From an uncultured Lentisphaerales bacterium (GTDB taxonomy: Bacteria; Verrucomicrobiota; Lentisphaeria; JABSQK01; UBA12247): a DNA stretch of 38,531 bases. The translations under genes were made by a program, and so were the position numbers. This document shows positions 1-38,531 of the stretch, piece by piece. Location of the stretch: the NCBI GenBank assembly GCA_943788985.1, contig CALSSJ010000008.1, positions 1-38,531 on the forward strand, read 5' to 3'. The notes under the pieces are model-generated. The model worked only from the letters and a program-made list of their open reading frames with translations, made no database searches and was not told the DNA's origin. Every line of letters begins with the position of its first letter. Position 1 is the first letter of the stretch.

Positions 1-1938
1 ATGTTGATGCGGACGCGGTTCTGCTCGATATCTACGTATGGGTCAAGAATGACTTCACGAAAGTCCTCTGGGAGCTGGCTGAACAGCAGCGCCAGCCCAA
101 AGCTGTCGAGTTTCTCGCCCTCGGTGAGTTGCTCGGCGACGCGGACGACGGTAGTGAGGGACAAAACCTTGCCGACGGCGTCGAGGCTTTCCAGGTACTC
201 ATGGGCCGCTGTCACGGTATCCATCTTCTGCTGGGTATACCAGTACTTGTTCGAGCTGTCCTCTTCTTCCTCATCGTCCTCGAACTCGTCAAAATCATCA
301 AAATCTTCGTCTTCCTCCTCCTCTTCTTCCTCGTCCTCGCCAAACGCCCAGTCGGGATCAGCTTCCACGTCGGCTGCGACCTTGGGTGCGTCGTCGGCGT
401 CAGCTGTATCAGTGGGGCTGTTGAAGTTGATGATAAGCTCCAGCGGTGCAGTACCACGAGTTCGGAGTCGATCAGCGTCATACCTTTGTGAATCTCGGTG
501 GATTCGCGGAAGTAGTTGACGAACGAGTTCTCGACCTGCAAGCGGCTAATGCCGATCATGGTTACGATGGCCACAAGGCAGGTGACGAGCAGAACCGGGA
601 TGGTCAGTCGATCGGTGATGCGCGCAAATACACCGGTCAAAGAGAAGCGGAAGCGATCTTCTTTGGGGTCGTGCACGAGTAGGCACGTGGCCGCTGCCGG
701 AAAGAGAAGAAAGGTGACGATCAGTGACACCACCAGACCGGCGGACATCATCCAGCCAAAATTCATGACCGGGAGAATGCCACAGGCTAAAAGCGAGGCA
801 AAGCCCGCCACGGTGGTTAGGCTGGTGTAAAGGCAGGGGATGAAGATGGTGCGTACGGTCTCGCGGACCAACACTCGCTGATCCTTCTCGTCAGGATGCT
901 TGTAGTGGACTTCGGTGTAGCGCACGATCAAGTGAATGTTCAGTGCCATTGGTGATGATGAGCTGCAGCGAGATGAAGTTGGCCGAGATGACGGTCACGG
1001 GCCAATCCATGAGCCCGACAATGCCAAGCATTACCAGCAGTGAGCAGCCGCAACTGAGCATTGGCAGGACCACCCAGCGCACATGGCCAAAGAAAAACGT
1101 GAGCATGCCGATCAAGAAGATGACCATGCCTGCACCAAAAACTTTGAGGTCGCTGCGGATGTAGGACAGCATGTCGTTAGACCACCATTGGTACGCCGCC
1201 AAGATTGAGCTGGGCGCGATCCTGAAACTCTGCGATAATGCTGCGGACCGATGCGACTTGGCGGCTTTGCTTGGCGTTGGTCGCCACGCGCATGCTAATT
1301 GATCTCTGTTTCGAGTTTAGCAAGTTCTTCTGCTTCCTCTGTGGTGATGACCTTGTCCAAGCGTTTCTCTCGCAGATCTGTCCGAGCGTTCACGGCGTCA
1401 GCAAGCACTTGGTCGAATGGGAAGTTCACCTGGATGGCTTGTGGTGCGCCCGTCCAAGCTCAGAAGCATCTCTGAGAACACCGGACTGCTCATAAGCTCA
1501 ACTTTGGCCAGAGCAGGATCCGTCCGCTCCTCTCGCAGTGTCTTTGTGTTTCTGGCGAAGTTCCCCCAGCGGAACCGGCGGGCTGCGCAGCAGCGGGACG
1601 TCAAGAATCGAGACCACGTCTTCCGCACCCTCTAGGTTGTCCAGACGATCGCGCAACTCACGAAGCATGGGCGGAGGCTAGCTGGGGAGAGAGATATCTT
1701 CCTCGGTCTGAACCGTTACGACGAGAAAGGTGGGCGTGTTGTAAGTCTTCGCTAATAGAGCGAAAATAGCGCAGGTCCTCGTCGCCCTCAAGGATAAGGG
1801 TATCCTCTGAGGCATCCAGCCGGAAATTCTTGGCGTTATAGCCGATTGCCGCGACCACGAGTGCCAAGAGAAATAAGGTTGAGGCGCGGATGGGCGAGAA
1901 TAGTACGGTCGTGAGAGACCAGTCAATTTAGGCCCCAT
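1..1938 (-). CDS. MMPL/RND-family transporter (runs off the left edge; split by several apparent frameshifts)
   Basis: Overlapping ORF pieces 1678..1938, 1658..1867, 1398..1628, 891..1202 and 212..949 join into an MMPL protein (FRLDASEDTL, TM block with PCLYTSLTTVAGFASL, ENSFVNYFRESTEIHKG). Another frame below ~440 gives an acidic loop then KYWYTQQKMDTVTAAHEYLESLDAVGKVLSL. Confidence 0.8.
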
Positions 1939-2092
1939 GAAGACTCTCCAGGAATGCAGCGATGATAACCCCGAAAATTACTCCGAGATCGGCCGTGCAG
2001 GTTTGCGATTTAGTTCGCGCTTTTTTGTTCGACAGCCGAGGCTGGCTCATTGTCGGCCGCAGCAGGTGCGTTGGTTGTCCTCTTCGGCATTT

Positions 2093-2673
2093 TCAGCTAG
2101 GGGACTCACGCATCTTGGTGAGCAGGCCATCCGGGCCATCCTTGTGTAGCACCTCGTCGTACTGCGCACCGTAAGAACGAATAATGCTGATGCTCTGGAC
2201 CTCCACAATCATAGATGCGCCAGCCTGCGCTGCGCTTTGCGAGTTTGTAGACAACGTCCCAAGTTCTCGTCCGCCATGACAACAGTCGTAGCGACGGTGG
2301 CCTTGGACTTCTTGACCTTAGCCTCGCCGAACTCAACCGTTTTGTCCTTATAAGCGCTAATCTTATCGACGTAAGCCTTGCGCAATTGCTGATAGAACAG
2401 ATCAGAGAACTCCGTGCGCTGTTCCTCCGACAGTTTGCCCCAGTTCGCCTTTCCTAGGGTCAGCTTGCCCATCAACGTAAAGTCGAACGCAGGGTCGACC
2501 AGTTCAAGCACTGCCTGATTTTGGTCTACGTCAGATTTCGATTCGTCGGCCAGTACCTTAAAAATCGAATCAATCGTATGCTTAACAAAAGCTCCGGCAT
2601 CGCTCTGGTCGGCTTGCAGAAAGGGGGCGCTCAGCAGCGCTAGGAAGATAATGCGAAATGGAATGGTGCGCAC
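2093..2673 (-). CDS. mlaC: MlaC/Ttg2D-family periplasmic lipid-binding protein (frameshifted near the 3' end; end approximate)
   Basis: Signal peptide, FDFTLMGKLTLGKANW, QRTEFSDLF; continuation in other frames gives DVVYKL...WRIYDVEVQSISIIRSYGAQY, a typical MlaC C-terminus. Confidence 0.8.
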
Positions 2674-2675
2674 GA

Positions 2676-3384
2676 TTACTCCTTAATTTTCCTGTCGCGA
2701 AGCTGAGAACTTGCATCGCGTAGAAACAGGTATGGATCAACGGCTGCGTCCACGACCGACTCGTACTCGCCGTTGTGCAATGAAACGTAATTGACCTTAT
2801 CGTAGAGCTTCAGACCAAAGGCCGCACGCCAAGGTTCCACATAGGAAGTGGGATCCAAAAATCCATCCCCAATCCAGCCGATCGTGTCTCGGAGATTCAT
2901 TGGGCCCAGAACGGGTAACGTGACCGGAAAGATTTCACCCATGCCCGCCGCGCCGAGAACTTGGCCCAAGTCCTCGTCGTATGGGTAGAGGTCGTACCTC
3001 TCGCGGGCCGACGTCTTTGAACCCCAAGAGGCCGACCGTGGGAGTTCAGGAAGAAGCGCCCGCGTCTCAATCCCTGCGGGACCAAGACGGCCCTGCAGAA
3101 GATTGCTGACCAGCCGTTTTGGATAGGCAATGTTGGCAAAACATACGGCCGACGCCGGTGCGAGCTGACTCAGGGACTAAAACTTTGTAGCCGTGCGAAG
3201 CCCGGCGTCAGAATAACGCGGTACAGGCCGTCGTTCAGCGTGAACATCACCCGATTGACCCCCTGGAGGGGATCCCAGACCCGCTTGATAGGGCCGAACT
3301 CTTCCCCCGAAATCATCGAAGTCGTCTGCTAATGCTACACCCGCAAGTGCCGAAAAGTATGAAAATCGCTAGTAAAGCCTTCAC
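2676..3384 (-). CDS. mlaA: MlaA/VacJ-family protein (frameshifted; start approximate)
   Basis: WDPLQGVNRVMFTLND near 3230-3280, DLGQVLG, LPVLGPMNLRD and AVDPYLFLRDA are MlaA motifs; sits directly upstream of mlaC. Confidence 0.8.
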
Positions 3385-3509
3385 TCATCCACCCGATTCT
3401 TTCCTAATAGAAACTCAAAAGAATACGCGTTCGCTCAGTAGATTCAAGTAGTGGATGGCGAGGATTTTAGATTCAGATATGACGTGACTCACATCCATTT
3501 CGTAGCAGC

Positions 3510-4873
3510 TCAGATCAGGTAGAGGGAGGCGCTGCCCAGCACAAGGAAGAATCCTACCATATCGGTGAGGGTTGTCAGTAAGGGCGACGAGGCCCAGCGC
3601 AGCATCTACGCCAACTCGTTTCAGGACCATCGGGATGCAGCCGCCCAGGCATACCGCGAACAAGGCAGTTTATGCTAAATGCTCCGCCCAAGACTAGGCC
3701 AAGCGTGACGTCGTCCTTCCAGACCGCGGCAAAGCAGCCGATGATTGTTCCAAGGAGCAGGCCATTGCAGAGTCCGACCTGGCCCTCCTTGATCACCACG
3801 CGCATGATCTCACGCGGCATCAGGAGTCCATGGGCGAGCTCACGAATACTGACGGCGACGGCTTGATTGCCTGAGCAGCCACTCATGTCCGAAATGATCG
3901 GGCAGGAAGACCGCAAGAATGATGACTTCGTTTAGAGTCTCTTGAAACATCGCGATGACGCTGGCCGAAAGGATGTTTAGCCCAATGTTGATGCAGAGCC
4001 ACGGGAGTCTTCGCCCAGTCCGCGCGGCGAACGGCATACTGCGAACTTCTTCGCCTCCGAGAATGCCGCTGAACAGGAGCAGGCGTCGGTCTGCGATTTC
4101 ATCCACGGCCTCCAGGACTGACCGCCTTTCTACAGCGCCGATCAGCTTGCCAGCAATATCGACGACGGGGATTTGCCTGAAACGCATGCGTGTCGAAGGC
4201 GCGGCTCATTTCCTCCAGATTCGCAGACGCCATTAGCCGCACAGGTTTACGCCTGGTCAGGACAGCAAGCTTCATACCCAGTTCCGCCAATAAAACCTCG
4301 CGCACGCGCACGACGCCAGAAAGCCGGCCTTCTTCATCCACCGTATACAGGTAGACCACCTGGTAGTTTGAGTAGTAGTCTCTACGAGCCCGCAAATCTT
4401 TGAATACGGCGCCCACGGTCATCGTCTCCGGGTAACCAAAGAACTCGGTGACCATCATTCCACCCTGCCGAATCTTCATCATGCTGGAGCAGGCGTCGTG
4501 CATCCTCGGCCTCTTCCGGGATCATGTGTGCCAGGATTTCTTCCGCCTCAGCCTCGTCCAGATGACTCAGCACATCGGCCTGATCAGCGCTGTTCATAAT
4601 GTCCAGAATTGCCGCAGCATCGCCGGGCGCCAGGTCATCCAGCAGGCCTGCGGCCTGCTGGTCTGGCAAGTCCTCAACCAATTCCGCAGCGGAGAGTGGT
4701 GTCAGAAGCTCCACCAGTTGATGGTTCGCCTGTTCATTCAGACGGTGCAAAATCCGCGTCTTCTCGGAGGCACTGATAGAGCTGAGCAGCAGTTCAGCAG
4801 CGCTGACATCACCACTGGCGATTAGCGCTTCCAGCTGCTCCCACAATTCTCTCGATTGTTCCTGCACAGTCAT
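3510..4873 (-). CDS. mgtE: Magnesium transporter MgtE (frameshifted)
   Basis: N-terminal helical domain (ADQADVL...EDSAG), CBS pair (YLYTVDEEGRLSG, IPVVDIAGKLIG), TM region RRLPWL, SDMSGCSGNQAVAVSIR and C-terminal LTTLTDMVGFF, spread over five ORF fragments. Confidence 0.85.
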
Positions 4874-5013
4874 CAACGAGTCCTCTGTCGCGGCTTAGCC
4901 GCAACTGTAGCCGGGGCCGCTGCATTCCCCTCCTGTGCTACATGCTTTTAGTGCGTGCTTGACAGGATTGAATTCCGCTTTGCCGGTGACTTCTTCTGGT
5001 GTCCAGAGTCACA

Positions 5014-5058
5014 GATGCGTCGGAAAGTGCGAGGGCCTTTCGCACTGTCCCACGCATC
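5014..5058. repeat. Imperfect 20-bp inverted repeat (REP-like hairpin) in the YHS-mgtE spacer
   Basis: GATGCGTCGGAAAGTGCGAG ... TTCGCACTGTCCCACGCATC, 17/20 complementary; a second bulged hairpin lies at 4986-5012. Confidence 0.6.
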
Positions 5059-5277
5059 CATGATTCTGCGGGCTCCGAACGATACCAAGCGCCTAGAACA
5101 CGTCGTGCCGGCCTCTCACGCAGTGCAGATTCCCGGGCGATCATCTGTCGTGGCAGCGATGCCTCGAATCACTGGAAGAACGGCGTGCGGCCAGAGGTCG
5201 AGACGATCCTGGGGCACTGGCGCCCCTCCCAATGCTTGGCGAGACTGATAGGCCAGCACGGCCCCATCCGAGCGGAG

Positions 5278-5835
5278 CTACTTGCGCCTGAGCGAGCGGC
5301 GCATGGGGAGGCGCGACGGATTGGGGCGCAGGGACTTCACGATAGGCGCTTCTCCGCCTGTGATTTCGCGGTACGCCTCGATGCTCACTTCTGCATAAAA
5401 ATCCGGCTTCTTCTTGAATTTAGCGAGCGCGTGTTCGTTTGCGAAACGATAGCGCCGTCCCATGTGCTCGACTGTAAAGAAGCGGAGTCCGCGCATGACC
5501 TTGCCTTCCTCGGCTAGAAATACGGGGCAGATTCCGCCAAGGCCAAAGCCTTGCTTTGCCAAGGAATATCGCTCGTCCAAGCCTGCCATGAAGACGGCTG
5601 GATTGGCATCAAAAATCCGCTTGCGGCGCTCATCGGGAAACCAATACGTTAGCCCTGCGTAGCGGGAACTAGTGAGTCGTGCGCCGTCTACTAGGACGTC
5701 ATCGCGTACTAAAGTCACGGCGCAGTGCCCCGCAATCGCCACAGTGGGACCGGGCTTGGGCTTGAGGCGTGGCCGTGATTCCTGGGCCGTGAGAATCATC
5801 GGAAAAATCAAGATCAATAGGGCGATAGTTTTCAT
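5278..5835 (-). CDS. Exported protein with two YHS-like domains
   Basis: ATG at 5835, signal peptide MKTIALLILIFPMILTA, two repeats of G-x-C-[AP]-V...Y-x-F...F-xx-[NK]-P-xx-[FY]. Confidence 0.65.
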   Translation of the reverse strand: MKTIALLILIFPMILTAQESRPRLKPKPGPTVAIAGHCAVTLVRDDVLVDGARLTSSRYAGLTYWFPDERRKRIFDANPAVFMAGLDERYSLAKQGFGLGGICPVFLAEEGKVMRGLRFFTVEHMGRRYRFANEHALAKFKKKPDFYAEVSIEAYREITGGEAPIVKSLRPNPSRLPMRRSLRRK

Positions 5836-5845
5836 AGGTCTGTTC

Positions 5846-7105
5846 TCAGCTTTGTCGTGAAATTGCTCGGTGGGCAATGTCGGTCCGGTAATAGACATCC
5901 TGCCAGTGAATGCAGCGAACCGCCCTGTAGGCATTTTCCACTGCGTTGGCGATATCTGTGCCGCTGGCTGTGACGCCCAATACGCGCCCGCCGCTGTTCA
6001 CCAGAGCGTCGCCGTCACGTCGGGTGCCGGCGTGGAAGACCACGGCGCCTGTCGCTGCCGCTTCTTCCAGGCCTGAGATGGCGTGCCCCTTCTCGTAGGA
6101 CCCGGGATAGCCTCCGGAGGCTAGGACTACGCAGACGCTCGGGGCAGGATTCCAGACAAACTCATAGTCCGCCAGACGATTCTCGACGGTGGCAAGAAGT
6201 GCCTCCGCAAGATCACTTTCCAGTCGGTGCAGCACAGCTTGGGTCTCGGGGTCGCCGAAGCGGACATTGAATTCCAGTACCTTGATTCCGTCTGCGGTGA
6301 CCATGATACCGGCGTAAATGATGCCGCGAAAGTCGAGCTTATCTTTTTGGCAGCCAGCGAGGAAGGGGGCCAACACCTGTGCATGAATCTGCTCCCACAG
6401 CGCGTCGTCGACAACCGGTGCCGGAGAATAGGCCCCCATGCCGCCTGTGTTCGGGCCAGTATCTCCATCGCCGACAGGCTTATGATCTTGGGACGAGGCG
6501 AGTGGTTTGATCGTGTTGTGGTCTACAAACGCGAGAATAGATGCTTCTTCGCCGTCTAAGAAGTCTTCGATCAGGACGCGGCTACCGGCTTCTCCGAAGG
6601 CCCCTTCGAAGCAACTCTGCACGGCTTGCTCAGCAGTCATACGGTCGAAGGCGACGGTCACACCCTTGCCCGCGGCAAGGCCATCTGCCTTGATCACGAT
6701 TGGGAGTGCCTGCTTTGCCAAGTGGGCAGAGGCCGATGCAGCATCGCTAAAAGTGGCACTGGCGGCCGTTGGAATTCCGTGCCTGGCCATGAACTCTTTT
6801 GCGTATTCCTTGCTGCCTTCCAGCTGAGCCGCTTCGCGGTCAGGGCCAAAAGCCGCGACTCCTGCTGCGCGTAGATCATTGATCAGGCCATCGCACAGTG
6901 GGGCCTCGGGGCCGACCATGACCAGGCCAATGCCATGGGTCTTGCAGAAGTGTGGGATCTCGTTCTGCTCGAGCGTCACACACTCGGCGTCCTGAATTCC
7001 ACTATTTCCGGGGGAACAGTAAACCTTGTCGACCATCGGGCTTTGGGCCAACTTCCAGACGAGTGTGTGTTCGCGCCCGCCGGCGCCGACGACAAGTAAT
7101 TTCAT
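5846..7105 (-). CDS. purD: Phosphoribosylamine-glycine ligase
   Basis: MKLLVVGAGGREH, GPEAPL, KADGLAAGKGV, QDHK...GPNTGGMGAYSP, EFNVRFGDPETQ, GGRVL. Confidence 0.97.
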   Translation of the reverse strand: MKLLVVGAGGREHTLVWKLAQSPMVDKVYCSPGNSGIQDAECVTLEQNEIPHFCKTHGIGLVMVGPEAPLCDGLINDLRAAGVAAFGPDREAAQLEGSKEYAKEFMARHGIPTAASATFSDAASASAHLAKQALPIVIKADGLAAGKGVTVAFDRMTAEQAVQSCFEGAFGEAGSRVLIEDFLDGEEASILAFVDHNTIKPLASSQDHKPVGDGDTGPNTGGMGAYSPAPVVDDALWEQIHAQVLAPFLAGCQKDKLDFRGIIYAGIMVTADGIKVLEFNVRFGDPETQAVLHRLESDLAEALLATVENRLADYEFVWNPAPSVCVVLASGGYPGSYEKGHAISGLEEAAATGAVVFHAGTRRDGDALVNSGGRVLGVTASGTDIANAVENAYRAVRCIHWQDVYYRTDIAHRAISRQS

Positions 7106-7277
7106 GATACTCCAAATCGATATAAGAATTCTGACAATCTGCCCCCGGTGCGGTACTCCTGCTACTGCTCGGGCGGAGGGGGAAGGTACCATACGCCACT
7201 CCGAGCGATCGCCCCGTTGCTCAATCCGGATCGTGGGTTACTGTGTGAAGGGGATTTACAGGAGAGGAGGTAGAGTG

Positions 7278-7850
7278 ATGCGATTTTTGGGTATATTGAT
7301 GCTGCTTGGCTTGGCCGCTGTATTGGCGTCAGCCGCCGATCATCCACAACTGAGAGCGTTCCCAGCACCTCAGGAAGGGACGACGCGCTACGTGATCGTG
7401 CTGCCCGAGAAGGCCACGGGAGAGGCCGCAGACCTAAAAGTAGAACTGATTCCAGGCAAGGTGATCGAAACCGCTTTTGCGAATCTGTCATTGCTGGGAT
7501 TGCAGATCGATCCTCAGCCGCTCGCAGGGTGGGGCTACACATACTACGCGATCACTGGCAAGGACGTCAGGATGAGCACCATGATGGCAGCGCCTGGCGA
7601 GAAAAAGATCAAGAAGTTTGTGCAGGGCAAGGGCCTGTTTCTCAACTATAACAGTGCGCTACCCGTCGTGATTTATGGGCCTGAGGGATTCGAAGTGCGC
7701 TATCGCATCTGGGAGGCGGGAGAAACGCGCGACGCTGAAAGCGAGGGCGTTGCGGAGGAAGAAGACGGCGAAAACACAGAAGAAACTTCTGGGCCCGAAG
7801 AGGCAGCCGACGAAGCCGCAAAAGAAAAGATTGAGCCAGAAGAGAAATAA
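7278..7850 (+). CDS. eco: Ecotin-family serine protease inhibitor with an acidic C-terminal tail
   Basis: GGAGG RBS, signal peptide, AFPAPQEG...RYVIVLP, KVELIPGK, GWGYTYY, STMMA reactive loop, YNSALPVVIY...EVRYRIW. Confidence 0.88.
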   Translation: MRFLGILMLLGLAAVLASAADHPQLRAFPAPQEGTTRYVIVLPEKATGEAADLKVELIPGKVIETAFANLSLLGLQIDPQPLAGWGYTYYAITGKDVRMSTMMAAPGEKKIKKFVQGKGLFLNYNSALPVVIYGPEGFEVRYRIWEAGETRDAESEGVAEEEDGENTEETSGPEEAADEAAKEKIEPEEK

Positions 7851-7905
7851 GCCTCTTCAGCCAAACAGCTGGCCGATCAAGCGACAAATCTTTTTGATCA
7901 CGTCG

Positions 7906-8292
7906 TCACTGTAAAGGAATGCGAGAAAGCTTTGCCGCGATCAAGGCCTGCCTGCGCTGAACAAGTGGGTTATCGTCTGAGATTTCCTGTAAGCGGTTGC
8001 TGGCAGCGACATAAAGCGAGGCGCTGTGATCCAGATTTCCCGCTTCAAACTTTCGTTCAGCTCGCAGATATAAGTGGCGGGCATCGTGCATCAACCCTTG
8101 ATTGTCTGCCACTTCTGCAGGGCTCAGCGGTGCAGTATCCACTGCATCTGTCCTCGGCAGGATGGGCGTAGCCTGCAGTGGCGGATCGTCCCAATCTGTG
8201 GCGGCGGACGGCCAATCATTGGAGCGGCACGCGGTCATCAAGGTGGCGGAAATGCAAGCGGCAAGCAGCATAAACCGAGCTGGGTATATCAT
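7906..8292 (-). CDS. Hypothetical lipoprotein with a helical C-terminal part
   Basis: ATG at 8292, hydrophobic leader ending LMTAC (lipobox-like), Pro-rich linker, helical segment resembling one TPR unit. Confidence 0.55.
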   Translation of the reverse strand: MIYPARFMLLAACISATLMTACRSNDWPSAATDWDDPPLQATPILPRTDAVDTAPLSPAEVADNQGLMHDARHLYLRAERKFEAGNLDHSASLYVAASNRLQEISDDNPLVQRRQALIAAKLSRIPLQ

Positions 8293-8353
8293 GGATCCAT
8301 TCTCCTTGGCAGTCTCAATGTGGGAACTGTACACGATGATCCCGCAAGCTCAA

Positions 8354-8520
8354 CTAGTGTGATGAATCATAAATTCGTGGGTAAATGCGAGAGCCATCGT
8401 GGATGCTCTGGTGCGCAGATGACAGGGGGCGATGCTGAGACATCGGCGAGGTGTCGCCACTGCGGTGGAGCGCCGAAAGGCTCTCGCATTTACCCACGAA
8501 CGTGTGATTCACCACACTAG
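8354..8520. mobile_element. 167-bp MITE-like element with 42-bp terminal inverted repeats and CTAG ends (IS630-like)
   Basis: 8354-8395 and 8479-8520 are inverted repeats matching at 38/42; both ends carry CTAG; outward reading gives RIYDSSH*/RTCDSPH*, resembling IS630-family transposase termini that stop in CACTAG; no transposase inside. Confidence 0.75.
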
Positions 8521-8549
8521 CTGCCACGGCGAAAATCCAGATGCTACCA

Positions 8550-8566
8550 AGCAGCGATCTTGCCAA
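8550..8566 (-). promoter_or_regulatory. Putative sigma54 -24/-12 promoter
   Basis: Minus strand TTGGCAAGATCGCTGCT has GG-N10-GC spacing; divergent from and ~120 bp before a sigma54 activator gene. Confidence 0.6.
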
Positions 8567-8683
8567 GACTGACAACGAGCATATACTGGAGGGCCCCAGA
8601 GTCTGTTTTAAAAAGGAGCCGGCCTTGAGAAGATTTCCACGTGCAGTCGAGGAAAGGTATTGTGATCGTTGTGGTCCGGGCCG

Positions 8684-10201
8684 ATGAGTAGACTCTTTCC
8701 TCGCGCCGATTGGGCCGATGCACAGGCAATCGCAAGTATCGCCTACTGCAACCCGTTCACAGAACAGAGAATTGAGCTGGAGGCAGCGGTTGCCGGGGCG
8801 AGTGGCCGCAGGGCAATCGCCACTTGGAACCTGAGGCCCGACGCCACTGCCCAAAATCCAGTGCTCGAACGCGTGATCTCGCGAACCGCCGAGTTGGTCG
8901 AGCCTGCCCGTGCAGCAATTGCCAAAGTCACGCCCTCGCCGGAAGAGTGTGAGTGCTATGAGGCGATCGTCTTTTTCCACCTATACCATAAATATGTCCA
9001 CGACTTGGACCTGTTGATCGACAACGGCGATCAACAAGTCAGCTTTTACGATAACTTCTCGGCAGACGCCACGCGTTTCTTGCAGGCGCCGTCCCTGCGT
9101 GAGACTCGCCCTGACGCGGCGCATCTGTTGGCGTGCCTCTATCAAATCAGGCGCGCCTTTCACTACACTCATTACTTCCTGATTGGCAGCTCGCAGCCGA
9201 TGGCTACGCTGCGGGCGGCGATCTGGGAGTCTGTTTTTAGTCACGACATGCGCCGCTATCGGGCCGGTCTCTACCGGCATATGCGTGACTTTGCGACCTT
9301 GATCACCGGCCCTTCCGGCACCGGAAAGGAATTGGTCGCGCGAGCGATCGGGAAGTCTCAGTATGTCGCATACGAGCCGCGAAAGCGTGCCTTCGTGGGT
9401 AGCCCCGCGGTCCATGCGGTGAATCTGTCCGCGCTTTCTCCGAATTTGATCGAGTCGGAGCTGTTCGGGGCTAGACGGGGAGCGTTTACTGGCGCGGAGT
9501 CCGATCACACCGGGTGGTTTGAAACCTGCGGTACCACAGGCTCGGTATTTTTGGACGAAATCGGTGAGCTGGACCCCGCTGTCCAGGTAAAGCTCCTGCG
9601 ACTCCTGCAAACTCGAACTTTTGAGAGAATCGGCGAAACACAGCAGCGGGAGTTCAGCGGGAAACTGATCACCGCGACCAACAGGAGCCTGGATACCGAG
9701 TTCGAAGCAGGGCGGATGCGTCCGGACTTTTACTACCGGCTCTGCGCAGACTGCATTCGCACGCCGACCTTAAACGCACAGCTAAAAGACGAGCCGGCAC
9801 AGTTGGGGCTGTTGGTGAAACATCTCACCAGAGATAACGCTGGCGAGGACATCGCCATTGAAGCAACTCCGTGGCTTGTCGAGTGGATTGTCACTCATCT
9901 GGGGACAGCCTACCGATGGAGTGGGAATGTCAGAGAACTTGAGCAATGCATCAGGAGCTTACTGATTCATGGCACTTATGTGCCAATTGGGGATAACAAT
10001 GAACGTGTCATCGAAGACGCCCAGTTGACGCTGGATCAATTTGTTGCGCGGCACTGTACTCGCGCCTATTTTGAGTCCGGAAGCTACGTGGCTGCCGCCG
10101 AGCGACTTGCCACGGATCGGCGAACCGTCAAGGCTAAGCTAGATGCCACCTATCTGGCGGAGTTGCAAAAAAAAAGACAGGGGGGATATGAGAGAAGGTA
10201 A
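8684..10201 (+). CDS. Sigma54-dependent transcriptional activator (bEBP) with an unrecognised N-terminal domain
   Basis: Walker A GPSGTGKE, ESELFG...GAFTGA, Walker B FLDEIGEL, DFYYRL, WSGNVREL, C-terminal HTH (AAAERLATDRRTV). Confidence 0.92.
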   Translation: MSRLFPRADWADAQAIASIAYCNPFTEQRIELEAAVAGASGRRAIATWNLRPDATAQNPVLERVISRTAELVEPARAAIAKVTPSPEECECYEAIVFFHLYHKYVHDLDLLIDNGDQQVSFYDNFSADATRFLQAPSLRETRPDAAHLLACLYQIRRAFHYTHYFLIGSSQPMATLRAAIWESVFSHDMRRYRAGLYRHMRDFATLITGPSGTGKELVARAIGKSQYVAYEPRKRAFVGSPAVHAVNLSALSPNLIESELFGARRGAFTGAESDHTGWFETCGTTGSVFLDEIGELDPAVQVKLLRLLQTRTFERIGETQQREFSGKLITATNRSLDTEFEAGRMRPDFYYRLCADCIRTPTLNAQLKDEPAQLGLLVKHLTRDNAGEDIAIEATPWLVEWIVTHLGTAYRWSGNVRELEQCIRSLLIHGTYVPIGDNNERVIEDAQLTLDQFVARHCTRAYFESGSYVAAAERLATDRRTVKAKLDATYLAELQKKRQGGYERR

Positions 10202-10332
10202 TTTGTTGCCCTAAGGTGTAATCCACTGCGTAAAATCGTAGCAATTAAAAGGGAAGATGCTCTTGATTTTGAACTGTGCCACTCTACTGTCTCGAGATTA
10301 ACTTGAACAATTTAGGGTAAGGCGGACAACCG

Positions 10333-11160
10333 ATGCCACGCATCAAAATATCAGAGAGCGACTATCCGGCCCACAAAGTATGCACCAAGTGCGAACAGAG
10401 CCTACCTCTCGAGGCGTATTACAGGACGCCCAAAGGCAAGTATGGACGCAGTTCCCAGTGCAAGGAATGCAAGCACTCCTACTATCTCGAGAACGCAGAC
10501 CGCTACAAACAGCGGACGAAGGACTATCGCAAGAAGTGGATGGAGAGCGGCCTGAAGTGTAGCGTCCCCGGCTGCGATCGCCCGCTGGTGTCCAAGCTTC
10601 ACTGCGACCGCTGCCGCACACAACTGCGCAAGTACGGAAAAATCCTGCCGCGCACGAAATACGATCCAAACGACATTATCGATCGTCAGGACGGCACCTC
10701 CGAGATCATCCTGCGCAATCGCAAGCAGGAAGTGTCTGGTCGCGCCCTGGTCGACACCGAAGACGTTTCCACACTCGAGCACTTGCACTGGCATCTCAAA
10801 AGTTTCTGTGTGCAGGCGTATGACAAAACCACCAGCAAGCTGGTCACTCTGTCTCGCTACTTGATGGATCCGCCGGAAGGAGCCAGGATCGCGTACCTGA
10901 ATCACAACTTCCTGGATAACCGCAAAGAGAATTTGCGGATTTGCACTACGCAGCAGATTGGAATTCACCGCCGGGTCGGGACCAACAATACGTCCGGCGT
11001 AAAGGGCGTCAGCTGGAACCGGAAGCGCCAGAAATGGTACGTATGCTTGGTCAAGAATGGCAAGCATTTCTGGGGCGGTGCTCACTCCAAGTTGGACGAA
11101 GCGGTTTTGGCGCGTCGTGCGCTGGAGCAGGAGCATTTCGAGAAGCTCTACCTTTCGTAA
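10333..11160 (+). CDS. Zinc-finger + degenerate HNH + AP2-domain protein (homing-endonuclease-derived, probably nuclease-dead)
   Basis: CTKC...CKEC and CSVPGC...CDRC zinc-binding motifs; LDNRKENLRIC HNH scaffold; C-terminal NNTSGVKGVSWNRKRQKW...EAVLARRALE AP2 signature. Confidence 0.85.
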   Translation: MPRIKISESDYPAHKVCTKCEQSLPLEAYYRTPKGKYGRSSQCKECKHSYYLENADRYKQRTKDYRKKWMESGLKCSVPGCDRPLVSKLHCDRCRTQLRKYGKILPRTKYDPNDIIDRQDGTSEIILRNRKQEVSGRALVDTEDVSTLEHLHWHLKSFCVQAYDKTTSKLVTLSRYLMDPPEGARIAYLNHNFLDNRKENLRICTTQQIGIHRRVGTNNTSGVKGVSWNRKRQKWYVCLVKNGKHFWGGAHSKLDEAVLARRALEQEHFEKLYLS

Positions 11161-11177
11161 GAGCGCTCGCTACTGCG

Positions 11178-11213
11178 CGCCACGTCTCTTTGGGACGTGG
11201 CGTTTTTTTTTTT
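11178..11213 (+). terminator. Rho-independent terminator
   Basis: CGCCACGTCTC-TTT-GGGACGTGGCG stem followed by T11, starting 18 bp after the HNH-AP2 stop. Confidence 0.9.
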
Positions 11214-11285
11214 GTACGTGCATACTACCGTTTCGCGCTGACCGCCTTCAGCGTGTGAACGCAGTGACAGTTAAGGTTGTACAGC

Positions 11286-12614
11286 ATGCAATTTCCCATT
11301 TATACGCCAGCCGAAGCATCGGCTGGAATTCTGCACCGGGCACCGATCGGCGATGGCGCAATCTCGCCGACACTTGCAGCCGGGTTGCAACGAGTATTCG
11401 GAGAACCCTTGGGCGTGGAAGAAGCCGTCGCCCGCATCCTGCAGTCCGTCCGCAATGACGGCGATACCGGGCTGCGGGTCTGGACTGAGCGTATTGACGG
11501 ATCGGCGCCGGAAACATTCGTGATCTCCGCAGCCGAGATTAAGCAAGCCTACGAGACGATTGATCCGGCGCTGCGGGACGCGCTGCACTTCTCCGCCGAT
11601 CGAATTCGTGCCTTTCATGAGCGGCAGCGCGAGCGCTCATGGGTGCATTTTGAAGAGCACGGCGGCGCCCTAGGGCAGCTCATTCGACCGCTGTCGAGCG
11701 TGGGCGTGTACGCGCCCGGCGGAACAGCTCCCTATCCAAGTACACTGCTGATGGGAGCTGTGACAGCTCGCGTCGCAGGAGTCGAAAGGGTTGTCGTTGC
11801 TACTCCTGCGGGCCGCGACGGAATTGCCCCGGTGATCCTCGCCGCCGCACACGTGGCCGAAGTGGATGAGGTATACGCGGTTGGTGGAGCACAGGCTGTC
11901 GGCGCATTGGCCTACGGAACCGAGACCATCACTGCGGTAGATAAGATCGTAGGCCCGGGCAATATTTTTGTAGTCACGGCCAAACGCCAGGTGTTCGGAA
12001 TGGTGGACATCGATTCGCTGCCTGGACCTACCGAGACCTTGGTCGTCGCTGATGCCAATGCAGACCCCGTGCTGGTCGCTGCAGATTTGCTTGCACAGGC
12101 GGAGCACGACACCCAAAGTGCGGCCATCCTCGTCACTCCCAGTCGCGATCTGGCGGAGGCTGTACAGACTCAGATTGCGAGCCAGCTCGAGCCGCTAACA
12201 CGCAAAGCGATTATCGAGGAGGCGCTCCAACAGAGTGGTGCGGTGATCTGCGCGGATTTAGCCGCAGGCGTCGCCCTCAGCAACGGCTACGGTCCCGAGC
12301 ACCTTTGCCTGCACGTAGATCATCCTTGGGAGTTACTGGGCACGGTCACAAATGCCGGGGGAGTATTTCTGGGCGAACATGCGTATGAGGTTCTAGGAGA
12401 CTACACTGCTGGCCCCACCCACGTGATGCCGACCATGGGTACAGCCAGATTTGCCAGCCCGCTTTCCACTCGAGATTTCACCAAGATCATCAGCATTTTT
12501 GGGATGAGCGAGGCCGAATCTCGGGCGATTGCCCCAGCCGCCCAGCTGTTGGCTGAGTCAGAAGGGCTCACGGCCCACGCAAACGCGGTGCGACTTAGAC
12601 TCGAGTCTCGTTGA
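11286..12614 (+). CDS. hisD: Histidinol dehydrogenase
   Basis: GVYAPGG, GGAQAVGALAYGT, VDKIVGPGNIFV, AQAEHD, PEHL, GDY...HVMPT, EGLTAH all present. Confidence 0.95.
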   Translation: MQFPIYTPAEASAGILHRAPIGDGAISPTLAAGLQRVFGEPLGVEEAVARILQSVRNDGDTGLRVWTERIDGSAPETFVISAAEIKQAYETIDPALRDALHFSADRIRAFHERQRERSWVHFEEHGGALGQLIRPLSSVGVYAPGGTAPYPSTLLMGAVTARVAGVERVVVATPAGRDGIAPVILAAAHVAEVDEVYAVGGAQAVGALAYGTETITAVDKIVGPGNIFVVTAKRQVFGMVDIDSLPGPTETLVVADANADPVLVAADLLAQAEHDTQSAAILVTPSRDLAEAVQTQIASQLEPLTRKAIIEEALQQSGAVICADLAAGVALSNGYGPEHLCLHVDHPWELLGTVTNAGGVFLGEHAYEVLGDYTAGPTHVMPTMGTARFASPLSTRDFTKIISIFGMSEAESRAIAPAAQLLAESEGLTAHANAVRLRLESR

Positions 12615-12687
12615 AGCAGGCGTTATTGGGCGAGTTGGCCCGTGTATTTCTGGACTGACGCCCTGCCCATCGGAACGCCCCAAGTCC

Positions 12688-13611
12688 ATGACCACTGACG
12701 AGTTGTTGCTGGCATATCATGCCATGTCTTTCCTGCGGGCCTTTGAGCTGCGACTGGACGCGCTTTTTCTGCGCGGTGCAGTTGCTGGCACCACACATCT
12801 CTGTATTGGCCAGGAGGCGTGCTCGATTGGTGTCGGGCATGCCCTGACCAACGACGATGCCGTGTTTAGCAATCATCGCGGGCACGGGCATCTAATTGGG
12901 CGCGGCGGCGATCCGCTGCGGCTGATGGCTGAGATTTGTGGCAATGAACGGGGCTATTCGCAGGGGCGGGGAGGCAGCCAGCATGTGGCGGTGAATGAAA
13001 TCGGCTTTCTTGGCACACATGGCATTACCGCTGGCACAATCCCACTCGCTACCGGCGTCGCGCTCCATAAGAAGCGCACCGGCGAACCCGGCCTAGGCTG
13101 TGTATTCTTTGGCGAAGGCGCGACAGGGGAGGGGATTTTCCATGAGAGCCTGAACCTGGCTGCTCTATGGCAGCTTCCCGTACTCTATGTCTGCGAGAAC
13201 AACGAGTACGCGATGTCATCCGCCCATCGGCTGTTTTCGCCAGTTGCGGATGTCGCAACCCGGGCGGCGGCCTTTGGGATGGAGGCCTTGATTGTGGACG
13301 GCAATGACGTAGGCGCAGTCTACGACACAGTTTGCGAACTCCGCAAACGCGTGATCGCTGAGAGCAGACCAGTATTGCTCGAACTGAAGACCTACCGAAT
13401 CAGCGGGCATTCTCGTGGCGATCAGTGCGTGTATCGCAGCCGGGAGGAGGAAGACGCAGCGCGTGACCGCGATCCATTGCTGCGTGCGCGGCAGTTGCTT
13501 CAGCAGGCTGAGCTTTGGGATCTAAATCAGGAACAAGAGCTCTCCGCGACAACGCGGGCACGGCTCGACGAGATGCAGCGAGCGCTGCAGATCCCGTTGG
13601 AGGGAGAGTAA
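12688..13611 (+). CDS. TPP-dependent dehydrogenase E1 alpha subunit (acetoin/pyruvate dehydrogenase-like)
   Basis: [29 protein letters not shown]...ENN (GDG-type TPP motif), [13 protein letters not shown]. Confidence 0.9.
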
Positions 13612-14597
13612 TGATGGAGACACACGAACTCTCAATGTCCGCCGCGATCCGCGAGGCTCTTGCCCAGATTCTGACGACCGATTCCCGCGCCCTGCTGATC
13701 GGCGAAGACATCGGCGTCTATGGTGGTGCCTTCAAGATTTCGGCTGGTTTCTTCGACAAGTTTGGGCCGACTCAGATTTATGATACGCCGATCAGCGAAG
13801 CGGCGATTGTCAGTGTCGCTTGCGGTGCCGCATTGGCCGGATCGAGGCCCATCGCGGAGATCATGTTCATGGACTTCTTGCTGTTGGGCATGGACGGGCT
13901 GGTCAACATTGCTGTAAAGTGGCAAGACGTCTATGGGCCGGAGTTCAAGATACCGCTGATCATTCGCTGCCCAGCCGGTGCCGGACGCGCCTACGGTCCG
14001 ACACATTCGCAGAGCTTCGAAGGGCTGTTGATGAATGTTCCACAGTTGACGATCTGCTGTCCGTCCACGCCAGCGGACGCTGCCGGCCTGCTCCTGGGGG
14101 CCTATGAGGCGGAGAGGCCTGTGGTCTTTATCGAGCATAAGGCGTTGTATGCGCGAAAGGGACAGGTGCCTGTCACGCTCGCACCACTTGAGCTTGGCCG
14201 CTGCTGCACCAGGCGCAACGGCGACGCGATCAGCATTTTCGTCTATGGTCGGCACGTGACGACCGCCCTGATCGCGGCAGAGCGCCTTGCGGAACATGGC
14301 TATGAGGCGGAGGTCGTCGACCTGCGGACGATCAAGCCACTCGATCAGGCTGGCATTCTTGAAAGCTTTTCGCGTACCGGCAGAGCGCTCTGTCTGGAAG
14401 AGTCCCCAGTGGTCGGGGGCGTCGGCAGTGAAATCGTCTCGCTGTTGGTAAGCGACGGTTTTGAGTATCTTGAGGCGCCGCCAGCGCGTATGGGTGCACC
14501 AGAAGCACCCATCCCGTGCAACCCCGAGTTGGAGGCCCAAGCCTTCCCGACGGTGGAGTCGGTGACGGCGAAGGCGCTGGAGATCTGCGAGTACTGA
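13611..14597 (+). CDS. TPP-dependent dehydrogenase E1 beta subunit
   Basis: [48 protein letters not shown] coupling to the alpha gene. Confidence 0.92.
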
Positions 14598-14683
14598 CGC
14601 AAAGTTATTGCGCACACTTCCTGTAACCTTTTCTCTGTATTCATGAAGGGCCGTAGTTCGCTGCCCGCAAACTAAAATCCCAG

Positions 14684-14725
14684 TAGAATCTGTTACGGGA
14701 GAGTGACAAACGTACTGACCAGGCT
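14684..14725 (+). repeat. Direct-repeat motif copy 1 (TAGAATC-N11-AGTGACAAACGTAC)
   Basis: 14-bp core identical to 20703-20716, with TAGAATC upstream and CAGGC downstream in both copies. Confidence 0.7.
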
Positions 14726-14765
14726 AGATTCTGCCGCGCTCTACCTAACTTCTCTTTGAGGCATA

Positions 14766-16682
14766 GTGAAAATACTGCCCTTTCTCATTTTACTGACAGC
14801 TGGCTTTGTTGTTTCTGGCCACGCACAACTCCCAAGGCAGTCGGTTATAGAAGGCAAACTCATTGCCGTCTCCAGCTTCCCCTCCCCGAAAACCAGCGAC
14901 TACGCCGATTGTCTCTTTTCCACCCGGTTTGTGATCGAAAAGGTGCTCGTAGGCGTTCCTATTGGCGGGACTATTCGTTTGTTGATGCCCGCCTTCCTGA
15001 AACGCCAAATTGTCGACGGCAATCTCCAGGTCGGCGATCGCCTTCAAATCGCGGTCCAGCCGTTTTCCTTCGTCGCTGGTCCTGTGCAGAAGATTCAGCA
15101 AGCGGATAGCCTATTTGACTTGGAGTATGAAACGTACTACGGCCGCGGCGCCGTCCGTCTCAATGTGGCTCAAGCCGCTGCCATCACACCCGCTCCGATC
15201 TTCCAGCACAAATCGCCATTCGAGGCCCCGGTCAACCCGCCCGTATCTGCGGAATTCGAGCGTCTTGCGAAAATCGGAATCGAGCGCGAGCTTGCGATGA
15301 TCAACCGCCGTATCGGTAATGTTGTAGCGCAGCGGGAGTCGATCAATGCCCGGTTTTCTGCGGATTGGGCCAGGCGGCAGGCGGACTTTGGGGAGGTCAA
15401 GGGGTACAAATGGAGCCGTGTGGGCAAAACCCTGATGGCACTGTCCAGCAACTACGCACTCATTCCCGAGGCTTGGCAGGCGAAGCCGGAGAACATAGAT
15501 GCAATCGTTGCCTTCCGGGACTTTCTGCACGCGCACGGCACCCAGCTCATCATCCAGCTAATACCGTCGATGCACGCCGTTGCTTCGCGCGTTTTTCTGC
15601 CGGAATATGCCCAGTATCCAGACCTGGAATGTGCTTTTGCTGCAAAGCAGTTGCTCGAGCGCGGCGTCGAGACTATATACGCCAGTGACGAGCTTGTACG
15701 CCGAGCCCCGAATTATGAGTTTATGTTCTTCTATCCGAAGAACAACCATCCCGCGCATGGCTGCCAGGATGTCCTCACCGACCTCAGCTGCGCGCGTCTC
15801 AAGCAACGCTTCGGCACCTTGCCTAGCAACCTTGCTCCAGACAGATTCAGCATCGTTCGCGCCAGTGGTGTCTATGGCTCGAACTATCGGTATCCCGTGG
15901 GTGTCGACATTGGTACCAAGGCTCCCAACAAAGCCGTTTTAACGGAATCTGTGCGCTACGCGGGAGGGCAAGTCCCCTTTAACCCCAATTCCCAAATCCA
16001 AGTGCTCGGGAGCAGCTACATCCAAACCCCCACGCCAGGGGGCTCCTATTCCTCGCTACTGGCGATGAAAACGGCCGTCGCGCCCGACAATGTTCGAGTT
16101 AGCGGGCATGGTCCGAATACTACGATTCCGCTGCGTTTCTATTATCAGAAAGGACGGCCGCTAAAGGGCAAGAAGGTGTGCGTATTGCCGGTTTCAATCA
16201 ACGTTGTGGCCAAGAGTCGCTGGGTAAACCTGCGCGATTTAGACGACATGCTTCGGCTGTTATCTGGAAAGCGCGATGTCTTTCGGGCCCCTAAGCTTCC
16301 CGCCTTCTCCTCAGCGATCCGGCCAGTCTTTCCCGACGAGCATCGGTCTAGTTGGCAGCAGTTCGTAGGCTCCCAGAAGGGGGCAGGCTATCTGATGTTT
16401 GCGGCACCAGACCAGGATTACCCGGTCACGAACTTCGGTGTCCCCGAGCGGCTTCGTGAATCACCGAGCGTCGTCTATCTCAAGGTTGCCACCGCACCGC
16501 GCCAAATAGGTAGCTTGGCCATCAACGGTGTTCGCAAACCACTGGAAATCACCAACTACGCCGTAGCCTGGCAGACCATAGTGGTGCCGATCGAGGCTGG
16601 CACCGAACACGTCGCAATATCCGCCAGGTTCAATAAGTCTCAGTCAGCTCTGGCTGTAGAACGAATCGCAATTTGCCAGTAG
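14766..16682 (+). CDS. Exported AlgX/AlgJ-like SGNH-fold protein with extra N- and C-terminal domains
   Basis: Signal peptide; AIVAFRDFLHAHGTQLIIQLIP; FFYPKNNHP at the DxHW position; IQVLGSSY at the catalytic Ser position; converges on the algI/algJ-like genes. Confidence 0.65.
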   Translation: MKILPFLILLTAGFVVSGHAQLPRQSVIEGKLIAVSSFPSPKTSDYADCLFSTRFVIEKVLVGVPIGGTIRLLMPAFLKRQIVDGNLQVGDRLQIAVQPFSFVAGPVQKIQQADSLFDLEYETYYGRGAVRLNVAQAAAITPAPIFQHKSPFEAPVNPPVSAEFERLAKIGIERELAMINRRIGNVVAQRESINARFSADWARRQADFGEVKGYKWSRVGKTLMALSSNYALIPEAWQAKPENIDAIVAFRDFLHAHGTQLIIQLIPSMHAVASRVFLPEYAQYPDLECAFAAKQLLERGVETIYASDELVRRAPNYEFMFFYPKNNHPAHGCQDVLTDLSCARLKQRFGTLPSNLAPDRFSIVRASGVYGSNYRYPVGVDIGTKAPNKAVLTESVRYAGGQVPFNPNSQIQVLGSSYIQTPTPGGSYSSLLAMKTAVAPDNVRVSGHGPNTTIPLRFYYQKGRPLKGKKVCVLPVSINVVAKSRWVNLRDLDDMLRLLSGKRDVFRAPKLPAFSSAIRPVFPDEHRSSWQQFVGSQKGAGYLMFAAPDQDYPVTNFGVPERLRESPSVVYLKVATAPRQIGSLAINGVRKPLEITNYAVAWQTIVVPIEAGTEHVAISARFNKSQSALAVERIAICQ

Positions 16683-16687
16683 AGCTG

Positions 16688-19139
16688 TCACCGCGCGAGC
16701 GGTACACTTTTCCATTGCTTACTCTCAGTCAAAGTGCGCGCAGCGAAGGTGTAGATGAGAACGCGTTTGCCTCTAGCCTCCTTGGGGTTTGTGAGGAAGC
16801 GCCGAGCAAGATCGAAGCGAATCTGCGCACCAGATCCACGGCGCGCCATAAGGTCGATCGGCATGCCGAGTGTGGCAGCAATGTGTTCGCCAAATCCTGC
16901 ATTACGGCAATGCATGTCCTCGCCATCTGAGAAAATGAGGCCGTGACTGTCCGCGAGCAGCAAAACTGGGCTGTCGTCGGCAAAGGGCTCAGGCGATATT
17001 TTCAGGATTTGGGCTTGGCTCTCCGGGAAAGGAAAGTCGGGTACTCGCTGGACAAGGTCCCCAGTGTAGGTTAGCAGCTCTGAGACACTGGCGAAGTTCG
17101 CAGTGCTAGTCGCCCACTCCTCGCTTGCGAACTCCGCAACAATTGCGTTGGCTGCCAGCTGCAACCCTCGCGGCGCCCAATGGCTGTCGCGCTCGCAGCT
17201 GACAGTGCCCAAGCTGGCATCCTCTTTGCGGGCGGCAAGAAAGGCATCAGTGACATCAAGTACCTTGACCCTGCTCTTGCGAAGAGCCGCGTAGAACTCC
17301 TGAAGAGTCGTGTCGAGACGAACTGGAGCACCGCGCCTCGGTGGCGACAGTCTCGCTGAAGAGCTTGTCAGGGTAGATAACCGCACGCGGCGGGGCGGGC
17401 GCAAATATGAGGTCGATGCCAAGTGCGAGCAGCTTCGCATTCAAATCGATAATGGCTTGCAGCGGATCGACATCTTCAGACTCCGCAGACTCCCCCCAGA
17501 ATGGATCATGTGCCAGAAAACGCAGCTCAGATCTCAGGAAAAGCCACTTGTCCTGGCCGACGATGACCGGGGCATCGCCGGTAGCAGCAAGCCTGGCGAA
17601 GGCGTCCTTGGCAGTCGTAGGCGTGATTGCGGCGATAAGCGGCTGCGGTGGCGGAGCAGGCGGCAGGTCGATGTGCTTCCAATCTCCGAAGACAAGTTCC
17701 CGCTCGGCGAACTGCCAGATCACAACCTTGGTGGAAGCAAGGCGATGCGGATTGCCATGGAGCGCATCGGCGAGGAGTTGCCTCGATGCGTATGCACCAT
17801 CGTCATTCCGCGTCAGCCGGTCGATCCGCCGCCCACAGGCTAGAGAGATATGCTCCGCCAGGCCGGCGGCTTTTCCCCAGCCCATCTCGGCCATACTGTA
17901 GATGTTGCTAAAACTGTCGCCGAGTAATAGGACATCTGACTCTGGGTCTGAACGCCAATCGACTACGCTGCGGATGTGCGCGGACTCCGAACAGTCAGAA
18001 AGGCCAAGCATGATGGCGATATCGCCGGGCTGAGTGACCGTCTCCTCGCGTGTAATTAAGTCTACAGAGCTCGCAGTCCCAAGCAGGTCGCCCAGACCTT
18101 CTGCGACCGCGTGCATGGCCTGGGGAGTCCAGTGGGTGTCAGTGGCGAGGTACTGAGCATCGGAAGACGCACGTGCTTTCAACAGCCCCGCTGGGTCGTA
18201 TACCTGAATACCAGCGGCTGCGAGATCCGCAATGAGTACTTGGAAGCCGCGATTGCGTAGTGGGGCAATTTTCGTCCCACCAGCGAGTTGATCAGGGTGG
18301 ATGCTTGGCTTGACTGGTGTAGGCAGGAGAATGAGTTCTATTCCGCGGACGGCAAGTTGATCGCGGAAGTGAATAATGGCATCGCGCGGCGCATGCCCAA
18401 AAGCCGGGCCAGTAAGTGCCCGCACATCCGGCCCATAGAAAAGCCAGCCATCGCGTCCCACATAGGCCTTTTCGTTCCCTGCGCCGAGTCCTGCAAGTAC
18501 ACGCTGCACTGGGGCTCGGAGGCGCGTGGCAAAAAGTGATTCATCATCAATCTTTTGCTCGTAGAGCCCGATGCGTTTCTGGATTTCAGCGTTAAGAGCA
18601 AGAAGACTCTTGCCCTGGAAGCGGTTACGATAGCTTGGCTGCGCTCCGAAGTAGGCGGGCATGGTGAGCAAGTGTTTCGCCTCAACCACCGAGCTATTCG
18701 TGCTCGCGTGCGTGGATGTGGCTTCTGCCCACGGACGAACCGTCACGTGGATGGACGCGCCTGGCTGGATCGCCGCGATGGGGAGAATGTCCCGCGACTG
18801 CATCGCGAGCACCGAGACCCGAAGCTCGGCCAAATCCAGACCGTCAATGTCCGTAAGGTGCAGTTGCATCAGGAAGTCCTTGTAGACCCCATCGCGATTG
18901 GGTGGAGCCGAAACGGCTGTCACTGTCGCCGTGATCGGAGTACCTATAATCCTCAGTTCACTGCCTTGACCATCAGCGTGCATTCCCCCTTGCCAATACT
19001 GCAAGGCGGGTACGATAAGGATGAAGGCGATGAACACGACAATGAGCGTGAGTTGCACGCCAGGGGCAAAGTCAGTATGGCCCACTTCCGCTTGTGCTTG
19101 CTCTTCGCGGACAGGTCGTGGTGTGACGCGTGCGTTCAT
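16688..19139 (-). CDS. AlgJ/AlgX-family O-acetyltransferase with two SGNH-like domains (one frameshift near 17340)
   Basis: Domain 1: GRDGWLFY, YLATDTHWTP, LLGDSFS. Domain 2: GQDKWLFL, RDSHWAPRG, LLADSHG. N-terminal TM anchor; start overlaps the algI stop. Confidence 0.82.
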
Positions 19140-20554
19140 TAGAAGATGAAATAGATGAAGGGGTGAAAGCTAGTGGCGCCTAGAAGTGCAATGGCGAGAA
19201 CGAAGAGTACGACGATGGCAATGGTCTTGGGCCAGGTGAGCTGGCGTGTGTAGTCCCACGTCTGCGGCGCCCCCCAGATGATGATCGCGGCGAGAATCAG
19301 GGTGCCAAGATGATAAAGACTATAGATCTGCCCGGGGACCATATCGGCAGCTGGGTGATCACCACTCTGCGCAAACATCGCCCCGAGATAGTTCACTGCC
19401 TCTGGCAAGCTAGCCGCCCGAAAGAAAACCCAAGCGATACAGACCACAAAAAAGGTCATGGCTACCGCGATGGGCCGTGGCAGGCGGGCGTAGAGCGCCT
19501 TCTTGCCCATCAGGCGCTCTAGCGCCAGCATCCCGCCGTGAATACCTCCCCAGATTGCAAAATTCCAGGCAGCGCCATGCCAGAGTCCGCCCAGCAGCAT
19601 GACTAGAGCCAGATTAACGTAAGTTCGCCCTGCCCCCATGCGATTGCCGCCGAGCGGGATGTAGAGGTAATCGCGCAGCCACGTGGAAAGCGACAAGTGC
19701 CAACGCTGCCAGAACTCCGTGATCGTGCAGGCCCGATACGGAGAGGCGAAGTTCTTTGGAAAGACAAATCCAAACATCAAGCCAAGCCCGATGGCCATGT
19801 CACTGTAAGCGCTGAAGTCGAAGTAGATCTGAAAAGCATAGGCGACGATCCCGGCCCACGCCTCCAGCGCATGGAGATCAGCGGCAGCAAAACACTCATC
19901 CGCGACTTTTCCACAAGGGTCCGCGAGCAGGACCTTCTTACTCATGCCCAGCATGAAGAATGCGACGCCTCTTGCGAACTTTGCAGCCGTGTGCTGTCGC
20001 TCCAGTAGTTGCTCAGCCACCTCCTGGAAGCGGATGATGGGCCCGGCCACGAGCTGAGGAAACATCGACACGTAGCACGCAAAATCGAGAGGATTGCGGA
20101 TGGCCTGCGCTTCGCCGCGATAGACGTCGATGCTGTAGCTCATGCTTTGAAAGGTGTAGAAGCTGATTCCCAGCGGCAGAGTGATGCGAAGAAAGTTTTG
20201 ATAGCTAGCCGCCTCGAACCCCATGCCATCCATCAAGAAATTCCAGCTTTCCATGCCGAAATTGAAGTACTTGAAAAATCCGAGTAGGCCCAAGTTTGTC
20301 AAGATCGAGATGGTTAGCGCGATGCGTGCTCCTTTGGCACGACGGCTGATGACTAACCCGCAGATATAGTCGATTGCTGTGCTGAAGAGCATAAGCAGGA
20401 TGAACGCCGGGTTGCTCCAGCCATAAAAGAAGTAGCTGGCCAAAGTCAGCAGCACGTGCGCAGAAGTCCTGCCGCCAAGTCGCAGGGCGAGGAAGTAGAG
20501 CCCAAGAACAGCGGGCAGAAAGTAGAAAATGAAGACGGACGAGCTGAAAACCAT
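19139..20554 (-). CDS. algI: MBOAT-family O-acyltransferase, AlgI/PatA type
   Basis: MVFSS..F, LPLGISFYTFQSMSY, FPQLVAGPI, QIYFDFSAYSDMAIG, EFWQRWHLSLSTWLRDYLYIPLGG, GLWHGA, terminal FIYFIF. Confidence 0.92.
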   Translation of the reverse strand: MVFSSSVFIFYFLPAVLGLYFLALRLGGRTSAHVLLTLASYFFYGWSNPAFILLMLFSTAIDYICGLVISRRAKGARIALTISILTNLGLLGFFKYFNFGMESWNFLMDGMGFEAASYQNFLRITLPLGISFYTFQSMSYSIDVYRGEAQAIRNPLDFACYVSMFPQLVAGPIIRFQEVAEQLLERQHTAAKFARGVAFFMLGMSKKVLLADPCGKVADECFAAADLHALEAWAGIVAYAFQIYFDFSAYSDMAIGLGLMFGFVFPKNFASPYRACTITEFWQRWHLSLSTWLRDYLYIPLGGNRMGAGRTYVNLALVMLLGGLWHGAAWNFAIWGGIHGGMLALERLMGKKALYARLPRPIAVAMTFFVVCIAWVFFRAASLPEAVNYLGAMFAQSGDHPAADMVPGQIYSLYHLGTLILAAIIIWGAPQTWDYTRQLTWPKTIAIVVLFVLAIALLGATSFHPFIYFIF

Positions 20555-20683
20555 AGGAGCCAAACTGTACGGGCACCCGCGCCTTATTTCGCCCCCATCC
20601 GAGCGGAACCAAATTCTTGCTTGAGTCATTCCGGCGCTATCTGCTGTGAGCGGGAAATGCGTGAATTGCTGACTTTGCACAGA

Positions 20684-20725
20684 TAGAATCCGGTCGTGGC
20701 AAAGTGACAAACGTACCGGCAGGCC
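20684..20725 (+). repeat. Direct-repeat motif copy 2 (TAGAATC-N12-AGTGACAAACGTAC)
   Basis: Matches 14684-14725; lies in the divergent algI/purC spacer. Confidence 0.7.
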
Positions 20726-20770
20726 TACAGTTTGGGATTTTTCTGACAGCCCACCGTTTGGAGTTTGTGA

Positions 20771-21874
20771 ATGAGCGCCCGCACCGCCTCCGTTCTATCC
20801 GTGAACAATGACCTACCCATTCGTACCGACGAAGCCGTGCACAGCGGCAAGGTACGCGCCGTATACTGGCTGACCGCTGCGGACAGCGCACGCCTGATCG
20901 CAACCAACAACTACGACGTGGCCGCTGGCTCCCAGCTGGCTGTGATGGTGATCAGTGACCGAATCTCAGCGTTCGACTGCATTTGGCACGGCGAAGGCGG
21001 AATGGGAGGCGTGCCCGGAAAAGGCGCCGCGCTCAACACTGTCTCCCGCCATTGGTTTGATGCGTTCTCCGCAAACGGCCTGGCCGGACACCATATTCTT
21101 GACGTGCCGCATCCGCTGGTTTGGATCGTGCAGCGCACCCAGCCGATCATGGTTGAAGCAATTGCCCGTCAGTACATCACCGGCAGCATGTGGCGCGCCT
21201 ACGCACGAGGGGAACGCACCGTCTGCGGTATCGAGCTTCCCGAGGGCCTGCAGCAGGACCAGCGTCTTCCGGAGTTGCTGATCACGCCGTCGACCAAAGG
21301 GATTCTCAACGGGCTGATCGACGTCCCGCCCGTGGATGACGTCAACATCTCGCGCGCGAACATCGAGCAAAACCTTGCAGCATTCCGCTTCAAAAGCGTG
21401 GCCGACATTGATCGCTACGAGACCCTATTGAAGGAGGGCTTCGAGCTCATCGACAAGGCGCTGGACGGAATCGGGCAGATCTTTGTCGATACCAAGTTCG
21501 AGTTCGGCTATGCCACGAACGCGGCCGGAGAAGAGCGGATGATCTACATGGATGAAGTCGGGACACCGGATTCATCACGCCTCTGGGACAAGGCCGCGCA
21601 TGCAGACGGCAAAGTGGTGGAGAACTCTAAGGAAGAGTTCCGCAAGCTGCTGTTGTCCACGCTGCCTGATCCAGATGTCCTGCTGGACAAGAGCCGGATG
21701 GCAGAGCGCAAGCAGGTCGCAGATTCGACAGACCTTCCGCTCGAAGTCATGCAGCAAATCTCCGACACCTATACCGGAATTGCCGCGCAGATCACCGGCG
21801 CCGAGGTGATTGCGCCCGAAAACCCGCGCGAAGAGATTCTGGAAGCGCTGAACGGCTATGGCTTGGTTCGGTGA
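20771..21874 (+). CDS. purC: SAICAR synthase, long Vibrio-type form
   Basis: [53 protein letters not shown]; 367 aa. Confidence 0.93.
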
Positions 21875-22587
21875 GTACCCCCGCGGTCGGGATCCTTGGC
21901 GGCACCAGTCTACTGGGCAGCACCTTGTTCGAGGGGGCTGAACCACGGAATGTGGTTACGCCCCACGGCGCCGTCACTGTTCGCCTGACCGCTGATGTTG
22001 CCTTTGTGCAACGTCATGGGGAGGCGCCGTTTGTGCCCCCGCACAGGATCAATCACCATGCGAACATCGCAGCATTCAAGAAACTGGGCATCCAGAACAT
22101 TGCAGCGGTGAATTCCACAGGCTCGCTACGCGAAGATTGGCCCCCGGGTACTCGTGTAGTTCCGGTCGACTACTTCAACCTGTTCAATCCTCCCACCTAT
22201 TTCGATGAAGCCATGACCTTCACAGTCCCAGGGCTGGACGCAGGGATGCGTGAGGCCCTGCTGGACGCTGCTCGGGCACTCGGTCACGAAGTGTACGATG
22301 GCGGCGTCTACACGCAGGTGCAGGGGCCGATTCTCGAAACGCCGGCCGAGATTCGATTTCTGGCGACAGTCGGCGATCTGGTCGGGATGACCATGGCGCA
22401 TGAGGCCATTCTTGCCCGCGAGCTAGCCCTGAACTATGCCACACTTTGCTTGATCGATAACTATGCAAACGGCATTGCGGACACCGCACTGGCGCTTTCG
22501 CACATCGATGAAGCCCGCGCGGAGAATCTCGCCGTCGCCGAAAGTATTCTGAAGGAAGTAATCCAGCAATTCCCGGCAGGAGCTTAG
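21871..22587 (+). CDS. MTAP-family nucleoside phosphorylase, probably methylthioinosine phosphorylase
   Basis: GILGGT, RHG...[34 protein letters not shown] where adenine-specific MTAPs have VTDYD. Confidence 0.85.
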
Positions 22588-22594
22588 TCTAATC

Positions 22595-23851
22595 ATGTCT
22601 ATCCTGATCCAGAATGTCCTCTTGGCAGATCAGAGCACCGATCTGCTGATCGAGGGCAATCGCATCGCCCGTATCGCGCCGGAGATTCCCGAGCCTTCAG
22701 GCGCGACCCTCATCGACGGTTCGCATCAGGCGATCCTGCCCGGCCTCCATAACGGTCACACCCACGCCGCCATGGTCTTGTTACGCGGCTATGCCGACGA
22801 CATGCCGCTCCACCAATGGCTGACCGAGAAGATCTGGCCCATCGAGGCCAAGATGACCGAAGAGTCCGTGTACTGGGGAACCAAACTCGCCTGTGTGGAA
22901 ATGATCCGCACGGGCACGACCTTCTTCAATGACATGTACTGGCATCGCCAGGGCTCGGTCCGCGCGGTAACCGAGATGGGCCTGCGCGCCTCGTTGGCTG
23001 GCGTGGTGATCGACCTTTTCGACAAAGCCAAGGCTCGTGAGCAGCGCGCAGAAGTCGAGAATGCATTCGCCGTCGCCCAGGAGAATTCCTGCGATAGAAT
23101 CCAATTCACGCTTGGGCCGCATGCGATCTACACCGTGAGCGAAGCGAGCCTGCGCTGGATTGCGGAGTTCGCAACTCAACATGACCTGCTGATTCATACG
23201 CACCTATCGGAAACGCAGAAAGAAGTCGATGACTGCCTGGCGCAGCATGGCGTTCGCCCCGTGGAATACCTCGAACGCATCGGTTTTCTGGGGTCTAGGG
23301 TCAGTTTTGGGCACGGCATCTGGCTGGACGAGAGAGAGCGGGCAATCCTGGGTGAGCGCGGCTGTGCAATCGTGACCAACCCTTGCGCGAACATGAAGCT
23401 TGGCAGCGGGATGTTCGCGTTTGCGGACACCGCAAAGGCTGGCATCCCGATCGGACTTGGGACGGACGGCACCAGTTCAAACAACAATCTTGACCTGTTT
23501 GAAGAGATGAAGTTTGCCGCCTTACTGGAGAAGGTCCGTACCATGGATCCGACTGCTGTACCTGCGGCTGAAATCCTGCGGACCGCCACTGCCGAGAACG
23601 CCAAGATCTTCCGTCTCGGCTCCGGTGTGGTGGAAGAAGGAGCGCTGGCTGACCTGATCCTAGTCAACCTAAGGGCACTGGCCTACGCGCCGGGACACAA
23701 CTTTGTCTCTGACGCCGTCTACAGCGGGACTGGATACCATGTGAATACGACGATCTGCGACGGAAAAATCTTGATGCGCGATCGCGAAATTCCTGGAGAA
23801 GAAGAGATTCGCGTTAAAGCGATTGAATGCAGCGGATTTCTTACTGCCTGA
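22595..23851 (+). CDS. mtaD: 5-methylthioadenosine/S-adenosylhomocysteine deaminase-like amidohydrolase
   Basis: PGLHNGHTHAAM..LRGYADD, GTTFFNDMY, GPHAIYT, HTHLSET, LGTDGTSSNNNLDLFEEM. Confidence 0.85.
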   Translation: MSILIQNVLLADQSTDLLIEGNRIARIAPEIPEPSGATLIDGSHQAILPGLHNGHTHAAMVLLRGYADDMPLHQWLTEKIWPIEAKMTEESVYWGTKLACVEMIRTGTTFFNDMYWHRQGSVRAVTEMGLRASLAGVVIDLFDKAKAREQRAEVENAFAVAQENSCDRIQFTLGPHAIYTVSEASLRWIAEFATQHDLLIHTHLSETQKEVDDCLAQHGVRPVEYLERIGFLGSRVSFGHGIWLDERERAILGERGCAIVTNPCANMKLGSGMFAFADTAKAGIPIGLGTDGTSSNNNLDLFEEMKFAALLEKVRTMDPTAVPAAEILRTATAENAKIFRLGSGVVEEGALADLILVNLRALAYAPGHNFVSDAVYSGTGYHVNTTICDGKILMRDREIPGEEEIRVKAIECSGFLTA

Positions 23852-23966
23852 AGCCCACTTTTAAGCTACCATTATTACAGGATGCCTTTGCGGATTCTGC
23901 CGCAGACTCCACGTTCTTATGCTTTTTACAGCCATGAGATTCACGCGAACTTTGCGGAGGTTTTAG

Positions 23967-25106
23967 ATGACCAGAATCGGAATTGTACGCGATCAACAAG
24001 TAGGCGAGCGACGGGTGGCAATGACACCACCTATTGCCGCGAAACTCACAAAACTTGGGGCCAAGGTTACGGTTGAGGCAGGGCTGGGGAAGGATCTCGG
24101 CTGGCAGGACGAAGCCTACCGCGAAATCGGCTGCGAGATCTGCGACGATCGCAGTAAACTTTTAGGCGATGCAGAGATCGTGCTACGGCTCCATCCGCCC
24201 ACGGTCGAAGACGTGCAGGCGCTCAGTGAAGGCGCGGTGCACGTCAGCTATCTAGATGTATTTCAGGGATTTGATGTGCTGCGAGCTCTGGCTGCGCGCC
24301 AGGTGTCTGCGATTGGCATGGACATCATGCCGCGGTCGACGCGCGCGCAAAAGATGGATGCGATCAGCTCGCAGGCCAGCCTGGCTGGTTATGCTGCTGT
24401 GATCGAAGCCGCGCAGATGTCTAATCTTGTCTTCCCGATGATGATGACTCCGGCAGGTACGATCACGCCGTCACGCGTGTTCGTAATTGGCGCTGGCGTA
24501 GCGGGCCTCCAGGCGATCGCCACAGCTCGCCGCTTGGGTGCACAGGTGGAAGCCTTCGACACGCGCCCGGATGCGCAGGAACAGATCTCATCGCTCGGGG
24601 CGAAACCCGTTCGTTTTGACCTCGGTGAGACCGGGCAAACCAAGGACGGCTACGCAAAGCAACTAACCGAAGAGCAACTCCAGTTGCAGCAGGTCGAAAT
24701 GGCCAAGGTGTGTGCCCGGTCCGACGTGGTCATTACTACCGCGCAGTTGTTTGGCCGGCCTGCGCCAACAATCGTCACGGAAGAGATGATTGAGGCGATG
24801 AAGCCTGGCTCCATCGTAGTGGACCTAGCGGTGAGTACTGGCGGAAACGTGGCGGGAAGTAAGCCGGGCGTGGTGAACGTGGGCGGTGTCCAGATCGTGG
24901 GCAATTCGTCTCTTTCGGCAACCGTACCGACGCATGCCAGTCAAATGTACGCCAGCAATCTGTTCAATGTCATCGACGAATTTTGGGACAAGGAAGCAGG
25001 CGCGTTCAAGCTTGACCGAGACGACGAGCTAATCCAGGGCTGCCTGGTCGTAGATGGCGGCGCGGTGGTTCATCCCATGATTAAAGAACGCATGGAGGCA
25101 AACTGA
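23967..25106 (+). CDS. pntAA: NAD(P) transhydrogenase alpha subunit, domain I
   Basis: ERRVAMTP, RAQKMDAISSQ, GAGVAGLQAIATARRLGA, GYAKQL, VDLAVSTGGNV. Confidence 0.95.
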   Translation: MTRIGIVRDQQVGERRVAMTPPIAAKLTKLGAKVTVEAGLGKDLGWQDEAYREIGCEICDDRSKLLGDAEIVLRLHPPTVEDVQALSEGAVHVSYLDVFQGFDVLRALAARQVSAIGMDIMPRSTRAQKMDAISSQASLAGYAAVIEAAQMSNLVFPMMMTPAGTITPSRVFVIGAGVAGLQAIATARRLGAQVEAFDTRPDAQEQISSLGAKPVRFDLGETGQTKDGYAKQLTEEQLQLQQVEMAKVCARSDVVITTAQLFGRPAPTIVTEEMIEAMKPGSIVVDLAVSTGGNVAGSKPGVVNVGGVQIVGNSSLSATVPTHASQMYASNLFNVIDEFWDKEAGAFKLDRDDELIQGCLVVDGGAVVHPMIKERMEAN

Positions 25107-25459
25107 TGGAAACCAGCAAACTGATCGAATCGGCGGCCAAGGCTGTCGAAAATAGCCCGGATATGATATCGCTCCTCTTCATTCTGGCGTTGGCGGTATT
25201 TTTGGGATTTGAGCTAATCGCCAAAGTGCCCAGCACGCTGCACACGCCGCTGATGTCTGGCGCTAACGCGATTTCTGGCATTACGATTGTAGGAGCAATT
25301 ATGGTACTGAACAATGCAGGCACGAATCAGACCGCACAGATTCTAGGTGCTGCGGCGTTGGGATTCGCCGCAGTTAACGTGGTCGGCGGCTACCTGGTGA
25401 CGGACCGCATGCTCGGCATGTTCAGTAAGAAAGCGAAAAAGCCGGAGGACAAGGCATGA
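25106..25459 (+). CDS. pntAB: NAD(P) transhydrogenase alpha subunit, membrane part
   Basis: KVPSTLHTPLMSGANAISGI, NVVGGYLVTDRMLGMF. Confidence 0.95.
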   Translation: METSKLIESAAKAVENSPDMISLLFILALAVFLGFELIAKVPSTLHTPLMSGANAISGITIVGAIMVLNNAGTNQTAQILGAAALGFAAVNVVGGYLVTDRMLGMFSKKAKKPEDKA

Positions 25460-26838
25460 TTACAGGAATCGCCTATGTGATCGCCTCGGCATTGTTTGTC
25501 ATTGGCATCAAACTACTGAGCTCTCCAGATACCGCACGGCGGGGAAATATGGTATCCGCCGGCGGAATGCTACTGGCGATCCTCGTCACCTTGATCGACT
25601 GTTCAGGCACGAGCCTGGCCTGGGTGGCATCTGCGGTGGCAATCGGGGGCCTGATCGGGGGCATCGCTGCCCAACGTGTCGAGATGACCTCTATGCCTGA
25701 GATGGTGGCGTTGTTCAATGGCTCCGGTGGTGCTGCCAGTTTACTGGTCGGCTGCGCCGAGTTCGTGCGGGCACCCGAGTCGTCCTGGACCGTTCTGTTG
25801 CCGATTTCCCTCGCGATTGTGATCGGCGGTGTGACCACCACTGGTAGCCTTATCGCCTACGGGAAACTGTCGGGCAAGATCAGCACCGCGCCATTTCAGT
25901 TCACGGGGCAGGGGCTGGTCAACGGCTTATTGCTCGCGGCAACTGTCGTGTGCTGCGTGCTCTTCTCCCTGACGCTCGGCGAGGGCTCGCTGGACAGCGC
26001 CAGGATGAACCTGATGATTGCGCTCGTGGTCTTGTCCTTGGTGATCGGCGTAACCGCGGTGATCCCGATCGGCGGGGGCGATATGCCCGTGGTGATTTCG
26101 CTGTTGAACAGCTATTCGGGGCTGGCCGCATGCGCAGCTGGATTCGTCATCTTGAATAATGTGCTGATTGTGGCGGGTGCACTGGTGGGTGCCAGCGGAA
26201 TTATTCTGACCGTGATTATGTGCAAGGCGATGAACCGGTCGCTGTCCAATGTGCTGTTCAGCGGGTTTGGCTCAGCGGCCGCCGCTGGTGGTGGCACAGC
26301 GATCGAGGGCGAAGCGAAGCCGATCACGCCAGAGGATGCTTACTACGTCCTCGAAGCAGCGCGTTCGGTGCTTTTTGTGCCAGGCTATGGCATGGCAGTT
26401 GCACAGGCGCAGCATGTGGTGAAGGAGCTGGCAGCCATTCTTGAGGAGAACGGCTGCGAAGTTCGCTTTGCCATTCATCCGGTGGCCGGGCGCATGCCAG
26501 GGCACATGAATGTGTTGCTGGCCGAGGCGCAGGTGCCGTACGAGATGCTGGTCGAACCGGATGATGTGAACCCGACGATGGAGAACGTGGACGTAGGCAT
26601 CGTGATCGGTGCCAACGATGTCGTGAATCCTGCCGCACGTACTGACGAGTCCAGCCCGATCTACGGCATGCCGATCATCGACATTGATCGCGCTCGCTCG
26701 GTGTTCGTACTGAAACGTTCGATGCGCTCCGGTTTTGCGGGCATTCAGAATCCGCTGTTTTTCTGCGAGAATACGCGCATGCTATTTGGCGATGCCAAGG
26801 ACAGTATCTCGAATCTTGCCGCAGAGTTCAAGGACTAG
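25456..26838 (+). CDS. pntB: NAD(P) transhydrogenase beta subunit
   Basis: MTSMPEMVALFN, IGGGDMPVVISLLNSYSG, VPGYGMAVAQAQH, HPVAGRMPGHMNVLLAEA, GANDVVNPAA. Confidence 0.97.
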   Translation: MITGIAYVIASALFVIGIKLLSSPDTARRGNMVSAGGMLLAILVTLIDCSGTSLAWVASAVAIGGLIGGIAAQRVEMTSMPEMVALFNGSGGAASLLVGCAEFVRAPESSWTVLLPISLAIVIGGVTTTGSLIAYGKLSGKISTAPFQFTGQGLVNGLLLAATVVCCVLFSLTLGEGSLDSARMNLMIALVVLSLVIGVTAVIPIGGGDMPVVISLLNSYSGLAACAAGFVILNNVLIVAGALVGASGIILTVIMCKAMNRSLSNVLFSGFGSAAAAGGGTAIEGEAKPITPEDAYYVLEAARSVLFVPGYGMAVAQAQHVVKELAAILEENGCEVRFAIHPVAGRMPGHMNVLLAEAQVPYEMLVEPDDVNPTMENVDVGIVIGANDVVNPAARTDESSPIYGMPIIDIDRARSVFVLKRSMRSGFAGIQNPLFFCENTRMLFGDAKDSISNLAAEFKD

Positions 26839-26842
26839 TCAC

Positions 26843-26871
26843 TTGCAATTTTTCGGAGTTCGCAACATACT
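26843..26871 (+). promoter_or_regulatory. Putative sigma70 promoter
   Basis: TTGCAA-17 bp-CATACT, ~38 bp before the small lipoprotein ORF. Confidence 0.4.
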
Positions 26872-26908
26872 TGAGCATTGCTTACGAGAGCCATGGGGAT
26901 CTTCCGTT

Positions 26909-27127
26909 ATGAAACAGCTCGTTCCACTCTTTGTTCTGATCATCGCCGCTGCATTGGTGAGCAGCTGTCAGTGCCCGTGCGAGGGGAGCAGCGCAGGGCT
27001 TGACTGCGGCGACTCCAACTTGACAGTCACTGGTGACATTCAGTATCGCGGCTATTACGGTGGCAATAGCAAGGGCCTGCCGACGTTCGATCACAAAACC
27101 GGGCCAGCTCCCGAATTTCGGCGCTGA
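26909..27127 (+). CDS. Small Cys-containing putative lipoprotein (72 aa)
   Basis: MKQ + hydrophobic core + VSSC lipobox; fills the gap between pntB and the convergent GT2 gene. Confidence 0.6.
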   Translation: MKQLVPLFVLIIAAALVSSCQCPCEGSSAGLDCGDSNLTVTGDIQYRGYYGGNSKGLPTFDHKTGPAPEFRR

Positions 27128-28318
27128 TTATGAGGCTGTCGTGTCCGGGCGATCGGGCACGACGGCAAGTAACAACGGGAGCGCAATCAGCGCAACCGTT
27201 GCCTGAAGCTGCGCCTGAGACCAGGGCAGTGTGCAAGCAAGGCCGGCAATAGAAGTAGCTGCAAGTGCCAGATCAAAGACGCGCCGTTTCTGGGCGAACC
27301 GAGTGAGCCATAACACACTCCAGAGCATGGCCGTTGCGGAGATAGCAAACGCGCCGCCATGCCACAGCGGAATACCCACCACCCAGCCAGCGGCAAGGAT
27401 TGCGCACAGCATGCTGCGACGTACGCAGGCCAGGTGCATTGCCGCGGGCACTGCCGACGACCAAGCGATGCCGGCCGCCAGCGAGGGGGGAGAGAGCCGC
27501 GCCACAGCACACATCGCCACGATCATAATGGCCCAAGGCCAACGAGAGGCGGCGAGGCACTCGGCCATTCCCGGGACAGCGGCGACTTTTTTTCGTTCCG
27601 CGTCCAAGGGCATGAACCGCCAATATAGGGCTACGGCCAGAGCCTGGACACCGTCTTTCCAATTGATCTTTTTGCCCTCGTCCACCTTGCGAGGTGCGTA
27701 GCTGATCGGTACTTCGTGGATGTGAACGCCAAGGCGCAGCAGTTTGGCGGTGACCTCTGGCTCCCATTCAAACTTGTCGCCGCGAAAAAGAAGGGCACGA
27801 ATCAAACGCCCAGAGAATGTCTTGTAGCAAGTGGGCTCGTCGGTCATGCTGCTGCCGTAGAGCAGATTCATCCAGTAGGTGACTGCCAGGCCCCCCGCAT
27901 AAAAGGCGAAGGATGAGTGCAGACGATTGCGGGCGAACCGCTCGCGTGAGCCATAAACGACCAGTTCCTCGCCATTTAGAATGGGGGCGATGCAGGCCTC
28001 GTAGTCATTCGGATCATACTCCAAATCCGCGTCCTGGATGATGACGACATCACCATTTGACTGCTCGATACCAGCGCGGACCGCAGAGCCTTTTCCACCG
28101 TTTGCCTTATCTAGGAGAAAGACGTCGGCCTGTTGCTCCACATTGAGGGCTGCGAACCAAGCCTCGGCCAACTGACGGCTGTCGTCGGTCGAACCATCGT
28201 TCACGACGATGATCTCCCGCTTTACCGGTAGCGCGACATGCAGGACCCGATCCAATAGATCCGTCAGTGTGTCGGACTCGTTGTAGACAGGGATAATGAT
28301 AGACAGAGTTTTGATCAT
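27128..28318 (-). CDS. GT2 (DPM1/GtrB-like) glycosyltransferase with a hydrophobic C-terminal extension
   Basis: LSIIIPVYNE, VNDGSTD, NGGKGSA, QDADLEYDP, VYGSR, EVPISY.PR...GKKINWKDG. Confidence 0.9.
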   Translation of the reverse strand: MIKTLSIIIPVYNESDTLTDLLDRVLHVALPVKREIIVVNDGSTDDSRQLAEAWFAALNVEQQADVFLLDKANGGKGSAVRAGIEQSNGDVVIIQDADLEYDPNDYEACIAPILNGEELVVYGSRERFARNRLHSSFAFYAGGLAVTYWMNLLYGSSMTDEPTCYKTFSGRLIRALLFRGDKFEWEPEVTAKLLRLGVHIHEVPISYAPRKVDEGKKINWKDGVQALAVALYWRFMPLDAERKKVAAVPGMAECLAASRWPWAIMIVAMCAVARLSPPSLAAGIAWSSAVPAAMHLACVRRSMLCAILAAGWVVGIPLWHGGAFAISATAMLWSVLWLTRFAQKRRVFDLALAATSIAGLACTLPWSQAQLQATVALIALPLLLAVVPDRPDTTAS

Positions 28319-28418
28319 ACGCTGTACCCTCGCAGAGGTTGCGGATTCCGCAATCTCTCGCGCTGAACTGGCGTTCTCCCGCGAGCCCTCTGCCCCTGCG
28401 CCCGGTGGGGCTCTTCAC

Positions 28419-29505
28419 TCAGAGACTGCTCAGAAATTCGCCGAGCTGCGTGGCGGTTGCGGACTTCGCAGTTGTTACGTAGCGGCCTGCGTTTCCCGCG
28501 GCGATACGCAGGGCACCCGCAGGTTCCGCGCCCAGCAGCCAGCCATAGGCTAGTCCCGCATTGAAATGGTCGCCAGCGCCAGTGGATATCAGTGGCTTCT
28601 CGGTGTACGGCCCATGCGTGATGCAAGTACCATCTGCAGTCGCAATGACGGCGCGGTCCACAGGATGAATTGCGACTGCGGTAATACCAAGATGCTCGCG
28701 GAGGAGTGCGGCGCGCTGTTGGAGTTGGGCATCGCCTTCGCCTTCCGGTTCGAGACCGAGGACTTCGCAGAGATGCAGCCCCTCCTTGAGGTTGAGGCCG
28801 AGAATGACTTCGTAGAACGGCATGAAGCCGGGCAACCGGTCGCAGGCACGCTGGATGTCGGCATGGCTGCGTTTCTCCGGATCCGCGAGGTCCGCAAAAA
28901 GCACGCGTCGTTTCTCGCTCAAGGTGGGACAGATCTCTGCCTGCACCTTCACCCAAATCTCGTCCATATGCGGCAGGGAAGCCCAGTGGTTCAAGGCGAC
29001 CAGGTCGGCACGTTCGAACAAGGCCCCGGAGGGGCTCTACGCCAACGCGGTCCACGATCTGCTGATAGTCCAACGTGGGCAGACCTGCCTGGCGCTGAAA
29101 CATGATCTTGCCGTCTTCGAACTCGTAGGCGTCCGTGCGAGCGGCATCGCAAAGTGAGATGAGTTCACAGCGCCCTGCCATCTCTTGGAATACGGGATGG
29201 ATGCTGCCGTCTGCGGTAAATGCGCCGAGGCAGCTGAGCGGCAACCCGAGCTGAGCCAGCGAGTTGGCCATGATCGGGCCGTTACCCCCGAGTTTGTCGG
29301 CCTGGATATCGAGTTCCATAGCGGTGCTTTTCCCGCTGGCGCCGAGAATCCGCTGGCCAAATTGCCCGATGTTCCGGATGTGGATCTTCTTGCCGTTCTC
29401 GACGGAATCGACAACGCGAATGATCTGGTCCACGTACCCATCCAAGCCAATGAGCCCATAGAAAGTGTGCGGAGACTTGCTGAGAAGTGTGCTGGTCTGG
29501 CTCAT
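28419..29505 (-). CDS. PfkB-family carbohydrate kinase (one frameshift near 29022)
   Basis: N-part GLDGYVDQII, KLGGNGPIMAN; C-part in another frame with FADLADP and STGAGDHFNAG. Confidence 0.85.
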
Positions 29506-30581
29506 GCTTGAAGATAGCCCTGTGCGTGGAGCAATTCAGCGATCAGGACTGCGCCGCCTGCTGCACCTCGAACTGTGTTATGGCTCAAGGCGACTAGCTT
29601 GAAATCGAAGATGGCATCTGTCCGAAGGCAGCCAATGGCGACGCCCATGCCATTGCCGATATCGCGATCGAGCTTGGTTTGCGGGCGATCGTTCTCATCG
29701 AATAGTGTAACAAACGGCGTGGGGGCCGAAGGAAGGCCTAAACTCTGCGGGAGCCCGCCAGCGTTGGCCAGGCGCTCTCGGATCTCATCCAGAGGCAACT
29801 TTTTATGGCAGCGCACGGAGACTGCCGCCATGTGCCCGTCGCTGACCGGTACGCGAATGCATTGCGCGGAAATGACGGGCTCTTTGGCGCAAACCACGCG
29901 GCCATCAACCACGGCCCCAAGGATGCGAAGTGGCTCACGCTCGCTCTTGTCCTCTTCGCCGCCAATATACGGGATGACGTTGTCGACCATCTCGGGCCAA
30001 GAATCGAAGGTCTTCCCGGCACCCGATATCGCTTGATAGGTGACGACGGATACGGCTTCGAGCCCGCAGTCTGCGAGCGCGTGCAGCACCGGCATATAGG
30101 GCTGGATCGAGCAATTTGGTTTCACAGCGACAAAGCCACGCGTGGTGCCGAGACGCTTGCGTTGCGCCGCGATGACTTCGAAATGCTCAGGGTTCAACTC
30201 CGGTATGACCATCGGCACGTCTTCGGTCCAGCGATGCGCGGAGTTGTTCGACACGACGGGGCACTCGGCCTTAGCGTAGGCATCCTCGATCTCGCGAATT
30301 GCGGCCTTGTCGAGGTCCACCGCGCTGAACACAAAGTCCACTTCGGCGACCACGGCATCGACATCTGTCGCATTCAATACGGTCAACGAGGCCACGGAAG
30401 AGGGCAGGGCAGTAGGCATCACCCAGCGTCCTTCCACCGCTTCGGCATAGGTCTTGCCAGCGGAGCGTGGGCTTGCAGCCACAGCGGTCACAGTGAACCA
30501 AGGGTGATCTGCTAGAAGGTGAATAAAACGCTGGCCGACCATCCCGGTCGCGCCGATGATTCCTGCGCGAAGCTGTTTCAT
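29502..30581 (-). CDS. asd: Aspartate-semialdehyde dehydrogenase
   Basis: GATGMVGQRF, HPWF, SNNSAHR, KPNCS, TYQAISGAG, RVPVSDGH, SHNTVRGAAGG. Confidence 0.95.
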   Translation of the reverse strand: MKQLRAGIIGATGMVGQRFIHLLADHPWFTVTAVAASPRSAGKTYAEAVEGRWVMPTALPSSVASLTVLNATDVDAVVAEVDFVFSAVDLDKAAIREIEDAYAKAECPVVSNNSAHRWTEDVPMVIPELNPEHFEVIAAQRKRLGTTRGFVAVKPNCSIQPYMPVLHALADCGLEAVSVVTYQAISGAGKTFDSWPEMVDNVIPYIGGEEDKSEREPLRILGAVVDGRVVCAKEPVISAQCIRVPVSDGHMAAVSVRCHKKLPLDEIRERLANAGGLPQSLGLPSAPTPFVTLFDENDRPQTKLDRDIGNGMGVAIGCLRTDAIFDFKLVALSHNTVRGAAGGAVLIAELLHAQGYLQA

Positions 30582-30680
30582 AAATTTCTCTCCTTGAAGA
30601 ACGGCTCCCTTTCCCTTGGAGCACGAGCGCGCGAACTTACCGGGCTACGCGCAGTCCGCAATCAGGGAAGGCCCGAGGCC

Positions 30681-32633
30681 TCAAACAGAATGCCCGTCAC
30701 GGTATGGGGCCGGGGGAGGCGCAATTCGCAGAAAGAGGAGCAGGAAAAGACCAAGGCTAGCCGCCAAGCAGCGGACCAATAACGGCGCAGGGCCCGGAGG
30801 AACAATCAGGCAGATGGCGGCTAAAGCCAGGATTCCGCGTGCCCCGGCGGGCACGAGTCGGCAGCAGTAGCCAGTGACGGCCACGGCCAGGAGCAAGACG
30901 CCAAAGGCGCAGGCAGCAATGTTCTCGAGAGCTGGCCACAGCAAGCCATTCTCCTCGGGAATCAACAACAGCGAAGGATGCAGCACAAACGCGTAGGGAA
31001 GGATGAAGCCGGTCAAGGCAAAGAGAAAGGCGCAGGCGGCTGTCTGCATAATGGGAGCCTCAGAGATGGCCGCTGCGGTGTAGGCTGCTAGCGCAACTGG
31101 CGGTGTGACCATGGACATCATGCCGAAGTAGAAGATGAAGAGGTGCGCAGCAAGCGGCTCGATTCCCATATCCCCCAGAACCGGCCCCACGAATGTGGCC
31201 ATCAGTAGATAGCAGACCGCAGACGGGAGGCCCATCCCGAGGATGATCGTCGAGACCATGAGCAGGACGAGCGCCGCTCCCATGCTGTCCTGCGCAACTG
31301 GCAGCAACACACTCGGCAAGCGGGCGCCAATCCCAGTTAAGGTCACAACGCCGAGAATCACGCCCACGCAGGCCGTTGCAGCGATAAGAGAGACGCCGCC
31401 TTGGGCTGACTTACGCGCTGCTATGCCGATATCTTGCCAGTTCAGCCGGGTAGCGCGCTGGCTCTGTGCCGCGAGGAGAATCGCGAGCAAGGAGAGCGAG
31501 ACTGCTCTGGCCGGAGAATAGCCGAATAGTAGGGCGACTAGCAACGAGCCAAACGCTATGGCGCAGATGATGGCTCGGGGGCGGGACAATATGATCTTCT
31601 CCGGCTCAGCATCGGCAGCATCTGTGGCTCCAATGCGCTTGCTGTGGAAATGGACCACCAGTAGCAGGGAGAAATAATAAAGGATCGCGGGAATAGCGGC
31701 AGCGCGAATGATCTGCAAATAGGTGACCGATGGCTCGACCATCTCGAGCATCATGTAGGCGCCTGCTCCCATGATCGGCGGCATCAGCGCGCCACCAGAG
31801 CTTGCTGCGGCTTCGACCCCGGCAGCGGCGTGCGGCGAAAATCCGGAGCTTTTCATCATTGGGATGGTAAAGGTTCCGGTAGTTGCGGTATTCGCAACTG
31901 CGCTGCCAGAGAGGGAACCCATCATCCCGCTGCTGAGCACTGCGACCTTCGCCGGACCGCCGGGACTGTTCCAAAATAGCCTGCGCGCCAGGTCGATGAT
32001 GAAGCGGGTGGCACCAGTGCGTTCGAGTACGGCACCGAACAACACAAACGGAAAGACGTAGGAGAACATGACGTAGAGCGCCACGCCATAGATGCCAAGA
32101 TTTTGCAGCCCAGAGCGTACCGTGACGCGCGCCCAGTCGAAGCCACCGTGCGGAAACAGCCAGTCGGGCATCGTGCGGCCAAAGCGGGCATACAGCAAGA
32201 ACAAAACGGTAAGGATGGGCAAGGTCCAACCGACGGTCCTTCGCGCGGCTTCGAGTGCAATCAACAGGGCCAGCGTGCCAAACAGAACGTCGATCCCGGT
32301 TTCTGAGCCAGCGCGTCCGCCGATCGATTCGCCATCGATCCAAAGTGCTTGGAACAGAGGCTGGACTTGTACGAAGACATAGCCAAAGCTCACCACGGCC
32401 AGAACTGCGAGACTATGATCGACGGCCTTTTGCCAGGCGGAATCTCGCCAACGTTCGGACAGTGGAACGCTGAGAAACAGGTAACAGATTCCCAGCAGTG
32501 CGAACATCGCAAGCTGCCCTTGCGGCAACAGGGTTGGGCGATTGACTTCACACAGAACCAGTGCGCACAGCGCGACACCGATTCCACTCAAGATGTGCTG
32601 TCGTATGGGGCTGCTTGCGGGCACGTTATCCAT
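30681..32633 (-). CDS. TRAP transporter fused 4TM/12TM permease (TAXI type)
   Basis: LEAARRTVGW, GGPAKVAVLSSGMMGSLSGSAVAN, EAAASSGGALMPPIMGAGA, LGMGLP, AHLFIFYFG...TPPVALAAY. Confidence 0.93.
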   Translation of the reverse strand: MDNVPASSPIRQHILSGIGVALCALVLCEVNRPTLLPQGQLAMFALLGICYLFLSVPLSERWRDSAWQKAVDHSLAVLAVVSFGYVFVQVQPLFQALWIDGESIGGRAGSETGIDVLFGTLALLIALEAARRTVGWTLPILTVLFLLYARFGRTMPDWLFPHGGFDWARVTVRSGLQNLGIYGVALYVMFSYVFPFVLFGAVLERTGATRFIIDLARRLFWNSPGGPAKVAVLSSGMMGSLSGSAVANTATTGTFTIPMMKSSGFSPHAAAGVEAAASSGGALMPPIMGAGAYMMLEMVEPSVTYLQIIRAAAIPAILYYFSLLLVVHFHSKRIGATDAADAEPEKIILSRPRAIICAIAFGSLLVALLFGYSPARAVSLSLLAILLAAQSQRATRLNWQDIGIAARKSAQGGVSLIAATACVGVILGVVTLTGIGARLPSVLLPVAQDSMGAALVLLMVSTIILGMGLPSAVCYLLMATFVGPVLGDMGIEPLAAHLFIFYFGMMSMVTPPVALAAYTAAAISEAPIMQTAACAFLFALTGFILPYAFVLHPSLLLIPEENGLLWPALENIAACAFGVLLLAVAVTGYCCRLVPAGARGILALAAICLIVPPGPAPLLVRCLAASLGLFLLLFLRIAPPPAPYRDGHSV

Positions 32634-32785
32634 AGCAGGTTGGGTCCGCAATGGGAGGAACGAAGGGCAGGATCTGTAGTCCAACCCGTGCTGATTGCCA
32701 CGAACCTATAGCATACGGGCATGGCGCGGCTATGGTTTGTCAGCCTGCGCAATCCGACCAAACACAGGACAGGAATTCCCTCCGT

Positions 32786-33199
32786 ATGTCAAATGAGATC
32801 CCGATGGGGCTGGCGCTTGTCGTCTGCGATACCCACATCCAGGATAAACACACCAATAAACGGACCTTGGTGGGGCTGTTTGATCGGTTGTTTGCTGCCA
32901 AGTTTCCGTGTGTTCACCCCAAACTCAGCATTTTTGTATCCCTAACCAGTGGGCGCGGGGAGTGCGACTGCGAGGTGATGTGCAGACATGTAGACGGGAA
33001 GCACGTGGCGTTCTCGGTCAAGGGAAAAGTGCGGTTCAAGGATCCACTGCAGGTAGTGGAAATCGCGTTTGATGTGCAGGGCGTGCGCTTTGAAGAAGCC
33101 GGCGAATATTGGCTGGAATGCAAAGTTGATGATATACCGGTGATGATGCGGCGTATCTTCATTGTGAAGAAGGAAGCGAAGGCCCCGGAAGAAGACTGA
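32786..33199 (+). CDS. Small beta-rich hypothetical protein (DUF6941-like)
   Basis: ALVVCD...D..TNKRTLVGLF, FP..HP, F.EAGEYW pattern; TGATG coupling to the next gene. Confidence 0.65.
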   Translation: MSNEIPMGLALVVCDTHIQDKHTNKRTLVGLFDRLFAAKFPCVHPKLSIFVSLTSGRGECDCEVMCRHVDGKHVAFSVKGKVRFKDPLQVVEIAFDVQGVRFEEAGEYWLECKVDDIPVMMRRIFIVKKEAKAPEED

Positions 33200-34407
33200 T
33201 GGCACTGTATAAGTTCAAAGTTGCGAACTCCGCAGGAAAAGTGCAGGAGTTGCTGATTGAAGGCGATAACCAAACGGACGCGACCCGGCGGCTCAAAGCG
33301 CGCGGCGTGGTGCCGATTAAGTTTCTCGGTATGGGCGACGACGCTGGCGCTGCAGCAGGCGGCGGCTTTGGCTTCCGACGGAAGTTTGACCCTACGGCGT
33401 TCACTGACCGGCTAGTTCCGCTGCTTGAAGCGGATATTCAGCTTGAAAAGGCGCTGTCGATTGTAGAAGATACGGCCGAAAGCGATCACGAGCGCGAGTT
33501 GGTGTCTGGCCTGCGCCGCGGGCTGCATGAGGGCAAGCGGCTCTCCGTGCTGATCAAAAATCGCGGGCGAGACTTTCCCCGGATGTATTCCAGCATCATC
33601 GAAGCAGGAGAAGAAGCCGGGGCACTGCCACGCGTGATGGCTCAGCTGCGAGACTTCATGAAGATGTCGCGCGAAATGCGGGATTTCCTGATTTCCGCCA
33701 GTATTTACCCGATGGTGGTGGTGTTTGTCTGTATGGGGGTGATCATCTTCCTGCTCAGCGTGGTCGTGCCGAAGTTCGCGTCGGTGCTGGCGGGCAGCGG
33801 GGCTGCCCCTACAGGCTCGTTGGGCATACTCTTGATGTTGTCTGACTTGATGCAGGGCTATTGGTGGCTCAGCCTGGTAGGACTGGCAGGCATCCTGTTT
33901 CTGCTCCGTGAAATCATGCTCAAGGATGGGCCGATTAAGAAGAAGTGGGACGAAATCGTGCTCAAGCTTCCGCTACTGGGCAGAATGGTGCTGCTGGCGG
34001 AAATTGGCCGGCAAGTACGCACCATGGCCATTTTGATGCGTAGTGGCGTACATCTTCTGGACACGGTCGCGATCTCCGCACGCGTGTTGCAGAACCACAC
34101 CATTCGAGAATCAATCGACGGCTTAGCCAGTGGTCTGCGGCGGGGTGAACGACTTTCTCACGCGCTATCCAGAAGCGCCTATGTCCCCGTTTTTGTCGTG
34201 CGCATGCTCTCCGTGGGCGAGGAAACTGGCAATACCGACGAGATGCTTTCGCGGGTGGCTGATCGTTACGAGGAGGAGCTGCGAATTTCGATCAAGCGAG
34301 CTCTGTCCTGGTTCGAGCCGCTGGTGATTATCTTTCTAGGAGGCATCGTCGGGGCAGTCGTACTGGCTTTGTTTATGGGCGTGCTGGACATGCAGCAAAG
34401 CATCTAA
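33199..34407 (+). CDS. Type II secretion / type IV pilus inner-membrane platform protein (GspF/PilC family)
   Basis: AGEEAGAL, ASIYP, VVPKF, LKLPLLG, LMRSGV, VGEETG, FEPLVII. Confidence 0.93.
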   Translation: MALYKFKVANSAGKVQELLIEGDNQTDATRRLKARGVVPIKFLGMGDDAGAAAGGGFGFRRKFDPTAFTDRLVPLLEADIQLEKALSIVEDTAESDHERELVSGLRRGLHEGKRLSVLIKNRGRDFPRMYSSIIEAGEEAGALPRVMAQLRDFMKMSREMRDFLISASIYPMVVVFVCMGVIIFLLSVVVPKFASVLAGSGAAPTGSLGILLMLSDLMQGYWWLSLVGLAGILFLLREIMLKDGPIKKKWDEIVLKLPLLGRMVLLAEIGRQVRTMAILMRSGVHLLDTVAISARVLQNHTIRESIDGLASGLRRGERLSHALSRSAYVPVFVVRMLSVGEETGNTDEMLSRVADRYEEELRISIKRALSWFEPLVIIFLGGIVGAVVLALFMGVLDMQQSI

Positions 34408-34420
34408 GACCGAACGGCGC

Positions 34421-34445
34421 CTAGTGTGGGGATTGGGCAGTTTCC
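34421..34445 (+). mobile_element. Isolated IS630-like terminal sequence (CTAGTGTGG...)
   Basis: Same CTAGTGTG start as the 8354-8520 element; begins 14 bp after the gspF-family stop. Confidence 0.4.
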
Positions 34446-34521
34446 CAGTCCTTTTGACAGCATCCGAGCACACTCCGCCTTATCCCCGTTGTGACTCCCG
34501 CCGAGGCAGCCCTTGGGGCAG

Positions 34522-34855
34522 TCACTCGATAGCGAAGTGAGAAGCCCGAGCAAAAATCTCTGAAACCAACCCGTCGACCTCTTGCGAAAAATAAAAGCGA
34601 ACGACGGTCTTCTCAGCTGACACGCGGGCGCTGAGCTTCAACAGGCGCAAGCGGATCATCTGAAAGTTGGAACGTGCCAACCGCGTGCCAGCAAATAGGC
34701 GCTCTCGAAGGCGGTGCATTATGATGTAGGCGGCGGAGTGCAGCATCAACCGAAACTGGTTGGCCAGGTGCTCCCGTCAACTCAAATGATCGGAGAACGA
34801 GTAACACTTGTGCTCCTTAATCATCAATTCGGCGTCGGCGCGAACTCAATACACC
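34522..34855 (-). pseudogene. IS1380-family transposase C-terminal remnant
   Basis: Y*VRADAELMIKEHK...DHLS*REHLANQFRLMLHSAAY...GTRLA...IRLRLLKLSARV resembles the IS1380 C-terminus; two in-frame stops; N-terminal part absent. Confidence 0.8.
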
Positions 34856-34869
34856 CACGTCAGTATCGG

Positions 34870-35340
34870 AAAGTAAGGGGCTGCTGTCATCCCCCCCCAA
34901 TTGACCTTACCCCCACCGGTGATTCTGAAAGGGCAATGGACGCGCGTGGTTTGCGACGCGGGAGGCGCCGGTCGAACTCTATCTCTGTGCCGTCGGAGGG
35001 TGGCGATCGTCTCCTCCCTACAATGACGGTAGCTGAAGGATTCTCTACCGGCACTGTTTTGACAGACCAGCCCACATTTGAAATCCCTGTTTTTTTTCTG
35101 CGATCAGCTCCGCCGGAACCCGCCGCGCCGCCAACCCCATTGTGGACTCCATGCACGATCTTAAGGGGCCGGCACGCCTTCGGCGGGGGAATCGTTGTGC
35201 CAGGGGCGCCGGGGCACAAGTATAGCCGTGACAGAGGATCGGTAGCTGTGGGGCCACTCTGGCGTCGCACGGCGTTGCTTAGGGCTGCCCGTCATCGTAG
35301 CCACTGAGGAGATCATCCCAGATAATATTGGTGTTTGAAA
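34870..35340 (-). pseudogene. Degraded pilin-like (DUF1559 / H-X9-DG type) gene remnant
   Basis: Across shifting frames: IWDDLLSGYD, RLYLCPG, VENPSATVIVG and a possible H..GKVNW..DD near 34885-34920; no prepilin leader visible. Confidence 0.4.
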
Positions 35341-35546
35341 CCCGGCTTACATCGCTTGAGGAGGGGCGCGCTCATTTGCAATATGTACAATTCAGTTTGC
35401 GCCTATTCCCACCTGCCCGCCTTCGCCTAGCAGAATGCGTGCCTATCGCCTTCAAAATGTAAGACTGCGATTGCAGGCTCAAGGCCAATCAGTATAGTTC
35501 GGGGCAACCACAGTGCGTCATCTTAACTCCCTCAAAGCCAAGAACC

Positions 35547-36575
35547 ATGACCAAGCAGCCCAACCGCAGGACTAGTATGCGCGATGTCGCGCGGGAGGCT
35601 GGGGTTAGTGTAGGGAGTGTGTCGCACATACTCTCCGGGGGGGGATCTAAGTTTGCCCAAGCGACTGTGGCTCGCGTGCAGGAAACAGCGCTGCGTCTAA
35701 ATTACCGGCCGAACGCAGCAGCTCGCAGCATTTTTACCCGCCGCACCAAAATGGCGGGCGTGATGATTCCGGCCTCAGTTTTCTTTAGCTCGTTCTTAAA
35801 TTCATTGAATGCCACACTCCTGAAGGAGGGGCATGTGATGCTGCATACTTGGAACCCTGCGTCTGCAGCGGAGCCGGATGACCTCACCGAGAAGCAGATC
35901 GTGCATCAAATGGTGGAACGCGCTGTGGATGGTATCATCGTACGGCCAAGCTATGAGGAATTTGAACGCAGCTACTTCGAAGAAATTTGGCAACGACAAA
36001 TCCCAATGATTGTTGTGGATCGCGTGATGACCCTGTTCCAGACCGACTTTGTGGGTACGGATGACCTTGGCGTGGGCGAAATGGCGGCACGCTATCTGCT
36101 TGATCTCGGGCACCGAAAGTTGTTGTTCATCGGTTCACACACAAACTGTAGCACATCCAGTCTTCGCGGCCAAGGCTTCCGAAATCTTGTGAGCGAAGTG
36201 CCAATGGCAAGCTGTCAGTGCCAAGATAAAGGCAGCATGGAAGCGGTTGCCGAGTTGCTGCAAGCTCCCGGTCCGCCAACCGGAGTATTTTGTTATTCTG
36301 ATGGCTTGGCAAAGAAATTCCTGCAGTTCGCATCGGAGATGGGACTCGAGGCACCGCGTGATATATCAGTGATCGGCTGTGGTAATCTGCCAGGGCACTC
36401 TCTGCAACTCAGCACATTCAACCAGCAGCAGAGCGAAGTCGGGTACCGTGCCGCCGAACTCTATCTCAAGCGCGTCGCACAGTCCGAGCTTCCCAAGGCT
36501 CCCGAGACCATTCGGGTTCCTGCCATATTGGTGCCTCGAGCAACCACCGGGCCGCCTCCGGGCAGCGCTAGCTAA
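35547..36575 (+). CDS. LacI-family transcriptional regulator
   Basis: SMRDVAREAGVSVGSVSHIL, LNYRPNAAAR, VDGII, VGTDD, YLLDLGHR, PRDISVIG. Confidence 0.95.
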   Translation: MTKQPNRRTSMRDVAREAGVSVGSVSHILSGGGSKFAQATVARVQETALRLNYRPNAAARSIFTRRTKMAGVMIPASVFFSSFLNSLNATLLKEGHVMLHTWNPASAAEPDDLTEKQIVHQMVERAVDGIIVRPSYEEFERSYFEEIWQRQIPMIVVDRVMTLFQTDFVGTDDLGVGEMAARYLLDLGHRKLLFIGSHTNCSTSSLRGQGFRNLVSEVPMASCQCQDKGSMEAVAELLQAPGPPTGVFCYSDGLAKKFLQFASEMGLEAPRDISVIGCGNLPGHSLQLSTFNQQQSEVGYRAAELYLKRVAQSELPKAPETIRVPAILVPRATTGPPPGSAS

Positions 36576-36759
36576 GCCGCCCAAGCATCGGTTTTCCGCC
36601 GAGAACTGGTTTTCCGTCCGGCATCTTGTGGCTGCTAGCTGTGTATTATCTTTCGCTCTTCTACAGCACGATCCTCCGGGTAAGGCCCGTCGTATGGCCG
36701 GGGTCCGCCTCCAGGTCGTAGAGTTGAGCGATGAGACTTCCAGCCTTGACTTCTCCTCT

Positions 36760-36780
36760 CTCTCCAACTTACCACACTAG
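36760..36780 (-). mobile_element. Isolated IS630-like terminal sequence (...CCACACTAG)
   Basis: ACCACACTAG is identical to the last 10 bp of the 8354-8520 element. Confidence 0.4.
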
Positions 36781-36888
36781 CAGTCCGTGGATAAACAGCA
36801 GTAGGCCCGCTCGAAATTCAGCCCGCGAATGCCGAAGCAATTCATGCCCCTTTCAATCGCCCCATTATGGTGTTTGATCGGCACGTCC

Positions 36889-38290
36889 CTACTCCTTCGC
36901 CATCGTTAGAGCTTTCGGGCTCTCCACAGAGCCAGCAGGTCGAACGTTCGCTTTCATCTCCAGATCGAAGCCCTGCATTGCTGCCTTAAGTTGCTGGACA
37001 ATCTCTGGGCGGCTGGAAGCCAGGTTCTTTTTCTCGCCGATATCGCGGTCCAAATTATACAATGCCTCCTTCGCGTCAATCACCCGCAGTTTCCAGGACT
37101 TCCAGCGAACCCCTTCCAGCACGCCCCAGTGGGCATAGAAGAAATATTCATGCGGGCTTTCTGCCCCAGCCACTAACGTGGGCATGATGTCCTTTCCATC
37201 GATCACGAGACCCTCAGGAAGTTGAGCGCCGCTGAGCTTTGCGAAGGTGGGAAGTACGTCCATGGCTGTGAGTAGTTGATCGTTCTCACTGCCTGCCGGG
37301 ATCCCTGCAGGCCAGCGGATCACGGTAGGTACCCGTTGCCCGCCCTCCAAGGTGCTACCTTTTTTTCCTCTCAGAGGTTTTGCGGAGCCTTTTGAAGGGC
37401 CGTTGTCAGTCGTAAAAAGCACGATGGTGTTTTCATCGATCCCCTGTTCCTTGAGCGCCGTAAGAATCTGTCCTACAGACCAATCGATTTCATAAATGGT
37501 GGCGGGAAAAATAGCAGGTTTGCCCTTGCCCCTCGCTTTGAGCTGTTGCGCGTATTCTTTTTTGATTTCAGGAGAGGCCGCCAAAGGACCGTGTGGCAGG
37601 GGGTGGGCGATGTAGAGGAAGAAGTTCTCGTCTTTATTCCGCTTGATGAAGTCGACCGCGCGCTCGGTGATGCGTCGTGTCAGGTAGTTGGCATCTGGGT
37701 CCAACTCGATGACGGTTTCACCCTCAAGCAAGGGGAGGGGGGGGGAACTTGAAAAACTTTTGATTCTTGTGCTTCGGATGGATGTCGTGACTGTAGGGAA
37801 TTCCGAAATACTCCTCAAAGCCTTGGCGCGTTGGTAAGAACTCGGGCTGGTCCCCCAAATGCCACTTGCCAAACATGCCCGTCTTGTAGCCTGCGGACTG
37901 CGCTACTTCGGCAATGGTAAGCTCCTTTGGGTTCAAGCCCCTGCCGTCGCCAGCCAAACACACAGGAAACTTCCTGCCCGGCGGAATGTGCTTCATCTTG
38001 ATTTCTAGCGAGGACGGCACGTCCATATCGATCCGTGCTGGATAGCAGCCAGTCATCAGAGCCGCACGTGAAGGCGTACAGAGTGGCGCAGCCACATAGA
38101 AGCTAGTTAGCCGCGCGCCCTCCTTTGCCATCTGATCAATATTTGGCGTGTAGACGTGCTTTCCACCGAAGCAGCTTAGGTCGGCGTAGCCTTGGTCATC
38201 GGTAAAAATAATGACTAGATTGGGTTTCTCTACAGCATAGGAAAGAACCGAACTGAAGAGAAGTAGGAGAAGTAGGTGCTGGATCTTGAT
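36889..38290 (-). CDS. Cys-type (formylglycine) sulfatase; frameshift at the G9 run 37737-37745; start uncertain
   Basis: Signal peptide, KPNLVIIFTDDQGY, CTPSRAALMTG, GKWHLG, FTTDNGP, GKKGSTLEGGQRVP, LYNLDRDIGE. Confidence 0.9.
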
Positions 38291-38327
38291 TAGCGTAGGG
38301 CCCGTTCGTTTGCAGTATTGGTAGGAA

Positions 38328-38356
38328 CTAGTGTAGTGATCCGTGAATAGCTGTAC
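38328..38356 (+). mobile_element. IS630-like terminal sequence just upstream of the sulfatase
   Basis: CTAGTGTAGTGATCCGTGAATAG resembles the other CTAGTGT ends; any partner end would lie beyond the window. Confidence 0.35.
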
Positions 38357-38531
38357 CTTTCGCGGGCTCTCCTCGACCACAGCCAGCATCAGCAATTCAC
38401 GACGATGACTAGCGCTTTCTACGGCGAGAGTTTTCGCCGATCGAATCGTGATAGCCGAGATCGCGTTTTGCGAAATCGAGTTGCTTCAGCAGTCGCTCGA
38501 CGATCTCTGGGTGATTGCTGGCAACATTGGT

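Follow-up and report, generated by a model that had tools for sequence, protein, structure and literature searches.

The origin of AP2 factors from HNH-AP2 homing endonucleases is so far supported chiefly by common domains. It was proposed by Magnani et al. (2004), as cited in two later articles (PMC5714182, PMC10448857). The closest described systems are the phage homing endonucleases of the I-HmuI or HNH_3 'HNN'-AP2 type (His-Me finger group 2; PDB 1U3E; Xanthomonas phages Xp10, OP1 and Xop411). They are built from a β N-domain, a ββα core with the LDNRxxNL motif and a C-terminal AP2 domain, and in many of them a CxxxxC..C..H zinc finger precedes these parts. Residues D74, H75 and N96 of I-HmuI are named as catalytic in PMC12724721. 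Smad MH1 (His-Me finger group 16) is described as a case in which catalysis was lost and the domain was reused for DNA binding in transcription factors (PMC5714182), and phage CasPR proteins, which contain a zinc finger and an AP2 domain, are reported to silence transcription by binding specific DNA sites (preprint 10.64898/2026.02.23.707548). The literature searched yielded no described nuclease-dead bacterial HNH-AP2 protein. Here, we analyzed a bacterial gene whose product shares with the I-HmuI type the fold, the three parts listed above and their order.

The gene lies at 10333..11160 (+) of the window, that is, the whole 38,531-nucleotide stretch of DNA that was analyzed. It is an uninterrupted ORF of 275 aa with an ATG start, exactly as claimed in the initial annotation, and the strings LSRYLM and IAYLNHNFLDNRKENLRICTTQQI were confirmed in its translation. 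Its assignment as the CDS of a nuclease-dead HNH-AP2 protein draws on the ORF, its homologues and an AlphaFold2 model. The AT-rich spacer and the strong terminator noted earlier were both found. The spacer (10202..10332, +; GC 0.42 vs. 0.573 for the window) is presumed to be the promoter or 5′ UTR region, and a promoter scan revealed no sigma-70-like consensus on the + strand upstream of the gene. In the intrinsic terminator (11177..11213, +), a 12-bp stem (8 GC) with a 3-nt loop spans 11177-11203, and a T10 run comes next. None of 200 shuffled sequences was as stable as this hairpin, which folded at −25.9 kcal/mol (z −3.9). The length of the T run differs between RNA-library contigs. A search for a target site or an insertion scar gave only short two-copy repeats in and around the gene, which were taken as chance.

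The protein begins with two Cys-rich modules, and here again the initial annotation was correct. The first, an N-terminal Cys4 zinc ribbon (residues 14-52; 10372..10488, +), has the spacing CxxC...CxxC, with C17, C20, C43 and C46 invariant in the clade of close homologues. It matched PHROG 5558 (1.8e-10) as well as endonuclease VII-type PHROGs, and residues 9-52 of the model aligned with the zinc module of Hpy99I (Z 5.3). The second finger (residues 73-104; 10549..10644, +) has the spacing CxxxxC...CxxC/H. In the seven-member clade C76, C81 and C91 are invariant and position 94 is C or H (C94 in the window protein); among 100 family members C76 and C91 are near-invariant and position 94 is likewise H or C. 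Model residues 72-102 superimposed on the A20 ZF7 finger (Z 3.7, rmsd 1.1 Å, 31 residues), and the second-finger module occurs in 4-5 copies within the homologues P0048 and P0049.

The C-terminal AP2 domain (residues 215-270; 10975..11142, +) was delimited from Pfam, profile and structural matches. The two Pfam models proposed for checking, AP2 and HNH_3, both matched, each under its curated cut-off. For AP2 the match (E 1.6e-5, 25.5 bits vs. a cut-off of 33.3) spanned profile positions 1-41 of 54, and a precomputed PF00847 match is present in the close homologues P0001 and P0002. The profile A3 matched WRI1 at 3.4e-10 and TEM1 at 1.6e-5. In the model, strands 226-229, 234-241 and 244-251 pack with the C-terminal helix 254-268 into an AP2 fold, with structural matches to WRI1 (Z 6.2), the GCC-box binding domain of AtERF1 (2gcc, Z 5.9) and TEM1 (Z 5.4).

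Between the fingers and the AP2 domain lies the I-HmuI-type part, namely the β-rich N-domain (residues 105-172; 10645..10848, +) and the ββα core (residues 173-214; 10849..10974, +). The structure prediction called for in the initial annotation gave an I-HmuI-type fold followed by an AP2 domain, with a mean pLDDT of 94.2 and a pTM of 0.73. The core comprises strands 185-188 and 201-204 and helix 206-212. Model residues 142-216 aligned with residues 1-105 of I-HmuI (1u3e_M) with a Z of 6.9 and an rmsd of 2.5 Å over 75 residues (VIA-align). The family profile matched I-HmuI at 9.1e-6, and PHROG 99 ('HNH endonuclease') matched residues 181-269 (E 2.7e-25). The HNH_3 match (E 1.3e-3, 18.8 bits vs. 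a cut-off of 24.8) was confined to profile positions 16-43, so that the DH part was unmatched; PF13392 is carried by the nearest homologues. When the complete model was searched with Foldseek, the PDB gave weak local AP2 rows and no match at E ≤ 0.001, phmmer with the single protein gave 0 matches among PDB sequences, and the ESM Atlas matches were generic viral HNH_3 clusters only. The homodimer prediction score of 0.00 is no answer and speaks neither for nor against a dimer.

In the alignment with I-HmuI, A187, Y188 and I209 correspond to its residues D74, H75 and N96 (the family profile also aligns N87). The codons GCG TAC (10891..10896, +) encode A187 and Y188 where an Asp-His pair is expected, and ATT (10957..10959, +) encodes I209 where the metal-ligand Asn is expected. 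The structural LDNRxxNL is retained, with D195, N196, R197, N200 and L201 unchanged in all 21 aligned sequences. Upstream of the core strands, S174 (codon 10852-10854, +) replaces His, giving SR for HR. The replacements of DH by AY and of the distal Asn by Ile next to a preserved LDNRxxNL are as first described. With Asp changed to Ala, the general-base His to Tyr and the distal Asn to Ile, the metal site is gone, and the gene lacks the competent nuclease site of a mobile homing endonuclease gene. The nuclease site has thus been lost selectively from a protein whose ORF and all four modules are intact, as had been claimed.

Searches for homologues recovered 46 sequences at E ≤ 1e-3 with a word index and 75,205 with an exhaustive profile search; homology is far above chance expectation. 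The initial annotation proposed that the dead state might be fixed among homologues, and it is found in all seven members of the close clade, which are 50-99% identical and full length (265-283 aa). Tyr188 occupies the general-base His position in 7/7, and the metal-ligand positions are Ala187 and Ile209, except in P0006, which has Met187 and Val209. The closest homologues were not prophage genes with intact DH/N, the outcome named beforehand as speaking against the idea. Across the clade 108 columns are invariant, among them the invariant Cys of the two zinc modules. By domain, 29 of 68 columns are invariant in the β N-domain, 28 of 56 in the AP2 domain and 18 of 42 in the dead HNH core, a share about that of the AP2 domain.

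The wider subfamily also lacks the Asp and the distal Asn. In a careful IQ-TREE analysis of 70 modules, from which the four trait columns had been removed, 18 of the 23 modules without Asp formed one bipartition (UFBoot 100, SH-aLRT 95). All 18 modules of that group lack the metal-binding Asp, and the clade of the window gene (100/99 for the same two measures) lies inside it. The two metal-ligand positions are filled in the subfamily by I/A/L/M/F and by I/A/R/K or similar residues, and position 188 is elsewhere H, T, S, F or R. The change of HR to SR belongs to this pattern, with His at position 174 in 0/23 no-Asp modules vs. 144/168 DHN modules. Ser is also found there in 15 of the 168 intact DHN modules, so the SR change, listed in the initial annotation among the catalytic losses, is not diagnostic alone.

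Population variants comprise four synonymous and three nonsynonymous changes (I4T, S7A and S168G), the latter all at variable positions. The dead-site codons showed no variant in two metagenome contigs or in the contigs of four RNA libraries; a sequence restoring the His had been suggested as a check, and no DNA or RNA contig contains one. Judged from the close clade and the tree, the loss of the nuclease site is old and fixed.

The gene appears to reside in its host chromosome without mobile-element company. It is single copy and provides the sole AP2 and the sole HNH_3 match in an 83.6%-complete genome, and its G+C content at third codon positions (GC3, 0.728) falls within the host range (0.615-0.739). 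When 34 ORFs of the window were scanned against Pfam, all were of housekeeping type and none was a phage, intron or transposase gene, in agreement with the initial annotation. No tRNA and no Rfam family was found in the window, no intein context around the gene, and no PADLOC match for its product. Among the neighbors, purD is 55-67% and the E1 dehydrogenase beta subunit 57-63% identical to their counterparts in same-order genomes. The hisD gene of the contig is Anaerolineae-like, unlike purD and E1 beta, which match the host order.

The distribution of the gene is patchy. A homologue was present in 0 of 60 genomes of relatives, a pattern scan of species-representative genomes found 0 orthologues, and a metagenome scan gave two same-species contigs and otherwise matches at 29-34% identity only. 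Among 50,697 phage records there was no close relative; the best reached 33% identity, and 0 records covered at least 80% of the query. The window neighborhood is conserved in no relative searched: orthologues of the sigma-54 activator in seven same-order genomes had no other window gene nearby, and 80 hisD loci shared no neighbors with the window except one purD. Contigs from four metatranscriptome libraries (two studies) cover the gene, although such libraries can contain DNA. RNA-library contigs start at 10315 and 10328, positions that cannot reveal the true RNA start. In two RNA libraries contig depth was 26-37 over the gene vs. 3-7 for most neighboring pieces (23.5 for one), a measure that cannot rank genes.

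These data suggest that the gene encodes a non-cleaving, multi-module, sequence-specific DNA-binding protein that has been kept by selection and that derives from the I-HmuI-type HNH(N)-AP2 proteins but is catalytically dead; we place the probability of this reading at about 0.65. Its ancestor would have been an I-HmuI-type HNH(N)-AP2 homing endonuclease that lost catalysis and kept the architecture with which it gripped DNA, namely the Cys4 ribbon, the CCC(C/H) finger, the β N-domain with the ββα scaffold, and AP2. Such a protein would recognize a long, asymmetric site in DNA and leave it uncut. The metal site is absent, and the 275-aa protein therefore most likely binds DNA without cleavage. 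Most likely it would repress transcription or act as a roadblock to it, or have some other function based on site-specific DNA binding; this function may benefit the host or be a leftover of genetic conflict.

We infer a role as host regulator with reserve. The initial annotation had proposed a domesticated DNA-binding regulator; the dismantled site and its fixed state speak for this, whereas distant dead relatives occur in defense-island-like cassettes and in a prophage-like block. Since those distant members of the dead subfamily sit in conflict-type contexts, host domestication is one option among others, and the term 'host regulator' is insecure. The same contexts are the ground for an unlikely alternative, in which the protein is a component of a conflict system or mobile element: a defense or prophage regulator or sensor, a protector of sites from active relatives, or the targeting partner of an active nuclease module. 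One genome of the same class (G326) carries two dead paralogues, each adjoining an HTH_3 gene and a CxxCxxCC (PF03692) gene in cassettes that are themselves paralogous (83% and 62% identical) and that adjoin AbiJ/Abi_C, a SAVED-HNH-like effector domain, Hen1 with Pnkp, Shedu SduA, DUF2726 and DUF5677. In a further genome (G272) a dead-type module belongs to a prophage-like block that also contains a large terminase, a DnaB-like helicase and an intact HNH_3 gene, and in the tandem proteins P0052, P0091 and P0130 a dead first module is fused to an intact second one. However, these proteins of G326 and G272 are distant members of the subfamily and not orthologues, and none of their partners is in the window, where the 34 scanned ORFs are all housekeeping-type. 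The lack of a PADLOC match for the protein and of any further HNH_3 or AP2 gene in the genome also counts against such a role, and of 108 modules from 87 viral or metagenome loci, 0 had a hydrophobic residue in place of the Asp.

Cleavage by another chemistry, either with Tyr188 as a PacI-like nucleophile or with other metal-binding residues, would be very improbable, even though Y188 is invariant in the seven clade members and 10 of the 23 modules without Asp have Tyr there. PacI (His-Me finger group 20) is described as an active nuclease with Tyr in place of the expected His, but that Tyr belongs to the omega loop rather than to the His position, and the metal site of PacI is retained (PMC5714182); in the window protein both metal ligands are aliphatic (A187 and I209). 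The varied residues at position 188 in other subfamily members leave no common alternative catalytic residue visible, and H191 is variable among intact relatives (INHN, INGN, INRN). Least probable of all is that a homing endonuclease gene became fixed, lost its function and is now at an early stage of neutral decay. Phage HNN-AP2 genes are described as passing through a classical cycle of gain and decay (PMC2248197), one genome (G291) holds a dead-subfamily remnant truncated to 81 aa, and the distribution is patchy, with a homologue in 0 of the 60 relatives. However, decay in phages is described as truncation (PMC2248197), and here 7/7 members are full length, with the zinc-ligand positions kept (C or H at position 94). 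The dead state is common to a deep and well-supported subfamily, the GC3 is host-like, and the nonsynonymous polymorphisms are confined to variable positions, all of which argue against neutral decay and in favor of a non-cleaving DNA-binding protein under selection.

A broader view can be offered as a tentative possibility. A deep bacterial HNH-AP2 lineage might long have consisted of non-cutting, sequence-specific binders, the copy in this marine bacterium being a host-domesticated transcription regulator and a living intermediate toward the eukaryotic AP2 factors, and the relatives in CxxCxxCC-HTH cassettes forming a so far undescribed module for regulation or sensing in conflict systems. 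If true, the dead lineage would fill the step between homing endonucleases and AP2 factors, with the nuclease dead and the binding modules kept. A natural family in which the nuclease is probably off and every DNA-binding part is conserved, in a cellular chromosome without surrounding mobile-element genes, makes the domestication step open to direct test. The annotation 'HNH endonuclease' is probably functionally wrong for genes with such a dead site, and the tandem dead-plus-live proteins and the defense-island cassettes suggest that dead HNH modules have repeatedly been put to use as units for binding DNA.

The comparison with known systems defines the position of the protein. The likeness to Smad MH1 is an analogy of principle only, with an unrelated branch of the superfamily that is eukaryotic and without AP2. 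CasPRs (CapR zinc finger plus AP2, anti-CRISPR silencers of Bacillota phages), as described in the preprint, likewise have Cys-rich zinc modules and AP2 and no active nuclease, a likeness of Cys-rich modules and not an assignment to CapR. In contrast to the window protein, they are without an HNH scaffold and are found in prophage acr loci, whereas the window gene lies among housekeeping neighbors. Relative to I-HmuI, the equivalents of D74, H75, N96 and His56 are all replaced, and the gene is outside a phage, intron or intein. The protein has an extra N-terminal Cys4 ribbon, although the intact relatives P0066 and P0067 also have one. In its AP2 domain, W-G-G-A takes the place of the L-G found in intact relatives and in plant AP2 domains. 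Nothing points to a special closeness between the dead subfamily and eukaryotic AP2, and WGGA departs from WLG. The plant and apicomplexan AP2/ERF factors (1GCC/2GCC, WRI1 7WQ5, TEM1 7ET4) share the AP2 fold of three strands and a helix and are without nuclease activity, as predicted for the window protein. The eukaryotic factors, however, have shed the HNH entirely, whereas the window protein keeps a dead HNH scaffold.

The dead HNH-AP2 gene is a single uninterrupted ORF of 275 aa with an ATG start (10333..11160, + strand). Its translation contains the residue strings quoted in the initial annotation, with the Ala-Tyr pair (A187-Y188) exactly at 10891-10896, and the codons of S174 and I209 at 10852-10854 and 10957-10959, respectively (all + strand). 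The 131-bp upstream spacer is AT-rich, as had been proposed (GC 0.42 vs. 0.573 for the window). The strong terminator predicted downstream (11177-11213) consists of a 12-bp stem followed by a T10 run, with a folding energy of -25.9 kcal/mol (z -3.9), and none of 200 shuffled sequences was as stable. A Pfam scan of the 34 window ORFs bore out the claim that phage, intron and transposase genes are absent (0 of 34); the neighbours include purD, ecotin, a sigma-54 activator, hisD, E1 dehydrogenase subunits, purC, asd and a transhydrogenase. No tRNA or Rfam family was found in the window.

Two neighbours deserve mention in their own right. The sigma-54 activator (8669-10201, +) has a ∼200-aa N-terminal region without a Pfam match, PADLOC RtcR/PspF-type CARF_AAA_HTH models match its AAA+ part at 1.2e-58, and full-length orthologues (41-47% identity) are present in 9 of 14 same-order genomes. 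On the - strand, the two halves of the sulfatase profile PF00884 are matched by separate, overlapping ORFs (C-terminal half, 36889..37872; N-terminal half, 37724..38395), and their arrangement suggests that the sulfatase gene at 36889-38395 is frameshifted or mis-assembled.

Both Pfam profiles expected from the initial annotation align with the protein, each below its curated cut-off (AP2, E 1.6e-5; HNH_3, second half only, E 1.3e-3). PHROG 99 ('HNH endonuclease') covers residues 181-269 at 2.7e-25, and residues 11-101 match the zinc-ribbon parts of Lar-like and endonuclease VII-type PHROGs. Structure prediction upheld this architecture, with a confident AlphaFold2 model (100 aligned relatives; mean pLDDT 94.2, pTM 0.73). 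When the model was searched against 48,161 PDB representatives, with Z values that are middling on the search tool's own scale, the best match was I-HmuI (1u3e_M; Z 6.9, rmsd 2.5 Å, 75 residues, model residues 142-216), residues 213-275 matched AP2 domains (WRI1, Z 6.2; AtERF1, Z 5.9; TEM1, Z 5.4), residues 9-52 the Hpy99I zinc module (Z 5.3) and residues 72-102 an A20-type zinc finger (Z 3.7). These matches are consistent with those of the family profile to PDB sequences (WRI1, 3.4e-10; I-HmuI, 9.1e-6).

In the profile alignment, the family motif 'vvDH...NL...qqN' falls on I-HmuI D74, H75, N87 and N96, three of which (D74, H75 and N96) are named as catalytic in passages of PMC12724721. At these four positions the window protein carries A187, Y188, N200 and I209, so that it has lost the general base and both metal ligands. 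Residues D195, N196, R197, N200 and L201 are identical in all 21 aligned sequences, and the structural Asn and the DNR motif are kept despite this loss, as the initial annotation had read them. The placement of A187, Y188, N200 and I209 in the model fits a beta-beta-alpha fold (end of strand 185-188, start of strand 201-204, helix 206-212).

A word-index search yielded 46 homologues among 487 candidates. Six of them (P0001-P0006, 265-283 aa) share 99, 88, 76, 69, 66 and 50% identity with the window protein; the others reach about 40% identity at most and are shorter (roughly 200 aa), without the N-terminal ribbon. The predicted fixation of the Ala-Tyr type of site held in this close clade, with Ser at 174, Ala/Met at 187, Tyr at 188 and Ile/Val at 209 in 7 of 7 members (window included), and the outgroup in the same alignment has Asp and the distal Asn in 14 of 14 sequences and His in 13 of 14. 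Among the zinc-ligand positions, only 94 varies in the clade (C or H); C46 and the first three Cys of either module are the same in every member. The share of invariant columns is about equal in the dead HNH core (18/42) and the AP2 domain (28/56).

Searched exhaustively with the profile, 1.84 billion representatives gave 75,205 matches at E<=1e-3, 214 of them at E<=1e-30; P0006, which represents the clade, scores 463 bits, and the next match 227 bits. We classified 206 modules from 192 proteins and the window, a sample biased because it comes from the top of a search with the dead-clade profile: 168 were Asp-His-Asn and 23 were full-length modules without Asp. The best non-clade matches (P0047-P0051, P0057, P0073, P0138, P0153 and P0159) all lack both Asp and the distal Asn, and some retain the His. 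His at 174 occurs in 0 of 23 no-Asp modules vs. 144 of 168 intact ones; Ser at 174 is also present in 15 intact modules. A second word-index search, with the subfamily profile, added 110 proteins with 102 Asp-His-Asn modules, and further no-Asp modules in P0194, P0199, P0239, P0264, P0285 and P0299.

Trees were built from 164 columns, with the four trait columns taken out. With FastTree (197 modules), 4 label changes were counted vs. a mean of 22 after shuffling, and 0 of 500 shuffles were as low. The IQ-TREE analysis comprised 70 of the 197 modules, namely the full set of 23 no-Asp modules plus 47 that have Asp, picked by hit order together with partner modules of tandem proteins. One bipartition unites 18 no-Asp modules, with SH-aLRT of 99 both under LG+G4 and under LG+C20 PMSF (quick search), and with UFBoot 100 and SH-aLRT 95 in a careful search in which the bootstrap was not fully settled and three rows had long branches. 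Support for the window clade was 100/99. Independent Asp losses were placed in the first modules of P0052, P0091 and P0130, the second module of P0069, and P0101.

Module arrangements vary among these proteins. P0052, P0091 and P0130 (409-435 aa) and P0069 (479 aa) are tandems of one no-Asp and one intact Asp-His-Asn module; P0051 and a protein of G326, a genome of the same class as the window's, have two dead modules each; and P0048 and P0049 carry 4-5 CxxxxC..C..H zinc finger repeats followed by a dead module.

The host genome (4.58 Mb, 48 contigs, 83.6% complete), of which the window is one whole contig, has a single copy of the gene, which is also its sole AP2 and sole HNH_3 match. The GC3 of the gene, 0.728, is inside the range spanned by 14 neighbouring genes (0.615-0.739). 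The same arrangement was found on two same-species metagenome contigs (99.5-99.7% nucleotide identity). No orthologue was detected in 60 relatives, or by pattern scan in the species-representative genome collection, and 50,697 phage records contained no close relative (best 33% identity, none covering 80% of the protein). A survey of 87 viral or metagenome loci gave 109 modules; 97 of these are Asp-His-Asn, and the window is the only one with a hydrophobic residue at the Asp position.

Directly downstream, hisD (11277-12614, +), the sole hisD match in the host genome, is 68-73% identical to those of Anaerolineae and Caldilineaceae genomes, but only 36-43% identical to those of same-order genomes (13 with a match). 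By their identity to same-order genomes, purD (55-67%) and E1 dehydrogenase beta (57-63%) are typical of the lineage. The contig is therefore assigned to the lineage of the genome, and hisD appears to have been replaced horizontally, with the dead HNH-AP2 gene as the putative 5′ edge of the exchange. No HNH-AP2 gene lies within 3 kb of hisD in 80 Anaerolineae-type and other hisD loci.

Among 401 genomes of the window's own phylum, five, the window's included, gave a profile match at E<=1e-8, and the Asp-His-Asn state is absent from every match. G326 has two copies, of 244 aa ('TH..L') and of 416 aa (a tandem with both modules dead), G291 an 81-aa fragment, G336 a truncated 'EH' piece, and G272 a 156-aa HNH-AP2-like ORF without zinc finger (L201, 8692-9159, +; 'CF..K', Cys-Phe at Asp-His). 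In G326 a dead HNH-AP2 gene, preceded by a CxxCxxCC (PF03692) gene and an HTH_3 gene, forms a cassette that is present twice (L199, 4488-6132, -; L200, 854-3453, +, the locus of the tandem protein), with partner genes paralogous at 83% and 62% identity. The cassette adjoins AbiJ, a SAVED-HNH-like effector domain, Hen1+Pnkp, Shedu SduA, DUF2726 and DUF5677. Neighbours of the G272 copy are a DnaB-like helicase, an intact HNH_3 gene and a large terminase, and the block resembles a prophage. The subfamily thus occurs in conflict-type and phage contexts, besides the housekeeping context of the window.

The stretch was recovered in 20 run rows (11 studies; marine and estuarine samples), of which six are RNA libraries. 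In four metatranscriptome libraries from two studies, contigs map over the gene, starting at 10315-10380 and ending at 10956-11164, a hint that it is expressed as its own unit, although such contigs are no proof of transcription and their depth cannot rank genes. In the RNA-library contigs and two metagenome contigs, the gene has seven variable sites, four synonymous (10410, 10665, 10845 and 10899) and three nonsynonymous (I4T, S7A and S168G), the latter all at positions variable between clade members; none falls in the A187, Y188 or I209 codons. Outside the ORF, an A9 run within the final codons of the sigma-54 activator (10166) differs by +1 or +2 A among the RNA-library contigs, and the terminator T run (11202-11203) by -1, -2 or +6 T; these length differences could reflect assembly error, strain variation or slippage.

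Enzymes of the I-HmuI type contact 20-30 bp of DNA through an extended array of small modules that wraps along it. A degenerate site of 24 bp is described in passages of PMC3017599. Because the metal site is lost while all modules are conserved, the protein is most simply read as docking without hydrolysis: it would settle on a long asymmetric DNA site, where hydrolysis would be impossible. We consider it probable (roughly 0.65) that it is a non-cleaving DNA-binding protein kept by selection. Neutral decay is unlikely, because the dead state is ancient and the clade stays full length down to 50% identity, whereas decay of phage HNN-AP2 genes, in the passages of PMC2248197, takes the form of truncation.

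Residual chemistry through Tyr188 is conceivable though unlikely, with PacI as a precedent, but PacI, as presented in passages of PMC5714182, keeps its metal site and has its Tyr elsewhere, and no alternative catalytic residue is common to the subfamily. The tandem dead-plus-live proteins suggest a role as partner of an active nuclease, yet AP2 and HNH_3 searches of the host genome gave no candidate partner. Within the non-cleaving reading, in which the sites bound and the purpose are inferred, the role may be host regulatory or conflict-derived.

The family, its AP2 link and the principle that dead nucleases are reused as DNA binders are already known, and no description of a bacterial nuclease-dead HNH-AP2 subfamily was found in full-text searches of papers outside subscription journals. 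What is new is (i) a deep, well-supported subfamily without the metal site; (ii) a close clade with a fixed Ala/Met-Tyr...Ile/Val state; and (iii) a subfamily member residing as a single-copy gene amid housekeeping genes of a marine bacterium. Precedents for DNA binding without cleavage are Smad MH1, a dead His-Me finger retained as a transcription-factor DNA-binding domain (passages of PMC5714182), and the phage CasPR proteins, with a zinc finger and AP2, which silence genes through binding inside them (passages of preprint 10.64898/2026.02.23.707548).
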